Origin: a virus
Strand: one strand, 5' to 3'
DNA length: 64,000 nt
Virus record (IMG/VR): IMGVR_UViG_3300049043_000133
Span: 1 to 64,000 of that record
Below are positions 1 through 64,000 of the stretch, one piece after another. Position numbers and translations under genes: made by a program. Under the pieces are notes generated by a model. The model was given only the letters and a program-made list of their open reading frames with translations, searched no databases and had not been told where the DNA came from. Each line of letters begins with the position of its first letter. The first letter of the stretch is position 1.

Positions 1-51
1 AAGTATGCTGGTGCTTATGTAAAGGAACCTAACCCAGGTAAGTATGATTGG
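1..51 (+). repeat. Direct repeat copy 1 (~51 bp)
   Basis: aagtatgctggtgcttatgtaaaggaacctaacccaggtaagtatgattgg recurs at 1147-1198 with one extra t. Confidence 0.95.
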
Positions 52-356
52 ATTTTGTCGTTAGATTTGACATCTCTATATCCTTCCCTTATTATGCAAT
101 ATAATATTTCTCCAAAACTCTTCTTGATGAAAAATATCCAGGAGTAACTGTTGACAAATTATTAAATAAAGAAATTATTATTGAAAATGTTGGGGGGAAG
201 TGTGTATGTGCAAATGGTTGCATGTACAATACATCTAAAAGGGGAATATTTCCCGAACTTGTGGAAAAAATTTTTAATGAGAGGCAATATTTTAAAAAAG
301 AAATGTTAAAAGAAAAATCTAGATTGGAAGAAATTGAAAGCGAATTAAAGAAATGA
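1..356 (+). CDS. gp43: Family B DNA polymerase segment, divergent copy: motif A plus first fingers helix, ending in a stop (gp43A-like, 5' partial)
   Basis: Translates KYAGAYVKEPNPGKYDWILSLDLTSLYPSLIMQYNISP...RGIFPELVEKIFNERQYFKKEMLKEKSRLEEIESELKK*, with a frameshift near 115. Confidence 0.8.
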
Positions 357-360
357 AAAT

Positions 361-406
361 TGATTTAAATACTTTATAATATAAATAATAAAGAGTATTT
401 AAATCA
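361..406 (+). promoter_or_regulatory. T4 late promoter (TATAAATA 380-387) in the loop of a hairpin just before the HNH start
   Basis: Arms tgatttaaatactttat / ataaagagtatttaaatca; ATG at 408. Confidence 0.75.
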
Positions 407-407
407 A

Positions 408-1081
408 ATGAACTATTTAAAAATTTATTGTAAGATAATTAGAAATGCTGAAAAAGAAATTGGAAAAGAAAAAATATTGATTTTTATATTGAAGAGCATC
501 ATACTTTTCCAATTTCAATTTATGGAAAAAATGATAGGATAGTTGGATTGACTCCAAGAGAACATTTTTTAGCACATTGGTTACTTTACAAAATTTGTTT
601 AAAAAGATATGGAATAAGAAATAATAAAACATTTAGTATGGGTTCTGCTTTTGCTATGATGTGTGTTATGAATGATTTGCAAGAAAGAAATTATACTTCT
701 AGAAAGTATGAAATAGTTAGAAATTGTTTATCTACCATAAGAACTGGAAAATCAAGAAATGATATGAAAGGAAAAAATATTTTGGGGCAAGTGAAGATGT
801 TATAAGACGAGGTATAGAAAAAATGAGGGAAAAGAAAACTGGAATGAAACTGGAATATCCGAAAAATAGAAAATCTTCTCCTTGTTCTTCGGAAAAGATG
901 AAAAAAATATCAGAAACTAGAAAAAATACAAGAATTAAATTTATTTCTATGAATGAAGAGGAATTTAATTTGTGGATTTCTAAAACAAAATCTTTATAGA
1001 AAGGATGGTGCAAGAAATTCAAACGTTACTCGCACACTAGTATGGAGAAACATTCCTTTGGAGAAATATTATGGAACTTGA
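408..1081 (+). CDS. Free-standing HNH homing endonuclease (frameshifted)
   Basis: MNYLKIYCKIIRNA...IEEHH.FP...LTPREHFLAHWLLYK is the typical phage HNH signature; basic C-terminal tail. Confidence 0.8.
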
Positions 1082-2547
1082 TTATTCTAAAATTTCAACC
1101 GATGAGTTGAAAAAACTTCGCCAAAATTGCATTAAAAATATTTCAAAAGTTATGCTGGTGCTTATGTAAAGGAACCTAACCCAGGTAAGTATGATTGGGT
1201 TGTTAATTTTGACTTAAACTCACTGTACCCGCATCTTATTATGCAATTCAATGTAAGTCCAGAAACTTTGGTTGAAGAACGTCATCCTACGGTTACGGTG
1301 GATAAAATTCTCAATCAAGAACTTACTTTTGAGATGTATAGTGATTATGCGGTGTGTGCAAATGGTGCAATGTATCGTAAAGATGTTCGTGGATTTCTTC
1401 CAGAACTGATGGAAAAGATGTATCAGGATCGTGTCATCTTTAAGAATAAGATGATTGAAGCAAAAAAAGAATATGAAAAAACCAAGAAAAAGAATTGGTA
1501 AAGGAAATTGCCAGATGTAATAACATTCAAATGGCAAAAAAGATTTCTTTAAACTCTGCTTATGGTGCAATTGGTAATCAGTATTTTCGTTATTATAAAC
1601 TTGAAAATGCAGAGGCAATTACTTTAAGTGGACAGGTTGCAATTCGTTGGATTGAAAGTAAGATGAATGCTTACTTGAATAAGATTTTAAAAACTGATGG
1701 GGTTGATTATGTTATTGCTTCTGATACCGATTCCATTTATCTTAATATGGGTCCTTTGGTTGAGAGTGTATACAAGGGAAGAGAGAAAACTACTGAGGGC
1801 ATTGTTTCGTTCCTTGATAAGATCTGTCAAGTGGAACTTGAAAAGTATATTGAAAGTTGCTACCAAGAACTGGCAAAGTATGTAAATGCATATGACCAGA
1901 AGATGCAGATGAAACGAGAGAATATTGCTGATCGTGGAATCTGGACTGCAAAGAAACGATATATTCTTAATGTATGGGACAGTGAAGGTGTTCGTTATGA
2001 AGAACCTAAACTTAAAATAATGGGTATTGAGGCAGTTAAATCTTCGACTCCTGCACCGTGTCGTAAGATGATTAAAGATGCTCTTAAATTAATGATGAGT
2101 GGAACCGAAGATGATGTAATTAACTTTATTGATAAGTGCCGTGAAGATTTTAAAAAACTTCCTCCTGAACAGATTGCATTTCCTCGTTCAGCATCTGACG
2201 TTACAAAATATCAATCATCATCAAGCATTTATGCCCACAAAACTCCAATTCATATTCGTGGAGCACTTTTATTCAATCATTATATTAAACAGCATAAACT
2301 TGTAAATAAATATTCTTTGATTCAAAATGGAGAAAAGATTAAGTTTATCTATCTTAAGAAACCAAATACGATTCACGAAAATATTATTTCGTTTATTCAA
2401 GAGTTTCCAAAAGAACTTAATCTTGACAAATATATTGATTATGACTTACAATTTGAGAAAAGTTTTGTAGAACCACTCAAAGCAATTCTTGATGCGATTG
2501 ATTGGAAAACCGAACACACTGTAAATCTTGATTCCTTTTTTACCTGA
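1071..2547 (+). CDS. gp43: Family B DNA polymerase, C-terminal polymerase domain (frameshifts near 1148 and 1495)
   Basis: DLNSLYP (motif A), KISLNSAYG (motif B), SDTDS (motif C), KKRY, and the C-terminal clamp-binding LDSFF. Confidence 0.95.
1147..1198 (+). repeat. Direct repeat copy 2
   Basis: Matches 1-51. Confidence 0.95.
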
Positions 2548-3550
2548 TGGACTTTCTTAAAGATATTGTAAAAGAAATCGGTGATGACTTTACAAAGTTA
2601 GCATCTGATATTGATGAAACTGAAACTTATGTTGATACGGGTTCATACGTTTTTAATGCATTGGTTTCAGGTAGTATTTTTGGTGGTGTATCTGGGAATA
2701 AGATTACTGCTATTGCTGGAGAGTCTTCTACTGGAAAGACTTTTTCTCTCTCGCAGTGGTTAAGAACTTTCTTGATACTCATCCCGATGGTTACTGCCTC
2801 TACTTTGATACTGAAGCTGCTATCACTAAATCACTTTTAGAAAGTCGTGGAGTTGATACAACCAGAACTGTAGTTGTAAATGTAGTTACAATTGAAGATT
2901 TTCGGGGTAAAGCACTGAAAGCAGTTGATATGTATCTTAAAAAACCTGTAGAAGAACGCAAACCTTGTATGTTTGTGTTAGACTCTTTAGGAATGCTTTC
3001 TACAGAAAAAGAAATCACTGATGCACTGAACGATAAGCAAGTTCGTGATATGACAAAATCACAACTTGTTAAAGGTGCGTTTAGAATGTTAACACTCAAA
3101 CTAGGTCAAGCAAATGTCCCGCTCATTGTCACAAATCATACATACGATGTCATCGGAGCTTACGTTCCAACTAAAGAAATGGGAGGAGGTTCTGGACTCA
3201 AATACGCAGCAAGTACGATCATTTATCTCAGCAAAAAGAAAGAAAAGGATGGAACAGAAGTGGTCGGAAATATTATCAAGGCTAAGACTGCTAAATCGCG
3301 TTTGAGTAAGGAGAATAAAGATGTTGAGATCCGTTTGTATTATGATGAGCGCGGTCTTGATCGTTACTATGGTCTTTTGGAACTTGGTGAACTTGGTGGA
3401 CTCTGGAAGAATGTAGCAGGACGCTATGAAATTGATGGTAAAAAAATCTATGGCAAACAAATTCTTGCAAATCCTGAAGAATACTTCACCGATGAAGTGA
3501 TGCAAAAACTTGATGAGATTGCAAGAGAGGAGTTCAGTTACGGTAAATGA
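2547..3550 (+). CDS. uvsX: RecA-like recombinase UvsX (frameshift ~2745)
   Basis: GESSTGKT Walker A; DSLGML; MGGGSGLKYAAS. Confidence 0.95.
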
Positions 3551-4089
3551 TTAAGATTCTAAAGGCAGGAATCAACGTAAACAAAGTCGTAGACCAACTT
3601 AAAAAGTACCCACAAGACTGGGATCATCAGAAACATCTTAAGGATTCTCAGTCCTTAGTTGATAGAGGATTTGCTGACTTGCCTGTAAGTTCATTGCAAC
3701 TTATAATGGGTGGAGTTAAAAGCAAAGAGGACTTTGTTGGAGATTCTAATATCAATATCAAAACTCCTGCATATGAGCATCATAGTGAAATCAGAAAGAT
3801 TATTCGTAAGCACTTTGGAAATAGAGAGATACATCGTTGCGGATTTCTCTCATTACCTGTTGATGAAATCGTAGGAGCACATATTGATGAAGGAACTTAT
3901 TATCTAACAAGAGATAGATATCACCTTTCTATTTTGGGAAGATATCAATATTTCTGTGGAACTGACACAGTAATTGTTGAACCAGGAACTCTCCTTTGGT
4001 TTAATAATAAACTACCTCATGGGACCGTTAATATCGGTGATGAGACAAGAATAACATTCGTATTTGATATGCCTCATGGAACAAGTTGA
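3547..4089 (+). CDS. 2OG-Fe(II) oxygenase, aspartyl/asparaginyl beta-hydroxylase-like
   Basis: HxD (GAHID), RYHL and WFNNKLPH..N.G..R cupin motifs. Confidence 0.75.
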   Translation: MIKILKAGINVNKVVDQLKKYPQDWDHQKHLKDSQSLVDRGFADLPVSSLQLIMGGVKSKEDFVGDSNINIKTPAYEHHSEIRKIIRKHFGNREIHRCGFLSLPVDEIVGAHIDEGTYYLTRDRYHLSILGRYQYFCGTDTVIVEPGTLLWFNNKLPHGTVNIGDETRITFVFDMPHGTS

Positions 4090-5454
4090 GTTTTTAATTC
4101 TTCGTAATCTTCTTCACAACGAAGAATATGTACGTAAAGTCATTCCTTTTATTAAGGCAGAATATTTTGAGGATACAAATCAAAAAGTTGTATTTGAAGA
4201 AGTCTTAAAGTTTATTCAACAATATAATCAACCTGCTACAAAGGAAGTCCTTTGTATTGAAGTAGAAAAGCGTCAAGATATTAACGACACATCATTTAAA
4301 GAAATCACTCATTTAATTGGGTGTCTTGATGATGTTCCTGCAGAGTTTAACTGGTTGTGTGATACTACTGAAAAGTGGTGCCGTGATCGTGCAATTTATC
4401 TTGCATTGATGGAGTCAATTCATATTGCAGATGGAAAGGACGAAAAGAAAAATCGGGACAGTATTCCTTCTATTTTGTCAGATGCTCTTGCTGTATCTTT
4501 TGATACTCATATTGGACATGACTATCTGTTAGACTATGAAGCACGTTATGAGTCTTATCATAGAAAGGAAGAGAAGATTGAATTTGATTTGGAATACTTT
4601 AACAAAATCACAAAAGGTGGTTTGCCTAATAAGACTCTCAATATTGCCTTAGCTGGAACTGGAGTTGGAAAAAGTCTTTTTATGTGTCACGTAGCAGCAT
4701 CAGTTCTGCTACAGGGTAAAAACGTCTTATATATCACTCTTGAAATGGCAGAGGAACGAATTGCTGAAAGAATTGACGCAAATCTTTTAAATATTCCAAT
4801 TCAGCAATTGAGTGAACTTCCAAAGTCAATGTTTGAGAATAAAGTTACTAGTCTTGCAAAGAAAACTCAAGGTACTTTGATTATCAAAGAGTATCCAACT
4901 GCATCTGCTCATAGTGGGCACTTTAAGTCTTTGCTTAACGAACTTGCACTTAAGAAATCATTTAAACCTGATATTATTTTTATTGATTATTTAAACATTT
5001 GTGCTTCCTCTCGTTATCGTGGAAATAGCAACATTAACTCATATACTTTTATCAAGGCAATTGCTGAGGAACTTCGGGGACTTGCTTGTGAGTTTAATGT
5101 ACCGATTTGCAGTGCGACACAAACGACAAGAAGTGGTTTTGGTTCTTCTGATGTTGAATTAACAGATACTTCTGAGTCTTTTGGACTTCCTGCTACTGCT
5201 GATTTAATGTTTGCTTTGATTAGCACAGAAGAACTGGAAGGACTTGGGCAGATTCTAGTAAAACAACTTAAGAATCAGATATAATGACCCGACCATTCAT
5301 AAACGTTTTGTGATTGGTATTGATAGAGCAAAGATGCGTCTTTATGACTGCGAACAATCTGCTCAACAATGATATTCTTGACAATGGTAAAGAAGAAGAG
5401 TATAATGACGAAGAAAGGAAACCCAAAAAATCATTTGAGGGATTTAAGTTTTGA
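4076..5454 (+). CDS. gp41: Replicative DnaB-like helicase (frameshifts near the 3' end)
   Basis: AGTGVGKS, TLEMAEE, IDYL, ATQTTR, SESFGLPATAD. Confidence 0.95.
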
Positions 5455-5501
5455 TTAACCTTACTAAAGAAAAACTAGACAGCGGATACATTAAATTTAC
5501 T

Positions 5502-5921
5502 ATGACTGATAATAAAGTAATTGATACCAAAAAGTATATTGAGTTTGTTCGGCAAACCACCAGTCCCGCAAGTAGTGATTTCGCACAACTTCTTGCTCGT
5601 ATGACTGAACTGGAAGCAAATAATGATGCTGATGTTCCCCGTTTATTGACTGCTGCTCTCGGTATGAGTGCTGAAGCAGGTGAGTTTACTGAAGTTATAA
5701 AAAAGATTATGATGCAAGGAAAACCTTATAATGAAGAAAATGTCTTTCATATGAAGAGGGAACTTGGTGATATCTGCTGGTATCTTGCACAAGCTTGTAT
5801 GGCACTTGATACTAACTTTGAAGAAGTCCTTCAAATGAATTATGAAAAACTGAGTGCAAGATATCCAGAAGGAACATTTGATGTATTCAGAAGTGAAAAT
5901 CGTGTAGAAGGAGATCTATAA
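5502..5921 (+). CDS. mazG: MazG-like pyrophosphohydrolase
   Basis: EAGEFTE...KRELGDICWY; usual cyanophage position after gp41. Confidence 0.9.
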   Translation: MTDNKVIDTKKYIEFVRQTTSPASSDFAQLLARMTELEANNDADVPRLLTAALGMSAEAGEFTEVIKKIMMQGKPYNEENVFHMKRELGDICWYLAQACMALDTNFEEVLQMNYEKLSARYPEGTFDVFRSENRVEGDL

Positions 5922-5938
5922 ATACTTAGAAAACGGCA

Positions 5939-6448
5939 ATGTATTTTTCTGAGTGGAGAAAACTTCAAAGAGACTGTGAGATGTTTAACATTTCGCAGTC
6001 TTTTGTTGCAGAAGGAATATCAAAAGAACACTTTGAAAAAGTCGTTCATTCATTCCTTCCATTTGTAAAGAAAGAACTTAATATCAAAGAACTTCCAAAA
6101 ATACATTTTGTCGATGATCCTAAGTTTGCAAAAAGAATTGCAGCATTTGGTCAAATTAAAGATAATCGTATTGTGATTGATATTCAAGGTCGCCAGACTA
6201 TGGATATTTTGCGAACAGTTGCTCACGAACTTACACATTATCGTCAACATAAACGTGGAGTAAATGGTAGCGGACACGCTGGTGCGCCAACAGAGAATGA
6301 AGCAAACAGACTTGCGGGAACAATTGTAAGAAAGTTTGGTGAAAATCATTCAAATTTGTTTGCTCTTCCGTCTGTTCAAGAAGCAAAAAGAAAAAGAAAG
6401 AAAACTACAGATATTGATTCAGATCATTATCCAATGGAGTTGGTTTAA
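5939..6448 (+). CDS. HExxH zinc metallopeptidase-like protein
   Basis: RTVAHELTHYRQ...ENEAN; TATAAATA late promoter just upstream. Confidence 0.7.
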   Translation: MYFSEWRKLQRDCEMFNISQSFVAEGISKEHFEKVVHSFLPFVKKELNIKELPKIHFVDDPKFAKRIAAFGQIKDNRIVIDIQGRQTMDILRTVAHELTHYRQHKRGVNGSGHAGAPTENEANRLAGTIVRKFGENHSNLFALPSVQEAKRKRKKTTDIDSDHYPMELV

Positions 6449-6478
6449 TTTATAAATAACTAAAAAGTATTTGTAAAA

Positions 6479-7085
6479 ATGGATCCTAAAGAACTGCGCG
6501 GTTTAATGGAAGCATACTCTGAAGTTTATGCTCCTCAAGATTTTGATGAAGCAAGAGCACCTGGCGTAAAACCATATAAAGCAGGTCCAACTCAAGCAGA
6601 AGTAAGAGCTGATGCTAAAGCAGCAGCGGCAAAAAAAGCAGCAGCAGGAAAGGACAAACCAGGTTATGGTCCTGAGGAAAAATTTAAAGATTGGAAAGAT
6701 AGATCAACTCCATCTTCAATGCTTAAAAGAAAAGGTGGAGAGGAAGAGACAGTTTCTCAAAGAATGGATAGAGAACATCCTTATAAAACTAGAATGACTG
6801 GTCCAATGGCAAGAGAATATGGAAGTCGTCATGCTGCTGAAGTTACTCGCGTTGTTAAAGGTTCAGGAGAACCACAAGCAGTTACCTATCCAAGAAAAGG
6901 TAAAGAAGAGAAACCAAAACTCTCTAGAGAAATTGTTCGTAGAAGTCCACAGTCAGAAGCATATGATCATTTATGATTTAGTTCTTTCACATCTTCTCGA
7001 TGAGGGATATGCTGATACTTATGAAGCAGCAGAAAAAATTATGGTGAATATGAGTGAAGAGTGGATTGCAAGTATCCTTGGATGA
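6479..7085 (+). CDS. Late hypothetical protein with conserved cyanophage N- and C-terminal modules (frameshift ~6965)
   Basis: N-terminal ELRGLMEAYSEVY; C-terminal YDLVLSHLLDEGYADTYEAAEKIMVNMSEEW. Confidence 0.6.
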
Positions 7086-7109
7086 TGTAATTAAAAAATA
7101 ATATTATTT

Positions 7110-7149
7110 TCCCCTCTTTCTAAATATATAAGAAAGAGGGGATTTTTTA
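7110..7149 (+). terminator. Intrinsic terminator
   Basis: cccctctttc / gaaagagggg stem followed by a T-run. Confidence 0.7.
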
Positions 7150-7152
7150 TCA

Positions 7153-8586
7153 TGGAGTTTAAATGCAGGGCAAATATATGAAAGAAATCTTTTTAATGAG
7201 TTGAAGAAAAATGGTAAAATATCCGCAAAATATTACTACCGTAGAGACAAATAGAAGGACAAAAGATATGTACTGATTTATAATAGACATGAAAGAATCG
7301 AGTGATGCAAAAAAATTTTGTTCAAAATAATGGCACAAGCATTAAAGTCTCAAGTCTAATTTAGTTGGAAATTCAAAATGTCTTTGATTACTAGTTTAAA
7401 AGTACTAAGACAAGGTGATTTTTATAAGATAAGTGATATTGATAATTTTTAAAAAAGTTTGGAATATTTTTACTTTATGCAAGTACTTATGATAGATGGA
7501 ATCCTTCCGATGTTTGGTTTTATGATGAATCTGCTATAAAGGAAATAAAGGATTATATTAAATTGATTCCGTATATAAAAGTGAACTCAATCTTTACAAC
7601 TTAGAGTAAGAAAAAGTCTGGCACTAGACAATGTTATGGATTGAATAAACTTGTAATGAAACTTTATAATGAAAAAAATTAGTTCCAATCTCTCTTAAAA
7701 AAGCAACTCTTCTGGAGAAGTTATTCTGCTAGAGTTGGATTAATTAATATCCACAAGATAAAGAAGGTAAACCTGTTCCACCTAAAGTCATTAATAAACA
7801 AAATTCAATAGAAATTTTATGGATCTAGTTATGTTTCTGGTGGTGTAGCAGTATCTGGAGCAAATGATATTCAATATGACATTGAAATTAATGTTGCTTC
7901 AATGGATATGAAAGGAAATATAACTTATAAAAAAGAAAAAGATTCTATAGTTTATAATTCAAAAGGAAAAACTCTAGGAGTTAGAAAGGAAACAAAATTT
8001 AAAGAAGCACAAGGTGGATCTTTGGGAATGAATGATGCAAATAAAATTTTATATACTGCAAACGGAGTAGAGATTAAATAAATAAGAAAGACGTTTTTAA
8101 TCAGTCTCTTTCTAGCGATTTAATTAGTAGTGGTAGTATGATAGGTAAGACTTATGAAGATAAACTAAAAAATTCTTTTGACTATATTGAAAAAATGTCA
8201 AATGAACTTGACCCATCTACAAAAATAAAAAAATGTTGTTTGCGGCAGATTCTGCTGTAAATAAAGAATATTTAAAAAATAAAAAAGTTTATGAAGAGGC
8301 ACAAAACAAATTAGAAATTGCTCTATCGTTAAATAAATCTGGAAAGGAAGATGAGATTATTGTAGATTTATGGTCTGCTATAACCAGTAAAGGAATAACA
8401 AACAGAAAAGATTATGAAAGACTTGTTGAGAGGATTGGGTGGGGACTATATAATAGATCTAAGAAGAAAGGGCAAAAAAGATTGACACAAGAACAAGCAG
8501 ATGAACTTGCTAAACAATCTCTTAGCGCAACAATAGTCGGAAGTGAGTCAAAAGTTCCTGGATCATTTCATATAAAACTATATTAA
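7153..8586 (+). CDS. Large hypothetical ORF, broken up by sequence errors
   Basis: Coding-like stretches with a clean C-terminal frame (8233-8586); many indels upstream. Confidence 0.35.
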
Positions 8587-8609
8587 TAAATACTTAGAAA
8601 CACTATAAG

Positions 8610-9881
8610 ATGAAGAAGTTTTCCCAATTTATTATAGAAGCAAAAGAAACAAGAGCATCTCAACAAGCTAAAAATTTGGGATTGGTTGGAGACGGTCACG
8701 GAGATTGGTATAATTCTCAGGGAGAATTTGTTGCAAAAACAGTAAAAGGAAAACTTGAATTTTTTAATAAAGGTCAGATAGTAGGGCAAAGAGATAGACC
8801 ACCAAAACCAGGAGCAGGAACACCTCAACAAACAGCACAATCACAGGCACAGGCAGCACAATCTCAGCAAGTATTTCCTCAAGTAGCAGGATCAAAACAA
8901 GAAGAACTTCCTGGTGAAGATGAATACTTAACTATTGTTTTTGGTAGATTTAATCCTCCAACAAAAGAACATAAAAAATTATTTACTGAAGCAGAAAGAA
9001 TTGCTGCTGGAGGAGAAATAAGAATTTATCCATCAAGAACTCAAAATTCTAAACTAGCTCCTTTAGATGTGAATAAAAAAATATCTTATGTAAGAAAGAT
9101 GTTTCCAGAGTATGCTGATAATATTGTAAATAATCCCGAAATGAAAACTATATTTGACGCATTAATTTCGGCAGATCAAGATGGATATCAAAATTTAAAT
9201 ATTATTGTTGGATCTGATAGACAAGCAGAGGTTCAAAATTTATCGAACAAGTATAACGGAAAGTTTTATGAATTTTCTGAGATTAATGTAATACCAACAG
9301 GTAATTTTGATGCTAAGAAAGATAGTTCTGGAATATCATCTGCAATGCTAAGAAAAGCAGCAGCAGACAATAACTTTAGAGAGTTTAATAGAGGAATGCC
9401 TAAAGGATTTGATGAAACTGAAACGAGAAGATTGTTTAATGATGTGAGAAAAGGAATGGGATTTAAAACAAATGTGAAAGAGAATTATAAACTTTGGCAA
9501 ATCGCACCTGAACTTGATTATAAAAATTTAAGAGAAAATTATATTCAAAATAAAATTTTTAAAATTGGAGATGTTGTAGAAAATACAAATACTGGATTAG
9601 TAGGAAAAATTATTCGCAAAGGAACAAATTATTTAATTTGCGTTACAGAAAATGATATTATGTTTAAGTCTTGGATTAAAGATTTGATGGAATATACTGA
9701 AGTCAAAATGGATAAAATGTATAGAGAACCTGGAAAACCTAATACTCTTGCTGGAACAACTGGATATTTAAAATATGCTGTTCAACAAACTCCGGGATCC
9801 ACTTTAGGAAAAGAAAATCTTCAAAAAGGCGGTAAGTCATTTTTAAGTTTCCTAAATAAGTATACGGTAAGAAGTAAGTAG
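8610..9881 (+). CDS. Cytidyltransferase-fold (HIGH-family nucleotidyltransferase) protein
   Basis: FGRFNPPTKEH, IIVGSDR, ISSAMLR. Confidence 0.85.
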   Translation: MKKFSQFIIEAKETRASQQAKNLGLVGDGHGDWYNSQGEFVAKTVKGKLEFFNKGQIVGQRDRPPKPGAGTPQQTAQSQAQAAQSQQVFPQVAGSKQEELPGEDEYLTIVFGRFNPPTKEHKKLFTEAERIAAGGEIRIYPSRTQNSKLAPLDVNKKISYVRKMFPEYADNIVNNPEMKTIFDALISADQDGYQNLNIIVGSDRQAEVQNLSNKYNGKFYEFSEINVIPTGNFDAKKDSSGISSAMLRKAAADNNFREFNRGMPKGFDETETRRLFNDVRKGMGFKTNVKENYKLWQIAPELDYKNLRENYIQNKIFKIGDVVENTNTGLVGKIIRKGTNYLICVTENDIMFKSWIKDLMEYTEVKMDKMYREPGKPNTLAGTTGYLKYAVQQTPGSTLGKENLQKGGKSFLSFLNKYTVRSK

Positions 9882-9888
9882 TATTGCA

Positions 9889-12878
9889 ATGTCTATTAAT
9901 CCTCTGAACGATATTTCCAAGGTTTATTTGGAACAGGTTGCTAATATTGATGAAGCAGAAGGTTCTTATGGACAAACTCCAAAGGCAGATGCTGCTTATA
10001 TTGCGCGTGCTTTTGGGAAAGGAAAAAGTAAAACTAAAGCACTTGCTCTAAAGCACGCAGTTAAATCTGCTTCGGATCGTTATAATTCTGATAAACCTTA
10101 CTCACACAGAAGTAAGATGACCCAAAGTGATAGAGATTATCACCGTGGGCAATCTGAAAATCGTGGTGGAGATAGACAGGGTATTGATTATCATAGGTTT
10201 GATACGGGAGCAAGTGGGCCTGGTGGAATGCCCAAAGGTAAAAAACTTGAAAGGCAAAAGAAAACTGGTGTAAGTGCTGAAAGTTATAGTATTGATGAAG
10301 CATTAGATCCTGTAGGAAAAGAAGATGAAGATATTGATAATGATGGTAAGAAAATACAAAATCAATAAGTATCTTTTAAATCGTAGAAAAGCAATTGGTA
10401 AAGCAATCTCGACGCAAAAAGAAGCACTAGATCCAGTTGGTAAAGAAGACGATGATATTGATAATGATGGTAAGAAAAATACAAAATCGGATAAGTATCT
10501 TTTACAATCGTAGAAAAGCAATCGGTAAAGCACTTGCAAAAGAAGGATATTCAAATTGGAGACAAGATCTTTCTGAAGTAATTAAAGATATTGAAACTGA
10601 TAAAAAAATTACAGAAAAGAAAGTCAAGAATAAAATTGTAATCAATCCAAAGTTGGATCTTGGTGAAGCAGTAGAGAACCTTGGTGGAACTTTACTTGAG
10701 ATGGTTGAAGTTGATGAGTTTGACTTTGTTTTTGATGATCTTTCAGAATCTGAAATCTTCTTGCTTTCGGATGATTTAATTGAAGAAGTTGTAGAAGAGT
10801 TTTTCTATGAGTGCCTAGAAGAGGGTTATGATCTTGATGATGTGGAGAATGTTTTAGTTGAGTCTATTGATTTGTCTACTGCTCTTTTAAATGAAGCAAA
10901 AGTTACTTTGGGGCACGACACAAAAATCAAGAGCGATAGGCTTGAGAAAGTAAAGTCTGCTGTTAAGAAAGTTGGAAAGGCAGTTGCTCGTGGTGCAGGA
11001 TATGTTGCAGGAGCAGCAGTTCGTGGGGCAAGAGCAGCAGGTAGAGAGTTTTCTAAAGGATATGAGAGAGGAAGAGGTGGATCTTCAGGTTCATCAACAT
11101 CTTCTACATCTTCATCCTCAGGTTCTTCAAGTTCTGGAGATACATCTTCTTCATCAACTGGAACTAATCGTCCTGGATTGCTTGGGAGAATTGGATCTGC
11201 TCTTAAAACGGGATTGAAGAAAGTGATTGCTAAAGGTGCAAGATCAGTCTCTAGAGGTGCAAGAAATGTTGCTCGCAGAATGGATAACGGATCTTTATCG
11301 CCAACAAAAACACCAACAAAAACAAAAACGCAACCAATTGAAGACCCTTGGGAAGGTAGTGCAACTACTCCTAAATCAGCAAAGTCAACTCCAAACCTGA
11401 AGCAAAACTACAACAGTTTCTGTAAAACCATTAACAGGAGTACATGACTCGCAGTAGTAAGAGACGTGGAAATCCAAATTTCCAAAAGTGATGCGAATTG
11501 AATTAATCTGCTACTCCATAAAAGCAGATGAAATAGCGGAGTTAAGACGAATGGCTACAGCAAGTGCTAAACGTGGTCTTGATGGAGATAGATGTTCCAG
11601 AATTACGTTCAAGAACTATAACCGATGCTCCTTCTTCGAGTGGATCTAGAAATTCAACAACTTCTAGTGTTGTAAAATTGATGAGACAAATGAATGCCGA
11701 TGTTCAAAAACCAAAAAAAAGAAAAAGAAAAAAACTGTAGCAGAAGAAACTTTAACTGATGCTCAAACTAAAAAAAAGAAGAAATTGTAAAGTCTATGAA
11801 GACTAAACTGAGAGATTTTGAGGCAAGATATCCTGGTCGTGGCAAAGAAGTGATGTATGCGACTGCTACAAAAATGGCACAAAAAGTAGCAGAAAATTTT
11901 ATTGATGAAGCAAAACTTCCACGCTCTATGAAAAAGGGAAAAAACCCAAAAGAGAGTAAAACGGTAGTAATACACGATGTTGATGATAATCTTGCTGACC
12001 AAAGACATCCTAATGCAGCTAAGATTGATCTTATGCAACGAATTCGTGAGGAAAAGAAAGGTGAGTATAAAAAAGTTGGTGAATTAACTCCTAGTCAATT
12101 TGCTCATCATCAATTAACGAAAGATCAAAAATTTGGATTTGATCAATTTAAAAGCACTGATAAGTTTAAAAAAACAACCACGCCAAATAAACCTGTAGTT
12201 AGATTGGGAGATAGTCCAAGAAGACCTGCTCAAAAAGAAGTAATTACAGCACGATCACGTATGGATGATCCAAGAGGATTCTCTCAAGATTTGAGCACCA
12301 GAATAGGTGTACAAAATCTCAAACACCAAAATGTTCGTTATACTGGAGGAATGCGTCAAGGTTCTGGTCCTGAGAAAAAAGGTGCAGTAGTTAAAAATAT
12401 TGTAAAACCTGATACTAAAAAGGTAATTACTGCCGATGACCATCTTCAAAATGTAAGACATATGGCTGCTGCGGCATCTGAAGCAGCACCTAAAGCAAAA
12501 GTTAGAGCATATCAAGCAAAACCAGCTACAAAAGCAAAAGGTAAAGTAAAGACCTGGAGATATTGTTCCAGTAAGAGTTGGTAAGGAAAAAGATTTAAGT
12601 GATCCTAACATAGGAATTAGAGATCACTAAGACTGTAGAACCATCATAAACTACCAAAACAAACACAAAGCAGCACGTAAGAAGAGCAAGAAGAGGAATG
12701 GGTGAAGCAGTTGATATGAATACAAATCCACAACAAACTCAACCACAACCACAACAACAACAATCAAATCCTAAAGCAAAACAGATTCAGCAAAAGGATA
12801 TTGCTAATAAGAAAAGATTACTTCAACAGAAAATGCAAGCACTCAGTAGAGGAGTGACTGATGTTGATGTTTGATATT
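9889..12878 (+). CDS. Very large low-complexity late protein, probably virion-internal, with a HAD-like domain at ~11930-12500 (many frameshifts; may be more than one ORF)
   Basis: Successive frames 9889-10368, 10437-11447 and 11796-12584; EALDPVGKED repeats; Ser/Gly and Gln tracts; HAD motifs VIHDVDD, ITAR, ADDH..N. Confidence 0.5.
10297..10532 (+). repeat. Tandem coding repeat, two copies of ~124 bp
   Basis: Both copies encode EALDPVGKED.DIDNDGKKNTKSDKYL.NRRKAIGKA (starts at 10297 and 10421). Confidence 0.9.
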
Positions 12879-12919
12879 CCTAAATAAGTTAGGAAACCTT
12901 TCCATATACGGAGGACATC

Positions 12920-13090
12920 ATGGGCGCACTTGTAGAACTCGTAAAACCACTTCTTTTTGCTGCACTTAATTCTTGTGCAACTAAAAAACTTGTATGTGAT
13001 CTTCTTGATCGTTATGTCAAGACCACTGATAATGATGTTGATAATGTGATTGCACTTACAGTCAGAACAGCACTTCTCAAGAATTGCTGA
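12920..13090 (+). CDS. Small hypothetical protein (56 aa)
   Basis: MGALVELVKPLL...TDNDVDN...; ggagg RBS; terminator follows. Confidence 0.65.
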   Translation: MGALVELVKPLLFAALNSCATKKLVCDLLDRYVKTTDNDVDNVIALTVRTALLKNC

Positions 13091-13112
13091 TAATTCAATT
13101 AAATGTATGATA

Positions 13113-13144
13113 AAGAAGACCTTTAAGTAGGGTCTTCTTTTTTT
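13113..13144 (+). terminator. Intrinsic terminator running into a late promoter
   Basis: aaagaagacc / ggtcttcttt stem, T-run, then tataaata. Confidence 0.7.
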
Positions 13145-13184
13145 ATAAATATTTCTACGAAACAAATTAGTACAGGTAAAAAGA

Positions 13185-13982
13185 ATGGCACTCTGGGGCA
13201 TTTCAACAACCACTGAAACATCAGCAAATAATTACGCAATTCCTAAGCATTTATCTGAAAGTGATAGAAATAATACCCCTTGGAATTGTTTTGCTGATGT
13301 TCGTGGTTGGGTTTATAGAAGATATAATTCATCAGAGTATTCTGGATTATCTACTGATTATTATGATGAAGTTTTAGTTAATGTTGCAGGTCTTAACACT
13401 GCTGGTTCTTCTACTGATACTGGAGCAACAGGTCTCAATGCTGCTACTCCAGTTGCTGTGTTTTTTGAAGATCCAAATCTATCTCAAGTAATTTCTGTTG
13501 GTGCTGGTGGCACTACTGGAATTGGAACTGGTAGAACTGGATATGTTCATGTTGTATGGAATGAAGGTGTCTATTGTTCTGCTGGTGCAACTGTGCTTGT
13601 TAATCAATTTACTTCTGCTGGTGTTGCCACTGGAACAGCAATTGTGGCAACTGCTGCCTCTGTTGCTCCTAACTCCAATATTGCTGTTTATACAAATGAT
13701 TCCGGAATAGTTTTATATAATACCTTTAATGGTCAAATTACTAATAGAGTTGCATTTGCTTTCACTGCTCCTAACACTGGAATTGGAACCGTACTTAGAA
13801 TTAATATGAATGCTGGTGTTGTTGGAACTATCACTGATTTTAGTGGTGGCGGTTCTGTAACTAAAACATTTACTTCTGATATTCTTCGTAATGTTGGTGG
13901 TGCTGGAACTGCCTTCTCTGTTCATGGGGATACTGGACTACCTGTTGGTATTGGAACCACTACATTAACAATCACTGCATGA
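13185..13982 (+). CDS. Probable virion structural protein (Gly/Thr/Ala-rich)
   Basis: MALWG start; GIGT motifs typical of cyanophage structural proteins; late promoter upstream. Confidence 0.6.
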   Translation: MALWGISTTTETSANNYAIPKHLSESDRNNTPWNCFADVRGWVYRRYNSSEYSGLSTDYYDEVLVNVAGLNTAGSSTDTGATGLNAATPVAVFFEDPNLSQVISVGAGGTTGIGTGRTGYVHVVWNEGVYCSAGATVLVNQFTSAGVATGTAIVATAASVAPNSNIAVYTNDSGIVLYNTFNGQITNRVAFAFTAPNTGIGTVLRINMNAGVVGTITDFSGGGSVTKTFTSDILRNVGGAGTAFSVHGDTGLPVGIGTTTLTITA

Positions 13983-13983
13983 T

Positions 13984-14376
13984 ATGATTTTTAATGAACT
14001 GAATGAGGATAATTTCCTTTTATTTGCAATTAAACACTATGAAAATCCTCAAGCAGTAACTAGAGAAGATTTTGATAAAGATTTAAATCATTTTAAATAT
14101 ATCAAAAGACTATTGAAACGATATAAAAATAATGGTGAACTTAAAACTCACCTTTTACTTAATCATTTTATTATTCTTTATAATATTTTTGGTGAAGCAA
14201 CAACTCCTATGTTGTTTTTTAAAATTGAAAAAGAACTTTGGTCTTCTGTAAAAAGTTTTATAATATTTTTGAATCGACTTCCGGAATATCCAAAATCAAC
14301 CATTCACGATATACAAGTTGATTTAAATTGTTTAGCAGAACTTCAGAAAATCTACAATGGATCCCAAGAAACTTGA
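13984..14376 (+). CDS. Conserved T4-like hypothetical protein upstream of primase
   Basis: FLLFAIKHYENP...LLLNHFIILYNIFG. Confidence 0.7.
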   Translation: MIFNELNEDNFLLFAIKHYENPQAVTREDFDKDLNHFKYIKRLLKRYKNNGELKTHLLLNHFIILYNIFGEATTPMLFFKIEKELWSSVKSFIIFLNRLPEYPKSTIHDIQVDLNCLAELQKIYNGSQET

Positions 14377-14566
14377 CAAGATTATTTCTATTGTAAGAGA
14401 GCAAATGGTAGCAAATGCTCCAGGCGGATCTGGTGGATTGAGTGGTTCAGCAGATCCAAAAGGACCTGTTGCTGGATTTGATCCTGTGATAGGATTAACA
14501 AAAAGAAAAGGTCCTCAAATCAAATTACCACCAGGTTCTCGTAAAAGGTGGAAGAACCCTCAGTAA
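14357..14566 (+). CDS. Hypothetical protein
   Basis: 69 aa ORF overlapping the upstream stop; GPVAGFDPV motif. Confidence 0.55.
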   Translation: MDPKKLDKIISIVREQMVANAPGGSGGLSGSADPKGPVAGFDPVIGLTKRKGPQIKLPPGSRKRWKNPQ

Positions 14567-14625
14567 TAAATAAAAATATAGTAGATCAACAAAGTGAATT
14601 AAATCCAATCGCTTTGTTAAAAATG

Positions 14626-15039
14626 TCAGACGAAATAGTAAAAGTAGCTGTTCTAGAACAAAAATTTGCTGACTTTATTGGTATCGTAAACAAGTTAGAC
14701 GATGCAATACAAAAGTTAAGTGAAGTTAATACGAATGTAATTAAAATGCTTGCAGTTCACGATGAAAAAATCGATCAGTGCAATAAAACGGATGATTTAT
14801 TTTTAAAAATGATTGATGATATTCGTGATGAAAATGCAGATGATCATCAAAAATCTAATCAAAGAATTTCGGCTTTGGAAAAAGAAATCGGTGAAGTTTC
14901 TAAAATCAAATGGATGACGATTGGATGTGGAGTTCTTTTAGCAGTTCTTGCAACTTCTTTTTCTACATTAGCCTCTGGTTGGTGGACTCCTGCAGGTATG
15001 CGTGATGCAAGAGAAGTTCAACACGAACAATTTAAATAA
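14626..15039 (+). CDS. Coiled-coil protein with C-terminal TM helix
   Basis: Heptad-rich region then WMTIGCGVLLAVLA. Confidence 0.6.
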   Translation, partial: SDEIVKVAVLEQKFADFIGIVNKLDDAIQKLSEVNTNVIKMLAVHDEKIDQCNKTDDLFLKMIDDIRDENADDHQKSNQRISALEKEIGEVSKIKWMTIGCGVLLAVLATSFSTLASGWWTPAGMRDAREVQHEQFK

Positions 15040-15207
15040 ATAATTGAGTGTTGGCATAAGATGCCAATGAAAACTCAAAAGAAAGTCACTCTTTACTCAC
15101 TACAAAAAGTAACTAATGCAGTCATTAAATGGACGGCAATTATGACTGCATTGTGCCTTGACAAAGTTTGATAGTTTGATAGAATAGGATATCAGTGGTA
15201 ATTTATT

Positions 15208-16177
15208 ATGGACTTTATTGATGTAAAATACATCAATTTGATATCTTCTCGTCTTCAAAAATTTAAGAAGGTAAAAAATAATCTTTACAACTTTCGTTGT
15301 CCTATTTGTGGCGACTCTCAAAAAAATAAGAGTAAAGCAAGAGGATATCTCTATCAGGTTAAAAACAATACAAACTTTAAGTGTCACAACTGCGGAATTA
15401 ACATATCTTTTAATAACTTCCTCAAACAAATAGATACCTCAATTCATAAACAATATACTTTTGAAAAGTTTAAAGAAGGACACACTGGTAAAAACTTTAC
15501 AGCAGAAGAACCTATATTTCATTTTGAAGCACCAAAGTTTAAACCCAAATTAGATTTACCAAAAGCATCGGAAAATCAAGAAGCAAAAGAATACTTAGAA
15601 AATCGAAAATTAAATCCAGATAAATTTTATTATAGTGAAAAATTTAAGGAGTGGACTAATTCTCTAAAACAAACTTTTGAAAGTACAAAACAAGATGAAC
15701 CGAGGATTATTATTCCTTTGTTCTATCAAAATACTCTTGTTGGATATCAAGGTAGAGCACTTGGGCGCAGCAAGATTAAATATATTACCATAATGCTTGA
15801 ATGATGACGCACCAAAAATCTATGGACTCGATGAAGTTCAAAAAAACAAAACTGTATACATCACGGAAGGTCCATTTGACTCAACCTTCATTCCAAATGC
15901 TATTGCTATGTGCGGAGCTGATGGTGATGTCAGTAAGTGGGGCATTCATGATTGTGTTTGGATATACGATAACGAACCACGTAATAGAGAAATCTTATCA
16001 AGAATTTCCCGTATTATCGAAATGGGACAAAAAGTTGTCATCTGGCCTTCATCAATAAAAGAAAAGGACATTAATGATATGGTTTTGTCTGGACTGGATG
16101 TTCAGTCTGTGATAGAATCTAATGTATATTCTGGACTGGAAGCAAAACTTAAATTTACTACCTGGAAAAAAGTATGA
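15208..16177 (+). CDS. gp61: DNA primase (frameshift ~15797)
   Basis: RCPICGDS zinc finger, KCHNC, TEGPFDS TOPRIM, KDINDM. Confidence 0.95.
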
Positions 16178-18471
16178 GTAACGGTACAAAAGTAATCAAG
16201 AGAAATGGATTGATTGAATCTCTTGACCTTGATAAGATGCACATAATGGTTGAAGAGGCTTGTAAAAACCTTGCTGGTGTTTCTGCAAGTCAGGTTGAGA
16301 TGAAATCTGGCATTCAGTTTTATAATGGTATTACCACAGCAGAGATTCAAGAAATCTTGATTCGCTCTGCTTCAGACTTGATTGATTTGGATCACCCAAA
16401 CTATCAATACGTCGCCGCTCGTCTTCTTCTATTTTCTGTTCGTAAGCAACTTTATGGAAAGATGATGGAACTTCCGCATCTTGAAGAGCACATTTATGCC
16501 TGCGTAAATGCAGAAGTATATGATTCTGATATTTTTAATAAGTATTCTAAAGAAGAAATTGATTTTGCAAACTCTTTTATTCGTCATGATAGAGATTACT
16601 TATTCACTTATGCTGGACTTCGACAGGTAGTTGATAAGTATCTGGTGCAAGATAGAAGCACTGGTGGAGTTTATGAAACTCCTCAGTTCATGTATATGAT
16701 GATTGCTCTGACAGTTTTTGCAGAGTATCCGAAAGAAACAAGAATGTCTTATGTTAAGAGGTATTATGACGCAATCTCAAGACACAAAATCAACATCCCA
16801 ACACCAATCATGGCAGGAGTGCGGACTCCGCTTCGACAATTTGCTAGCTGTGTCCTTGTTGACGTTGATGACACCCTCGATAGTATCTTTAGTAGTGATA
16901 TGGCTATTGGCAGATACGTTGCACAGAGGGCGGGAATCGGCATCAACGCTGGTCGAATCCGTGGCATCAACAGCAAAATTAGAGGGGGAGAAGTTTCGCA
17001 TACGGGTGTTGTACCATTTCTCAAAAAGTTTGAAGCGACTGTCAGATGTTGCACGCAAAATGGCATACGAGGTGGATCCGCGACAGTCCACTTCCCCATC
17101 TGGCATCAAGAAATAAGTGATATTTTAGTTCTTAAAAACAATAAAGGTACGGAGGATAATCGTGTTCGCAAACTTGATTACAGCATCCAAATCAGTAAAC
17201 TCTTCTATGAAAGGTTTATTCAGGATGGTGAAATTACGCTTTTCTCCCCGCATGATGTCCCTGGACTATATGATTCTTTCGGGACAATTGAGTTTGACTC
17301 TCTCTACATTGGATACGAAAACAATCCGTCCATTCCGAAGAAAACTATTAAGGCGCAGGAACTCATCCTTAGTCTTCTTAAAGAAAGGGCTGAAACGGGT
17401 CGTATCTATATTATGAATATCGACCATTGCAATTCGCATTCATCTTTTAAAGATAAAGTTGAGATGAGCAATCTCTGTCAGGAAATTACTTTGCCAACTT
17501 ATCCCATTCAACATATTGATGACGAAAGTGGAGAAATTGCACTTTGCATTCTTTCTGCTATTAACGTCGGTAAAGTAAAATCAGATGAAGAACTGGAAGA
17601 TCTTTGTGATCTTTCTGTTCGTGGATTGGATGAGTTGATTGACTATCAGAAGTATCCTGTAGCAGCAGCAGAACGTGCTACAAAGGCACGTAGATCTCTT
17701 GGGGTAGGGTTTATTGGTCTTGCTCACTATTTGGCAAAACTTGGATTTAACTATGACTCTCAGGGAGCGTGGGATGCTGTACATGGACTTGCTGAATCTT
17801 TCCAGTATTATCTTTTGAAAGCATCTAATCAACTCGCAAAAGAGAAAGGATATTGTGAATATTTTGGACGTACTAAGTATGCTGATGGTATTCTTCCGAT
17901 TGATACATATAAAAAAGATGTAGACGAAATCTCTTCTATTCCTTACCAGCATGATTGGGAAACACTTAGAGCATCTATCTTGGAACACGGTCTTAGGCAC
18001 TCAACACTGTCCGCACAGATGCCATCGGAGAGCAGTTCCGTTGTGTCAAACGCAACCAATGGAATCGAACCTCCTAGAGACTACTTGTCCGTTAAGAAGT
18101 CAAAGAAAGGACCTCTCAAGCAGATTGTTCCCCAATATCAAACTCTTAAAAACAATTATACACTTCTTTGGGATATGCCTAGCAATCGTGGGTATATTAG
18201 TATTGTTGCAGTTATGCAGAAGTTCTTTGATCAAGCGATTTCTGGAAACTGGTCCTATAATCCAGAACATTATGAGAATAATGAAGTTCCTACTTCAGTA
18301 ATGGCAAATGACTTTTTGACTACATACAAGTACGGGTGGAAAACTTCCTATTATCAAAATACCTACGATATTAAAACTGATGAGGTGGTGGAAGAGAAAC
18401 CCAAACTTCAAGATTTGCTAAGTGAGTTAAGTTCAGTAGAGGAGGGAGAGTGTGAATCCTGTGCAGTTTAA
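16174..18471 (+). CDS. nrdA: Class Ia ribonucleotide reductase alpha subunit
   Basis: ATP-cone, PTPIMAG, SNLCQEI, C-terminal CESC. Confidence 0.97.
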   Translation: MSNGTKVIKRNGLIESLDLDKMHIMVEEACKNLAGVSASQVEMKSGIQFYNGITTAEIQEILIRSASDLIDLDHPNYQYVAARLLLFSVRKQLYGKMMELPHLEEHIYACVNAEVYDSDIFNKYSKEEIDFANSFIRHDRDYLFTYAGLRQVVDKYLVQDRSTGGVYETPQFMYMMIALTVFAEYPKETRMSYVKRYYDAISRHKINIPTPIMAGVRTPLRQFASCVLVDVDDTLDSIFSSDMAIGRYVAQRAGIGINAGRIRGINSKIRGGEVSHTGVVPFLKKFEATVRCCTQNGIRGGSATVHFPIWHQEISDILVLKNNKGTEDNRVRKLDYSIQISKLFYERFIQDGEITLFSPHDVPGLYDSFGTIEFDSLYIGYENNPSIPKKTIKAQELILSLLKERAETGRIYIMNIDHCNSHSSFKDKVEMSNLCQEITLPTYPIQHIDDESGEIALCILSAINVGKVKSDEELEDLCDLSVRGLDELIDYQKYPVAAAERATKARRSLGVGFIGLAHYLAKLGFNYDSQGAWDAVHGLAESFQYYLLKASNQLAKEKGYCEYFGRTKYADGILPIDTYKKDVDEISSIPYQHDWETLRASILEHGLRHSTLSAQMPSESSSVVSNATNGIEPPRDYLSVKKSKKGPLKQIVPQYQTLKNNYTLLWDMPSNRGYISIVAVMQKFFDQAISGNWSYNPEHYENNEVPTSVMANDFLTTYKYGWKTSYYQNTYDIKTDEVVEEKPKLQDLLSELSSVEEGECESCAV

Positions 18472-19641
18472 AATTTCTTCTACGGAAGATCAAACACAAG
18501 TCAAGGGGATGACGGTTTTTAACACTGAACAAGTGAATACAAAAAAACAACCGATGTTTTTTGGAAAACCCCTTGGGATACAACGATATGATTCATACAA
18601 ATATCCAGTCTTCGATAAACTGACTACACAGCAATTAGGATACTTTTGGAGACCCGAAGAGGTGTCTCTTCAAAAGGATCGTGGTGACTATCAAACTTTA
18701 CGTCCAGAACAGAAACACATTTATACTTCTAATCTGAAGTATCAGATTATGCTTGATTCTGTTCAGGGTCGCGGACCTGGAATGGCTTTCATTCCATATT
18801 GCTCACTACCTGAGTTGGAAGCGTGTATGGAAGTATGGGGATTTATGGAGATGATTCATAGTCGTTCATACACATATATTATCAAAAATATCTATTCTGA
18901 TCCAAGTGAAGTGTTTGATACGATCATTACTGATGAACGTATTCTGGAACGTGCTAAGAGCGTTACAGAGTCATATGATGACTTTATTCAAGCATCACAG
19001 GATTATGGTTCATCCAATACTTGGATGCACAATCTTGAACAAGTTCCATATGCACAACAGAGTCTCAACGATGTTAAACGAAAGTTATACAGAGCAGTCG
19101 CAAACGTTAACATTCTTGAAGGTATTCGCTTCTACGTTAGTTTTGCTTGTAGTTTCGCCTTTGGTGAACTTAAGCTTATGGAAGGATCCGCTAAAATCAT
19201 CTCTCTTATCGCAAGAGACGAAAACCAACATCTAGCCATTACTCAGAATATTCTGAACAAATGGCGTGACGGTGATGATCCAGAAATGAAGCAAATTATG
19301 AAAGAAGAGGAAGAGTGGACCTATAAAATGTTTAATCGTGCTGTAAATGAAGAAAAGCGATGGGCAGATTATCTGTTCAAAGATGGTAGCATGATTGGAC
19401 TTAATGATAAACTTCTTCAACAATACGTTGAGTGGATTGCTAATAGAAGATTAAAAGCGATTGGATTAAAACCTCAATACGATATTTCAGCAAACAACAA
19501 TCCACTTCCTTGGACTCAGCACTGGATTTCCTCTAAAGGTCTCCAGGTGGCTCCCCAGGAAACGGAAGTCAGAAAGTATATGTAGTTGGTGGAATTAAAC
19601 AAGATGTGAAAAAGGACACATTTAGTGGTTTCAAATTGTAA
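18452..19641 (+). CDS. nrdB: Ribonucleotide reductase beta subunit (frameshift near the 3' end)
   Basis: FWRPEEV, EMIHSRSY, EGIRFY, RDENQH, VAPQETE. Confidence 0.97.
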
Positions 19642-19664
19642 TAATTATCTTAAAACTTATAGAT

Positions 19665-19692
19665 AGAGGAGGTAACCCCCTCCTCTTTTTTT
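19665..19692 (+). terminator. Intrinsic terminator after nrdB
   Basis: agaggagg / cctcctct stem plus T-run. Confidence 0.7.
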
Positions 19693-19825
19693 ATGATTCA
19701 CATCACAGATATTTTCTCATTAAAAGCAAAAGTAGAAAAACTTAAATTTAAATTAGATGAAGAAATGATATCCACTCATGAGAAGTGGATTGCTCATAAA
19801 TATCTGAATCATGTTTTAGATTATA

Positions 19826-20266
19826 TTGATGAGTTGCGATTACGATAATCCGTGGTATTATAATGGCAAACCTTTTGAGTCTAAAGATATTGAAGATTAT
19901 TTTGGATTTGTTTATTTGATAAAAAATAATCTTAATGGTAGAAAATATATTGGACGCAAGTATCTTTGGCAGTTTAGAACTCCAAAAGGTAAAAGTCGCA
20001 AAGTCAAAACAGAATCGGATTGGAAAAAATACTATGGGTCTTGTCCAGAACTTAAAGAAGACATTATCAAATTTGGTAGAGAAAATTTTAGTCGAACTAT
20101 CTTATCATTACATAAAACAAAGGGCAAAACAAACTATGAAGAGACAAGGCAACTCTTTGTCAATAACGTCCTCATCGAATCCCTTGACAACGGAGTCCCA
20201 GCGTTTTACAATAGCAACGTATTGTCCCGCTACTTCCGAAAAGATTATTATGACAGCAACGACTGA
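19826..20266 (+). CDS. GIY-YIG (Seg-like) nuclease-family protein
   Basis: GFVYLI...YIGRK...YYGS...F.R.IL...E. Confidence 0.75.
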   Translation: MMSCDYDNPWYYNGKPFESKDIEDYFGFVYLIKNNLNGRKYIGRKYLWQFRTPKGKSRKVKTESDWKKYYGSCPELKEDIIKFGRENFSRTILSLHKTKGKTNYEETRQLFVNNVLIESLDNGVPAFYNSNVLSRYFRKDYYDSND

Positions 20267-20420
20267 AGACATTGTATGCTCATGTTAGATCCTGGTCACT
20301 TGATCGTGCTGCGGATAAAACGGTTTCCGAAGAGGATGCTCGTGCCATTCTTGAAGAGTTTTATGAATGGATTGAACCTGAAGATGATGAATTGGAAATT
20401 GTCTCTCTGGAACCATAACC

Positions 20421-20449
20421 TTGACAAATCCTAAATATTAACTTATTAT
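20421..20449 (+). promoter_or_regulatory. Sigma70-type promoter
   Basis: TTGACA-17 bp-TATTAT. Confidence 0.7.
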
Positions 20450-20581
20450 GAAGAAATCCCGTCGAATTCGACGGGATTAACATTATGAGATTTTGACGTG
20501 ACAATTAGAGCCGTGGGATCTGCCCTCTGAGAAGAGGGAAGTGCGCTTTTCCTATACGGATGTAGAGTTCTATTAATTTTA

Positions 20582-20944
20582 ATGCTTTTTAAAACACTTT
20601 CAATTCTTGCTGTTGCCGTTACCGGATTAGCACCCCTTCAGGCAAAAGCAGCGAGCGGATGTTCCCTCGCATCACATTATGGAATCGGTGATGGATATCA
20701 TGGGCAGACAACTGCAAACGGCGAAAGATACAATGCTTACGGAAAATCAGTAGCACATCGATGGCTTCCTTTTGGAACTAGATTAAGAGTTACAAATCAG
20801 TCAAATGGAAAATCAGTAATTGTGCGTGTAAATGATCGTGGACCTTATGTAGGTGGTAGGGACCTTGACCTGTCTTATGGTGCGTTTTCTTCTATTGCCT
20901 CTCCAGGTCAAGGAGTCGCTAACATTTGCTATGCATCTCTATAA
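20582..20944 (+). CDS. rlpA: RlpA-like double-psi beta-barrel lytic transglycosylase with signal peptide
   Basis: ASHYG...TANGE...AHRWLPFGT...VNDRGPY...DLS. Confidence 0.9.
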   Translation: MLFKTLSILAVAVTGLAPLQAKAASGCSLASHYGIGDGYHGQTTANGERYNAYGKSVAHRWLPFGTRLRVTNQSNGKSVIVRVNDRGPYVGGRDLDLSYGAFSSIASPGQGVANICYASL

Positions 20945-20981
20945 CATTTAATAAATAGGGGAGTAAGGATCCGCTCCCCTT

Positions 20982-21380
20982 ATGTTTAAATTTGGAAATC
21001 AAAAACCAAATATAAAGCAGTATGCAATTATAGGAATTGTATTAACTACTATTATTGCAGCACTTTCTCAATGCACTGGAATCAAACAAAATAGTATCTG
21101 GGATTTACTGGACGAAGTTCAAAGAAGATATTTCCCACAAACAATTCTCAATGACTTTATTATCAAAGATCCAGAGAAACTTGAATCGAAGAGTTCAAAG
21201 CGTGATGTTGATAAAGCAATTGATGCCGTTACACCAGAGTATGATCGGATTATTTCCGATTATGATAAAAAATATAAACAAAGATATATGGACTTAAAAA
21301 ATGATGAGACTGTGTGTTATACTGATGAATGTAAGGCACTCGCACCACCTATGAGAATCTGTGCTCCTTGGATTAAATGA
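20982..21380 (+). CDS. Membrane-anchored hypothetical protein
   Basis: N-terminal TM; C-terminal CYTDEC...CAPW. Confidence 0.55.
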   Translation: MFKFGNQKPNIKQYAIIGIVLTTIIAALSQCTGIKQNSIWDLLDEVQRRYFPQTILNDFIIKDPEKLESKSSKRDVDKAIDAVTPEYDRIISDYDKKYKQRYMDLKNDETVCYTDECKALAPPMRICAPWIK

Positions 21381-21434
21381 TTGTCTAAGAAAAGTAACTA
21401 TATAAACATAATCTTATTTTTAATGGAGATAATT

Positions 21435-21629
21435 ATGTCACAAACAACACAAGAATTACTGAATGCTATTGAAGCCTGGAAAGTAGAAGATGAAAAATTC
21501 ATTGCCGGTAATAGTTCAGCAGGTACTCGTGCTCGCAAGGCACTGCAAGAAATTGCTAAACTGGTTAAGACCCGTAGAACCGAAATTACGGAAGAAAAGA
21601 ACGCCCGTAAAGAAGCAAAAGCGGGTTGA
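21435..21629 (+). CDS. Histone H1-like Hc1-family DNA-binding protein
   Basis: KF..GNSSAGTRARKAL.E..KL.K..R.E signature. Confidence 0.75.
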   Translation: MSQTTQELLNAIEAWKVEDEKFIAGNSSAGTRARKALQEIAKLVKTRRTEITEEKNARKEAKAG

Positions 21630-21740
21630 CGACTGCCCTAGGGCGCAGTACAATACTCTCATAGGCAACAGGGGTCCAAACTCTGTGTAAGTCCTGCCCC
21701 TCCCATGCCTCTCATAGAAGCACAAACAGGGAGGTCTCTT

Positions 21741-21814
21741 GGGGCAGCAGCATGACGGATCATGCACCATCCTTCTAAGATGTAAGATCGGGGGTTCAAA
21801 TCCCTCCTGCCCTG
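21741..21814 (+). tRNA. tRNA-Arg(UCU)
   Basis: Cloverleaf; anticodon loop cttctaa; ggttcaaatcc T-arm. Confidence 0.85.
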
Positions 21815-21818
21815 CCTT

Positions 21819-21900
21819 GTCGTTGTGGCGGAATTGGTAGACGCGCTGGGTTTAGGTTCCAGTAGAGTATTCTGTGAAGGTTCAAGTCCTTTCAACGACA
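21819..21900 (+). tRNA. tRNA-Leu(UAG)
   Basis: gtcgttg/caacgac acceptor; tttaggt loop; variable arm. Confidence 0.9.
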
Positions 21901-21903
21901 TTG

Positions 21904-21977
21904 GGGAGATTAGTCCAGTTGGTTAGAGTGCACGACTGATAATCGTGAGGTGCCTGGTTCGAGTCCAGGATTTCCCA
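21904..21977 (+). tRNA. tRNA-Ile(GAU)
   Basis: ctgataa loop; ggttcgagtcc. Confidence 0.9.
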
Positions 21978-22017
21978 CTTGACAATTAAATCTTTATGGT
22001 TTATGATTGTCTCATAA

Positions 22018-22089
22018 GCGGAGTTAGTTCAGCGGTAGAACGCTATCCTTCCAAGTTAGATGTCGTCGGTTCGATTCCGATACTCCGCT
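22018..22089 (+). tRNA. tRNA-Gly(UCC)
   Basis: gcggagt/actccgc acceptor; cttccaa loop. Confidence 0.9.
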
Positions 22090-22205
22090 TACCTCTGGTA
22101 GTTCTTAAGGCATCGATAAGGTAGCTGGATACTCTTCGTGATTCAACAGAGTGTGAGAGAAAAAGTGATCATCGGTTCCGTCGACAAGAGCTGCCTTATC
22201 CTTAT

Positions 22206-22277
22206 TCCCCTGTAGCTCAACAGGCAGAGCACGGAGCTGTTAACTCTGGGGTTACAAGTTCGAATCCTGTGGGGGAG
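22206..22277 (+). tRNA. tRNA-Asn(GUU)
   Basis: ctgttaa loop; gttcgaatcc; 3' arm has errors. Confidence 0.8.
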
Positions 22278-22346
22278 TTACCGCATCCGATGCAGTATAA
22301 TCGCAGTAAAGTGTTTATCTGCAGTTGACTGACTCACTACCCACTT

Positions 22347-22416
22347 GGGAGCATAGCACAGAGGTAGCGCGGATGCCTTACAAGATCAGGTCACTGGTTC
22401 GATCCCAGTATTCCCA
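22347..22416 (+). tRNA. tRNA-Val(UAC)
   Basis: cttacaa loop; ggttcgatccc. Confidence 0.75.
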
Positions 22417-22445
22417 CTTACATAAATACCTAAAAAACTGCTATA

Positions 22446-22890
22446 ATGGAAAAACTGTTTAAACTGCTGAAGTGATGCTCAGGCAACACTTTTTGTTTTA
22501 TTTCAGAAAACTTGGATTTATCACTGGGATGTAGTTGGTCCTGATTTTCACCAACTTCACACAGTCTTTGGTGAGCAATACAATCAAATGTTTGAAGAGA
22601 TTGACACTCTCACCGAACATATGAGATACTTGGGTATGAAACCTGTAAGCACTCTTACAAGAATTACAGAAGTCACTCAAATAGAACAGGCATCAAATAG
22701 TGCTCAGGACATTGATGCAATGGAAATGGTAAAGCAACTGAGAGATGACAATCAAAAGATTGTAGAAATCTTTACTGATATTTCAGAAGAAGCAGATCAA
22801 CAAAAACAATTTGCAACTTCTAATTTGGTTCAAACTATTATGGAAACTCACGGGAAGTTTCACTGGATGTTAAGATCGTTTTTAGAATGA
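22446..22890 (+). CDS. dps: Dps/ferritin-like DNA-protection protein (frameshift ~22470)
   Basis: YHWDVVGPDFHQLH..F.EQY...IDTLTEH ferroxidase motif; KFHWML. Confidence 0.85.
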
Positions 22891-22905
22891 TACGGATGAA
22901 AGACA

Positions 22906-23151
22906 ATGATTATCGTAAGATGTAGAGATTGCAATAAAGAAATTGCAAGCACAAATAAAACTCAAGTTTGCGGTTGTTCAAATATGATGACCGTAAGAGG
23001 AGATAATGTATCTGCTGTTGACTTAAGTAGAGTTGTTATGGTAAACTCTACTCAGAAAGAACAAAAGAACGTTCTAACATCACAAGATATTGCCTGGCAA
23101 GAGGCAAGACGCCAACGCAAAGTAAAGCGTTTGGACTTTGAAGTCCGTTGA
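22906..23151 (+). CDS. Small Cys-rich conserved cyanophage protein
   Basis: CRDC...CGCSN; C-terminal RRQRKVKRLDFEVR. Confidence 0.65.
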   Translation: MIIVRCRDCNKEIASTNKTQVCGCSNMMTVRGDNVSAVDLSRVVMVNSTQKEQKNVLTSQDIAWQEARRQRKVKRLDFEVR

Positions 23152-23161
23152 GGACTTGGTT

Positions 23162-23248
23162 GGAGAGACAATCCGATTGGTGACGGAACCGCTCTTGAAA
23201 AGCGTTGAGGTGTTAAAGCCCTTAGGCGTTCGACTCGCCTTCTCTCCG
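23162..23248 (+). tRNA. tRNA-Ser(UGA)
   Basis: cttgaaa loop, long variable arm, gttcgactc. Confidence 0.9.
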
Positions 23249-23347
23249 TTTAATTTAATATTTTCTTAATCACTTTCTTGAAATCAACACAATTGTTGTT
23301 GATTAAAAATATGTAATTAGTATATATTAGTAATATGCATAAATCCC

Positions 23348-23497
23348 ATGGATCAACACACTTATGATAACTGGGTGAAAATTAAAGCAACTTTTGAAGC
23401 ATCTGGTAATACTAATAATATGTTTTATAAGAGAGCGTGTGAAATTGTAAAAACAAAAAGAGATCCTCTCGCAAAGTATCTTGGAGATGAGAAATGA
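23348..23497 (+). CDS. Small hypothetical protein
   Basis: MDQHTYDNWVKIKATFEASGNTNNMFYKRA... Confidence 0.6.
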   Translation: MDQHTYDNWVKIKATFEASGNTNNMFYKRACEIVKTKRDPLAKYLGDEK

Positions 23498-23676
23498 TGC
23501 ACGAACAGGATGAACTTGTAAGTCGTTCTGAAGTTCAGGAAATGATCAAACAATCTATTTCAACTGCAATTAAAAATCATGAGATTCGTGTGGGATGGAT
23601 TAGTGGAATTATCGGAGCATTTTTTGTTTTTGGCATTATTCATTCAATATGGTTAATGAAGAATTTGATTCGGTAA
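23494..23676 (+). CDS. Small membrane protein
   Basis: One C-terminal TM helix; coupled to the upstream stop. Confidence 0.55.
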   Translation: MMHEQDELVSRSEVQEMIKQSISTAIKNHEIRVGWISGIIGAFFVFGIIHSIWLMKNLIR

Positions 23677-23677
23677 A

Positions 23678-23965
23678 ATGGAAATTTTTTATTTCATTCC
23701 TTTTATTATTTTATTACTGATTGCAGCATCTATGGTAATACAGGGTTGGATGGTCGTTCACGAATCGCACGGGTATCGTGAAAATCCAAAGGTTAAAGGT
23801 CATCCAGAAATGAAAGGAGTTAAAAAAGGAGACGGACTTATGGTCGTAAATTTCGATAACATGCCAAATGATGATTATAATGAACTATATAATCGTATTC
23901 AAAAATTAAAAATGGAAGAATTATTTGAAGAACCCTCTAAGTACGAAGATGAAGAAAATGACTAA
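23678..23965 (+). CDS. Membrane protein, DUF2973-like
   Basis: N-terminal TM; HPEM...G..L.VV.F motif. Confidence 0.55.
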   Translation: MEIFYFIPFIILLLIAASMVIQGWMVVHESHGYRENPKVKGHPEMKGVKKGDGLMVVNFDNMPNDDYNELYNRIQKLKMEELFEEPSKYEDEEND

Positions 23966-24162
23966 AGTATTCATATCAACAATTTTGCTTCTTGGTTCAA
24001 TTGGATTGTTTATAATCTGGGGTGTTTCGCACGCATATCCACAATGATTTTTCACATCGTAGAAGCACTTGCATCAAGTCCAATCTGGTTGGGACTTTGC
24101 GGAGCAGGCTTGACAGTCGTTCCAATCCTGGGTATAATGCTTATACATTCAAAAAACAACAA

Positions 24163-24235
24163 CGGGGTGTAAGTCAGCGGTAGACGGCTTGCTTTGGGAG
24201 CAAGAAGACACTGGTTCGAATCCCAGTCACCCCGA
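24163..24235 (+). tRNA. tRNA-Pro(UGG)
   Basis: cggggtg/caccccg acceptor; tttggga loop. Confidence 0.9.
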
Positions 24236-24251
24236 TCATAAAACTCACTTT

Positions 24252-24488
24252 ATGAAAAAAATGAATCAAGAAATCAACGAACTTCAGTCATTTACAATCG
24301 AAGAGTTTCAGGCAGATTTTGATAATCTGATAGAAAAAGTTCAAAATGGAGAATCGTTTTTGATAAAAAGTGAGCACGGAAATGCTATAATGGTTCCTTA
24401 CAATGAAGTCATACGAATATGTGAGGAATCAAATGTGGATTTTGAAGAGATAGTTAAAATTCACACAGATCACGAAGAAGGTTCGTGA
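24252..24488 (+). CDS. Phd/YefM antitoxin-like protein
   Basis: FTIEEFQADFDNLIEKV.NGE.FLI...G.A.MVP pattern. Confidence 0.55.
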   Translation: MKKMNQEINELQSFTIEEFQADFDNLIEKVQNGESFLIKSEHGNAIMVPYNEVIRICEESNVDFEEIVKIHTDHEEGS

Positions 24489-24496
24489 TATTTTAA

Positions 24497-24588
24497 GCGA
24501 GTGAGACTTGGTAGTCAGAGCGAGTCTTATAAACTCTTTCCGCCAGATTAGCGGCTCTGAGGTTGGTTCCCAGTGTCACCTACTCAGT
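24497..24588 (+). tRNA. Atypical tRNA-like RNA, UAU anticodon, long variable arm
   Basis: gact-tggt-agtc D arm; gagt-cttataa-actc; ccgc/gcgg variable arm; 3' end garbled. Confidence 0.5.
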
Positions 24589-24637
24589 ATTAACTACATA
24601 ACTATTAATAAATAGTTATGAGTTATTTACAACTAAT

Positions 24638-25030
24638 ATGCCGAGAAAAGAAAAACTTCTGCACGAATTGCGATTAAATACTGTAGAGTATTAACGCAAC
24701 TGCTACGAGACAAACTTATATAATGATCTAACAGAATACAAAGCAAGAACACTATGCGAATAAACAAAATAAGATGCATTGAATATCTAAATAGAAAACT
24801 TGTAAATTAGAGATAGAAGACCAATGATTCTCCTTAAAGTTTATGCTTGAAGCGAGTATCATCCAACTTGTTGCATGGATCGTGCATCGTTTGAAATCCT
24901 AATCTGTAATAGAAAAACAAGTTATCTAAAATGATTGAAGCAGACCTCTAGATGGATCTAAAATCGATACAAGAGATAATGTAAGAGTTTTGCGTCCTAA
25001 CTGCCATGCTTTAACAATACCATCGTTAAA
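24638..25030 (+). pseudogene. HNH endonuclease remnant, or error-ridden gene, between tRNAs
   Basis: gataatgtaagagttttgcgtcctaactgccatgct reads N.RVL.PNCHA, a typical HNH C-terminus; hairpin/late-promoter leader. Confidence 0.5.
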
Positions 25031-25069
25031 ATACACGCTGGTATATAAACAAGGAGCAATTGAAACAAT

Positions 25070-25144
25070 GCTCGTTTACCCATCTGGTTGAAGGCAACCG
25101 ATCTCATAAATCGGCAGAGGTGAGTTCGATCCACGCAACGGGCA
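25070..25144 (+). tRNA. tRNA-Met(CAU) or Ile2
   Basis: ccgat-ctcataa-atcgg anticodon arm; gttcgatcc. Confidence 0.8.
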
Positions 25145-25196
25145 CTTGACAGAATCCCTGTCATCCCCTATAATACATAGGTCAACATTCAAAACA

Positions 25197-25412
25197 ATGA
25201 CTCTCACAGCAAAATTCAAGAAAGACGTTCAAACCCTTCGTGGTGCAGCAAATGGTGATTTCTACCTTGATGTAAAGAATCCGAAACTTTTTAAAAAGGT
25301 TCGTCGTTTTTATGAGCAAGAAGGTGTAGTATTCTCTGGTGATCCTTTGGATGACTATGAGATTCTTATGGAATACGTTCTTGCCGATCTTGAAACTGTT
25401 GAGGTTGCTTAG
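25197..25412 (+). CDS. Conserved cyanophage hypothetical protein
   Basis: LDVKNPKLFKKVRR...GVVFSGDPLDDY; TTGACA...TATAAT promoter upstream. Confidence 0.65.
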   Translation: MTLTAKFKKDVQTLRGAANGDFYLDVKNPKLFKKVRRFYEQEGVVFSGDPLDDYEILMEYVLADLETVEVA

Positions 25413-25415
25413 TTA

Positions 25416-25820
25416 AATAGTCACGGAGAGACTTAAAAAGTACTGGTCGGGAGCAAACCCCTAATGTCTAAAGCAAGTATCTTAAGATATCTTGGCAACC
25501 TTCTCCTCATTATTGGTTATCAAACTATGCTATGGGGAGATTTTAAATATGGTTTATTGGTTAAATGTGTTGGGGGATTACTCACAGTACCTTTTGCTAT
25601 TAAACTTAAACTCTGGGATGTATTATTCCTATGTGCTTTCTTTGGTATTTCCGAGATATCAAAGGTTGTACAACTTTTCCTAGTTCAGTCAAACTAGGTG
25701 GTGGATCCAATGACCCCCTTATGTCCTCGTCGGATTGGACATTAAATATGCCGACTGGTGTGGATGGGGAAACTCCCGCCTGGTTTCCAATTTCCAGTCA
25801 AAGAATTGGTGGCGTGCATG
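25416..25820 (+). ncRNA. manA/wcaG-like modular structured RNA, interrupted by an ORF
   Basis: Repeated tttc-stem-gtggyg modules and tggtgtggatgggg..cccgcc; upstream of a nucleotide-sugar epimerase, as for the cyanophage manA/wcaG motifs. Confidence 0.6.
25464..25697 (+). CDS. Small three-TM membrane protein
   Basis: 77 aa hydrophobic ORF. Confidence 0.65.
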   Translation: MSKASILRYLGNLLLIIGYQTMLWGDFKYGLLVKCVGGLLTVPFAIKLKLWDVLFLCAFFGISEISKVVQLFLVQSN

Positions 25821-25894
25821 AAAGACCTGATGAGAGGAGTTGCATAAACTCCTCTTTTTTGTATAATACATACTATAGACATATTCATTAATCT

Positions 25895-26962
25895 ATGAGT
25901 GATTATAAGAAAACAGCACTTGTACTTGGTGCTGGTGGCTTTATTGGAAGTCATATGGTAAAACGTCTACGTTCCGAAGGTTATTGGGTGCGTGGAGTTG
26001 ACCTTAAGTATCCAGAATATTCTGTTAGTGAAGCAAACGAATTTATTCTCGGTGATTTGCGTGATGTAAATTTTGTTCGTCGTTGCATTCGTTTTACTGG
26101 ATATCTTGGTAATTTTTATCAGCAGATTGTTGATAAGTTTGCACAACCATTTGATGAGATCTATCAGTTTGCTGCTGATATGGGTGGTGCAGGATTTGTT
26201 TTCACTGGTGAGAATGATGCAGACATTATGCACAACTCTGTGACAATTAACTTAAATGTCTTGGATGAACAGCGTAAACTAAATGAAGATAAAGGTGTAA
26301 ATAATACCAAAATCTTTTATTCTGGTTCTGCTTGCATGTATCCAGAGCATAACCAATTAGATCCTGACAATCCTGATTGCCGTGAAGAATCTGCATACCC
26401 AGCAAACCCAGACTCCGAATATGGATGGGAAAAACTCTTCTCTGAACGTCTATACTTTGCTTACAACCGTAATTATGGCATCCCTGTTAGGGTTGCTCGG
26501 TATCACAATATTTTTGGACCTGAGGGAACGTGGAAAGGTGGACGCGAAAAAGCCCCTGCAGCAATGTGTCGTAAAGTAGCAGAACTTGGTGTTCTTGGTG
26601 GTGAGATTGAAGTTTGGGGAGATGGCAATCAAACTCGTTCATTCCTTTATATTGATGAGTGTATTGAAGCAACTCGTCGTCTGATGGATTCTGATTTTAT
26701 TGGTCCAGTTAATATTGGTTCCGAAGAAATGGTAACAATCAATCGACTCGTAGATACTGTTGCTAAAGTTTCTGGAAAGTCTGTAGAGAAAAAACATATC
26801 AACGGACCTTTGGGAGTTCGAGGTCGTAATTCTAATAATGATTTGATTCGTGAAAAATTAGGATGGGACTATTCTCAAAGTCTTGAAGAAGGAATTTGTA
26901 AAACTTACGAGTGGATTAATTCTCAAGTTTATAAAGATACTATAATGTATCATCCAGTTTGA
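25895..26962 (+). CDS. GDP-mannose 3,5-epimerase-like SDR
   Basis: GAGGFIG, FAADMGGAGF, SACMYP, YGWEK, GGREKAPAA. Confidence 0.9.
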   Translation: MSDYKKTALVLGAGGFIGSHMVKRLRSEGYWVRGVDLKYPEYSVSEANEFILGDLRDVNFVRRCIRFTGYLGNFYQQIVDKFAQPFDEIYQFAADMGGAGFVFTGENDADIMHNSVTINLNVLDEQRKLNEDKGVNNTKIFYSGSACMYPEHNQLDPDNPDCREESAYPANPDSEYGWEKLFSERLYFAYNRNYGIPVRVARYHNIFGPEGTWKGGREKAPAAMCRKVAELGVLGGEIEVWGDGNQTRSFLYIDECIEATRRLMDSDFIGPVNIGSEEMVTINRLVDTVAKVSGKSVEKKHINGPLGVRGRNSNNDLIREKLGWDYSQSLEEGICKTYEWINSQVYKDTIMYHPV

Positions 26963-26963
26963 T

Positions 26964-27866
26964 ATGGTAGTATATAAATTTTTGAATGACTGTTCTGAAA
27001 TAAACAAAGATAAGTTCAAGACAGAAAATTGGTATTTAATGAATTGGGGAATGGGGGATGCAATTGATGCAACTCTTTTTCTTGAATCAAATTCACCAGT
27101 TTCTTATAAAATTCTATGCAGACCTGGAATTTTTAATGGAATTAAATTTGTTTTAGATAACTTTATATCTAATCCAAAATGTAAAGTTGTTGAAGTTTTT
27201 CCTTTGGAAACAGGATATCCTATTCCTGAGGAAGAAGTTGTTATGTCCAAACATGGGTTTTATCCCCAAGATTTGAATATTTTAAATAATGCTCATAATA
27301 TTGGACAACTCAAAGTATGTCATATGGCACCAAAAATGTGGTCTGTTCTTCAAAATCTTCAAGGTGCAGGAATCCTTTCAAATATAGAAACATATTCAAA
27401 TATAAAAAAAGATATTGAAGAAAAAACTTGCATTCTTTTTCCTGAAAGAGGAGATAGTTATCAACTAGATGATTCTTTTTGGAATAATATTGTTGATAAA
27501 ATGAAAGCGAAAGGATATAAAGTAATTGTAAATTGGACTAGTAAAACAAATGTGTTTACTAACCAAAAGATCTTTCAAGGCACTGAAAGGTTGGATAAAT
27601 TAGAACTTCAAGATCTTTTAGATTATTTGGTTCGCCATAAAAATTTGGTGACCATTGGTCAAATATCTGGTATTTTTGTTTTACTTAAATATTTTGAATT
27701 TTTGAAAATTGCTTTTTTTGTTGATTATAATGATCCTAAAATGAAAGATCCAACAAGAGCATTATATGAATCTTGTAGTCTTGCAGATGGTCTTTATACA
27801 AAAAATATGATAGAATTTAAATTATCAGAATTTAATATTAATCAACTTGATCTAGTAGTTCCATGA
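26964..27866 (+). CDS. Putative GT-B-like glycosyltransferase
   Basis: GMGD N-terminal motif as in GT9-like proteins; island context. Confidence 0.45.
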   Translation: MVVYKFLNDCSEINKDKFKTENWYLMNWGMGDAIDATLFLESNSPVSYKILCRPGIFNGIKFVLDNFISNPKCKVVEVFPLETGYPIPEEEVVMSKHGFYPQDLNILNNAHNIGQLKVCHMAPKMWSVLQNLQGAGILSNIETYSNIKKDIEEKTCILFPERGDSYQLDDSFWNNIVDKMKAKGYKVIVNWTSKTNVFTNQKIFQGTERLDKLELQDLLDYLVRHKNLVTIGQISGIFVLLKYFEFLKIAFFVDYNDPKMKDPTRALYESCSLADGLYTKNMIEFKLSEFNINQLDLVVP

Positions 27867-28666
27867 AAACAAAATTTAATTTAGTTGGAAATACTTTTAC
27901 TCATTTAACAAATGGAAACAAAGGATATTCTGTTCATGGTAAAGAGTCTAAGTATATTGAATGGGTAAGTGATGGGACGGGGGAGGCAACATTCTATATT
28001 GATAGCACTCTCGCTCAAGCACAAATTGATAATGTCTCAGGCCCGAAGTATGGATGGCTTTTAGAATCTCAATACATTACCCCACAAATTGTAGAGTCCG
28101 TTAAAAAATTTCCAGAAAAATATCTAGAAATATTTGATGTAATTTTTACACATAATCAAGAACTTTTAAAAATTGATTCTAAATTTAAATGGGTTCCTGC
28201 TCAAGGATTTTGGATTAAAGATCCTAAGATCTATGAAAAAACTAAAGTGATTTCTATGATTGCTTCAAATAAACAAATGTGTGAAGGCCACAGACTTCGC
28301 CTTGAATGGGTCCAAAGACTTTGGGGCCAAGTTGATCTTTATGGTCGGGGATTTAAGGAAATTGCAGATAAAGAAGAAGGATTATGTGATTATATGTTTT
28401 CTGTTGCTATTGAAAATGGTCAATATGAAACATATTTTACAGAGAAACTTTTAGATTGTTTTGCTACTGGAACTATTCCTGTTTATCTTGGTGCTCCCGA
28501 TATTGGAAAATACTTTAATAAGGATGGTATCATTGATCTAAGTGAAGAGTTTGATGTTTCTGACGAAATATATTATAATAAAATGGATGCAATTAAAGAA
28601 AATCTTGAAAAAGCAAAAGAGATGGAAGTCCTGGAAGATTTTATTTTTACTCAGTATTTGAAATAA
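27863..28666 (+). CDS. GT10 fucosyltransferase-like protein
   Basis: FSVAIEN....YFTEK...GTIPVYLG. Confidence 0.8.
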   Translation: MKTKFNLVGNTFTHLTNGNKGYSVHGKESKYIEWVSDGTGEATFYIDSTLAQAQIDNVSGPKYGWLLESQYITPQIVESVKKFPEKYLEIFDVIFTHNQELLKIDSKFKWVPAQGFWIKDPKIYEKTKVISMIASNKQMCEGHRLRLEWVQRLWGQVDLYGRGFKEIADKEEGLCDYMFSVAIENGQYETYFTEKLLDCFATGTIPVYLGAPDIGKYFNKDGIIDLSEEFDVSDEIYYNKMDAIKENLEKAKEMEVLEDFIFTQYLK

Positions 28667-28667
28667 A

Positions 28668-29288
28668 ATGATTGATAACTATAGTAAAACTCAAGATGGT
28701 ATAATCTATCAGGTTGAAAGAAAACCTTTTGATTATACTGGTGCATATAATAATTATTATAAAGAAATTCAAGATTCAACAAGATACACATCTTATTTGA
28801 GATTGGGATATATTGTTGGTAGTATTGGATATACTCCAAAAAGTATTTTGGATGTTGGTTATGGAACAGGAGCGTTTTTGCAGGCTTGTGAAACGGAGGT
28901 AAAAGAAAGATATGGACATGATATTTCTGGATGGGAAGTGCCATCTGGATGTACATTTGTAGATAACATTTTAGAAAGTCATTATGATGTTATTACATTT
29001 TTTGATTCTTTAGAACATATGCATGACATTGAATTTGTTAAAGATCTGAATTGTAATTATGTTTGTATATCTGTTCCTGATTGTCATTATTTTGACGATG
29101 AATGGTTTGATAGTTGGAAACATAAAAAACCAGATGAACATCTTTGGCATTTTAATAAAAACTCTCTGAAATCTTTTATGAACAGAATGGGATATTCCGT
29201 AGTCAACATGTGTAATTTGGAGGATATTACACGAATTAATAATCAAGAATATACAAATATTCTTACTGGTGTTTTTAAAAAAGTATGA
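28668..29288 (+). CDS. Class I SAM-dependent methyltransferase
   Basis: ILDVGYGTG, FDSLEH, EHLWHF. Confidence 0.85.
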   Translation: MIDNYSKTQDGIIYQVERKPFDYTGAYNNYYKEIQDSTRYTSYLRLGYIVGSIGYTPKSILDVGYGTGAFLQACETEVKERYGHDISGWEVPSGCTFVDNILESHYDVITFFDSLEHMHDIEFVKDLNCNYVCISVPDCHYFDDEWFDSWKHKKPDEHLWHFNKNSLKSFMNRMGYSVVNMCNLEDITRINNQEYTNILTGVFKKV

Positions 29289-30136
29289 ATAAGAAAATTG
29301 CAGTGACAACATGGGTCACGGATGATTACTGTGACTTTATTGGTGTAGAAGAACTTAAAAATTCTTTTAAATATTTTCATCCAGATGTTGACTTCTTCGT
29401 ATTTGATACAAAGATGACTGAAGAAGCAAAACAAAAAGACCCTTGGTTAAATCCAGTATGGATGATGCCACCTAGTTGTCTTCCTTTTGTTGATGAATAT
29501 GATATGGTTGTGCATATTGATGGGGATTGTGTTGTCACTGGACCTCTTACTGAATTGTTCGAAAGCACCGAAGATCTAATAGGAGTTAGAAATAATAATT
29601 CTTTTAACAAAGCAAGTTCTCATAAAGGTATTACAATCGCACATCTTCCTCCCTATGGTCAAGGGCATCTTATCCCAGTTCAAAATTTTATTAATGCTGG
29701 ACTAATAGCATCAAATAATAAAGAGTTTTGGTATGAATGGCATGAATTAAATCACCAAGCATATAAAATTAAGACAGAAGTAAATCCATATTTCCATGGT
29801 CTCGGTGATGAACAAGATACTCTAAACCAAATATTTCATAGTGGTAAGTATTCGTCAAAAATTATTGATGCAATCGGAACTGGATTATCTTATGGATTAT
29901 GTAATACTTGGGGAGATCAAACTCATTGGGATAGTTGGGATCATCTTTATGTTGAAAATGGTGAATTGTATCTTGACGATCCTGTAGATAATGCTAAAAT
30001 GAAAGTAAAGGTTTTGCACCAAGCAGGTGGGTCTTTGGCAGGAGAGTTAAATAGAAAGCATGGAACATTTAGAAATTGGTTAAAGTCTACCCTAAAGGGA
30101 GATGTTCTTAATTACGTAAATAAGGTATCAAAATGA
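29285..30136 (+). CDS. GT-A glycosyltransferase (GT8-like)
   Basis: IDGD, INAGL, EQDTLN. Confidence 0.75.
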   Translation: MNKKIAVTTWVTDDYCDFIGVEELKNSFKYFHPDVDFFVFDTKMTEEAKQKDPWLNPVWMMPPSCLPFVDEYDMVVHIDGDCVVTGPLTELFESTEDLIGVRNNNSFNKASSHKGITIAHLPPYGQGHLIPVQNFINAGLIASNNKEFWYEWHELNHQAYKIKTEVNPYFHGLGDEQDTLNQIFHSGKYSSKIIDAIGTGLSYGLCNTWGDQTHWDSWDHLYVENGELYLDDPVDNAKMKVKVLHQAGGSLAGELNRKHGTFRNWLKSTLKGDVLNYVNKVSK

Positions 30137-30837
30137 CAGTTTTAAATTTTAAAGATATTCGTGGAAACGAAATAAATCTATCTTTATCTGAAAATTATAA
30201 GAGCCACGCATTTGCCCAACATTCTTGTGTTGGTGCAATTGTTCAGCAGTTTGATCAAGACTTTTATTATTTTCTTAAGGAGCAAGATGATCTGAATGTA
30301 ATTGATCTTGGCGCAAATATTGGATTGTTTTCTCTATATGCATCTCCGATTGCAGAAAAAATTTATGCGGTGGAACCAACTCCTTCGCATTTTTCTCTTC
30401 TTAAAGAATTGGTTGAGTTGACAGGAAAGACTAATATTGATCCGCTAAATCTTGCTATTGGATTAGAAGATGGTGAAGCAGAGTTTTTCGTTCATGACGG
30501 AAATTCTACAATGAATTCTTTTGTTAAACACACCACCAATCCCCACAGTGAAACTAGTGTTCTAGTTCAAACCAAAACACTTAATAGTTTGATTAATTCT
30601 TTGGGTCTTGATAGGGTTGGGTTTGTAAAAATGGATATTGAGGGATTTGAAAATCAAGTAATTTTTGAACCTTCTTTTGAAGAAGCAGTAAGCAAGATTG
30701 ATGCAATGTACGTTGAAGTGCATGATTTTGAAGAAGCAGGTAAAATGCAATTAAACTTTAATCGAATAAAGGAACAATTTATTTCTTGGGGAAAAACTGT
30801 AGAAAAATTACAGTTTGATGGTATGTTTGTATATTGA
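30133..30837 (+). CDS. FkbM-family methyltransferase
   Basis: IDLGANIG, VEP, KMDIEGFE. Confidence 0.9.
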   Translation: MTVLNFKDIRGNEINLSLSENYKSHAFAQHSCVGAIVQQFDQDFYYFLKEQDDLNVIDLGANIGLFSLYASPIAEKIYAVEPTPSHFSLLKELVELTGKTNIDPLNLAIGLEDGEAEFFVHDGNSTMNSFVKHTTNPHSETSVLVQTKTLNSLINSLGLDRVGFVKMDIEGFENQVIFEPSFEEAVSKIDAMYVEVHDFEEAGKMQLNFNRIKEQFISWGKTVEKLQFDGMFVY

Positions 30838-30841
30838 TTAA

Positions 30842-31459
30842 ATGAAAAAACTTTATCGTAGACTTCTTGATATTTGTTATAAAAACAAATTACATCACCT
30901 TGGAAGTTATTTTTCATCACTTCAAGTTCTTGATAACATTTATAAAAATATGAATAAAGATGATATCTTTATTCTTTCTAATGGTCATGCTGTAGTGGCA
31001 CTATATGTAATATTGGAAAAATATTATGGATTAGATGCTCAAGAACTTCTTGATAAGTATGGAGAGCATCCAAAAAGAAATGAACTAGATAAGATTTTTT
31101 GTTCTACAGGAAGTCTTGGAATGGGAATTACTGTAGCAGTGGGTAGGGCATTGGCAAATCCTAAGAGAAATGTTTATTGTATGATCTCTGATGGTGAATG
31201 TGCTGAAGGATCCGTATGGGAAGCACTTAGATTTTCGAATGATTATGGAATAAAAAATTTGCAGATTTATGTAAATGCTAATGGGTGGGCAGCATATGAT
31301 CCTGTAAATCTAATTCTTTTGGAAGATCGAATTAGAGCATTCAATCCTTCAGTTAAATTTTGTAGAACATCAGTAGAGCACTTTGGACTAAAGGGTTTGG
31401 ATGCACACTACACTAACTTTACAGAAGAGCAATATCAGGAGGCAATTGAGTTATTATGA
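30842..31459 (+). CDS. Transketolase-like TPP-binding N-terminal subunit
   Basis: HLGS, LSNGH, TGSLGMG, SDGECAEG..WE. Confidence 0.9.
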   Translation: MKKLYRRLLDICYKNKLHHLGSYFSSLQVLDNIYKNMNKDDIFILSNGHAVVALYVILEKYYGLDAQELLDKYGEHPKRNELDKIFCSTGSLGMGITVAVGRALANPKRNVYCMISDGECAEGSVWEALRFSNDYGIKNLQIYVNANGWAAYDPVNLILLEDRIRAFNPSVKFCRTSVEHFGLKGLDAHYTNFTEEQYQEAIELL

Positions 31460-31926
31460 GACGTAGATTTCAAGAACTTCTTACTGAAGAAATGAAAACA
31501 AATGAAGACATTGTTCTTCTTGTTGGTGATGTTGGTTATAAAGTATTTGATCATTTGCGAGAGGAATTTCCAAGACGTGTAATTAATCCTGGAGCTGCTG
31601 AGCAACTAATGATTGGTATGGGTGTTGGTCTTGCTTTGGACGGAAAAATCCCTGTTTGTTATTCCATCACCCCGTTTGTTTTGTATCGCCCATTTGAGTT
31701 TATCAGAAACTATTTGCATCACGAGCAAATTCCTGTTAAACTGGTAGGAAGTGGTCGTGATGATGACTATGGACCTTGTGGGTTTTCTCACTATGCGTGT
31801 GAAGATACAAAGGTATTGGGGGCACTCCCAAATATTGAAGTATTCCGTCCTCAATCAGCAGATGAAGTTGATATTAAAAAATTCCTATATTCAGGTAAAC
31901 CATCATACATTAATTTAAAACGATGA
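31456..31926 (+). CDS. Transketolase-like pyrimidine-binding subunit, lacking the C-terminal domain
   Basis: GAAEQLMIG..GLA, RPFEFIR, G.SH...D. Confidence 0.85.
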   Translation: MRRRFQELLTEEMKTNEDIVLLVGDVGYKVFDHLREEFPRRVINPGAAEQLMIGMGVGLALDGKIPVCYSITPFVLYRPFEFIRNYLHHEQIPVKLVGSGRDDDYGPCGFSHYACEDTKVLGALPNIEVFRPQSADEVDIKKFLYSGKPSYINLKR

Positions 31927-32745
31927 AAATTTTATTCACTGGTAGTCGTGGTAATCTTGGTAAAGAACTTATTCCTCTTCTTGAGGAAGATCACTTAGTT
32001 CATTACTGTGATATTGATTATGCTAATTTTGATTGTGTAAATTCTTTCTTTCGCAATAGAGAGATTGATTTTATAATTCACGCGGCTATTCGTGGTGGTC
32101 GTAGAGTTCGTGCTGATATTGCAGATGATTTCTATAACAATATGATGATGTTTGAGTGCTTAGCATCTCAAAATGTTCCGATGATTAATTTGTGTAGTGG
32201 TGCTGCATATGGTCGTAAAGATGATATTATGTCTGCATCAGAAAAAGATTTTGGAAAAAGAATTCCTGATGACTATTATGGATTTTCAAAGTATTTGATT
32301 ACTCATAGGTCTCGCCAGTTAAATCACGTATATAACTTGAGATTTTTTAATATCTTTGGAAAACATTCTCCGAAAGATATGTTTACTACTGCTAATATTC
32401 TTAATTACATTCATAAGAGAGAAATTGTTATCTTTAAAGATAAGTTTATGGACTTTTTTGGTGTTCTTGATGCTAAAAAAGTAATAGACCTTTATCTTGA
32501 CGGCAAGAAAAATCTTCCCGCAAGAAGTCAATCTTGTTTATCCAGAAACTACTAAACTTTCTGAAGTTGCGGAAATGATTAATGATCTTTCCGATTATAA
32601 AGTTCCTATTGATGTTCTTGAATCTGGATTTGATAAAGCATACTGCGGAAATAGTCAATATCTTAATAGTCTTGGAATTGAGTTTGGTGGACTAAAAAAA
32701 TCACTTGAATATTGTTATAATAGTTTTGTAGATAATGTCAAATAA
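31923..32745 (+). CDS. NAD-dependent epimerase/reductase (frameshift ~32515)
   Basis: TGSRGNLG, SGAAYG, YGFSK. Confidence 0.85.
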
Positions 32746-33463
32746 AGTTTGCTTAATATATCAACCTTTGGGATTGGGCGATATATTTTGGGTTCAACAA
32801 ATTATCGATACTATTATCTCTGATGGATATGTCGTCTATTATCCAGTAGGAAGCGTTTATTATGATATTGTTTCCTCTTATATTTCTAAGAAAAATTTAA
32901 TTTGGGTAAAAGAAACTGATGAATTCCCATTGAAACAATATTATGGGCAAGTCAATTTTCACCAAACTGAAAATGAATTATATGTTCCTTTAAGTTATGC
33001 AGATAGGTATGTTCCCAATGCATCTGTAATGATTTCAAAGTATTATTTTCTTTCCATTCCCATTGGGGATTATCGTAAGCATTTTTCAATTAAAAGAAAT
33101 AATAAGAGAGAAAAAGAATTAATTCAAAAATATGAATTGGATGGAGATTATATCTTAGTAAATTCTTCTTTTGGTACTGAGCATCAGAAAAGAGATCTTG
33201 AAATTAAATCTGATTCAAAAATTCATTATATGGACATTCAGCAAGATCGTGAGAATGGATTTCATATCTTTGATTGGATTATGGCTCTTGAAAATGCAAA
33301 AGAAATTCATACCGTTGAAACTTCCTTATGTTATTTGATAGATAAGTATTGTGAAAGTAATGAATTACATATGTACGAAAAAAGGACTTCTTCGCAACCT
33401 AATACATATTATAACAATGTAAATTTGGTTTACCGCAATTCAAATTGGATTTATGAAAATTGA
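32735..33463 (+). CDS. Putative glycosyltransferase
   Basis: QPLGLGD and AKEIHTVETS GT-B-like motifs. Confidence 0.5.
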   Translation: MSNKVCLIYQPLGLGDIFWVQQIIDTIISDGYVVYYPVGSVYYDIVSSYISKKNLIWVKETDEFPLKQYYGQVNFHQTENELYVPLSYADRYVPNASVMISKYYFLSIPIGDYRKHFSIKRNNKREKELIQKYELDGDYILVNSSFGTEHQKRDLEIKSDSKIHYMDIQQDRENGFHIFDWIMALENAKEIHTVETSLCYLIDKYCESNELHMYEKRTSSQPNTYYNNVNLVYRNSNWIYEN

Positions 33464-33824
33464 AGTATCTGTTGGTGAGATAGTTGATAAGTTTACTATT
33501 TTAGAAATAAAAGAAGAGCACTGCCTTGATCCATCTAAAATAATAAACATACAAAAAGAATTAAACTACTTAAAAGATGTAGTTGATGAGTTAAAAATTC
33601 CTGAGAAATTGGTAGATAATCTTCGAGAAGTAAATAGAAAACTGTGGAAGATTGAAGATGATATTAGACTTTGTGAGAGCAAATGGAAATTTGATGATGA
33701 TTTTATTCAACTTGCAAGATCAGTTTATTATACAAATGATAAAAGATTTGAAATAAAAAATAAAATTAACTCTCTAGTTGAGAGTAATTTTAGAGAAGAA
33801 AAAATACTTCCAAAGTATACTTGA
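33453..33824 (+). CDS. DUF6165-like protein
   Basis: VSVGEIVDKFTILEIK...LWKIEDDIR...ARSVY..ND.R. Confidence 0.7.
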   Translation: MKIEVSVGEIVDKFTILEIKEEHCLDPSKIINIQKELNYLKDVVDELKIPEKLVDNLREVNRKLWKIEDDIRLCESKWKFDDDFIQLARSVYYTNDKRFEIKNKINSLVESNFREEKILPKYT

Positions 33825-33825
33825 T

Positions 33826-35381
33826 ATGAAAGTAGTTATCCCAATGTCAGGAATGAGCAGTAGATTTTCTTCTGCTGGGTATAAAATTCCAAAATACTTA
33901 ATTGAAGTTGATGGTAGACCTGTTATTGAACATATTGTAAATTTGTATCCTAAAGATACGAAGTTTGCTTTTATCCTTAACGAAGAGCATCATAAAAATA
34001 CAAATATTGTTGAGGTATTACAGTCAATTACAAAGACACCTTTGATCGTTGTTATTCCCCAGCATAAAAAAGGACCAGTGTATAGTGTTTCTGAAGAAAA
34101 CTGGTTGATTGATGATGAGGAACAAGTCATTGTCAATTATTGTGATTTTTCAATGTATTGGGATTATAATCATTTTGAACAATTTGTAAATGAAACGGAT
34201 TGTGATGGATGCGTGGTTTGTTATACTGGATTTCATCCACATATGTTGGGAAGTGATAACTATGCTTTCTGTAAAGTTGATGAAGATAATAAAATTTTAG
34301 ATATTAGAGAGAAGCAACCATTTACAGATAACAAGATGTCTGAGTTTGCTTCTACTGGAACATATTATTTTAAGAAAGGAAAGTACATTAAAAAGTATTT
34401 CAAGCAATTGATGGATGAAGATTTAAACATCAATGGTGAGTATTATGTAAGCCTTGTATATAATCTTTTGATTAGAGATGATCTAGACAATCTTGTTTAT
34501 GAAGTTCCGCATATGCTTCAATGGGGAACTCCATTTGATCTTGATATCTACAATAGTTGGTCTGACTATTATCGTAAGGCACTGGAAGGGCAGAAGCAAG
34601 TTAAATTGGAAAACTGCACTCTTGCACTTCCAATGGCAGGCGCCGGTAGTCGTTTTTCAAAAGAAGGATATGACTGCACCCAAACCATTTCATTCAGGTT
34701 AATGGTAAGAATATGGTAGAGCAAGCAGTTCGTTGCTTACCAGAAACTGACGAAGTAATTTATGCCTGTTTAAAAGGACACCAATCTCCTGGTCAAAATA
34801 CTGTATGGATTGATGATGTTCTTGAAGGGCAGGCTTGCACTACAGAAAGAATTGTAAATGTAATTGATCCCGATAATTCTATTCTTGTATCTGCTTGTGA
34901 TAATGGTGTGTTTTATGATGCAGATAAGTTTTTAGATTTGGTGAATGATGAAGAAAATGATATAATTGTATGGACTTATAGGAATAATCATACAAGTCAC
35001 TTACAACCAAATGCATATTCTTGGGTAAACTGTGATAGTGATGGCAATGTAAGTCGTGTTGATGTTAAAAACTTTACGGGAACAGATCCCGTAAAAGAAT
35101 TTGCAATTGTTGGAACAATGTTCTTCCGATCGAGAGAAGTGTTTTTTGCATCATTAAAATCACTATATGATAATGATGTTAGAACCAATGGAGAATTTTA
35201 TGTTGATAGTATGCTTAATGAAGCAATATCTCTTAAATATAAAGTAAAGAATTTTGAAATCGACAATTATATTTGTTGGGGAACCCCTAACGATTTAAAA
35301 ACATATCAATATTGGCAAAGATTTTTTGATAAAGTTGATTGGCATCCTTATGAATATACAAAAGACTATTTTACCAATTGA
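33826..35381 (+). CDS. Tandem two-domain sugar nucleotidyltransferase (frameshift ~34680-34710)
   Basis: Two PM(S/A)G..SRF...GY..PK and NGE(Y/F)YV...WGTP domains. Confidence 0.85.
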
Positions 35382-36453
35382 GTACTGGAACTCTGGAAGA
35401 ACAAGACTATTAAAGGAAAAAGACGAGAATGGTAGAGATATAGAAGTTGCTTATTTCTTTACTTGCCAGTTTACGGGACTTTCAAAACATTATCCCCAAC
35501 CATTAATATTCTCTTATCAGACGCAAAGATTAACTCTTCCTACTAAAGAGATGTTTATGTCTTTGGGTAGAGGAACAGTCTATGAAGAGACGATGGAATA
35601 TGAAGTAGAACTTCCTTTTCATTTTAAAAACTTCTGTTCCATTCCAGTATTTTACTTCGTGTATAATATGGCAAACTATTATCACTTCATCTATGATACC
35701 TTGCCATACTTGTATTCATACTTTAATGAAAAGGAAATACACCCAGACCTTAAACTTCTTGTAAGTCCCCCAGAGGGAAAGGAAGATCTTTATCCATTTG
35801 TATGGGAGTGTTTAGAACTTCTTGGTATTCGTAAAAAGGACGTTGTATTTTTAAACCCAGAAACTCTTTATAATACTGTTGTAGTTGGGTCTTCCTTGAC
35901 CCACAATGGTCTTTCAAATACACCTCCACATTCTGGTGTATTTGATATTATCAATCGTATGAAGGGTGAATATCAAGGACCAGAAAAGATTTATATCTCT
36001 CGTCGCACCTGGTTACATAATAACTTTGATAATATTGGAACAAATTATACTGAACGTCGTCGTTGTGTAAATGAAGATGAAGTAGCAGAACTTTTTAAGT
36101 CATATGGATATGAAGAAGTCTTCTGTGAAAATATGACGATGAAAGAGAAGATTGGTCTCTTTAACTCTGCCAAATATGTTGCTGGACCTATCGGTGGTGG
36201 GATGTGTAATGTAATCTTCTCTCCACCAGAGACAAAGGTTATTTCTATCAATAGTCCTTTGTTCTTTGATATCAATACACGTTTTGAATATTCAATGATG
36301 CATACACAACTACATCATTTTAATGACACTGAATTTGTGGAAAAGGTTGATGAAAGTGTAGAAAGTGAAGGTTCTCTTTCTATTTCTGGTGGTCTAAACT
36401 CCCCTTGGAAGGTTGATCTAAATACCCTAGAAACTTTTATTAAAGATGTCTGA
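35350..36453 (+). CDS. GT61 (DUF563) glycosyltransferase
   Basis: NYYHFIYD, KIYISR, R..NE.E, G..GGGM.N. Confidence 0.8.
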   Translation: MNIQKTILPIEYWNSGRTRLLKEKDENGRDIEVAYFFTCQFTGLSKHYPQPLIFSYQTQRLTLPTKEMFMSLGRGTVYEETMEYEVELPFHFKNFCSIPVFYFVYNMANYYHFIYDTLPYLYSYFNEKEIHPDLKLLVSPPEGKEDLYPFVWECLELLGIRKKDVVFLNPETLYNTVVVGSSLTHNGLSNTPPHSGVFDIINRMKGEYQGPEKIYISRRTWLHNNFDNIGTNYTERRRCVNEDEVAELFKSYGYEEVFCENMTMKEKIGLFNSAKYVAGPIGGGMCNVIFSPPETKVISINSPLFFDINTRFEYSMMHTQLHHFNDTEFVEKVDESVESEGSLSISGGLNSPWKVDLNTLETFIKDV

Positions 36454-37111
36454 AATACTAGAACTGGCAAGAGAAATTAGTGACTACACCATCTGTGGTG
36501 AAGGAAACGTTTCTATGCGTAAAAGTGAAAATACTTTTGTAATTAAGGCAAGCGGAACAAGTCTTCATACATTGTCCGATGAAGATATGACTTTATGCAA
36601 TGTTCGTGGAGTTCAAATAGAACTTTTACAAAAAAAACCAAGCATTGAAACTTCTTTTCATGCTTGGATTATGAGAACCTTTCCAGATATAAATTTTATT
36701 GCTCACACTCATCCGCCAAATACTACAAAGATTTTATGTTCTAATCAATTATATCAATTTGCTAACCGCAGATGGTTCCCTGATCAAATAGTTAGAAATG
36801 GTACAAAATCTTGTGTAGTACCTTATGCTCCACCAGGAGAAGCAATTTTAAAATTAGTTGAAGAATATGTTTCGCGGTTTGTAAATCGTGAAGGATATTT
36901 TCCTAAATTGATACTTCTTCAAAATCATGGTATAATCACAGCATCTGCATCTAAAAAAGATTGTGCAGCTTCTACCTTAATGTGTGAAAAGTCTGCCGAT
37001 ATCTTTATTGGAGCAAGACTTTTAGGAGGAGTTAAATTCTTAACAAAACAAGAAGTTGCTGATGTTGATACTTGCCCAAATGAAAATTACAGGAGAAATA
37101 TGTATCAATGA
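36446..37111 (+). CDS. Class II aldolase/adducin-family protein
   Basis: GNVS, PSIET.FH, HTH, LQNHG. Confidence 0.85.
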   Translation: MSEILELAREISDYTICGEGNVSMRKSENTFVIKASGTSLHTLSDEDMTLCNVRGVQIELLQKKPSIETSFHAWIMRTFPDINFIAHTHPPNTTKILCSNQLYQFANRRWFPDQIVRNGTKSCVVPYAPPGEAILKLVEEYVSRFVNREGYFPKLILLQNHGIITASASKKDCAASTLMCEKSADIFIGARLLGGVKFLTKQEVADVDTCPNENYRRNMYQ

Positions 37112-37419
37112 AAGTCATTTATGTTGATATTGATGAAACTATTTGTCATCGTGAAACTTCTGTTGACTTTGGGACAACACATGATTATACCAAAGCAAAA
37201 CCAATAAAGGAAAACATAGAAAAAATCAATAAACTTTATGATGAGGGGCATACAATAGTTTATTGGACTGCTCGTGGTTCTAGAAAACAAATTGATTGGA
37301 CTGAACTTACTGCAAAACAACTTGCAGAGTGGGGGGCAAAATATCATGAGTTGAGAGCAGACAAACCATTTTATGACTTGTTTATTGAAGATAAAGCATT
37401 GAGGATTGAAGAACTGTGA
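37108..37419 (+). CDS. Minimal HAD phosphatase
   Basis: DIDETI, WTAR, KP..D.FIEDK. Confidence 0.85.
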   Translation: MKVIYVDIDETICHRETSVDFGTTHDYTKAKPIKENIEKINKLYDEGHTIVYWTARGSRKQIDWTELTAKQLAEWGAKYHELRADKPFYDLFIEDKALRIEEL

Positions 37420-37856
37420 TTATTATTTCGCATCGTGGTAATATAAAAGGGCCAGTTCCAGATAAAGAAAATCGCCCAAGTTATATTGATTGTGCAATTG
37501 GAAATGGATATCATGTAGAAATCGATGTTCGTTCTATTGATGGTGAATTGTGGTTAGGTCATGATGAACCACAATATAAAGTTGATCATAACTGGTTAGA
37601 TAAGCGTAGACAATATCTTTGGTTGCATTGTAAAAATCTTGAAGCAGCAAAAGAATGTTGGGCATATCATTCTTTTTGTCACACATCTGATCCATTTACT
37701 TATACTTCAACTGGTCAAATATGGTTGCATGATTTGTCTATGAGAATTGGTAGTAATTCAATTATTCCTTTAATTGATAAGGACGAAGTTGAAGCATTTG
37801 TGTCAGTTGGTGAAAACCCTTTTGGCATCTGCACAGATTATCCACATTTATTTTAA
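37416..37856 (+). CDS. Minimal GDPD/PLC-like phosphodiesterase
   Basis: ISHRGN, EN, VEIDV, LGHD, HCKN, GICTD. Confidence 0.8.
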   Translation: MIIISHRGNIKGPVPDKENRPSYIDCAIGNGYHVEIDVRSIDGELWLGHDEPQYKVDHNWLDKRRQYLWLHCKNLEAAKECWAYHSFCHTSDPFTYTSTGQIWLHDLSMRIGSNSIIPLIDKDEVEAFVSVGENPFGICTDYPHLF

Positions 37857-37865
37857 AGTATTGAT

Positions 37866-38612
37866 ATGACACGTATTGCTCTTTGTTATTCGGGTAGACC
37901 TAGAAGTATTTTAGAGTGCTTTGACAATCATAAAGAACATTTTAGATTGGGACAAGATAACGTTGATGTCTTTGCCCATCTTTGGTTTGATGATGATTTG
38001 GTAGGATCGCAATTTAGATCTGATGTTGGACAGGGAACTTGGCCAGATTCTTCTGTTAAAGAATGGATAGAAGAAAACTGGAAACCTAAAAAAATAGTAT
38101 ATGAAAAACCGAAATCTTTTGAATCTTTGTTTGAGCAAAGTTGGAATCCGCAGTGGCCGTTCGCACATCCAAAAGACAATCAAATTTCCATGTTTTATGG
38201 AATTGAAAAGGTAATGAATCTTAAAAAAGAATACGAACAAGAAAATGGTTTTAAATACGACTATGTTGTACGTATGAGAACCGACCTAACATTCTTACAA
38301 TCACCTGGCGAATTTGAAACTTATAATCAGGATAATCTTCATGTCTTTAATGTTATTCCCGGTATAGATTGGATCGAAACTAAAGTTAAAGACTTTGCAA
38401 TTCTTGATATTGTTGCTTGGGGAGGATCTGAAGTTATGGATAAGTATGGATTCGCATATTCTAATTTGGAAACAATTATCAATTCTGGATGTCCAACCTT
38501 TACACCAGATGCAATTTTGGGGTATAATGCTGTTAAAGTAAACAATTTAAACGTTCAGAAACATCCTTGGAAGTTTAAAATTTTTGTGGGAAATTCGATT
38601 TATCAAAATTAA
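37866..38612 (+). CDS. Putative GT-A glycosyltransferase
   Basis: IALCYSG.PR, SMFY, YDYVVRMRTD. Confidence 0.6.
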   Translation: MTRIALCYSGRPRSILECFDNHKEHFRLGQDNVDVFAHLWFDDDLVGSQFRSDVGQGTWPDSSVKEWIEENWKPKKIVYEKPKSFESLFEQSWNPQWPFAHPKDNQISMFYGIEKVMNLKKEYEQENGFKYDYVVRMRTDLTFLQSPGEFETYNQDNLHVFNVIPGIDWIETKVKDFAILDIVAWGGSEVMDKYGFAYSNLETIINSGCPTFTPDAILGYNAVKVNNLNVQKHPWKFKIFVGNSIYQN

Positions 38613-38614
38613 TT

Positions 38615-39358
38615 ATGAACAGAATAACTGATTACACAAATTTAAAAAATAGAATAGTATCTTGGTTGGGTGATTATGTTGTAGAAAATCCGTCAATCAA
38701 ATCCTTTGTGGTTGGAGTATCAGGTGGAATTGATTCTGCAGTAGTTTCTACTCTTGCAGCATCAACTGGGTTACCAACCTATGTATTGGGAATGCCCATA
38801 CATCAAAATTCAGAACAAGAGGATTTATCTGATTCGCATTTAGAGTGGTTGCAAACCAACTTTGATAACGTAATCGTACAAAAATATAATTTGACTGATG
38901 TATTTGAAACATTCAAATGCACTATGAAAGAATTTGGATCTGATAATCACGCTCTTGCTAATAGTCGTTCCCGTCTCAGAATGGTAACTCTTTATCAAGT
39001 TGCTGGTTCTGTTGGTGGATTGGTCGTGGGAACTGGTAATAAAGTAGAAGATTATGGTGTAGGATTTTATACTAAATATGGTGACGGTGGGGTTGATATT
39101 GCCCCCATTGCAGATCTCTACAAGACTGAAGTGTGGGAACTTGGAAAATTCTTGGGTATTGATTCAAGAATTGTCAATGCTAAACCAACCGATGGTCTTT
39201 GGGATGATGGAAGAACCGATGAAGATCAACTCGGTGCTTCATATACTGAACTTGAAGAAGCTATGGAAACGGGATCTGGTCCAGGTCTTGACTCTCTGAT
39301 TAAGTTTAGTAAAATGAATCAGCATAAAATGAACCCCATTCCTACATTCAAACTATGA
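38615..39358 (+). CDS. nadE: NH3-dependent NAD+ synthetase
   Basis: SGGIDS, RLRM, TGNKVE, FYTKYGDG..D..PIADLYK, PTDGL..DEDQLG. Confidence 0.92.
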   Translation: MNRITDYTNLKNRIVSWLGDYVVENPSIKSFVVGVSGGIDSAVVSTLAASTGLPTYVLGMPIHQNSEQEDLSDSHLEWLQTNFDNVIVQKYNLTDVFETFKCTMKEFGSDNHALANSRSRLRMVTLYQVAGSVGGLVVGTGNKVEDYGVGFYTKYGDGGVDIAPIADLYKTEVWELGKFLGIDSRIVNAKPTDGLWDDGRTDEDQLGASYTELEEAMETGSGPGLDSLIKFSKMNQHKMNPIPTFKL

Positions 39359-40512
39359 AAATTGGCGTAATCGGTGCTGGAAGACTTGGTATTTGTTTCG
39401 CTCTTCTTTGCGAAGCAGCAGGATACAATGTTCTTGTTTCGGACATTAGAGAAGACTATGTAAATCAGTTGAATCAAGGAAAAATTGATACAAATGAACC
39501 TGAAGTAGATACGTTATTACGTGCAGCAACTAATTTTAGGGCAACAACTAATAATAAAGAAGTTATTGAAGAGTGTGATTTAATTTATACTTTGGTTTCT
39601 ACACCATCTCTTCCTGATGGATCTTATGATGTTTCTTCTGTTTGGGATGTTGTAAAGGATTTTTCTAATATTACTAGTAAAAAATATTTTGTTGTTGGGT
39701 GCACAGTTAATCCTGGTGATTGTGAAGAGTTTAAAAAACAACTACCAAAGAACGTAAAGGTATTTTATAACCCAGAATTTATTGCTCAGGGCACTATCAT
39801 CAACGACTTACGTAATGCTGATATGGTTTTACTTGGATATGATAATGAAATTGGAAGTGATAATCCTATCATTTCTGATATTCGTAAGTTATATACAAAA
39901 ATTCAGACTAGCAGAGCAATAGTTTGTACAATGTCAACCACTGCTGCAGAAATTACAAAAATTGCAATCAACTGCTTTTTGACTACTAAAATTAGTTATG
40001 CCAATATGTTGGGCGATGTTTTATCGATGGCAGGATGTGGAGATGAGATAGTTGGTGTTCTTGGTGCAATTGGAGCAGATACGCGAATTGGTAGAAAATA
40101 TTTGAATTATGGTCTAGGATATGGTGGTCCCTGTTTACCTAGAGATAATAGGGCTTTTGCTGCGTTTGCTAAAAAACTTGGGATGATTTATAATCTTGGA
40201 TTTGTTGTAGACGGAATCAATAATGAACATGCAGAATTTGTTTGTAATTTTTATGAGAATCTGAATAGTAAAAATATACCATTTTATTTTGATTATGTTA
40301 CTTATAAGAAAGGAACTGATATTTTAACAGAGAGCCAGCAGTATCGTCTTTGCACAGATTTGCTTGATCGCGGACATACTGTTTATATTCATAATGATAA
40401 GAGAGTGATTGATCAAATCTACGATACTCTCGTTACAAAATATGATTCTAGAGTTAGATTTGTTGATAATAAAGAAAATATAACTGAACCAATTTTTGTG
40501 GTAAATTTATGA
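39355..40512 (+). CDS. UDP-glucose/GDP-mannose 6-dehydrogenase
   Basis: GAGRLG, YNPEFIAQG, KISYAN, GYGGPCLPRD. Confidence 0.9.
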   Translation: MKIGVIGAGRLGICFALLCEAAGYNVLVSDIREDYVNQLNQGKIDTNEPEVDTLLRAATNFRATTNNKEVIEECDLIYTLVSTPSLPDGSYDVSSVWDVVKDFSNITSKKYFVVGCTVNPGDCEEFKKQLPKNVKVFYNPEFIAQGTIINDLRNADMVLLGYDNEIGSDNPIISDIRKLYTKIQTSRAIVCTMSTTAAEITKIAINCFLTTKISYANMLGDVLSMAGCGDEIVGVLGAIGADTRIGRKYLNYGLGYGGPCLPRDNRAFAAFAKKLGMIYNLGFVVDGINNEHAEFVCNFYENLNSKNIPFYFDYVTYKKGTDILTESQQYRLCTDLLDRGHTVYIHNDKRVIDQIYDTLVTKYDSRVRFVDNKENITEPIFVVNL

Positions 40513-41378
40513 TTGGATATAATCGTTTAGGAACTAATGGACGTTTGGGAAACCAGATGTTTCAATATGCAGCACTAAGAGGAATTGCTGCGAATAATAA
40601 TTTAGATTGGTGCATTCCCCCAGAAGACACGCCAACCTATGCCAACTATGGTCTCTTTGATGCCTTCAAACTTAAAAACTTAAAACACACTGGACTTATT
40701 GATGGTCCAACACACGATGAACCTGGATTTGATTTTGATGAGAAACTTTTCAATAATTGTCCAGACAATATAAACATTGATGGGTATCGTCAGACTGAAA
40801 AATACTTTAAGAATATTGAAAAATCAATCCGCGAAGACTATGAGTTCAAAGATGAAATCTATGAACCCTGCAAGGAGTTTATGGAACAGTTCAACGGGAA
40901 TATTGCTCTGCTTCATATTCGTAGAGGAGACAATGTAGGTCGTCCTGATTGGTATCCAATTCCTACCATTGATCATTATGAGTATCTTCTTGATAAACAT
41001 TTTTCAGATAATCAACCTATATTGATTTGTTCTGATGATCTTGATTGGGTAAGAGAGCAAAAACTTTTTGTTGGCGATAGATTCTATCTATCCGAAACTA
41101 GGATTTATTATCCAAAAGAAGTATTGAATGGTGCAGGACAAATGGAAAAATCTTTGGTTCCATTTTATGATCTATGTTTGATGACAATGTGCAGTGATGC
41201 AATCATTGCTAATAGTTCATTGTCTTGGTGGGGTGCTTGGTTGCAAAAAAATCCTAATAAAAAAGTGATCACACAGACACCTTGGTTTGGTGAAAAACTT
41301 TCTTTTAATAATCTTAAAGATTTAATCCCAGAATCTTGGATTGTTGAACCAATTCCAGAGGAAAGAATTCAAAGATGA
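40509..41378 (+). CDS. GT11 alpha-1,2-fucosyltransferase-like protein
   Basis: GRLGNQMFQYA, HIRRGD, NSSLSWWGA. Confidence 0.9.
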   Translation: MIGYNRLGTNGRLGNQMFQYAALRGIAANNNLDWCIPPEDTPTYANYGLFDAFKLKNLKHTGLIDGPTHDEPGFDFDEKLFNNCPDNINIDGYRQTEKYFKNIEKSIREDYEFKDEIYEPCKEFMEQFNGNIALLHIRRGDNVGRPDWYPIPTIDHYEYLLDKHFSDNQPILICSDDLDWVREQKLFVGDRFYLSETRIYYPKEVLNGAGQMEKSLVPFYDLCLMTMCSDAIIANSSLSWWGAWLQKNPNKKVITQTPWFGEKLSFNNLKDLIPESWIVEPIPEERIQR

Positions 41379-42181
41379 TGGACCTTACTTTTCTTATTCC
41401 AACCCAAATTGAAACAGAAGATAGATTAAGGAATATCATATCTTCTGTTTCTTATTTGTTAAGACATATTCCAGCAAAAGTAATTGTTAAGGAAGTTTCT
41501 AATCATCCTACATTTCAATTCAGAGCACTACCTGAAATTAGAAAGTATGTAAATACAGAAAACTTAACTTTTTTATATGAGCAAAGTAGTGAGCCTCTAT
41601 TTTGTAAGAGTAAAGTTTTAAATGATTTAATCGTTGCTGCAGATACAAAAGTGGTGGCAAATTACGATGCAGATTGTATTCTCCCATTATCATCATACCA
41701 CCAGGCATATGGTGCTATTAATGATGAACAAGCAGATGTAGTGTATCCATATGGTTGTGGTATTTATCAGTGGAGAGCAGAATATAATATGAGCATCTAT
41801 GATGAGTTTGTAAATCAACTTGATATATCAATTTTAGATAAAAATAAAACATTATCAAATTCTACAATTGGATGGACGCAGTTTATTAGTCGCCAAAAGT
41901 ATATTGATTCTTATATGATGAATGAGAATTTTGTATCTTGGGGGTGTGAGGATGATGAATTTTATTTTCGTATGAGCACTCTTGGAAATAGAATTGCAAG
42001 AATTGATAATTATGTTTATCATTTAGAACACGGTAGAACTCATAACTCTTGGTTCAGTAATCCAAATTTTAATAATAACTGGCAACTTTGGAATACTATT
42101 AAAACATTTGACAAGGAGCAACTTATACAGTATTATGAAAATCAGGACTATCTTAAAATACGCAGAAAACAATTGAAATGA
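41375..42181 (+). CDS. GT2/GT7-like glycosyltransferase
   Basis: DADC, NENFVSWGCEDDE, HLEH. Confidence 0.8.
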   Translation: MMDLTFLIPTQIETEDRLRNIISSVSYLLRHIPAKVIVKEVSNHPTFQFRALPEIRKYVNTENLTFLYEQSSEPLFCKSKVLNDLIVAADTKVVANYDADCILPLSSYHQAYGAINDEQADVVYPYGCGIYQWRAEYNMSIYDEFVNQLDISILDKNKTLSNSTIGWTQFISRQKYIDSYMMNENFVSWGCEDDEFYFRMSTLGNRIARIDNYVYHLEHGRTHNSWFSNPNFNNNWQLWNTIKTFDKEQLIQYYENQDYLKIRRKQLK

Positions 42182-42990
42182 TAGGATTTAATGCCCTAGG
42201 TAGAATGGGACGTTTGGCAAACCAAATGTTTCAGTATGCATCCTTAAAAGGAATTGCAAGGAATGTTGGCGCAGATATTTGTATTCCAAATCATACTCAA
42301 GTAGTTGATGATGGAATTGGTAATATGTTGAGGACAGAATTGTTTGACTCTTTTGATCTTAACGTTAATATTGGTTTGTTGAATAATGGGCATTCGCCTA
42401 CTGTTCAGGAAAGATATTTTCATTTTGATGAAGAACTTTTTACTCTATGTCCAGATCACGTAAGTCTTCAAGGATATTTTCAAACGGAAAAATATTTTAA
42501 ACACATTGAAGATGAGATCCGTGAAGACTTTGCATTTAAAGATGAAGTTCTAAACCCTTGTAGAGAAATGATTTCTTCTGTAGAAAATCCTATTGCTCTT
42601 CACGTTCGTCGAACTGATTACGTTAAGAATAGTGATAATCACCCACCGTGTTCAATAGAGTATTATCAAAAAGCACTTGAACATTTTGATGGTGATAGAA
42701 ATGTAATTGTTTTTTCTGATGATCCTGCTTGGTGTAATGAACAAGAATTATTTGCAGATGATCGTTTCTTGATTTCTGAAAATACTGATAATAGAGTTGA
42801 TCTCTGTCTAATGTCTTTCTGCGATGATTTTATTATTGCCAACTCTACCTTTTCTTGGTGGGGAGCGTGGCTTTCCACTAATAAAGATAAAAAAGTTATT
42901 GCTCCTGTCCAATGGTTTGGAACTGGATATACAAAAGATCACGATACTAAAGATTTAATTCCCAATGACTGGACAAGAATTACTGTTTGA
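42178..42990 (+). CDS. GT11 alpha-1,2-fucosyltransferase-like protein, second paralog
   Basis: GRLANQMFQYA, HVRRTDY, NSTFSWWGA. Confidence 0.9.
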   Translation: MIGFNALGRMGRLANQMFQYASLKGIARNVGADICIPNHTQVVDDGIGNMLRTELFDSFDLNVNIGLLNNGHSPTVQERYFHFDEELFTLCPDHVSLQGYFQTEKYFKHIEDEIREDFAFKDEVLNPCREMISSVENPIALHVRRTDYVKNSDNHPPCSIEYYQKALEHFDGDRNVIVFSDDPAWCNEQELFADDRFLISENTDNRVDLCLMSFCDDFIIANSTFSWWGAWLSTNKDKKVIAPVQWFGTGYTKDHDTKDLIPNDWTRITV

Positions 42991-43756
42991 TAAAAATAAA
43001 TCATCCTTTAAACTTAAAGGCATTCCCCACATTTATTGGTTGAACCTTGATGCAGATACTCATCGTCGTGAGTATATGGAAACCCAGTTCAAGTATTGGG
43101 AGATTGAAAATCATACCCGCATTTCTGGTTTTGATGGTAGAGAAGATGATGTATCTTCTCATTTAAAAGGTAGAATACCTGATAATGTAAGTCAGAACGA
43201 ACTTGGATGTTGCATGTCTCATCTTAAGGCAATCAAACATTTTTACGAAAATAGTACAGATGATTATTGTTTAATACTTGAAGATGATGTAAATTTTGAT
43301 ATTGTAAGATATTGGAATTTTACTTGGACGGATTTTTTTGCTGAGGTTCCTTATGATTGGGACTGTGTACAGTTAACTACAATTTGTACGGGTGATATTC
43401 ATGTTAAACTTCATTTAAAATTTATTAATGATTTTTCTGCGGCAATTTATCTTATTAGTAGACATCATGCTGCTAAAATGATGAGACATCATATTCGCGG
43501 TGATAAGTTTAAGTTGGATAATGGTGTAAAACCAAGAGCAGTCTCTGAAGATACTATTTTAGAAACTGGTAAAACTTATACTATTCCATTGTTCCTCTAC
43601 AATTTGGAAATGGGATCTGCAATACATCCAGAACATCTTGGAATCTTTCATAAAGGACCTCATGATGCTCTTTTGAATTATTGGCAGCAAACAGGTGCTC
43701 AAATTAATATCAAAGATTATATGAACTATGACCCTTATCTTAGGTCGAATAACTGA
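42965..43756 (+). CDS. GT25 LPS/LOS glycosyltransferase
   Basis: YWLNL...RR, ELGCCMSH, ILEDD. Confidence 0.85.
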   Translation: MTGQELLFDKNKSSFKLKGIPHIYWLNLDADTHRREYMETQFKYWEIENHTRISGFDGREDDVSSHLKGRIPDNVSQNELGCCMSHLKAIKHFYENSTDDYCLILEDDVNFDIVRYWNFTWTDFFAEVPYDWDCVQLTTICTGDIHVKLHLKFINDFSAAIYLISRHHAAKMMRHHIRGDKFKLDNGVKPRAVSEDTILETGKTYTIPLFLYNLEMGSAIHPEHLGIFHKGPHDALLNYWQQTGAQINIKDYMNYDPYLRSNN

Positions 43757-43880
43757 AAATACTGCTGCTCAGCAAACCTCTTGACACAGTAAAGGATATG
43801 CATTATACTAAATAAGTACTTAAGAATTAAGTTATAATTCTTAACATTTAAATGTCGTTTAGTACTAAAACAAAAAATTT

Positions 43881-44747
43881 ATGATTACTCGTTCAATTCT
43901 TGCCACTAGTATTGCTGCTGTCTCTCTGACTGCCCCTGCTATGGCACAAGTCACCAGTGTTGCTCAACTGAAAGATGTGCAACCTACTGAGTGGTCCTAT
44001 CAAGCTGTTTCTAATCTGATTTCACGTTACGGTTGTGTTGCTGGTTATCCCAACGGCACTTTCCAACCTGGACAACCTGCAACTCGTGCTGAGCTTGCTG
44101 CTCTGACGAATGCTTGCCTTGATCGTATTAGTGAGTATCAAACTGCTGCTGATGCTGCTCTTGCTGCTGCTCTTCGTGCTCAGTTTGCCAAAGAGATTGG
44201 TGCTACCAATACTCGTGTAAGTGCTCTGGAAGTTGCTGCTGCTCAAAAAGCACAAGGCGTTGGTAACTATCTGGGTGCTGGGGTTCTTCTGAATCAGCAA
44301 GGTGTTGCTGGTAATGGTTTCAGTGCTCAGCAAACAATTTCTGGTGCAACCATTCAGGCTCGTTATGCAGTCAAAAACTTCACTAACCTGAATGCAGTTT
44401 CGGTTCGTCCTTATGCAAATCTTGTCGGCACTCCTGCTGGACAGGTTGGTGCTGGTGGTGGTGCTCTGGTTTCTTATGATTGGAGTATTTCCCGTGCTAA
44501 GAGTGGTGTAAGCCGTGCTAACGTCTACACTGGTGTTGGTTATCAAATTCCTTTTGTGAATAACACTGCTGCCAACTTCCAATCTGCTGTTGGCAATCGT
44601 GGACAAGTTGTGTTTGCTCTGGGTGTTGAGGGTCGTTTGACCAATTCTCTGGTTGGTTTTGCTGATCTGAAGTTCCCCACTACAAATGCTTCAAGCAATG
44701 GTAGTTACTCACCTGTCTTCACTACTGGACTTGGATTCAAGTTCTGA
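43881..44747 (+). CDS. SLH-domain outer-membrane beta-barrel protein (short cyanobacterial porin-like)
   Basis: Signal peptide; DVQPTEWSYQA...YGCVAGYPNGTF...TRAE SLH; C-terminal GLGFKF; TTGACA promoter at 43781. Confidence 0.85.
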   Translation: MITRSILATSIAAVSLTAPAMAQVTSVAQLKDVQPTEWSYQAVSNLISRYGCVAGYPNGTFQPGQPATRAELAALTNACLDRISEYQTAADAALAAALRAQFAKEIGATNTRVSALEVAAAQKAQGVGNYLGAGVLLNQQGVAGNGFSAQQTISGATIQARYAVKNFTNLNAVSVRPYANLVGTPAGQVGAGGGALVSYDWSISRAKSGVSRANVYTGVGYQIPFVNNTAANFQSAVGNRGQVVFALGVEGRLTNSLVGFADLKFPTTNASSNGSYSPVFTTGLGFKF

Positions 44748-44775
44748 TAACATACTCACATTATGAGTGCAATCA

Positions 44776-44799
44776 CCCCAGAAAGGGGTGATTTTTTTT
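44776..44799 (+). terminator. Intrinsic terminator
   Basis: atcacccc-agaaa-ggggtgat plus T-run. Confidence 0.75.
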
Positions 44800-44874
44800 G
44801 AGATAAAGACATTGAGGGCTTGACACCTCTTTATTTTTCCTATATAATTCTGTTATAAATCTTTACAAAAGACA

Positions 44875-45084
44875 ATGACTGTTACAACTAATGAGCGTGG
44901 GCAACAAAATATGTTTGCCAAAGAACCTCAAATGTATATTTCTCAAACTGATGCAGAACGTTATGCTCTTCAAACTCATGCAGAACGTGCTGAACTTTTG
45001 AATGGACGCACTGCAATGCTTGGATTTGTTGCAGCACTTATTTCTTATGCATTTACTGGACACCTTTTCTTTGGTGTAATCTGA
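44875..45084 (+). CDS. hli: High-light-inducible protein
   Basis: AELLNGRTAMLGF chlorophyll-binding motif. Confidence 0.92.
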   Translation: MTVTTNERGQQNMFAKEPQMYISQTDAERYALQTHAERAELLNGRTAMLGFVAALISYAFTGHLFFGVI

Positions 45085-45170
45085 TGTCTGAAGTAATCTT
45101 TACTGTTACCAGTGTTGCTTTTTTTGTGCTTCTTGCACATTCTGTAAACAAACTTTCTGAAACTTACTAA
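45084..45170 (+). CDS. 28 aa membrane peptide between hli genes
   Basis: MSEVIFTVTSVAFFVLLAHSVNKLSETY; ATG overlaps the hli stop. Confidence 0.55.
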   Translation: MSEVIFTVTSVAFFVLLAHSVNKLSETY

Positions 45171-45181
45171 GGAGAAAACAA

Positions 45182-45289
45182 ATGAACGAACGCGCAGAAC
45201 GTATTAATGGTTGGTTTGCTATGATTGGAATTATGGCAGCAATGGGTGCCTATGCCCTGACAGGACAAATCATTCCTGGTGTATGGTGA
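45182..45289 (+). CDS. hli: High-light-inducible protein (35 aa)
   Basis: AERINGWFAMIG...TGQIIPG; aggag RBS. Confidence 0.92.
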   Translation: MNERAERINGWFAMIGIMAAMGAYALTGQIIPGVW

Positions 45290-45311
45290 TTTTAATTTAA
45301 TAGATTGTTAA

Positions 45312-45338
45312 AGGAGGGATAAAACCCTCCTTTTTTTA
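45312..45338 (+). terminator. Terminator adjoining a late promoter
   Basis: aggaggg / ccctcct stem, T-run, then tataaata. Confidence 0.75.
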
Positions 45339-45367
45339 TAAATATAATGCAAAGATGTTTCAAATAT

Positions 45368-46070
45368 ATGTTAGTAGATTTACACAATTTCTTTAAGCAT
45401 TATGATGAAAAAAATCCAAAGCACGTTGCTGCTGTGGAAAAATTTGAAAAGGATTTGCTTCTAAAAGCACAAGACTTAATTCAAGACGAAGCAGAATGGG
45501 TTAAGGTTTTTAGAGCAAAACCAGAAGCACCCAAATCAAATATTCTTGATGTTCCTTTCTTTCCTCAGACAGATAATTACAGAGATGCTAGCCGCACTTG
45601 TAATTCATCTTCTTGTGCTATGTGTTTTAGAATACTTTAAACCAGGCACACTTAAAGGAGCAAAGGGAGATGATGCCTATGTTCAAAAAGTTTTCTCAAT
45701 TGGTGATACAACAGATCACGTTGTTCAAACCCGTGCTCTGGCGTCTTATGGTATTCAGTCACACTTTAGTTACGGGTTATCTTTTGCTGACCTTGATCGT
45801 GAGCTTGCTGCTGGGAAGCCAGTGGTTATTGGTATTCTCCACCGTGGTCCTTTATCTGCTCCTACTGGTGGGCACATGGTTGTAGTCATCGCCAAGACAT
45901 CTTCTGGTGATTATGTTGTTAATGACCCCTATGGTAGCCTTAATGATGGTTATACTGGTGCTGTAACAAATGGAAAAGGTGCCGTATATAAACGTGGAGA
46001 TCTTGCTCGTAGATGGTGTCCAAATGGAAATGATGGATGGGGAAGAATCTTTGATGTAAAAAACTCATGA
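45368..46070 (+). CDS. C39-like peptidase (cell-wall hydrolase candidate; frameshift ~45625)
   Basis: PFFPQ.DN...CNSSSCAM, GH.VV, VNDPYG. Confidence 0.75.
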
Positions 46071-46531
46071 ATGGACTTCTTGCTGGTTCAAAATTAATTA
46101 AAGAATTTGAAGGTTGTCATTTGAGTGCATATCCAGATCCTCTTTCTGGTGGATTGCCGATTACAATAGGATGGGGAAGCACAAGAGATTTAGACGGCAA
46201 ACCATTTTCAAGAGGAAGAACAATCACTCAAAAATACGCAGATGAACTTTTAGAGTTTAATTTGAAAAATAAATTTCTTCCGACATTATCAAAGATTCCT
46301 TATTGGAGTGAGATGAATGAAAATCAAAAAGGAGCATTGCTCTCTTTTGCTTATAATCTTGGTGCTGATTTTTTTAACTCTCCTGGATTCAATACGATCA
46401 CCAGAAGATTAAAAGAAAAAGATTGGAAAGGAGTTCCTGCAACACTGGAACTTTATCGTAATCCAGGAAGTAAAGTCGAAGCAGGACTTTTACGAAGAAG
46501 AAAGGCAGAAGGAAAACTTTGGATCTCTTAG
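46067..46531 (+). CDS. GH24 lysozyme (endolysin)
   Basis: FEGC...Y.D...TIGWG; ALLSFAYNLG; GLLRRR.AE. Confidence 0.9.
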   Translation: MNGLLAGSKLIKEFEGCHLSAYPDPLSGGLPITIGWGSTRDLDGKPFSRGRTITQKYADELLEFNLKNKFLPTLSKIPYWSEMNENQKGALLSFAYNLGADFFNSPGFNTITRRLKEKDWKGVPATLELYRNPGSKVEAGLLRRRKAEGKLWIS

Positions 46532-46768
46532 TCTTCTACTTTTGTTCTGAGTGCGATTACCGTAGTTAAGATTGATAATAAAGTTTCATATCCTCTTCTC
46601 TCAGATTCTTTGCAATCTAAGGGAGGAGGATTTTTTAGTCCTCCTAATGCATTTGCACTTATAATTGAACCAGGAATCATAAAGTTGCAGGTAATAAAGT
46701 TAAAACCAACAAAACCAACTAGAGGCAAAGCAAACGATAAAAATAAGTTTAGTAAGATTAAGTTTCAT
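46528..46768 (-). CDS. Small two-TM membrane protein (holin-like candidate)
   Basis: Hydrophobic termini; next to the lysozyme; frameshift near the start. Confidence 0.4.
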
Positions 46769-46957
46769 CTTCCTTCCTGCTGATGTATCCAGGTTTTTAA
46801 ATCTCTTACATATTTTCTTAATACTTCTGCTTGTGATAAGTGCCACTCATCTTTTGTTTGAATGTGTAACTTGATGTGCTCATCGATGGCATCAAGACAC
46901 TTCTTCAATCACAGGATTCCAAGGTTCCCGAATTGGAGTGTTCCATTCCCGTGGCAT
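46765..46957 (-). CDS. Conserved cyanophage hypothetical protein
   Basis: MPREWNTPIREPWNP...CLDAIDEH...LKTWIHQQEGR, with one frameshift. Confidence 0.55.
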
Positions 46958-47069
46958 CGTGGGAAAGCAATTTTAAGTATTTATTGTGATTGAGACGTTT
47001 TGCCTATTGACAGGATTTCCTGACAATGCTATGATAAATAAATCTTAAGAAATGTAACGTTTCTTAATC

Positions 47070-47180
47070 CTCTACCTAACCGAGACCTATGGGGAGGTTA
47101 AACACAGTCTCTCATATCCACAGTGGAGGGTGCTGTGGAGTATAATGTATTACCAGTTCCCTGCTGGATTTACTTACCCT
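47070..47180 (+). ncRNA. PhotoRC-II-like structured leader of psbA
   Basis: accgagacc...gtctctcat, ccacag/ctgtgg and ccag/ctgg stems directly before psbA. Confidence 0.6.
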
Positions 47181-47190
47181 TTAACGAAAA

Positions 47191-50056
<2,866 letters not shown>

Positions 50057-50079
50057 TATAAAACCTAAAAAATAAATAA

Positions 50080-50104
50080 AGGAGTTCCACAAGAACTCCT
50101 TTTT
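50080..50104 (+). terminator. Terminator after psbA
   Basis: aggagttc / gaactcct plus T-run. Confidence 0.75.
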
Positions 50105-50275
50105 ATGCTCCTCATCCTCCTCTTCTTCCAACTCTTCGGACTTTTTCTTTTCATAATGTCCGTCACACAAGACTTATGATATCATCAGAAACACCTCATA
50201 AGTTAGCAGAAATTATCAGAGATACTTGGACAACTTTACAGAAAACCACAGATACCTTATAATAAAGAGAAAAAG

Positions 50276-50560
50276 ATGAACGAATATTGGATCGTAACGG
50301 AAAATAAAACTGGTCGTACTATTTGCCATTGTGCAGATATTAATGATGCGATGATGATGGTTGGATTTGATCCTCATCATCGTTCATACAGTCTTCATCG
50401 TTTTATTATGGATCAGGTGATTACAGTCACTTCTACAACTGATAAACAACTCCCAGGACAAATTGGTCTCCCTGCTTCAAAAGAAAAACTATCTCCAACA
50501 GAATTGCAACAACAAGTTTGGTTGCCAGAAGGTCAAGGAGCCAGTAATTTTATAAATAAC
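50276..50560 (+). CDS. Hypothetical protein (true stop uncertain)
   Basis: Coding-like ORF that runs into the glutaredoxin frame, probably through an error. Confidence 0.45.
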
Positions 50561-50579
50561 TTTCGATTTATTAAAAAAT

Positions 50580-50816
50580 ATGAAGTTTACAGTTTATTCA
50601 AAAGACGGTTGCCCATACTGCACAAAAGTTCAACAGGTATTAGAGTTAGCAGAACTGCAACACATAGTTTATAAATTGAATAGAGATTTTACCCGTGAAG
50701 AGTTTTATGCAGAATTTGGAGAAGGATCTACCTTTCCTCAAGTAATTGCAAATGATCAACATATTGGAGGTTGTACCGATACAGTCAAATATTTGCAAGA
50801 AAACAATATTGTATGA
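50580..50816 (+). CDS. nrdC: Glutaredoxin
   Basis: CPYC, TFPQV, IGGC. Confidence 0.92.
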   Translation: MKFTVYSKDGCPYCTKVQQVLELAELQHIVYKLNRDFTREEFYAEFGEGSTFPQVIANDQHIGGCTDTVKYLQENNIV

Positions 50817-50992
50817 TTATAAATAATCAAGAACTCCAAATTAATCGGGGTGTTGAGTTATTATTACGCAATCGGAGGAAAAGAGAATCAAAACCAAAAA
50901 CTTTTCAAGTGAAGTTTGGTAAAATGATTTCTCTCCTTCACAGAGAGTTTCATTTTTTTATTGAATTTCACTTCGACATTAGAAAAAAATAA
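50813..50992 (+). CDS. Conserved cyanophage hypothetical protein
   Basis: INRGVELLLR...REFHF. Confidence 0.55.
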   Translation: MIINNQELQINRGVELLLRNRRKRESKPKTFQVKFGKMISLLHREFHFFIEFHFDIRKK

Positions 50993-51009
50993 ACCCTCTG
51001 GAGAAAAAA

Positions 51010-51234
51010 ATGTTAGCAGTAACTCTAACTATAGGAACATTAGTTTCAATTATGTTCTTCTTTGTAGGAGGTGTGGTAGGATGGTTAGCCAAAGAACATT
51101 TCTATCAAACACAACCTATTTTTACGCACCCAGAGATGTTTGACTCAAATGGGAATGTAATACCCGACGAAATTTTAGCTGTGAGATTTGAAAATGACTA
51201 TGACTACGACGAAAACGACGAAGACGAAGATTGA
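51010..51234 (+). CDS. Small membrane protein
   Basis: TM helix; HPEMFD.NGN; acidic tail. Confidence 0.65.
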   Translation: MLAVTLTIGTLVSIMFFFVGGVVGWLAKEHFYQTQPIFTHPEMFDSNGNVIPDEILAVRFENDYDYDENDEDED

Positions 51235-51769
51235 GACCCCAATCGAAACTCTTCCCTCCAATCCATTTATTTTTGAAGTTTTAGAACTTGTTTCAAAACA
51301 AAGAAGTAATACAAAAAAAGTTGAAGTTCTAAAAACTTATGAACACGATTCTTTAAAAACAATCTTAATTTGGAACTTTGACGATACTGTAATTTCTCTT
51401 CTTCCTGATGGAGAAGTTCCTTATGCAAATGCAGATGAACAATCTGTTTATTCTGGAACTCTATCAGAGAACTTAGCAAAAGAAGCTGCTGGTGGAGAAT
51501 CTGCAACGGGTCAAGATTTGGATGGAAGAGGACGCACATCTCTTCGCAGAGAATATCAAAATCTTTATCATTATGTAAAAGGTGGTAATAATGGTCTTTC
51601 TACAATTCGCAGAGAGATGATGTTTATTAATCTTCTTCAAGGACTTCATCCAAGAGAAGCAGAAGTATTAATTCTTACAAAAGATAAAAGATTATCAAAT
51701 AAATATAAGATAAGTATTGATAATGTAAAAGAAGCTTATCCTGACATTCAATGGGGAGGACGTTCTTGA
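51194..51769 (+). CDS. Conserved T4-like hypothetical protein (DUF6433-like)
   Basis: LPDGEVPY...RREMMFINLLQGLHPREA. Confidence 0.7.
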   Translation: MTMTTTKTTKTKIETPIETLPSNPFIFEVLELVSKQRSNTKKVEVLKTYEHDSLKTILIWNFDDTVISLLPDGEVPYANADEQSVYSGTLSENLAKEAAGGESATGQDLDGRGRTSLRREYQNLYHYVKGGNNGLSTIRREMMFINLLQGLHPREAEVLILTKDKRLSNKYKISIDNVKEAYPDIQWGGRS

Positions 51770-52116
51770 TGAGTAGAACTCGTAATGTGGAAAGTATATC
51801 TGTAGAAAGAACTATGGGAAAAGAAGTAGATGAAACAAATATAGTTCCTTCTCAATATGGATGTGAAATCTTGCTTGAAAAGACATCAATTGAAAAAGCA
51901 AAGGATACTTCTTTTCCTAATGATGCGCGTTTAATCTGGTATATTGTAGATGGAAAACAATATATTGATTTAACCAGAGGAACTAACGTTCGTGTTTTTG
52001 ATATGTATTATGATAAGTATGGTCCTGGTGCAGTTCAAAAAATTGATTTTGGATATGGAAGAATTAATCCCAAACTTTGGGGATATAAACAACCAGAGAA
52101 AAAGAAAAGACGATGA
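51769..52116 (+). CDS. Conserved cyanophage hypothetical protein
   Basis: FDMYYDKYG...GYGRINPKLWG. Confidence 0.65.
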   Translation: MSRTRNVESISVERTMGKEVDETNIVPSQYGCEILLEKTSIEKAKDTSFPNDARLIWYIVDGKQYIDLTRGTNVRVFDMYYDKYGPGAVQKIDFGYGRINPKLWGYKQPEKKKRR

Positions 52117-52298
52117 GTGAAGGATTTAGTAAAGAAAATATTGATATTGCAATCAATAAAGATGAGATAAATAATATATTAAAAAAATACAAAAAAATTA
52201 AAAAGTATCAAAAATCTTCCATTTTTAAAATCAAAACTATGGATGGAACTGAGACTTATGTGAGCAAATTAATTCAGGAAGGGCAGGAGAACCTATGA
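52113..52298 (+). CDS. Hypothetical protein
   Basis: 61 aa ORF coupled to the upstream stop. Confidence 0.55.
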   Translation: MSEGFSKENIDIAINKDEINNILKKYKKIKKYQKSSIFKIKTMDGTETYVSKLIQEGQENL

Positions 52299-52301
52299 TA
52301 A

Positions 52302-52628
52302 ATGGGCAAGCATTATCTACTTAACTTATATGGATGTTCATTCGTTCTTTTAAATGACGAACGATGTCTTGTAGATTTATTAGAAAATGCAGCAGTTGCA
52401 TCGGGCGCAACTGTAGTTCAAACAATTTGGAAGAAGTTTGAACCACAAGGAGTTACTGTAATGTGTCTATTGTCGGAAAGTCATATTAGCATTCATACTT
52501 GGCCTGAAGAAGGGAAAGCAGCCGTAGATGTTTATACTTGCGGAGACTGTAATCCAAAGATTGGATGTGATATAATTATTCAACAACTTTATGCATCCAG
52601 CCATACATTAAGTTATATCGAGCGTTGA
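52302..52628 (+). CDS. speD: S-adenosylmethionine decarboxylase proenzyme
   Basis: GKH, F.PQGVT, LSESHISIHTWPE, DVYTCG. Confidence 0.93.
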   Translation: MGKHYLLNLYGCSFVLLNDERCLVDLLENAAVASGATVVQTIWKKFEPQGVTVMCLLSESHISIHTWPEEGKAAVDVYTCGDCNPKIGCDIIIQQLYASSHTLSYIER

Positions 52629-52697
52629 TATAATTGTATCAGGAAATACACACAAACTTGACTATATAGAATGACTAGGGGTATAATAATCCCCTAA

Positions 52698-53007
52698 CGT
52701 TCATCCTATGACTAAAGCACTTTTGCTTTTGGCATGGGTTCCACTTCTTTCTTTTTCTACGCCGCAACTTACCAAACTTAATAATCAAGTGACGATAAGT
52801 TGTGATGTAGCTTGGGAACTAATGGACATCGTTAAAAACGACGATGTAGTAGATCAAAGAAGAGAAGACCGATTGCTATTAGAACTCCGAAAGGATGTTA
52901 TAAAACTTAAGTGCTAAAACTGAATAGGACGGAAGTAAGCCGACTCGGAACGGATCGTTCATTCGCTATTTGCAAATAGCGAACGCAAAAGTTGACTGAA
53001 GGAACGC
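52698..53007 (+). ncRNA. Tandem glutamine riboswitch (glnA/Downstream-peptide-type) aptamers; the first contains an ORF
   Basis: cgttca-tcctat...atagga-cggaagtaag..ggaacg, then atcgttca-ttcgctat/atagcgaa-cgcaaaag..gaaggaacgc; upstream of a YRG peptide gene. Confidence 0.75.
52708..52917 (+). CDS. Small secreted/lipoprotein-like protein nested in a riboswitch stem
   Basis: 69 aa with hydrophobic N-terminus and two Cys. Confidence 0.6.
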   Translation: MTKALLLLAWVPLLSFSTPQLTKLNNQVTISCDVAWELMDIVKNDDVVDQRREDRLLLELRKDVIKLKC

Positions 53008-53041
53008 CACCTCACCCTAAACAAGTAAAGGAGCAAACCGA

Positions 53042-53173
53042 ATGACAACAGCAACGTATCGTGGTGTTAAATATAACGTCGAAGATCGTAAAATCAACGT
53101 TCTTCAACTTATCAAAGATCAAATTGAAAAAGAACAACGTCGTAAAGCGGCACAACTAGCATCACTTAGATGA
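53042..53173 (+). CDS. DUF4278-family peptide (43 aa)
   Basis: MTTATYRGVKYN...; aaggag RBS; terminator at 53180-53207. Confidence 0.8.
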   Translation: MTTATYRGVKYNVEDRKINVLQLIKDQIEKEQRRKAAQLASLR

Positions 53174-53239
53174 TACTTAGAGAGGGACTTGACTCCCTCT
53201 CTTTTTTGTCTATAATTACCTTTGTTGAGGTTGATAAAA

Positions 53240-53398
53240 ATGGATAAAGAAAAACTTAAGCTTATTGTAAAAAATCTTGAATCTTTAGTGAACTGTTTAA
53301 AATCAGAAGTTTATTCTGATACTTCCTCATATAAGTATGAAGAAATTGCTCCATATATAAATGATTACGACGAAGTATTTTATGAAGATGATGACTGA
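53240..53398 (+). CDS. Conserved cyanophage hypothetical protein
   Basis: MDKEKLKLIVKNLESLV..LKSEVYSD. Confidence 0.65.
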   Translation: MDKEKLKLIVKNLESLVNCLKSEVYSDTSSYKYEEIAPYINDYDEVFYEDDD

Positions 53399-53454
53399 TA
53401 TTACAACTGGTATTTATTTGTATAAATAATTATATAGTTTAAATAAATACCAAT

Positions 53455-53950
53455 ATGTCTAATTGGAAAATTATAAAAGAACTTGGAGTACGAACTTATT
53501 GTGGAAGAAATAGACCATACGTTATTGCAATCTGTCCTCATTGTAAAGAAGAAAAAGAAATAATGTATTATCATACAAGAAATAAATCTTGTGGATGTCT
53601 TAAAAAAGAAAGTGCTATAAAGAGGGGACAAAATCAAAGAACGGAAAATGGTCACATTAAATCTTTAATTACAAGATATAAAAAATCAGCAAAAGTAAGA
53701 AATATAGAATGGAACTTGAACTTTGATGATTTTTCTGTTATAGTAAAATCAAATTGCTTTTATTGTGGTAAAGAACCTAACTTAAGAAAGGGTAAAACTC
53801 AATACGGAAAAGTAATTCCTACAAATGGGATTGATAGAAAAATAAATTCTATTGGTTATATAAAAGAAAATTGTGTTCTATTGTATTGACTTGCAATTAA
53901 ATGAATTTATGATACGACCTAGAAGCTTTAAAACTCATATAGTGTTAAAA
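53455..53950 (+). CDS. Free-standing HNH-type endonuclease upstream of thyX (3' end error-ridden)
   Basis: CPHC, KSCGC, CFYCG, NGIDR..SIGY...NCV. Confidence 0.75.
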
Positions 53951-53980
53951 TCCATGAAAATGCTGGAAGAATTTGAATCT

Positions 53981-54685
53981 ATGAAACCTGAAGTCAAGTT
54001 TATATCTGCTACACCTGATGCAGTAAAGCATATGTATCGCAAGAGTTTCAAATCCAACAGAATGAAAACTCTACTCTTTGCAGGACTACTTAAGTATTGT
54101 ATTCAGCATCAACATTGGAGTCAATCTTTGAACAGATCTTCACTGACTGTTGAAATTAATACTACAAGAGGCATTGCAGCACAAATTTTGAGGCATCGTA
54201 GTTTTACCTTTCAAGAGTTTTCTCAACGATATGCTGATACTGGGCTTTTAAGTAAATCAATTCCTCTCCCCGAACTTCGTCGGCAAGATACTAAAAATCG
54301 TCAAAATAGTATTGATGATATCCCTGATTATTTAAAACTGGTTTTGCTTGAAGATATTCGTGTGCTTTTTGAACACTCTCAGAGCATCTACAATCGTCTT
54401 CTAGATAAGGGTGTGGCAAAAGAGTGTGCAAGGTTTGTACTGCCCTTAGCAACTCCCACAAGACTGTATATGACGGGTTCTGTGCGTTCTTGGATTCATT
54501 ATATTGATTTGCGTTCAGCACACGGAACTCAAAAAGAACATATGGAGATTGCAGAAGCAATTCGTTGTATCTTTACCTGCCAGTTTCCTGCTGTATCTGA
54601 AGCACTTGGATGGACTAGAGAAACTGTCCAGAGTGTATGGATGCCCCATCTATCACTCTCGAATAAATATTTCCGTTATAATTGA
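53981..54685 (+). CDS. thyX: FAD-dependent thymidylate synthase
   Basis: QILRHRSFTFQEFSQRY; ECARFVLP; TQKEH. Confidence 0.93.
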   Translation: MKPEVKFISATPDAVKHMYRKSFKSNRMKTLLFAGLLKYCIQHQHWSQSLNRSSLTVEINTTRGIAAQILRHRSFTFQEFSQRYADTGLLSKSIPLPELRRQDTKNRQNSIDDIPDYLKLVLLEDIRVLFEHSQSIYNRLLDKGVAKECARFVLPLATPTRLYMTGSVRSWIHYIDLRSAHGTQKEHMEIAEAIRCIFTCQFPAVSEALGWTRETVQSVWMPHLSLSNKYFRYN

Positions 54686-54691
54686 TATTAC

Positions 54692-54941
54692 ATGGCAACA
54701 TACCCTGTTTACAATAAAGTTACTGGTGAACAAAAAGAAGTGACAATGAGTGTTCACGATTGGGAACAATGGAAAAAAGACAATACTGATTGGGATAGAG
54801 ACTGGAGTGATCCTTCAACTTGTCCTTCTGCTGCTGAGGTTGGAGAAGTTTACTGATAGACTTAAAAAATCTCATCCTGGATGGAACGAAATTTTACACA
54901 AAGCATCAAAGGCTCCTGGATCCAAAGTAAAACCCGTTTAG
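54692..54941 (+). CDS. Conserved hypothetical protein (FmdB-like; frameshift)
   Basis: MATYPVYNKVTGEQKE...PGWNEIL.K..KAPGS. Confidence 0.6.
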
Positions 54942-54947
54942 AAAGAA

Positions 54948-55703
54948 ATGCCAAGAAAAAGAAATCAACCAGCATCTCCAGTTCCTTTCGGTATGAGCAA
55001 TAAGCAAATGAAACGCAAAAAACCAATTAATTTAGATTTGATGAGAGACATTGAACCTCTCACTGATAATCAAGAAGAATTTTTTAGATCTTACCGATTG
55101 GATAAAAACATTGTTGCTTATGGATGTGCAGGAACTGGTAAGACCTTTATTGCTCTTTATAATGCTCTTCAGGACGTTTTAGATGAAAAGTCCCCCTATG
55201 AAAAGATTTACATTGTTCGTTCATTAGTTGCTACAAGAGAGATTGGTTTCCTTCCTGGAGATCACGAAGATAAATCTTCACTTTACCAAATTCCATATAA
55301 GAATATGGTAAAGTATATGTTTGAGATGCCAGACGATTCCAGTTTTGAGATGCTGTATGGTAATCTTAAAACTCAAGGTACGATTAGTTTTTGGAGCACA
55401 TCATTCATTCGTGGAACAACTTTAGATAATTCAATTATCATCGTAGATGAATTTCAAAACTTGAATTTTCATGAACTTGATAGTATCATTACTCGTGTAG
55501 GAGAAAATAGTAAAATTATATTCTGTGGAGATGCAACACAATCTGATTTGATCAGAACAAATGAGAAGAATGGCATCGTTGATTTTATGAGAGTTCTTCG
55601 TATCATGCCTTCAATTGATATTATTGAGTTTGGTGTTGATGATATTGTAAGAAGTGGTTTAGTTAAAGAGTATATTCTTGCAAAAATGGAAGTGGGTGTA
55701 TGA
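54948..55703 (+). CDS. phoH: PhoH-family ATPase
   Basis: GCAGTGKT, IGFLPG, RGTT, DEFQN, GD..QSDL. Confidence 0.95.
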   Translation: MPRKRNQPASPVPFGMSNKQMKRKKPINLDLMRDIEPLTDNQEEFFRSYRLDKNIVAYGCAGTGKTFIALYNALQDVLDEKSPYEKIYIVRSLVATREIGFLPGDHEDKSSLYQIPYKNMVKYMFEMPDDSSFEMLYGNLKTQGTISFWSTSFIRGTTLDNSIIIVDEFQNLNFHELDSIITRVGENSKIIFCGDATQSDLIRTNEKNGIVDFMRVLRIMPSIDIIEFGVDDIVRSGLVKEYILAKMEVGV

Positions 55704-56379
55704 GTTTTATTCATCATAATTTTTTAGGTGAGCTTGAATTAGAAAAGAAAGAGCAGAACGGCATCCGTCTCTATAATCTTCCCAATGGAGATTGGGTGCC
55801 TTCTATTACATCAGTTACCTCCTTTTATAATCGTCAAATCTTTGCGGATTGGAGAAAACGTAAAGGACTTGAAGAAGCAAATCGTATCACTAAAAGAGCA
55901 ACAGCACGAGGAACTGATTTCCACCAAGTTTGTCAGGACTATCTTGAAAATAAAGAACTGAACTGGGATGATTATCAACCCCTAACAAAGTTTATGTTTT
56001 ATCACCTCAAACCAGAACTTGATAAAATAAATAATATTCATGCAATTGAAAGAACTTTATATTCACAGTACTACGGACTTGCGGCCGAGTTGATTGTATT
56101 GCAGAATACGAAGGAGAACTTGCTGTTATTGACTTCAAAACTTCAGATAAAATCAAACCAGAAGAGTGGATTGAAAACTATTTCGTTCAAGAAATGTTTT
56201 ATGCTGCTGCTTATTATGAGCTCACTGAAAAACCTATTAAAAAATTAATTACATTGATGGTCACTCCTGGCGGAGAAGTTAAAGTATTTGACAAAAGAAA
56301 CAAAGGGGATTATATTAAGTTATTAGTCCGATATATCAAAGAATTTGTACATCACAATACTGGGTCAGATGGAAAATGA
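55700..56379 (+). CDS. PD-(D/E)XK exonuclease (frameshift ~56085)
   Basis: PSITSV, RGTDFH, IERTL, and IDFKTS in the shifted frame. Confidence 0.85.
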
Positions 56380-56626
56380 ATTAGAGAAAGCATTAGAAGA
56401 TAAGTTCTTTTGTCCATCAAAGTTTGCACAAGAAATTGAATCTCTTGTTCATACAAATGAGGATATGAACTATATTGATGCCATTATTCATTTCTGCGAA
56501 AAGAATAGCATTGATGTTGAGTCTGTTCCTAAGTTGATTTCCAAACCATTGAAAGAAAAAATTAAGTATGAAGCAATGGAACTTAATTTCCTTAAAAAAA
56601 CTTCCCGTGCTAAATTAGTATTTTGA
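56369..56626 (+). CDS. gp33: Late transcription coactivator
   Basis: FAQEIE...YIDAI...KLISKPLKEKIKYEA.ELN. Confidence 0.88.
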   Translation: MENELEKALEDKFFCPSKFAQEIESLVHTNEDMNYIDAIIHFCEKNSIDVESVPKLISKPLKEKIKYEAMELNFLKKTSRAKLVF

Positions 56627-57223
56627 ATGATGCCTTTTGATGCATATCGTGAATATCTTGCTCTAAAGAATCACTTTACAAAAGATAGTTATGACTACTT
56701 TAAGTATTGTGGTAAAAGTCGTGCAACGGTTCAATCTTTTTACAAACGTCGTGACAGATTTTGGTTTGAAAAAATTGCAAGGCAAAAAACAGATCAAGAA
56801 GTTGTAGATTTTTTTGTATCTAACTTTATTACCTGCACAGATCCAAGTAAACTTTGGATTGGAGAAATGATACGAGAAGGTGATCAAAGATACGAAGAAT
56901 GGAAGAAAAAAAATCAATCACTTTCTTATATTTTTAAACAAGAAACTCAAAGTTTATTTGAGGGTAAAAAAGTTGATGAAGTTTTTAAATGCTCTAAAGG
57001 ACATCCTCTAATACTTAAAAACTTTTTGAGTGGAAATATAAGTCTAGAAACCCTAGTGATTTATGATAAAATATTTTTGTTTGGAAAGAATTTTGATAAG
57101 AAACTTCAAGATCCTGTGTGGGAATCTGTAAGTATGAAAATGAAAAAGTATTCTCCTTTCATACATATAGATGTACAACGTTATAAAAGTATTTTAAAAG
57201 AAATTATTTTGGGGGATCGATGA
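56627..57223 (+). CDS. gp59: Helicase loader
   Basis: YLALKNHF...YDYFKY.GK; ISLETL; synteny. Confidence 0.85.
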   Translation: MMPFDAYREYLALKNHFTKDSYDYFKYCGKSRATVQSFYKRRDRFWFEKIARQKTDQEVVDFFVSNFITCTDPSKLWIGEMIREGDQRYEEWKKKNQSLSYIFKQETQSLFEGKKVDEVFKCSKGHPLILKNFLSGNISLETLVIYDKIFLFGKNFDKKLQDPVWESVSMKMKKYSPFIHIDVQRYKSILKEIILGDR

Positions 57224-57565
57224 GTTTTTTTAAATCTGAAGTCGTCCGTGCTGAGATGGCAGAAATTAGTGAATTGCAAGAGGACGTTTATCAAAATGTC
57301 TTTAAGTTCTCCACGATGTCAAAAGAAGAACAACTTAATCATGTAAAAACTCTTGAAAAACTTCTTGAAAAACAAAAAGTTCTTTACACCAGATTAAGTT
57401 TATCTGATGATCCTGAAGCAGTTGCAATGAAAGAAAAAATTTCTGAATCTGCACTCAATGATGGGACTTCCCCAAAATGTGGATATGAATGTTATTTTTA
57501 ATAATATGTCAAGAATGTTGGATATTATGAAAGAACAAATTGACAAGACAGGTTCCGACCTGTAG
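57220..57565 (+). CDS. DUF1825-like protein (frameshift)
   Basis: MSFFKSEVV...RLSLSDDPEA. Confidence 0.6.
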
Positions 57566-57614
57566 AATAACGAAGTACACAAAAGCCAAATCCGTACAAA
57601 TACGAGGTAATCTA

Positions 57615-58550
57615 ATGTCTTTTAAAGATCTTAAGAAACAGTCTTCTCTTGGTTCCCTGACTCAAAAACTGGTGAAGGAAGTAGAGAAGATGAGTACAAC
57701 TTCTGGGGGTGCTGATGAGCGTCTCTGGAAACCTGAAATGGACAAAACTGGTAATGGTTTTGCAGTCATTCGTTTTCTTCCTGCTCCTGAAGGTGAAGAA
57801 CTTCCCTGGGCAAAAATGTATTCTCACGCATTCCAAGGTCCTGGTGGATGGTATATTGAGAACAGTCTGACTACAATTGGTCAGAAAGATCCTCTTGGAG
57901 AATATAATCGTGAACTATGGAACAGTGGAACTGAAACGAATAAGGAAACTGTTCGTAAGCAGAAGCGTAAACTGTCCTACTATAGTAACATCTATGTTGT
58001 GAAGGATCCCACTAATCCTCAAAACGAAGGTAAAGTCTTTCTGTTTAAGTATGGAAAGAAAATCTTTGATAAGATTATGGAAGCGATGCAACCTGAATTT
58101 GAGGATGAAACTCCTATCAATCCTTTTGATTTCTGGCAAGGTGCAAACTTCAAACTGAAGATTGTGAAGAAGGATGGTTATTGGAACTATGATAAGTCTG
58201 AGTTTGGTTCTGTAGAACCTCTGCTGGACGATGATGATGCCCTGGAAGCAATCTGGAAGAAAGAGTATTCTCTTGCTGCTGTGACTGCTCCTGATCAATT
58301 CAAGTCCTATGATGAACTTGAAAAGCGTCTGAAGTATGTTCTTGGGCAAAAAGGTTCTTCTCGTTCTTCTGTTGAAGAAGAAACTGAGTATGATGATTAC
58401 TCTGAGAACAATGTTGAGAGTACTGTTGTAAAAGAACTTGAAGAGTCTTACGCTCGTTCTAAGTCCCCTTCACTTCCAGTTGTTACAAAAGAAGTTGATG
58501 ACGATGAGGATGATGCTCTTGCATACTTCTCTCGTCTCGCAGAAGAGTGA
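57615..58550 (+). CDS. gp32: Single-stranded DNA-binding protein
   Basis: GNGFAVIRFLP, WYIENSL, YGKKIFDKI, acidic tail. Confidence 0.96.
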   Translation: MSFKDLKKQSSLGSLTQKLVKEVEKMSTTSGGADERLWKPEMDKTGNGFAVIRFLPAPEGEELPWAKMYSHAFQGPGGWYIENSLTTIGQKDPLGEYNRELWNSGTETNKETVRKQKRKLSYYSNIYVVKDPTNPQNEGKVFLFKYGKKIFDKIMEAMQPEFEDETPINPFDFWQGANFKLKIVKKDGYWNYDKSEFGSVEPLLDDDDALEAIWKKEYSLAAVTAPDQFKSYDELEKRLKYVLGQKGSSRSSVEEETEYDDYSENNVESTVVKELEESYARSKSPSLPVVTKEVDDDEDDALAYFSRLAEE

Positions 58551-59218
58551 TTAAGAATATAGTTTAATATTATCTGCTCTTTTCAGGTCCTCACTAACAT
58601 ACTGTGAGGACCCTTTTTATATGGCATAATATCTTCCATATCATTGAGAACAATATTTAAGTATTGTGATTTAAGGAGAAAGATATTTCTCTTATCATTC
58701 TCTAATTTTTCTTCATACTCATAGTTGGTAACGGGAGACTGCAATATTTCCTGTATCAATTTGCTGATCTATAAAGTAATCATAAAAACTTACAGAATAA
58801 CTTGAAGGAACTTGCAATTCAGATGGAACAATTACAACACCTTGACTGTTTTTGACTTCTACTGTTTCGTAATGATGAATGCCACCATACAAGGTATCAT
58901 AGTTTCCATACTTTGATAGCATTAGATCATCAAATTGTTGTTGGGGTAATGGCCATTCTGTTTGAATATTAACAATATTATTACAAAGAAGAACTAACCA
59001 ATCAAGTGTAGAATCGTTATAAACTTCATAAGCAACATTATCTGGACGATCATTACCTTTGATTTGATATTTGGTGAAGAATGCTAAGTCTTGAAAAATA
59101 TCCTCTCTAAGTTTTCCTTTTTAAATAAGTTTTTAAGTGGAGCATAGTCTCCAATCTTAGAGTTTGGAAGTCTGCTAACGTATTCGAAGTTTGGAACTTG
59201 GCGGAAGTAACTTGGCAT
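58551..59218 (-). CDS. gp53: Baseplate wedge protein (frameshifts)
   Basis: MPSYFRQVPNFEY...RPDNVA...DWLVLL.NNI...HHYET. Confidence 0.8.
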
Positions 59219-59219
59219 T

Positions 59220-60563
59220 TTAGTATCCTATAAAATTGTCTTTATCTGTATCAAGTTCACTATAATCATCGTCATAAATTGGTTCAAGTTCTTGGAATGT
59301 TAAATCAAGTTGATAGGAGACCATTGCCCCATCTTTGAAAGACATATAGGTCCCTTCTGGAGTGTAATTTACATTACAATTTGTCAAGGCACACTCTTTA
59401 AATTTATTTAAGTATGGATGACTTTTATCTCTTAAAAATATAAGAAATTGCAAAAGTATGAGGTGTCTGTAATAAAAATGAAGAAGCAGATCTTTTTACT
59501 GACATTGATTGCTTAAATGCTCTGATAATTTTTTTAACTACTTTTGCCTCTTCGCCTGAACGTGGTGATAATCTAAAACTAAAAGAAAATTGACGAAGAT
59601 CTGGAGAATTGAAAAGTAATTCTAAGTTTGGATTGATTATGGCACCAAATTGTCTTTGCATTAATCCTTCTGCACCAATAGCACCTTCTGCCAATTTTCC
59701 AATTATTGCAGTTCTAACTCCACTAGTCTCTTTTGCCAGCTGCTGTTGTTTGACGTTTAAATTCGGCACCAATATCTCCTCCGGTTATTCCTGTCAGTAA
59801 ATAATTTCCCCAATGCTTGATCTAAATCAGATAATTTTAAATCTGACCAACTTACTCGATTCTATCAGATATTCCTCCAGGAATTGGTAATACTATAGTT
59901 CCTATTCTTTGTCTATCTTTAATACCTGGTTTTTTATCTTCTATAATTACTCTACGCAGATCTCTATTTCCCTGTCCAAATCCTTTGAGACCTGATTGTT
60001 GATACTTTATAATTGAAAATTTAATACAATCTTGGTATTCACGATTTGTAACTCCAATCTGGATATGACAATCGTGAGTGTTCTAATCCGTAATTGTCTC
60101 TTGACTTTATTGTCTTTAAATCCTTATTGATAAAATTAAGTTGTGTTTCATCTAATGCACCTTGGAAGTCGTTTCCAGTTCCTGTTGCATGCTACTTTTC
60201 CAAGTTGCTAATTGGTTAATTGTTTGTCTGGTAGTATCCTGCTTAATTTTGCGTCTATATTTGCTGCGATTTTGTGTTGTTGATTTAATATTACCATCGG
60301 ATTTATAGTGAAGCAAGCTTGATCTGAATTGTATTATTGACTTTTGCTTTGAATCTATTCTGAATTCAAGTTTTCCACCATCAGTTGATGTTGCCAATGC
60401 TCTTGGTGTTGATACAGTTCCTCCAGATACTGTGTCTTGTACAAGTTAATTTGATGATTCAAGTTCCATTTCTACTATTGCATTTAGTATCTATTAATGT
60501 TGTTACTTTTAGTATTAAGTGTCTTTGTCAATGTAGTAATTTACTTATATTTGCATCCATCAT
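59220..60563 (-). CDS. gp48: Baseplate tail-tube cap (5' half error-ridden)
   Basis: NPNLELLF..P.LRQFSF; CALT...VNYTP; FQELEPIY. Confidence 0.75.
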
Positions 60564-60662
60564 GATTGTCCATTATTGACTGCGCATCAAACTCTCTCCT
60601 CATTTACAAGAAGATTACTCATCTCAATTTTTTGTAGAGTGTGAGACATTGATAAGGAGTTT

Positions 60663-61055
60663 TTATTTATTTAGACGAAATTTTCCATACTGTAAAGCAA
60701 TCAATTCATCAAGTTCTTCGTACTTAACAACGTGAAGTTGTCCTGCTACTTCTTCCCAGGTGTAATTTCTATACTTTCTCCAGTGAAAATTAATACCTCT
60801 AAATCCCCATCTTTGAATTTCGGTACAGGCAATTAATGGATGTTGATCATATTCTATTCCTGGTGTTTTTGCATTATAGACAAATGTATAATACTTTCCA
60901 ACTTCAGGTGTCCAAGTTTTTTCTATAAAGATCTCCATAATCAATATCATAATTTCTTCGGGATCTTTAATATTACCTTTACTAATTTGTCGTTTAAGTT
61001 CTCTAACTTTTGCTGTTGATCCGGTTTGAATATATTGACCAAAACCTTCTGCCAT
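60663..61055 (-). CDS. gp2: DNA end protector protein
   Basis: GKYYTFVY.AKT...YDQHPL...GFRGINFH; synteny. Confidence 0.75.
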   Translation of the reverse strand: MAEGFGQYIQTGSTAKVRELKRQISKGNIKDPEEIMILIMEIFIEKTWTPEVGKYYTFVYNAKTPGIEYDQHPLIACTEIQRWGFRGINFHWRKYRNYTWEEVAGQLHVVKYEELDELIALQYGKFRLNK

Positions 61056-61508
61056 TATTTGATACCTAATTCTTTTTCTGTGATCACAATAAACTCAAGC
61101 ATTCTATCTGCACACCATTCCTTTGCTGCTTTCCACTTTGATTGATTCACTGCATAAGTATTCACTTCATTAATATATGTTTTAGTTTTCCTTTTTCCCT
61201 GAACAGGTGGAACTGTTTGTCTCTTTCTGGTTTTATTTCTATTACATACTTTTGAACTTTATTGTTACTTTCAAGAACTTCAATAATAAAGTCTGGAAAA
61301 TATCTACATATTTTTTGTTTTACTGGATTAAAATAAGGGATGCAAAATTCTTCGGATCCATATCTTAATATATTTGGAGGATCTATCACACCATTGCATA
61401 AACTTTAGTTCCCAACTACTTCTGTACACTATGTTTTGTGGGTTTCCAATATATTTTCTGAATTTCTTGGGTAAAAAATCCTTGATGATATTTTGAATCA
61501 CGTGGCAT
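61055..61508 (-). CDS. gp4: Head completion nuclease (frameshifts)
   Basis: KYIGNP.NIVYRSSWE, SEE..IPY, RYFPDF, IEIKP, NQSKW.AA. Confidence 0.88.
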
Positions 61509-62066
61509 TTTTCCAACCTTTATGTGATTTATTTCTTCCAGATACAACGTGCTGTAAGCATCCAATACTTAAATCATTATCCTTAGCAAATTTAGTCAGA
61601 TTTTTTATTTTTATAATTTCACCTTGAGGGGAAATTAATTTATACTCTTTACTATTTTTTCTGATAATTTTTGTTTCGTTGTTCCAGGGAATATTTTCCC
61701 TTAGTGGGTTTTCGTTGTTTTTAAACCACTCTTTTTTCTTTTTCACTTTGTTTTAATTTTGATTCTTCAGAGTGAGTTTTTCCCCACATTGGGTTCAATT
61801 TACCAAATCTTGTACTACCATACATTCCGTTTTTTTCTTTATAATTAGCACGACTCACTCTGAAAAGTATTATCTTTACAAAGTTCTAATGTTATTTGTC
61901 TTAATTTTCTTTAGTTTCTTCTGAATGTTTTTTGCCATAAAAAGGATTTAATTCTCCTTCATATCCAGAAACACCCTCATATTCTTCATAGATAATTTCT
62001 GAAGGTATGCTTAATGTTGAAAGTATCGTTTAATTTTTTTGTATTAAATTTGATAATTTTTTTCAT
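61498..62066 (-). CDS. NUMOD3/NUMOD1-containing homing-endonuclease-like protein
   Basis: NPFYGKKHSEET and NPMWGKTHSEES repeats; C-terminal NLTKFAK...HKGW. Confidence 0.7.
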
Positions 62067-62152
62067 TATGAATTAATTATTCAATATTATTTATAATACT
62101 TTTTGCCATTATCCTGAATACATAACATATAACAGTCAAAAAGTATTTATAG

Positions 62153-63015
62153 ATGCCTAGTAACGTCTCTAGCGCCAAAAAAACGATCAGTATCTGATAT
62201 TAAAGCGGCACTTTTAAATCCATCTACAACTTCTCATTTTGAAGTATTTGTTAATCTTCCAAAAAAACTTACTACTGGTGGGTATCTAAACTGATAGTGG
62301 CATTAACTTAAATCCAGTAAATTATGATAGACTTAATTTAATGTGCTGTGAAGCAACTCTTCCTGGTTCTAACTTACTACGTTAGAAATTACGGGAGATT
62401 ATACAGGTGTAACCGAAAGGCACGCATATAGAAGAGTTTATGATGATCGTATTGATTTAACTTTTTATGTTGACGCTGAAGTATCACTTGCCAATTAGAG
62501 TATTTGAAACTCGGATGGAAATACATTGCCCAAGAAGCAAGTGAAGCACCCCAACCAGACAAAGGAAATATAACTTCTAGAATATTCAAACTATTTTTAT
62601 AGATTTCAGTATCCAGATGAATATATGGCAGAAGGTTTGTCTGTAACTAAATTTGAAAGAAGCACTTATGCAGATGTGGGGGAAGTAAGTGCAAGTACCT
62701 TAGTTTATGACTTTTATAAGAACATACCCCATTTCAATTACATCAATGCCTGTTTCTTATGAGTCTTCTTCTTTATTAAAATGCACTGTATCGATGACTT
62801 ATATCAGATACCTTGTAAATAAAACTGCCGATGTCATGTCAGGTCCAACTGAAGGGACTACTACATCAACCCCCGTTGAACAATCATATTGGAACAGTAC
62901 TCCCAGTTATTTCTTAAATCCTCAATTTGGAGTACAAGCCCTCAGAGGAACAACAAAAGAGACAAACGAATATTATAATAACTTTGGAAGAAGTGAACAA
63001 GATGCTACTAAATAG
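62153..63015 (+). CDS. gp54: Baseplate/tail-tube initiator (frameshifts)
   Basis: LMCCEATLPGS, RRVYDD.I.LTFYVD, YPISI.SMPVSY..S.LLKCTV. Confidence 0.7.
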
Positions 63016-63213
63016 TGTCAACTTCTTCAATGGTAGAAATGTTGATAAGGGTGTATTAGGTGCATCTGGTTTTGCATAAAAAAGAGGATCCGAAGACCCA
63101 CTTTTAGTTTGGAAACAAATCATTAGCATTTTCTGTTTTTACTGCTTGATCCAAAATTGCAACTGCCAGTATTGTGCAACTTGCAAAAGTAAAATATAAT
63201 AATACAATAATTC

Positions 63214-63462
63214 CTAGAAATTTAAATATTTTTTTATCATCTTTCTGACACATACCAAGATACCGGCAATAGCAATTATATTACCAAGTAAAAACCAAGT
63301 TCCTTCTGCTGCTATATTTGTTCTATGACGCATTTCTGCATTTTGTGCTCCGTTTTGGACAGCATTTTCTAAATGAACCATATCCCTTGTGGTCTCATAT
63401 GCAACATATGATGATCCAAGAATACCATAAAGAAAAACTAGACTAAAGAAAAATCGACGCAT
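63214..63462 (-). CDS. Small two-TM membrane protein
   Basis: 82 aa with hydrophobic ends, antisense within the baseplate cluster. Confidence 0.55.
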   Translation of the reverse strand: MRRFFFSLVFLYGILGSSYVAYETTRDMVHLENAVQNGAQNAEMRHRTNIAAEGTWFLLGNIIAIAGILVCVRKMIKKYLNF

Positions 63463-63579
63463 TGATTTTATTGCTTACTTTATTAGTATAGTCCAAAATT
63501 TTATTTGCATTGCTATAGAGGATACTTTTCCATCCGTCCATCCCCCATAAATAATCACACTGAACTTTTATAGGACATT

Positions 63580-64000
63580 ATGCCTTTACCAAAGATTGCT
63601 ACGCCAACTTATGAACTTGGAGTTGCCTTCAACTGGAAAAACAATTCAATACAGACCATTCCTTGTAAAAGAAGAAAAACTTTTAGTCATTGCTTTAGAA
63701 AGTGAAGATACCAAACAAATCACAACGGCAATCAAAACAGTTATCAAAAATTGTATTCTTACTAAAAGTATTAAAGTAGAAACACTTACCTACTTTTGAT
63801 ATTGAATTCTTGTTTTTGAATATTAGAGGCAAGTCTGTTGGGGAAGAACTGGAAGTCAATATCATTTGCCCTGATGATGGTGAAACTCAAGTTCCAGTGA
63901 AGATTAATCTTGATGATATTCAAGTTCAAAAGAACGAAGACCATACAAACAGTATTAAAGTTGATGCATAATATTATGATGGAAATGAAGTATCCATCAT
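63580..64000 (+). CDS. gp26: Baseplate hub subunit (3' partial)
   Basis: MPLPKIATPTYELELPSTG..YRPFLVKEEK...FLNIRGKSVGE...CPDD. Confidence 0.9.

Follow-up and report, generated by a model that had tools for sequence, protein, structure and literature searches.

The split gene 43 of Aeromonas phages was reportedly described by Petrov, Ratnayaka and Karam in 2010. As described in two papers, the Aeromonas salmonicida phages 44RR and 25 carry gene 43 in two pieces, 43A and 43B, and phage 25 has a free-standing endonuclease gene, seg43(25) (PMC2988022, PMC2993671). A comparable arrangement, nrdA-a/mobE/nrdA-b, is given for Aeromonas phage Aeh1 in PMC3045599 and PMC2988022. For phage T6, the report describes identical 718-bp SegB units that were tandemly amplified under selection, as shown by PCR and long reads (PMC13096335). 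Finally, Pfu DNA polymerase split near the finger tip, whether engineered or accidental, shows that a family-B polymerase tolerates a break there (PMC3061061).

Here we compare these systems with the start of the window, the 64,000-nucleotide stretch of virus DNA analysed in this study, which is the first part of one 92,658-base contig and shares its position 1. Polymerase motif A occurs twice, as DLTSLYPSL in frame 1 (near 61-87) and as DLNSLYPHL in frame 2 (near 1211-1237), as the initial annotation had seen. We give a probability of about 0.7 to the reading that this tandem is a chimeric, low-coverage contig end in which two co-existing alleles, with and without an HNH cassette, have been mixed, a chimera formed in the library being included in that figure. 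We refer to positions 1-1148 as allele B and to the sequence from 1151 onward as allele A. Allele B is a real natural split-polymerase allele of an already known kind. The features are collected in Table 1, and they bear out the initial annotation in almost all its particulars.

Table 1. Features at the start of the window, by window position.
Feature	Position	Strand	Remarks
Direct repeat, copy 1	1..51	+	KYAGAYVKEPNPGKYDW; exact over 4-51; starts at contig position 1
gp43A C-terminal end	1..356	+	motif A DLTSLYPSL and first fingers arm; frame change 114; TGA 354-356
Hairpin, 16-bp	360..407	+	between gp43A stop and HNH start; 3' arm ends just before ATG 408
HNH homing endonuclease gene, free-standing	408..1080	+	frame changes ~450/454, 771, 982
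gp43B start, 26 codons	1071..1148	+	second arm of fingers tip; cut by junction
Non-native junction	1145..1151	+	short A-run microhomology and extra T
Direct repeat, copy 2	1151..1198	+	48/48 identical to 4-51
One-piece-type T4-like cyanophage gp43, C-terminal ~465 codons	1151..2547	+	motif A DLNSLYPHL, motif B, thumb; deletion ~1488

The layout of allele B agrees with the initial annotation, which had placed a stop of copy 1 at 356, an HNH gene after it and a fresh ATG at 1071. Relatives read 7-8 codons beyond the TGA that ends copy 1. The frame change at 114, which that description does not contain, falls at a point where relatives carry one extra base. The hairpin folds at -13.8 kcal/mol (z -6.2), with none of 200 shuffles folding equally well, and a reverse-strand self-match of it is also present in three related loci (L002, L004 and L009). 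Positions 1-1148 are 93% identical to L002; the HNH gene and its intact 224-aa counterpart at that locus share 94% DNA identity, and 76 of the 78 letters of the gp43B start agree with L002. The ATG at 1071 opens MELDYSKISTDELKKLRQNCIKNISK, which in relatives runs on as YTNNQMARK... Each half of the gene is delimited on its own, gp43A by a stop and gp43B by an ATG, and no intron or intein joins them; the Rfam search of 1-2600 gave no match at E ≤ 1, either to an intron or to any other RNA family. A free-standing endonuclease gene is found between the polymerase halves, and the two cistrons of the window do not cover the whole PolB domain, the N-terminal part of gp43A being absent and gp43B stopping after 26 codons.

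We searched IMG/VR with the copy-1 segment and obtained 24 loci. Ten IMG/VR loci (L001, L002, L004, L005, L006, L008, L009, L011, L012 and L013) are colinear with 1-1148 at 84-93% identity, which supports the proposal of the initial annotation that this part is a homing-endonuclease-borne split allele (gp43A-HNH-gp43B). These loci run directly into a homologue of window 1519-1561 onward. Where the window jumps after ...NISK, they read ...NISKYTNNQMARKIQ(I/L)NSLYG, passing from ...NISK straight into YTNNQMARK (motif B), and a return to motif A is found in 0 of the 10. The direct continuation of ISKY into NNxQMAxK, which the initial annotation had suggested looking for in other genomes, is therefore present in these related loci. 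The fullest example, L002, lies on a 71-kb contig and holds three intact genes, which encode gp43A (493 aa), the endonuclease (224 aa) and gp43B (369 aa). Both polymerase halves carry only polymerase domains, and because positions 21-145 of Pfam DNA_pol_B fall in gp43A and positions 148-452 in gp43B, no polymerase sequence has been lost at the break. For its endonuclease, the PHROG matches were 655, homing endonuclease (3.8e-26), and 12434, 'HNH endonuclease' (5.6e-20), while Pfam gave nothing at E ≤ 0.01. By alignment, the break lies near residue 496-500 of RB69 polymerase, which we take to be in the fingers domain. When cultured phages were searched at the DNA level with 1-1150, similarity was confined to 1-317 and reached ≤70%, and a protein search with the copy-1 segment reached ≤51% identity; the collection searched yielded no cultured phage related to the split allele. 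A 36-mer from the gp43B start had no exact match in IMG/VR once the contig's own and near records were excluded, which is weak evidence.

The same site is variable among relatives. One locus (L003) has a split gp43 without an endonuclease gene, and in another (L010) a 239-aa DUF559-type nuclease gene occupies the site instead of the HNH gene; in a further locus (L015) the insert is as long as that of L010 (1163 nt). Two loci (L014 and L016) have an unsplit gp43 with a long fingers tip that holds both 'arms'. Of the 98 loci with both motifs on the stretch compared, 85 have motif A and motif B 350-449 nt apart, one has them 518 nt apart, and in the other 12 the distance is 1139-1163 nt. Exactly one motif-A match was found in each of 104 related loci, and two only in the window. 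The switch from A-like to B-like residues comes a few codons later in L002 than in L001 and the window (DWVVSFDL vs DWILSLDL), which indicates that the cassette boundaries vary in nature around this stretch.

Set beside the published cases, the split allele resembles that of 44RR and 25 in being a T4-type PolB gene cut into two separately translated cistrons with no intein. An endonuclease gene stands between the halves in phage 25, as in L002 and nine other loci, and none does in 44RR, as in L003. The endonuclease of phage 25 is of the seg type, whereas the present gene is of the HNH type, the relatives are freshwater T4-like cyanophages, and no group I intron was found by Rfam in 1-2600. Unlike the units of 44RR and 25, that of the window is incomplete and joined to a second allele. 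Aeh1 shares with this locus the fragmentation of an essential enzyme gene by a free-standing endonuclease gene of the HNH family; its halves reassemble as proteins, whereas the host gene here is a different one and assembly of the polymerase halves is presumed. The T6 case is similar in having a homing endonuclease gene in the tandem unit, microhomology at the unit ends and one gene copy truncated at the junction, but the window is known from contig sequence, has one extra unit only, and its two units differ (62-65% identity past the repeat). Pfu polymerase is an archaeal enzyme in a laboratory construct with no mobile element, unlike the window. A search of literature listings found no paper describing an HNH split at the fingers tip of a cyanophage gp43, which is no proof of absence; the fingers-tip split gp43 with an HNH gene is a further member of the kind described for Aeromonas phages.

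Allele A spans the C-terminal two-thirds of gp43 at 80% nucleotide identity to Synechococcus phage S-SRM01 and has no HNH gene; its alignment with RB69 polymerase covers residues 391-496. GC content is 33.6% in 1151-2547 vs 26.9% in 1-1148. The initial annotation had placed the split allele in front of an intact one-piece allele; the order holds, but the second gp43 is not intact, since a one-base deletion at ~1488 shifts its frame where relatives are intact. This frameshift sits at the fingers tip, where the natural splits occur, and it is common to the window, a contig from a public run (X1, below) and a 250,788-base contig; an exact search of IMG/VR with the region gave no match outside the contig's own and near records, which is weak evidence. 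Exact protein look-up placed two A-part ORFs, of 86 and 97 aa, on the 250,788-base contig as well, and three B-part ORFs on one contig only. However, the B-part ORFs of the window are frameshift fragments, so such a look-up would miss any cassette that is free of sequencing errors on the 250,788-base contig. The window contig and the 250,788-base contig also have in common a frameshift at a homopolymer of uvsX, a sign of systematic sequencing error and not of biology.

The direct repeat of ~51 bp that the initial annotation described is borne out: positions 4-51 and 1151-1198 are identical in 48 of 48 letters at a spacing of 1147, and counting in the AAG and a one-base T indel at 1150 brings the length to 51 nt. 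Past the repeat the two copies diverge, agreeing at only 39/63 positions over 52-114 and at 151/233 over 115-356. By alignment, the repeat corresponds to residues 391-399 of RB69 polymerase. Simple conservation was considered as the cause of its exactness and ruled out, the exact 48-mer being present in 0 of the 104 related IMG/VR loci and the best locus having 3 mismatches. The repeat also contains an Asn codon that none of 100 relatives has, the residues there being I (61), K (21), V (17) and L (1). Because the copies agree at every position and this codon is otherwise unseen, both are of one genotype, that of the phage forming the rest of the contig, and on these comparisons the repeat is neither chance nor conservation. 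Exact searches that excluded the contig's own and near records gave no match to the repeat with the Asn codon in JGI metagenome contigs and IMG/VR, nor to the repeat joined to B-type sequence in IMG/VR, both weak as evidence.

At the junction, the sequence does jump back to the repeat at a microhomology, as the initial annotation had it, through an A-run and an extra T at 1148-1151. The A-run is common to the natural gp43B sequence and to the natural sequence upstream of the repeat; because it is only 4-6 nt long and lies in A-rich DNA, it is weak evidence. The T is extra relative to the X1 contig. The frame that opens at the gp43B start enters the repeat out of frame (...VMLVLM*), in frame 3 vs frame 2 after the junction. 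Whether or not the extra T was included, the junction pattern had no match in IMG/VR or in JGI metagenome contigs outside the contig's own and near records, and exact look-up of the junction-spanning 32-aa ORF returned one contig only, that of the window.

The contig itself bears on how this junction is to be read. Its record, an IMG/VR virus, is linear with a CheckV completeness of 45%, and contig position 1 is the first base of repeat copy 1. No N-terminal polymerase half was found anywhere on the 92,658 bases. Terminal overlap or circular permutation was ruled out, as the contig ends have no common overlap and the 3' end encodes a tail-fibre-like protein, not a polymerase. Alignment to S-SRM01 proteins revealed six frame changes in ~14.5 kb (pol, uvsX, gp41 twice, primase and endolysin), that in uvsX sitting in a run of five T, and the long tail-fibre-like ORF at the 3' end has frame changes too; the contig is indel-prone over its whole extent. 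The coding sequence of 1-1080 nevertheless has four in 1.03 kb, and the frameshift density of the first 1.1 kb is ~9 times that of the rest (4/1.03 kb vs 6/~14.5 kb; Poisson P ~0.001). At all four, L001, L002 and the X4 contigs are one base longer or shorter than the window. This raised density fits thin read support at contig ends and points to very few supporting reads.

Independent data came from Logan contigs of four public runs (X1-X4, from other or unidentified samples), which we compared with window 1-2600 and in which the share of sampled words reached at most 0.24 in any run. In X1, a 501-nt contig matches 1151-1516 at 100% identity, the 1488 deletion included; the 135 letters preceding this stretch are ordinary polymerase upstream sequence, the last 21 of them being those of L011 and L012. 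Two contigs of X3 are of the same type, with the second allele after ordinary polymerase upstream sequence. X1 and X3 have no cover of 1-1131, and X2 covers that part only in the bin 1-87; since contigs from public runs drop rare variants, this gap in X1-X3 does not show that the sequence is absent there. In X4, B-type contigs at ~95% identity span 42-1148, and one of them then skips to 1605; this skip from 1148 to 1605 is the natural single-copy layout.

The tandem thus lies at a contig end and is an arrangement absent from the relatives and from the independent data, both of which are marks of a chimeric end. The initial annotation had mentioned, as a fallback, an assembly join of two co-existing alleles, and it is this possibility that gains most from the contig start at the repeat, the tandem in 0 of 104 loci, the out-of-frame junction and the ordinary upstream sequence in X1 and X3. 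On this reading, allele B would be a fragment of a natural split gp43 that is single-copy in real genomes and runs on into motif B. Its split would lie at the tip of the fingers domain, with each polymerase half translated separately, the hairpin would cover the ribosome-binding site of the free-standing HNH gene, and the gp43 halves would presumably reassemble via the two helical arms at the break. Allele A would be the ordinary one-piece gene of the phage forming the rest of the contig, and the sample would have held both alleles, cassette-bearing and cassette-free. One or a few chimeric reads bearing the junction, or an assembler error, may have led from the gp43B start back into the 48-nt stretch that is shared. 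Two assembly paths would then enter the same stretch, so that the contig would break exactly there: the path would take one turn round the cycle and stop on meeting the same fork again, which would explain why the contig starts exactly at the repeat. With two alleles mixed at a non-native contig-end join, the tandem would be neither a stable arrangement nor a switch.

How the join arose can be narrowed somewhat. Because an exact-word (de Bruijn-type) assembler needs some junction reads, some chimeric or recombinant molecule was probably physically present; the evidence on the tandem comes from contigs and relatives, and junction molecules could be present in the source sample. One possible origin, counted within the figure given for a chimeric contig end, is an in-vitro chimera made by amplification or template switching between alleles in the library and then faithfully assembled. 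It would supply the physical read that the join requires, and both the microhomology at the joint and the difference in error density between the two alleles are in its favour. As the specific origin we regard it as somewhat improbable.

It is possible but unlikely that the tandem is a real, rare and aberrant recombinant, probably non-functional, in which a heteroallelic tandem duplication arose within an essential gene of phages in nature. In a mixed infection or a cassette-polymorphic population, template switching or the repair of an HNH-made break would have let a cassette-free allele copy the split allele from the 48-nt stretch to codon 26 of gp43B, the process ending by re-annealing, through the 4-6 nt of microhomology, just upstream of the 48-nt stretch on a second, cassette-free template. 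The boundaries agree with such a route: the left one (51/52) is at a homologous position and joins a repeat of 'A' genotype to B-type sequence, like a homing co-conversion boundary, the right one is at the A-run, and the boundaries of the cassette vary in nature, as L002 compared with L001 and the window illustrates. A precedent is the SegB-dependent tandem amplification in T6, with microhomology at the unit ends (PMC13096335). That precedent fits only in part, the junction at a microhomology being common to both, weak as these 4-6 nt of A-rich DNA are, while head-to-tail copies of one unit, as in the SegB one-unit amplification, are not what the window holds, given the identities of 39/63 and 151/233 and a second copy without the HNH gene. 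The out-of-frame junction would leave the product without a usable gp43B start. Moreover, no relative has the tandem, the junction has no second occurrence in IMG/VR, JGI metagenome contigs or the exact protein look-up, the same A allele stands behind normal upstream sequence in X1 and X3, and errors are so frequent here that very few reads are likely to stand behind the sequence.

Least probable by far is the suggestion of the initial annotation that the tandem is a stable, functional arrangement in which the phage alternates between a split and a one-piece polymerase by recombining across the 48-nt repeat. The exact direct repeat at its 1147-nt spacing would permit the deletion, and the ~1488 frameshift lies at the natural split site and is common to the X1 and 250,788-base contigs. 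Against this, the N-terminal polymerase half that a switch needs is absent from the contig, gp43B is cut short after its start and lies out of frame, four frameshifts fall in copy 1 and the HNH gene together, X1 has the 1488 deletion with normal upstream sequence and no cassette, the shared uvsX frameshift noted above speaks for systematic sequencing error, and the arrangement is unique among 104 relatives.

If the tandem were true, it would be a case of structural rearrangement linked to an endonuclease in an essential gene of wild phages, a counterpart of the laboratory SegB amplification. The real split allele contributes a few natural variants at one site, with an HNH gene, with a DUF559 nuclease gene, without a nuclease gene, and unsplit. 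Where core phage genes are polymorphic for homing endonucleases, assemblies fork, and contig ends derived from such forks can mimic 'cassettes bounded by direct repeats'; the chief value of the locus is as a warning of this.

In the second polymerase copy, the one-piece-type (A-type) gp43 that runs from 1151 onward, one base is deleted at ~1488 (region 1480-1501), exactly at the fingers tip where the natural splits lie, and the stop that results (1499-1501) overlaps a TTG at 1495. The deletion is common to a 100%-identical contig from the public sequencing run X1 and to a 250,788-base JGI/IMG contig; the region is in frame in near-identical contigs from runs X2 and X3 and in all of the A-type relatives inspected (9/9). 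An under-called A-run is most simply the source of the deletion, and a tolerated natural split of the polymerase at this point is still conceivable.

Frame changes are also found elsewhere on the contig, as listed in the table below. A sixth T in the uvsX run would bring back the reading FFS...AVVKNF of L002, a related IMG/VR polymerase locus. Since the 97-aa truncated uvsX ORF is present on the 250,788-base contig too, the frame errors look systematic for the sequencing platform. Past the window, the last ~1,500 bases of the 92,658-base parent contig hold a long tail-fibre-like ORF with several frame changes just ahead of a conserved C-terminal domain, which suggests that this 3' end is error-rich as well.

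Features of the polymerase loci and frame changes on the contig
Feature	Position	Description
Hairpin, 16 bp	360-407	between gp43A stop and HNH start; z -6.2
uvsX frame change	2735-2760	run of five T
Further frame changes: gp41 (two), primase, endolysin	near 5250-5370, 15700-15800, 45620-45630	
Different nuclease gene	L010 4281-5000	239 aa; Pfam DUF559 match 2.5e-7
Unsplit polymerases, long fingers tip	L014 1504-2070; L016 3887-4450	
Split allele without endonuclease gene	L003 3017-3180	

In the split allele, the 3' arm of the hairpin spans the purine-rich stretch directly 5' of the ATG at 408, and the inverted repeat also occurs in L002, L004 and L009. Translation of some T4 endonuclease genes is limited in this way, and the hairpin here may do the same for the endonuclease.

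Related loci carry natural variants of the split. In L003, the final ~160 nt of the HNH gene region come immediately after the gp43A stop, with the gp43B start next; this allele appears to derive from the cassette by deletion. The unsplit polymerases of L014 and L016 hold in their fingers tip both of the helical arms that flank the break in the split alleles (...KLEEIENKLKENNADSTEELNNI.QICIKNISKY...), so the arms are either older than the split or were re-fused afterwards. The nuclease gene of L010 lies at the same fingers-tip break as the HNH gene, the N-terminal arm of its gp43B differs as well, and L015 has an insert of equal length. One fingers-tip split site thus serves unrelated endonuclease genes.

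Follow-up and report, generated by a model that had tools for sequence, protein, structure and literature searches.

A phrog_2318 membrane-protein gene at a junction of wcaG-class RNA modules in a T4-like cyanophage, with a putative coupling of translation and RNA folding

Immediately ahead of the glycan island of a cyanophage genome, a small open reading frame is bordered on both sides by repeated, hairpin-forming sequence, which raises the question of whether this frame is a gene, what the bordering elements are, and whether the translation of the one could affect the folding of the other or the expression of the 18-kb island. The window, that is, the whole stretch of DNA that was analysed, comprises 64,000 nucleotides and belongs to an IMG/VR record of 92,658 bases, which is 45% complete according to CheckV. 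A preliminary description had listed a 5′ segment, an ORF with a transmembrane character whose stop codon lies in a stem, a series of repeated modules, and a hairpin before the epimerase gene; all of these elements proved to be placed as described. It had further proposed that the ORF was captured in the loop of one manA/wcaG-like RNA that might control the island. The reading which is favoured here, and which is held with moderate confidence, is that a tandem array of wcaG-class modules would make up the 3′ portion of a short transcription unit of early type and would be split by a phrog_2318 gene, with a coupling between translation and folding. Promoters, terminator, and coupling are in this case predictions from sequence.

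The window is a fragment of a T4-like cyanomyovirus and contains a tRNA cluster, PhotoRC-II, a group I intron, and a glutamine riboswitch. Its closest isolates are the Synechococcus phages Bellamy, SynMITS9220M01, S-SM2, S-SRM01, and S-SKS1. The tRNA cluster is headed by an abiF RNA at Rfam gathering level (44.8 bits, 21699-21735), and a borderline match to tRNA-Sec (47.4 bits versus a threshold of 47, 23162-23247) is likely to represent a tRNA whose variable arm is long. The features of the locus under study are collected in Table 1. The ORF is preceded, at a distance of 51 nt, by a phrog_552 gene, which corresponds to T4-like gene cluster 249 in S-SM2 and is the first gene of its transcription unit; its synteny is kept in Bellamy, S-SM2, S-SRM01, S-SKS1, Sf-CH5, S-CAM7, and ACG-2014f. 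The usual successor of the phrog_552 gene is a member of T4-like cluster 250 ("gp206"). Homology of the ORF to this gene or to Bellamy gp199 was considered and rejected, the alignments being without real similarity. On the other side of the wcaG RNA lies the glycan island, which includes a GT10-like gene from position 27863.

Table 1. Features of the locus, in positions of the 64,000-nucleotide window
Feature	Position	Strand	Evidence
Promoter-like site, sigma-70-type TTGACA-17-TATAAT	25146..25174	+	12/12 consensus matches
phrog_552 gene, 71 aa, conserved in cyanophages	25197..25412	+	phrog_552, E 2.4e-26
Module A: 4-bp hairpin AGUC/GACU, 7-nt loop ACGGAGA	25419..25433	+	covariation
Module c: CUGGUCGG + small hairpin GGG-AGCAAA-CCC	25443..25461	+	sequence match, ~100 loci
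77-aa three-helix membrane-protein gene, phrog_2318	25464..25697	+	PHROG profile match, E 4.2e-19
Module K: UUUC + 7-bp stem (25679-25685 with 25692-25698)	25676..25698	+	covariation; weak Rfam match
UGGUGG motif + degenerate small G/C hairpin GGAUCC-AAUGA-CCCCC	25699..25719	+	aligned with 50 relatives
Canonical wcaG RNA (RF01761), complete	25721..25823	+	77.2 bits, model 1-98/98
Intrinsic-terminator-like hairpin (25832-25856) + T run	25832..25860	+	9 nt after wcaG
Promoter-like site, -35 TTGCAT 25840-25845, -10 TATAAT 25862-25867	25840..25867	+	sequence pattern
NAD-dependent epimerase/dehydratase gene, opens glycan island	25895..26962	+	PF01370, E 6.9e-37

The 77-codon ORF is a genuine gene. 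Beginning with the ATG at 25464 and ending with the TAG at 25695-25697, it encodes a protein of 77 amino acids, of which residues 1-70 align with positions 1-70 of the 71 positions of the phrog_2318 profile (E 4.2e-19), and tblastn finds homologues in 195 phage records at 28-52% protein identity. Among 28 distinct homologues adjoining wcaG, the median dN/dS is 0.18; in the same set, 74 of 75 columns are variable at the third codon position and 34 at the second. The AlphaFold model of the protein (pLDDT 83.6) is made up of three helices, spanning residues 3-23, 27-47, and 51-75. Distant paralogues are located near replication genes in other cyanophages and lack wcaG-like flanks, from which it follows that the family exists independently of the RNA. 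Many of the homologues are left unannotated, among them those in the GenBank records of S-SRM01 (L004:2064-2276) and ACG-2014f (L008:2001-2228).

Further assignment of the protein was attempted by several routes. A sequence search of the PDB gave no match at E<=10, Foldseek with the model returned generic helical bundles only (best E 1.1), and Pfam had no match for the protein. DUF6552, the neighbour of the ORF in a protein atlas, is not confirmed by Pfam at E<=10, and a SemiSWEET or PQ-loop sugar transporter was discarded for want of sequence or fold support. Within the coding region a 9-bp hairpin is present (25640-25665, CUUUGGUAU...AUAUCAAAG), which is kept in the closest subfamily with at least one compensatory change and is absent from the FYAAIE subfamily. 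A weak Rfam match makes use of this hairpin; the possibility that it is the genuine P1 of a wcaG copy which extends into the end of the gene was rejected, the hairpin being confined to the nearest subfamily.

Entirely downstream of the gene lies a contiguous and complete wcaG RNA, which reaches 77.2 bits where 42 is the gathering score (E 1.2e-12 in the Rfam search of the whole window) and for which the 5′ segment is not needed. It is composed of P1, a GUCGG/CCGAC variant, P2, and P3 with the pseudoknot CCUGG/CCAGU, and its UGGYG motifs are represented in the window by CUGGUGU after P1 and GUGGCG after P3. The modules "gtcgg/ccgac-tggtgtgg" and "tttc-caatt/aattg-gtggcg", to which the preliminary description had drawn attention, are thus real and are identical with P1 and P3 of this full-length match. 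Score, two UGGYG motifs, pseudoknot, and a nucleotide-sugar gene downstream in cyanophage DNA all agree with RF01761. The 3′ pseudoknot, formed between CYRG before UUUC and the P3 loop, is paired at 94-96% and covaries in 88 distinct sequences. This pseudoknot is already annotated in the original wcaG alignment (Weinberg et al. 2010, PMC2864571), whose authors also noted the duplication of UGGYG and considered that a dimeric protein might bind there. In alignment A6 the 5′ half of wcaG shows a second pseudoknot-like pairing (columns 7-9 with 22-24; e.g., L001:2347-2364), in which RRG immediately preceding UUUC is joined to CYY of the P1 loop. The positions are paired at 74%, and GC, AU, and GU replace one another; the 2010 alignment annotates the 3′ pseudoknot only (PMC2864571). 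Spurious ORFs are annotated across the wcaG RNA in the S-SM2 and S-SRM01 records.

From the initial designation as manA/wcaG-like, the wcaG part was borne out and the manA part was not: the manA covariance model (RF01745) gave no match at E<=10 in 25100-26000 and none in the whole 92.7-kb record. The search as such works, since the same model detects manA in related contigs. In related contigs with wcaG-type arrays, manA RNAs adjoin tRNA clusters (L239:992-1187, L234:3782-3991, L215:1-167).

The sequences that flank the gene directly are related to the parts of wcaG. On the 5′ side, module A is in its general form a 4-bp hairpin with the loop NYGGNNN; its stem is 99% paired and shows compensatory changes at 4/4 pairs (alignment A7, 105 distinct sequences). 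Module c, which is the counterpart of the P2 element UGGUGCGGAUGGG..CCCGCC of wcaG, is present in about 100 loci; in the 64-kb window the pattern CTGGTSG..ACCC has a single match, namely module c. It contains an SD-like GGAG, and its last nucleotide lies 2 nt before the AUG. On the 3′ side, the stop codon of the gene is part of the 3′ arm of a CUAGUU/AACUAG stem (25680-25685 with 25692-25697), which is preceded by UUUUC and followed by GUGGUGG. The module K to which this stem belongs is shaped like P1 and P3 of wcaG (UUUC-stem-loop-stem, then UGGYG) and is 99.7% paired with covariation (alignment A4, 51 sequences). The element at 25699..25719 is a variant of the common UGGUGGAGUC-n-GACCC, module x, another P2 counterpart, whose consensus occurs in more than 120 viral contigs; wcaG is found in nearly all of the first 100 of these (92 matches).

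The 5′ segment alone has no wcaG match at E<=10 in Rfam, and a weak match at 25634-25712 (22.4 bits, E 0.1) is below threshold, its score being carried by the stop-codon hairpin as P3. The original seed alignment places A+c and K+x variants as P1/P2 (PMC2864571). Among the loci the order of the modules varies, with c-x, c-K-x, and A-x all occurring. Comparative sequence data support the view that the flanks of the phrog_2318 gene are wcaG-class modules on both sides, with A and K hairpins whose pairing and covariation go beyond chance. Strand-specific covariation together with the pseudoknot points to selection on RNA, beyond what DNA repeats only would entail. The trinucleotide GGA is common to the loops of the A hairpins (ACGGAGA, ACGGAUG, UCGGAAU; in the window 25423-25429) and to the UGGUGGAGUC and GCGGAUGG elements. 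In this respect the modules may resemble the GGA hairpins of CsrA/RsmA type that occur in arrays on sponge RNAs.

Loci of wcaG were sampled via the 3′ half of the RNA and pooled with loci fetched earlier, which gave, among the matches listed, 108 non-redundant loci with enough upstream sequence; the phrog_2318 gene is present in 29 of these listed loci (27%). The element CUGGUCGG starts at most 24 nt before the ATG in 25 of the 29 gene-bearing loci, most often at 21 nt, and the stop codon falls inside the K hairpin in 24, with an A-type hairpin overlapping the gene end in the other five. The layout in which the AUG follows the c hairpin by 2-4 nt and the stop codon is located within the K hairpin is, accordingly, one that recurs among relatives. 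Equivalent junctions are occupied by two families unrelated to the phrog_2318 ORF, namely a Bellamy gp199-like coiled-coil ORF (the "MATKGTAAKSASG..." protein; 15/108 loci, e.g., L001:2146-2346) and the "MSKTPYELRFEIFKQAY..." protein ("MSKTPYELRF..."; 7/108 loci, among them L022, where it is on the minus strand about 250 nt upstream of wcaG). Between the modules of 59 loci none of the three ORF families covered by this classification is found.

Isolates and gene-free relatives complete the picture. The order gene-K-x-wcaG is found in S-SRM01 and S-CAM7, and in ACG-2014f the gene is followed by a K-type hairpin only and has no 5′ module. A comparison with relatives lacking the ORF, as envisaged at the outset, was informative: A-c-K is contiguous in 30 distinct ORF-less sequences, and the full Rfam model of wcaG matches three such arrays with 43.5 bits, which is above the gathering score, 39.1 bits, and 33.5 bits, most of the bits being contributed by P3, also in the best match. 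An identical c sequence, CUGGUCGGGAGCAAACCCCUUA, leads to the gene AUG in many contigs and, in two loci without the ORF (L045 and L049), to a further module and then to wcaG. Pairs of contigs whose flanks are about 86-88% identical differ by the presence of a cassette.

Concerning transcription, the upstream site with full sigma-70-type consensus is the likely start of a short unit that would reach the terminator. With its 4 bp and the lack of a U run, the hairpin in the 5′ segment is a leader rather than a terminator. Downstream of wcaG, 94/106 loci have a terminator-like hairpin at a median distance of 11 nt. In the window, the -35 element of the second promoter-like site is situated within the terminator loop; the spacer has 16 nt, and the epimerase ATG is 27 nt further downstream. 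The corresponding pattern, TTGnnn-(15-18)-TAnnWT, occurs after wcaG in 73/106 loci versus 15 in shuffles; the spacer has 17 nt in 64 of the sites, and the -35 element reads TTGCAT in 42 and TTGACA in 14. Since the loop sequence is conserved at promoter spacing, an own promoter of the epimerase gene is indicated, in which case wcaG could act on the glycan island solely via terminator read-through. The proposed control of the 18-kb island by this region is therefore doubtful, since wcaG is followed by a terminator and the epimerase gene is immediately preceded by a promoter of the sigma-70 type. Inspection by eye in three phages revealed no consistent antiterminator pairing of the terminator with P2 of wcaG.

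Had the 5′ segment and the 3′ modules been halves of one folded RNA with the ORF in its loop, translation would switch an RNA that controls the island. The MFE fold of 25410-25865 does enclose the ORF, in that the c element pairs with the P2 region of wcaG further downstream, and the best c duplex is on the same site in many loci with about -20 kcal/mol; however, it drops to -9 to -17 kcal/mol where c varies, and over 25 loci the duplexes are no better than those of shuffled c elements (median z -0.4). Pairing of this kind is what paralogous G-rich and C-rich arms give anyway. A long-range helix closing around the ORF, neither conserved nor better than shuffles in energy, was consequently rejected. 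In addition, the Rfam model of wcaG is a row of hairpins with no closing helix, the canonical wcaG is fully present even when the 5′ segment is disregarded, and the island would have its own promoter after the terminator, so that a single enclosing fold is highly improbable. The gene is accordingly placed at a junction between sequential hairpins instead of in a loop. What stands of the proposed insertion into a wcaG-like RNA is that the gene splits an array of variant modules; the canonical copy is whole and stands apart from the gene. It is barely conceivable that the ORF is a chance open frame and 25416-25860 a single long structured RNA. The missing annotation in several GenBank relatives and the missing Pfam match would suit such a frame, but not the phrog_2318 match (E 4e-19), the 195 records with homologues, the low dN/dS with variation at nearly all third positions, the confident three-helix model, and the paralogues in unrelated genome contexts.

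Another explanation takes the modules as pure punctuation, i.e., as independent intercistronic elements that border small-gene cassettes of a hyperplastic region, in the manner of the promoter-early stem-loops of T4-type coliphages, with no coupling between translation and wcaG; the module would then act locally at the RNA level, in stability, processing, or factor binding, or be simply repeated DNA, and the gene would have been placed by repeat recombination. This is possible, if rather unlikely. It would account for the combinatorial module order, for three unrelated ORF families at the junctions, for related contigs that differ by entire cassettes, and for the terminator-promoter composite after wcaG, and it has a precedent in the PeSL-mediated shuffling documented for T4-type phages (PMC2839356, PMC4122927). 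It does not account as well for the precise placement of the codons, with the 21-nt mode at the start and the stop in a stem in 24/29 loci, or for the fact that a hairpin builds the final codons of the ORF, which is more than neighbourhood, and the strand-specific covariation including the pseudoknot argues for RNA selection. Because the modules combine freely, "one RNA split by a gene" may amount to no more than "a gene between independent modules". A tentative and unlikely extension would have wcaG not as an independent riboswitch of 98 nt but as the end piece of a variable array of UGGYG modules which is read jointly by one factor, with cassette translation and module occupancy setting the read-through at the terminator, out of the early transcript and into the glycan island. 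That factor might be the ribosome or, in line with a suspicion of the 2010 authors, a multimeric protein that binds RNA, and the small-gene cassettes would be wired in because their start and stop codons sit in module hairpins.

In the preferred reading of a tandem wcaG-class array split by the phrog_2318 gene, the unit would run from the promoter at 25146-25174 through the phrog_552 gene to the terminator at 25832-25860. An array module would consist of a hairpin, a UGG(U/C)G-type motif, and mostly a small G/C hairpin. The last two modules form the intact canonical wcaG at 25721-25823, and the preceding ones (A + c, K + UGGUGG element) would represent a variant wcaG architecture, which the gene would split between the second and the third hairpin. 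An initiating ribosome covers roughly 15 nt on each side of the AUG, and a terminating one extends about 12-15 nt beyond the stop, thereby including the stop codon and the UGGUGG site. From these footprints, translation of the ORF and folding of the c hairpin, or of the K hairpin with UGGUGG, would be mutually exclusive. The 5′ module would most likely gate the translation of the small gene, and translation would transiently unfold the module that immediately precedes the canonical wcaG; the P1 of the latter, about 30 nt past the stop, would be outside the ribosome cover. The repeats would also provide the microhomology for gain and loss of small-gene cassettes at module junctions. Genes of marine picocyanobacteria and cyanophages often do without SD-dependent initiation; the role of the GGAG in module c is for this reason uncertain.

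Summarizing, wcaG, an orphan riboswitch candidate since 2010 for which no ligand has been found, belongs in about a quarter of the sampled loci to an extended array of modules into which a translated gene is wired. Here it would be located at the 3′ end of a transcript, ahead of a composite of terminator and promoter, and not in a simple 5′ UTR. Array and 3′-end position change which constructs and hypotheses merit tests, such as a protein-binding array or a translation coupling. The analysis also draws attention to a conserved gene for a membrane protein which several GenBank phage records do not annotate. The wcaG RNA itself is known; no description of a gene between wcaG modules, of the codon-hairpin overlaps, or of their recurrence was found in the literature searched, and these aspects are apparently new.

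Tandem riboswitches present repeated sensing modules before a terminator, and in translation-coupled attenuators ribosomes on a short ORF remodel the RNA. With tandem riboswitch and leader arrangements the present locus shares the repeated modules on one transcript before a terminator, and with translation-coupled attenuators it would share the principle that ribosome occupancy of a short ORF can remodel nearby RNA structure. It differs from both in that the ORF encodes a conserved 77-aa membrane protein and not a leader peptide; an alternative terminator/antiterminator pairing, as in attenuators, was not found here.

The promoter-early stem-loops (PeSLs) of T4-type phages (PMC2839356, PMC4122927) are likewise short, repeated cassettes with a regulatory role; they border small genes that are not essential, lie in hyperplastic regions, and have indels at the repeat sequences. 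The composite of terminator and promoter after wcaG is of like make-up, as far as its sequence pattern tells. In contrast, the wcaG-class modules are covarying RNA hairpins with UGGYG and a pseudoknot, and not promoter-terminator pairs. PeSLs were described in non-cyanobacterial T4-like phages, and the word "cyanophage" is absent from PMC4122927; in a paper on the cyanophage S-PM2 (PMC4503421) the term PeSL is used three times.

The closest parallel is the wcaG motif (RF01761; PMC2864571), with which the locus has in common the three hairpins, the two UGGYG motifs, the 3′ pseudoknot, the terminator that follows, and the nucleotide-sugar gene downstream. The flanking modules share its building blocks as well, and comparable variants stand in the original alignment as P1/P2/P3. 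The differences are that these building blocks are iterated here, so that four UGG(U/C)G-type sites result, and that a translated gene sits between hairpins 2 and 3 of the upstream variant copy, its start abutting one hairpin and its stop codon lying inside the next.

Follow-up and report, generated by a model that had tools for sequence, protein, structure and literature searches.

Riboswitch aptamers are regarded as compact, non-coding domains. The CGUUC/GAACG helix of glnA RNA, designated P1, is the carrier of the C-G pairs that contact the ligand. In type 1 glutamine riboswitches (glnA RNA, RF01739), such as the Synechocystis gifB/IF17 leader (PMC6212724), this helix is combined with a P2 stem-loop and a ACGGAAGUA-type core, an anatomy that recurs in the viral locus described here. 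Both the Synechocystis leader and the viral locus lie ahead of a DUF4278-type gene, and an ON response to glutamine is expected for both; under glutamine riboswitches, translation goes up when glutamine rises (PMC6212724). Probing data for canonical aptamers indicate that the stem-loop helix forms without ligand and that glutamine stabilizes the CGUUC/GAACG helix (PMC6698751). The ligand binds the P1-equivalent helix, the stem-loop can be replaced without loss of binding, and a two-piece aptamer assembles with glutamine (PMC6698751). Glutamine riboswitches also occur in tandem (pseudo-cooperative) form, of which 157 doublets have been counted (PMC9481103).

The locus lies in a 64,000-nucleotide stretch of DNA, referred to as the window, from a T4-like cyanophage; all features are on the + strand. 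A sequence-only reading had placed a complete 69-codon ORF, start codon included, inside the P2 helix of one glutamine aptamer, with a promoter in front and a second, intact aptamer, a YRGVKY peptide gene and a terminator behind. Each of these elements was recovered. The sigma-70-type early promoter (TTGACT-18 nt-TATAAT, 11/12 matches) is located at 52658-52687, and because its -10 box ends ∼10 nt ahead of the aptamer, the transcript should start within a few bases of P1. The promoter has the same position in phage S-PM2, and a -10-like hexamer ends 7-10 nt ahead of CGTTCA in most loci. The 5′ half of aptamer 1 consists of the P1 5′ strand CGTTC (52698-52702), A 52703 and the P2 5′ arm TCCTAT (52704-52709). 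The nested gene, ORF A (69 aa, 52708-52917), begins within this half: its ATG (52708-52710) overlaps the P2 5′ arm, it has no Shine-Dalgarno sequence, and its stop lies 6 nt ahead of the P2 3′ arm. The 3′ half (52924-52952) comprises the P2 3′ arm ATAGGA (52924-52929), the conserved core CGGAAGTAAG / CGGAAGTAAGCCGACTC, and GGAACG (52947-52952), which contains the P1 3′ strand GAACG (52948-52952). A 3-nt linker, GAT, joins aptamer 1 to aptamer 2, an intact glnA-type aptamer at 52954-53010. Downstream are a Shine-Dalgarno sequence (AAAGGAG, 53027-53033), the 43-aa peptide gene (53042-53173) and an intrinsic terminator (53179-53210) with a 9-bp stem (53179-53202) followed by a T run. With one promoter, one terminator, neither of them between the aptamers, and one gene behind, the locus has the form of a tandem riboswitch with a single expression platform.

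Aptamer 2 matched RF01739 over model positions 1-53 with 36.7 bits, against a gathering score of 35. The downstream peptide carries an N-terminal YRGVKY motif and matched phrog_545 and phrog_5049; its match to PF14105 (DUF4278) was below cut-off and limited to residues 3-20 (E 0.057, 14.2 bits versus a gathering score of 25.3). The tandem riboswitch is expected to gate this DUF4278-like gene.

Aptamer 1 has to be searched for differently. When 52600-53250 was scanned with Rfam at E values up to 10, aptamer 2 alone was found; the native aptamer 1 (52696-52954) gave no match to RF01739, and no glutamine-family model saw it. This miss is attributed to the insert, since an insert-tolerant covariance model, R1, scored 61.3 bits (E 8.7e-15) at 52696-52954 when run on the 64 kb. 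The training set of R1 comprised 58 intact and 32 split aptamer-1 sequences, all taken from other contigs with the window excluded. The match was full length (model positions 1-47 of 47) with 10/10 pairs standard, and the runner-up was aptamer 2, at 13.8 bits. Removing 52711-52920 in silico, a check proposed with the sequence-only reading, yielded a full-length match to a profile of 75 intact aptamers (48.8 bits, E 3e-14), full-length scores in the deletion test overall being 48.8-52.3 bits; in the undeleted sequence the 3′ half alone matched that profile, with 35.5 bits. P1 is formed by five standard pairs between 52698-52702 and 52948-52952, invariant in 90/90 aligned sequences. P2 pairs 52704-52709 with 52924-52929 across a loop of 212 nt instead of ∼4, and a ACGGAAGUA-type core lies between P2 and the P1 3′ strand. 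Intact aptamers of DSL-LC02 and S-PM2 carry an identical 5′ half, and the 3′ half recurs unchanged in DSL-LC02 aptamer 1, for which RF01739 gives 35.6 bits. The P3 region offers only a possible 3-bp CCG/CGG element, and Rfam alignments of relatives leave P3 largely unaligned. Split aptamer 1 is a putative binder of L-glutamine.

Two other structures were considered. The type 2 glutamine riboswitch (Downstream-peptide, RF01704) had no match in the window, and on aptamer 1 of S-PM2 and of P-TIM68 it scored 24.6 and 28.8 bits, respectively, below the threshold of 33. A helix linking the cores of the two aptamers is unsupported, since the linker varies (GAT, GAA, CAATT, GGTT) while GCCGAC is constant; these variants provide no covariation for a type-2-like or aptamer-joining helix.

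The pairing across the gene was assessed by covariation. In the alignment of 90 aptamer sequences, 97.8% of cells were paired versus 84.4% in shuffles, and the covariation score of 0.330 (0.079 in shuffles) was reached by 0/500 shuffles. Covariation of P2 in relatives with and without the insert, the second check suggested initially, was found at 5/5 pairs, all of which vary on both sides; 95.5% of P2 cells were paired. Slid controls gave 29-56% paired cells. The contiguous helix averaged 5.75 over 64 unique split arm pairs, versus 3.60 ± 0.20 when arms were re-paired, and none of 2000 shuffles reached 5.75. The minimum free energy structure of 52693-53060 includes P2 across ORF A, and forcing P1 and P2 of aptamer 1 costs only 2.9 kcal/mol. 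The thermodynamic ensemble gives P1 of aptamer 1 a p of ∼0.01 and a junction hairpin, GAACG-GAU-CGUUC, a p of ∼0.65, but because the energy model omits ligand and tertiary contacts, these figures neither favor nor rule out closure. The junction hairpin (GAACG-loop-CGUUC) is thermodynamically favored, and both of its strands are invariant.

These data bear on the possibility that aptamer 1 is a dead relic, broken by insertion, with aptamer 2 as the sole sensor and the 5′ half kept merely as the leader of ORF A. Such a relic would escape Rfam, as aptamer 1 does, and its P1 could well be as improbable in a plain energy model as the one seen here. It would hardly be expected, however, to retain both halves letter for letter, over a separation of more than 200 nt, in hundreds of contigs, with P1 unchanged throughout and every P2 pair replaced on both sides, nor would the same design be expected to have evolved or spread in aptamer 2. 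We consider a relic very improbable.

The sequence between the P2 arms behaves as a protein gene. ORF A has 248 homologues of constant length (66-72 aa). Its product has a hydrophobic N-terminus, resembling a signal peptide, and two invariant Cys residues (C32 and C69), and 34 alignment columns are invariant. In four ORF families, differences by codon position follow the order 3 > 1 > 2, position 2 being least variable, and indels occur in multiples of three. In isolates, relatives of the nested ORFs have been annotated as genes, and sister ORFs are covered by three PHROG families. A reading in which ORF A is untranslated, the insert being either a domain of structured RNA or a frame open by chance, could draw on the missing Shine-Dalgarno sequence, on the lack of a known protein family (a Pfam search with ORF A found nothing) and on the low-confidence predicted fold (AlphaFold pLDDT 57, two helices at 32-43 and 53-66, too poor for fold search), but set against the coding signature it is scarcely credible. 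The ESM Atlas returned only the viral cluster of ORF A itself, and a profile searched against 1.84 billion representatives matched only 9 clusters, so the family is narrow. By hhalign, the ORF families of aptamer 2 are mutually related (98.7%) and probably related to the CF-type as well (82.6%); no significant link was found between ORF A of the window and the other nested families, so a single superfamily is not supported. In metatranscriptome contigs from three studies, ORF A and both aptamer halves were covered far deeper than the flanks, a weak hint of transcription, as contigs do not allow genes to be ranked and carried-over DNA may contribute.

The sequence-only reading was right about the layout and underestimated its extent: hundreds of phages share it, and in 75/124 tandem loci a gene fills the P2 loop of one aptamer (either 1 or 2) or of both. 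Isolates with nested genes include P-HM2, P-SSM4, P-SSM2 and DSL-LC02. The same unit of promoter, tandem and DUF4278 gene is found in S-PM2, S-CREM1 and P-TIM68, where the position of the ORF is taken by a short P2 hairpin. All 70 loci picked by the ORF A protein alone gave a full-length split-aptamer match spanning the gene, as did 12/14 divergent loci. A blastn search with a double-nested locus identified 124 phage records. When ORF A and an ORF B were compared with isolate phages by tblastn, no match was obtained; note that these two queries are short and that near relatives may be missing from the collection. In an exact 16-mer junction scan of genome contigs, 119/120 matches were due to chance, in unrelated bacteria. 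The one true match, L219, is a short contig in a MAG in which both nested ORFs are present; it is probably phage DNA, so the scan is uninformative on hosts. The small ORFs beside intact tandems in S-CREM1, P-SSM4 and DSL-LC02 showed no resemblance to nested proteins, and no free-standing copies of phrog_504 were found in five records.

At least three unrelated or barely related protein families occupy the P2 loop, and a free-standing ORF A homologue, likewise without a Shine-Dalgarno sequence, exists in two loci (L330 and L331), so the protein has no need of nesting. Both observations would suit a passenger gene that resides in a permissive P2 loop and uses a strong early promoter, while the aptamer still serves the downstream gene and there is no meaningful glutamine control of the nested gene, nor of the switch by it. 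The finding that the stem-loop can be exchanged and binding retained (PMC6698751) points the same way, and compact phage genomes could alone account for coding sequence filling the loop. A passenger would not, however, be expected to place its ends as these genes do. In every nested family and in both aptamers, the start codon is in or against the P2 5′ arm (in locus L036 the Shine-Dalgarno sequence takes this place, the nested ORF's own AGGAGG abutting the arm), and stops fall within or next to the P2 3′ arm or the aptamer core. Of 61 unique arm pairs, 49 have 2 nt or more of the AUG paired, and a Shine-Dalgarno-like motif was found ahead of 0/91 nested ORFs versus 87/87 downstream genes in related loci. 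Because a ribosome at either end of the ORF must physically open P2, some coupling is hard to avoid, and we regard a mere passenger as unlikely.

Coupling could also be positive: ribosomes on the nested gene would unfold the leader and supply the downstream cistron, either through termination-reinitiation or because its binding site is unmasked, such that the genes are co-expressed and the aptamers set the operon level. ORFs nested in aptamer 2 end with UGA or UAA inside the core, 7 nt ahead of the aptamer end and ∼35-45 nt ahead of the DUF4278 start, and the RNA of double-nested phages can be read as an operon of three cistrons, both of which would suit this arrangement. In the window, however, the nested gene is in aptamer 1, the intact aptamer 2 stands between ORF A and the downstream gene, and the downstream gene has a strong Shine-Dalgarno sequence of its own, making positive coupling improbable here.

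Most likely, both the aptamer and the nested gene are functional. We think it probable that split aptamer 1 works, with P1 and P2 closing around a translated 69-codon gene, as part of a tandem glutamine riboswitch. Because the ORF A start codon is inside the hairpin, nitrogen sensing and ORF A translation should compete on one RNA, and ribosome loading and closure of aptamer 1 would be mutually exclusive. Since the transcript starts a few bases ahead of P1, the 5′ leader of ORF A would consist of the P1 and P2 5′ strands only. During transcription of ORF A the AUG would be free and ribosomes could load; once the 3′ half has emerged, P2 and P1 could close. Glutamine in the groove of the CGUUC/GAACG helix would stabilize the closed form and bury the entire ORF A initiation region, while aptamer 1 would be held open by any ribosome that is initiating on the 5′ half or terminating on the 3′ arm. 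The DUF4278-like gene would be gated by aptamer 2 together with the downstream platform and, as happens in cyanobacteria, should be switched ON by glutamine. On balance, low glutamine would favor ORF A and high glutamine the DUF4278 peptide. Such reciprocal glutamine control of two genes is plausible as a direction of regulation and would be compatible with the anatomy. Note that, since the stem-loop of canonical aptamers forms without ligand (PMC6698751), hiding of the AUG may depend on the ligand only in part, or may be largely independent of it. More tentatively, and somewhat short of what we would call probable, the locus may be a natural two-output device in which one fold shuts its buried gene and turns on the gene behind, with translation of the buried gene feeding back on sensing. 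It would then be the first known riboswitch class whose aptamer harbors a protein gene, and a large proportion of T4-like cyanophages in the sea and in freshwater would rely on it to gauge the nitrogen status of their hosts.

In this arrangement a conserved protein gene is part of the aptamer architecture, its start codon lying inside a helix needed by the sensor. If the split aptamer binds glutamine, it provides a new route to opposite or interlocked outputs from one RNA. Surveys with covariance models would undercount riboswitches systematically, as ∼60% of the sampled tandem arrays are invisible or singlet-like to the Rfam model. The layout links at least three families of small two-Cys proteins, including the cyanophage clusters PHM2_179, PHM2_180, PSSM4_169.2 and PSSM4_169.3, to nitrogen sensing during infection. 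Nested genes are available in culturable systems, namely P-HM2 on MED4 and P-SSM4 or P-SSM2 on NATL strains.

The sequence-only reading had not recognized the arrangement as described, and we likewise found no description of a nested-gene riboswitch layout in the literature. Compared with type 1 riboswitches, P2 in the window appears to close around a 212-nt insert, a translated gene whose AUG would be part of the helix, and aptamer 1 appears to lack a real P3 and is missed by the Rfam model. Tandem glutamine riboswitches likewise consist of a head-to-tail pair of glnA-type aptamers separated by 3 nt, with one gene behind, but here one or both aptamers enclose a gene and standard scans see singlets or nothing; nested-gene arrays would thus be missing from the doublet count of PMC9481103. 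Group I and group II introns with ORFs in peripheral loops also carry a gene in a helix loop of a structured RNA, with closure over hundreds of bases and possible interference between translation and folding. Unlike those introns, the window has a ligand sensor rather than a ribozyme and a start codon in the helix itself, and the nested ORFs are not endonucleases or maturases and showed no mobility signature. In leader-peptide attenuation and translation-coupled switches (trp, ermC), the position of the ribosome on a short ORF decides the RNA fold. The same idea would apply here, whereas the ORF of the window encodes a conserved protein rather than a sensor peptide and lies inside a metabolite aptamer, not before a terminator. 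The two-piece glutamine-II aptamer (PMC6698751) shows that a ligand-binding helix can assemble from separated strands with glutamine. That construct is engineered, bimolecular and of type 2, whereas the window encodes a single, naturally occurring RNA whose strands have a gene between them.

The window derives from a 92.7-kb contig of a T4-like cyanomyovirus. Its riboswitch locus is directly preceded by speD (52302-52628) and opens with a TTGACT-18-TATAAT promoter (52658-52687). The 5′ strand of aptamer 1 P1 (CGTTC, 52698-52702) and a single A are followed by the 5′ arm of the adjoining stem P2 (TCCTAT, 52704-52709), within which the ATG (52708-52710) of the 69-aa ORF A (52708-52917) begins. 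The P2 3′ arm (ATAGGA, 52924-52929), the CGGAAGTAAG core and a closing GGAACG (52947-52952) complete aptamer 1, and a 3-nt linker leads to aptamer 2 (52954-53010; Glutamine RF01739, 36.7 bits versus a gathering score of 35 in Rfam). A 43-aa YRGVKY ORF (53042-53173, AAGGAG upstream) and a terminator (53179-53202) follow. Promoter, aptamer 1 halves, ATG, ORF, aptamer 2, peptide and terminator all lie where the sequence-only reading had placed them. A second promoter-like site (TTGACT-16-TATAAT, 53189-53216) overlaps the terminator stem of this operon, and the next small ORF occupies 53222-53398.

Other window content includes wcaG (25721-25823, 77.2 bits) and PhotoRC-II (47055-47153, 72 bits) RNAs, which are known cyanophage cis-regulatory motifs. 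A group I intron match (RF00028, 49402-49612, 50.7 bits) is at the gathering score; its host gene may be psbA, as it is in S-PM2. An abiF-like RNA match (21699-21735, 44.8 bits) precedes a tRNA gene cluster (whole stretch 21699-24234), where a borderline tRNA-Sec match (23162-23247, 47.4 bits versus 47) is more likely a long-arm tRNA.

Rfam reported no aptamer 1 on the native sequence, even at E values up to 10, as expected with a 212-nt insert. Three independent lines (homology, in-silico deletion and a covariance model) establish that the split aptamer is real. S-PM2, S-CREM1 and P-TIM68 have in common with the window the promoter, a pair of adjacent aptamers and the DUF4278-type gene, with a short P2 hairpin at the place of the window's ORF, and aptamer 1 of DSL-LC02, whose 5′ and 3′ halves are the same as the window's, scores 35.6 bits with RF01739. 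For the deletion, a profile was built from 75 unique intact aptamer-1 sequences and 52711-52920 was removed in silico. This restored a full-length match (48.8 bits, E 3e-14); the undeleted window matched in the 3′ half only (35.5 bits). The covariance model (R1; 47 positions, 10 pairs) was built with the P1 and P2 pairs as structure from an alignment (A2) of 58 intact and 32 split aptamer-1 sequences, all from other contigs. Searched with filters off against both strands of the entire 64 kb, its top match was 52696-52954 (full length with standard pairs throughout; 61.3 bits, E 8.7e-15); the runner-up was aptamer 2 at 13.8 bits, and all others scored 10 bits or less. Judged on sequence, by its P1, P2, core and context, aptamer 1 is a glutamine type 1 aptamer that falls below the Rfam threshold because of its insert only.

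Aptamer 1 has no clear P3. One rival explanation is that this aptamer is a relic; selection on its long-range helix bears on this point. In A2, 97.8% of cells were in standard pairs (84.4% in shuffles), both-sided changes occurred at five of five P2 pairs, and sliding the partner by 1-3 columns lowered pairing to 29-56%. The covariation score was 0.330 versus 0.079, with none of 500 shuffles reaching 0.330. P1 is uninformative either way because it never varies. In a set of 64 unique split arm pairs drawn from both aptamers, contiguous helices averaged 5.75 pairs, a value reached in none of 2000 shuffles when arms were re-paired between loci (3.60 ± 0.20 pairs), and P2 positions 3-6 showed several kinds of Watson-Crick pair. 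Kinship inflates such figures, but the pair types span different ORF families and both aptamers. No covariation was seen for a helix joining aptamer 1 to aptamer 2. The nested-gene aptamer is real and conserved.

An IMG/VR scan with the 16-mer at the aptamer-aptamer junction matched at least 120 contigs. Among the matches listed, phage records and the window included, 124 tandem loci were classed: both aptamers were intact in 42, aptamer 2 alone was long (bearing a large P2 insert) in 41, aptamer 1 alone in 21 and both in 13, and seven were not assignable. Nearly all long aptamers among these matches have an ATG 3-7 nt past CGTTCA that opens a 49-69-aa ORF. The exception, L036, has its ATG further in, after the ORF's own AGGAGG. 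ORFs in aptamer 2 almost always extend into the aptamer core and end with the UGA or UAA in GACU(G/A)AAGG, 7 nt ahead of the aptamer end; one aptamer-1 family stops at the UAA of CGCAAGUAAG, and the ORF A family stops 6 nt ahead of the P2 3′ arm. Isolates with the layout are DSL-LC02 and P-SSM2 (nested ORF in aptamer 2, without annotation in NC_006883 for the latter), P-HM2 (PHM2_179 in aptamer 1, PHM2_180 in aptamer 2, PHM2_181 as DUF4278 gene) and P-SSM4 (169.2, 169.3 and 170, respectively). A double-nested query gave 124 matching phage records. In five contigs (L139-L143, ~800-900), the stretch from the ORF A-bearing aptamer 1 to the next CGTTCA is not the customary 3-nt GAT but a different and longer linker that starts GGAACGGAATGCC and includes an ATG. 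A 3767-base contig (L219) from a MAG labelled Acetobacteraceae holds a tandem with both nested ORFs; it almost certainly represents cyanophage DNA that was assigned to a bacterial MAG in binning.

When loci were picked by the ORF A protein alone, without using the riboswitch, a split aptamer enclosed the gene in 70 of 70 (R1, 43.7-63.1 bits) and in 12 of 14 further, more divergent loci. In the two exceptions (L330, 401-907, and L331), a divergent homologue stands free immediately ahead of a tandem's promoter; aptamer 1 of that tandem is intact and its aptamer 2 holds another small nested gene. The protein can therefore do without nesting, yet is kept at the locus; these two loci may be intermediates in evolution or may have escaped from nesting. 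No free-standing phrog_504 was found in S-PM2, S-CREM1, P-TIM68 or the window's contig.

As opposed to a further rival, an untranslated insert, the nested ORFs are, from their sequences, genes. Metagenomes contain 248 homologues of ORF A (66-72 aa), with 34 invariant columns, C32 and C69 among them. In four ORF families, indels come in threes and pairwise differences are most frequent at codon position 3, then 1, then 2 (ratios 1.4-1.8). Pfam gave no family match; sister ORFs belong to phrog_504, phrog_6471 and phrog_13397, to which PHROG assigns no function, and ORF A falls outside these three. The only links from profile comparison were among the aptamer-2 families (98.7%) and, at 82.6%, to the CF-type family; the ORF A family was linked to neither. 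The nested-ORF families share a hydrophobic N-terminus, a Cys, helices and a C-terminal Cys, and the ORF A N-terminus looks like a signal peptide; the AlphaFold model of ORF A is poor (pLDDT 57). Eight stretches of a 765-aa protein (P0132) match ORF A profile positions 28-44 (E 2e-5) and may represent a repeated Cys-helix motif.

At most loci a −10-like hexamer ends 7-10 nt ahead of CGTTCA, so the leader of an aptamer-1 ORF comprises little beyond the P1 and P2 5′ strands. Shine-Dalgarno-like motifs precede 0 of 35 aptamer-1 ORFs, 0 of 56 aptamer-2 ORFs and 87 of 87 downstream DUF4278 genes. The sole nested ORF seen with one is the 63-aa, two-Cys ORF in L036 aptamer 2 (about 2089-2330), whose AGGAGG lies directly against the P2 5′ arm. 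At least two AUG bases are paired in the best duplex of 49 of 61 unique arm pairs. The minimum free energy fold of 52693-53060 (−87.5 kcal/mol) includes P2 across the ORF (ensemble p ~0.2), with the ORF A interior predicted to form a long, irregular hairpin by which the ends are drawn close to each other. In this model, which lacks tertiary and ligand energies, aptamer 1 P1 has p ~0.01 and forcing P1 and P2 costs 2.9 kcal/mol. Note that a 5-bp hairpin, GAACG-GAU-CGUUC (52948-52960, p ~0.65), can join the aptamer 1 P1 3′ strand to the aptamer 2 P1 5′ strand; it excludes both aptamers, is inherent to short-linker tandems and is beyond the reach of covariation. ORF A and the two aptamer halves are represented in aquatic metatranscriptome contigs from three studies, some of which bridge the ORF A end and the aptamer 3′ half. 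Their summed depth here is far above the flanks, a weak hint of expression only, because genes cannot be ranked by contig depth and some DNA may have been carried over.

Through glutamine riboswitches, rising glutamine increases translation of gifB/DUF4278 genes (PMC6212724). The ligand occupies the groove of the CGUUC/GAACG helix, next to which a replaceable stem-loop forms even without glutamine, and a two-piece aptamer assembles on glutamine addition (PMC6698751). From the anatomy of the locus, ORF A would be translatable before synthesis of its 3′ flank is complete. Closure of P2 and P1, stabilized by glutamine, would then bury the whole ORF A initiation region, ribosomes at either ORF end would hold aptamer 1 open, and aptamer 2 would gate the DUF4278-like gene. 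These steps would give inverse outputs of the two genes, as the sequence-only reading had proposed; rivals are positive coupling and a nested gene that is a mere passenger. The mechanism is plausible, and the direction and ligand dependence of the outputs are putative.

A survey of tandem riboswitches lists 157 glutamine doublets and does not mention nested genes (PMC9481103), and full-text literature searches turned up no account of a riboswitch aptamer that encloses a gene. The layout represents a new form of an already known class, the glutamine riboswitch. Its nearest analogues are introns of groups I and II that carry ORFs, for a gene within the loop of a functional RNA, and leader-peptide attenuators, for folding that depends on translation.
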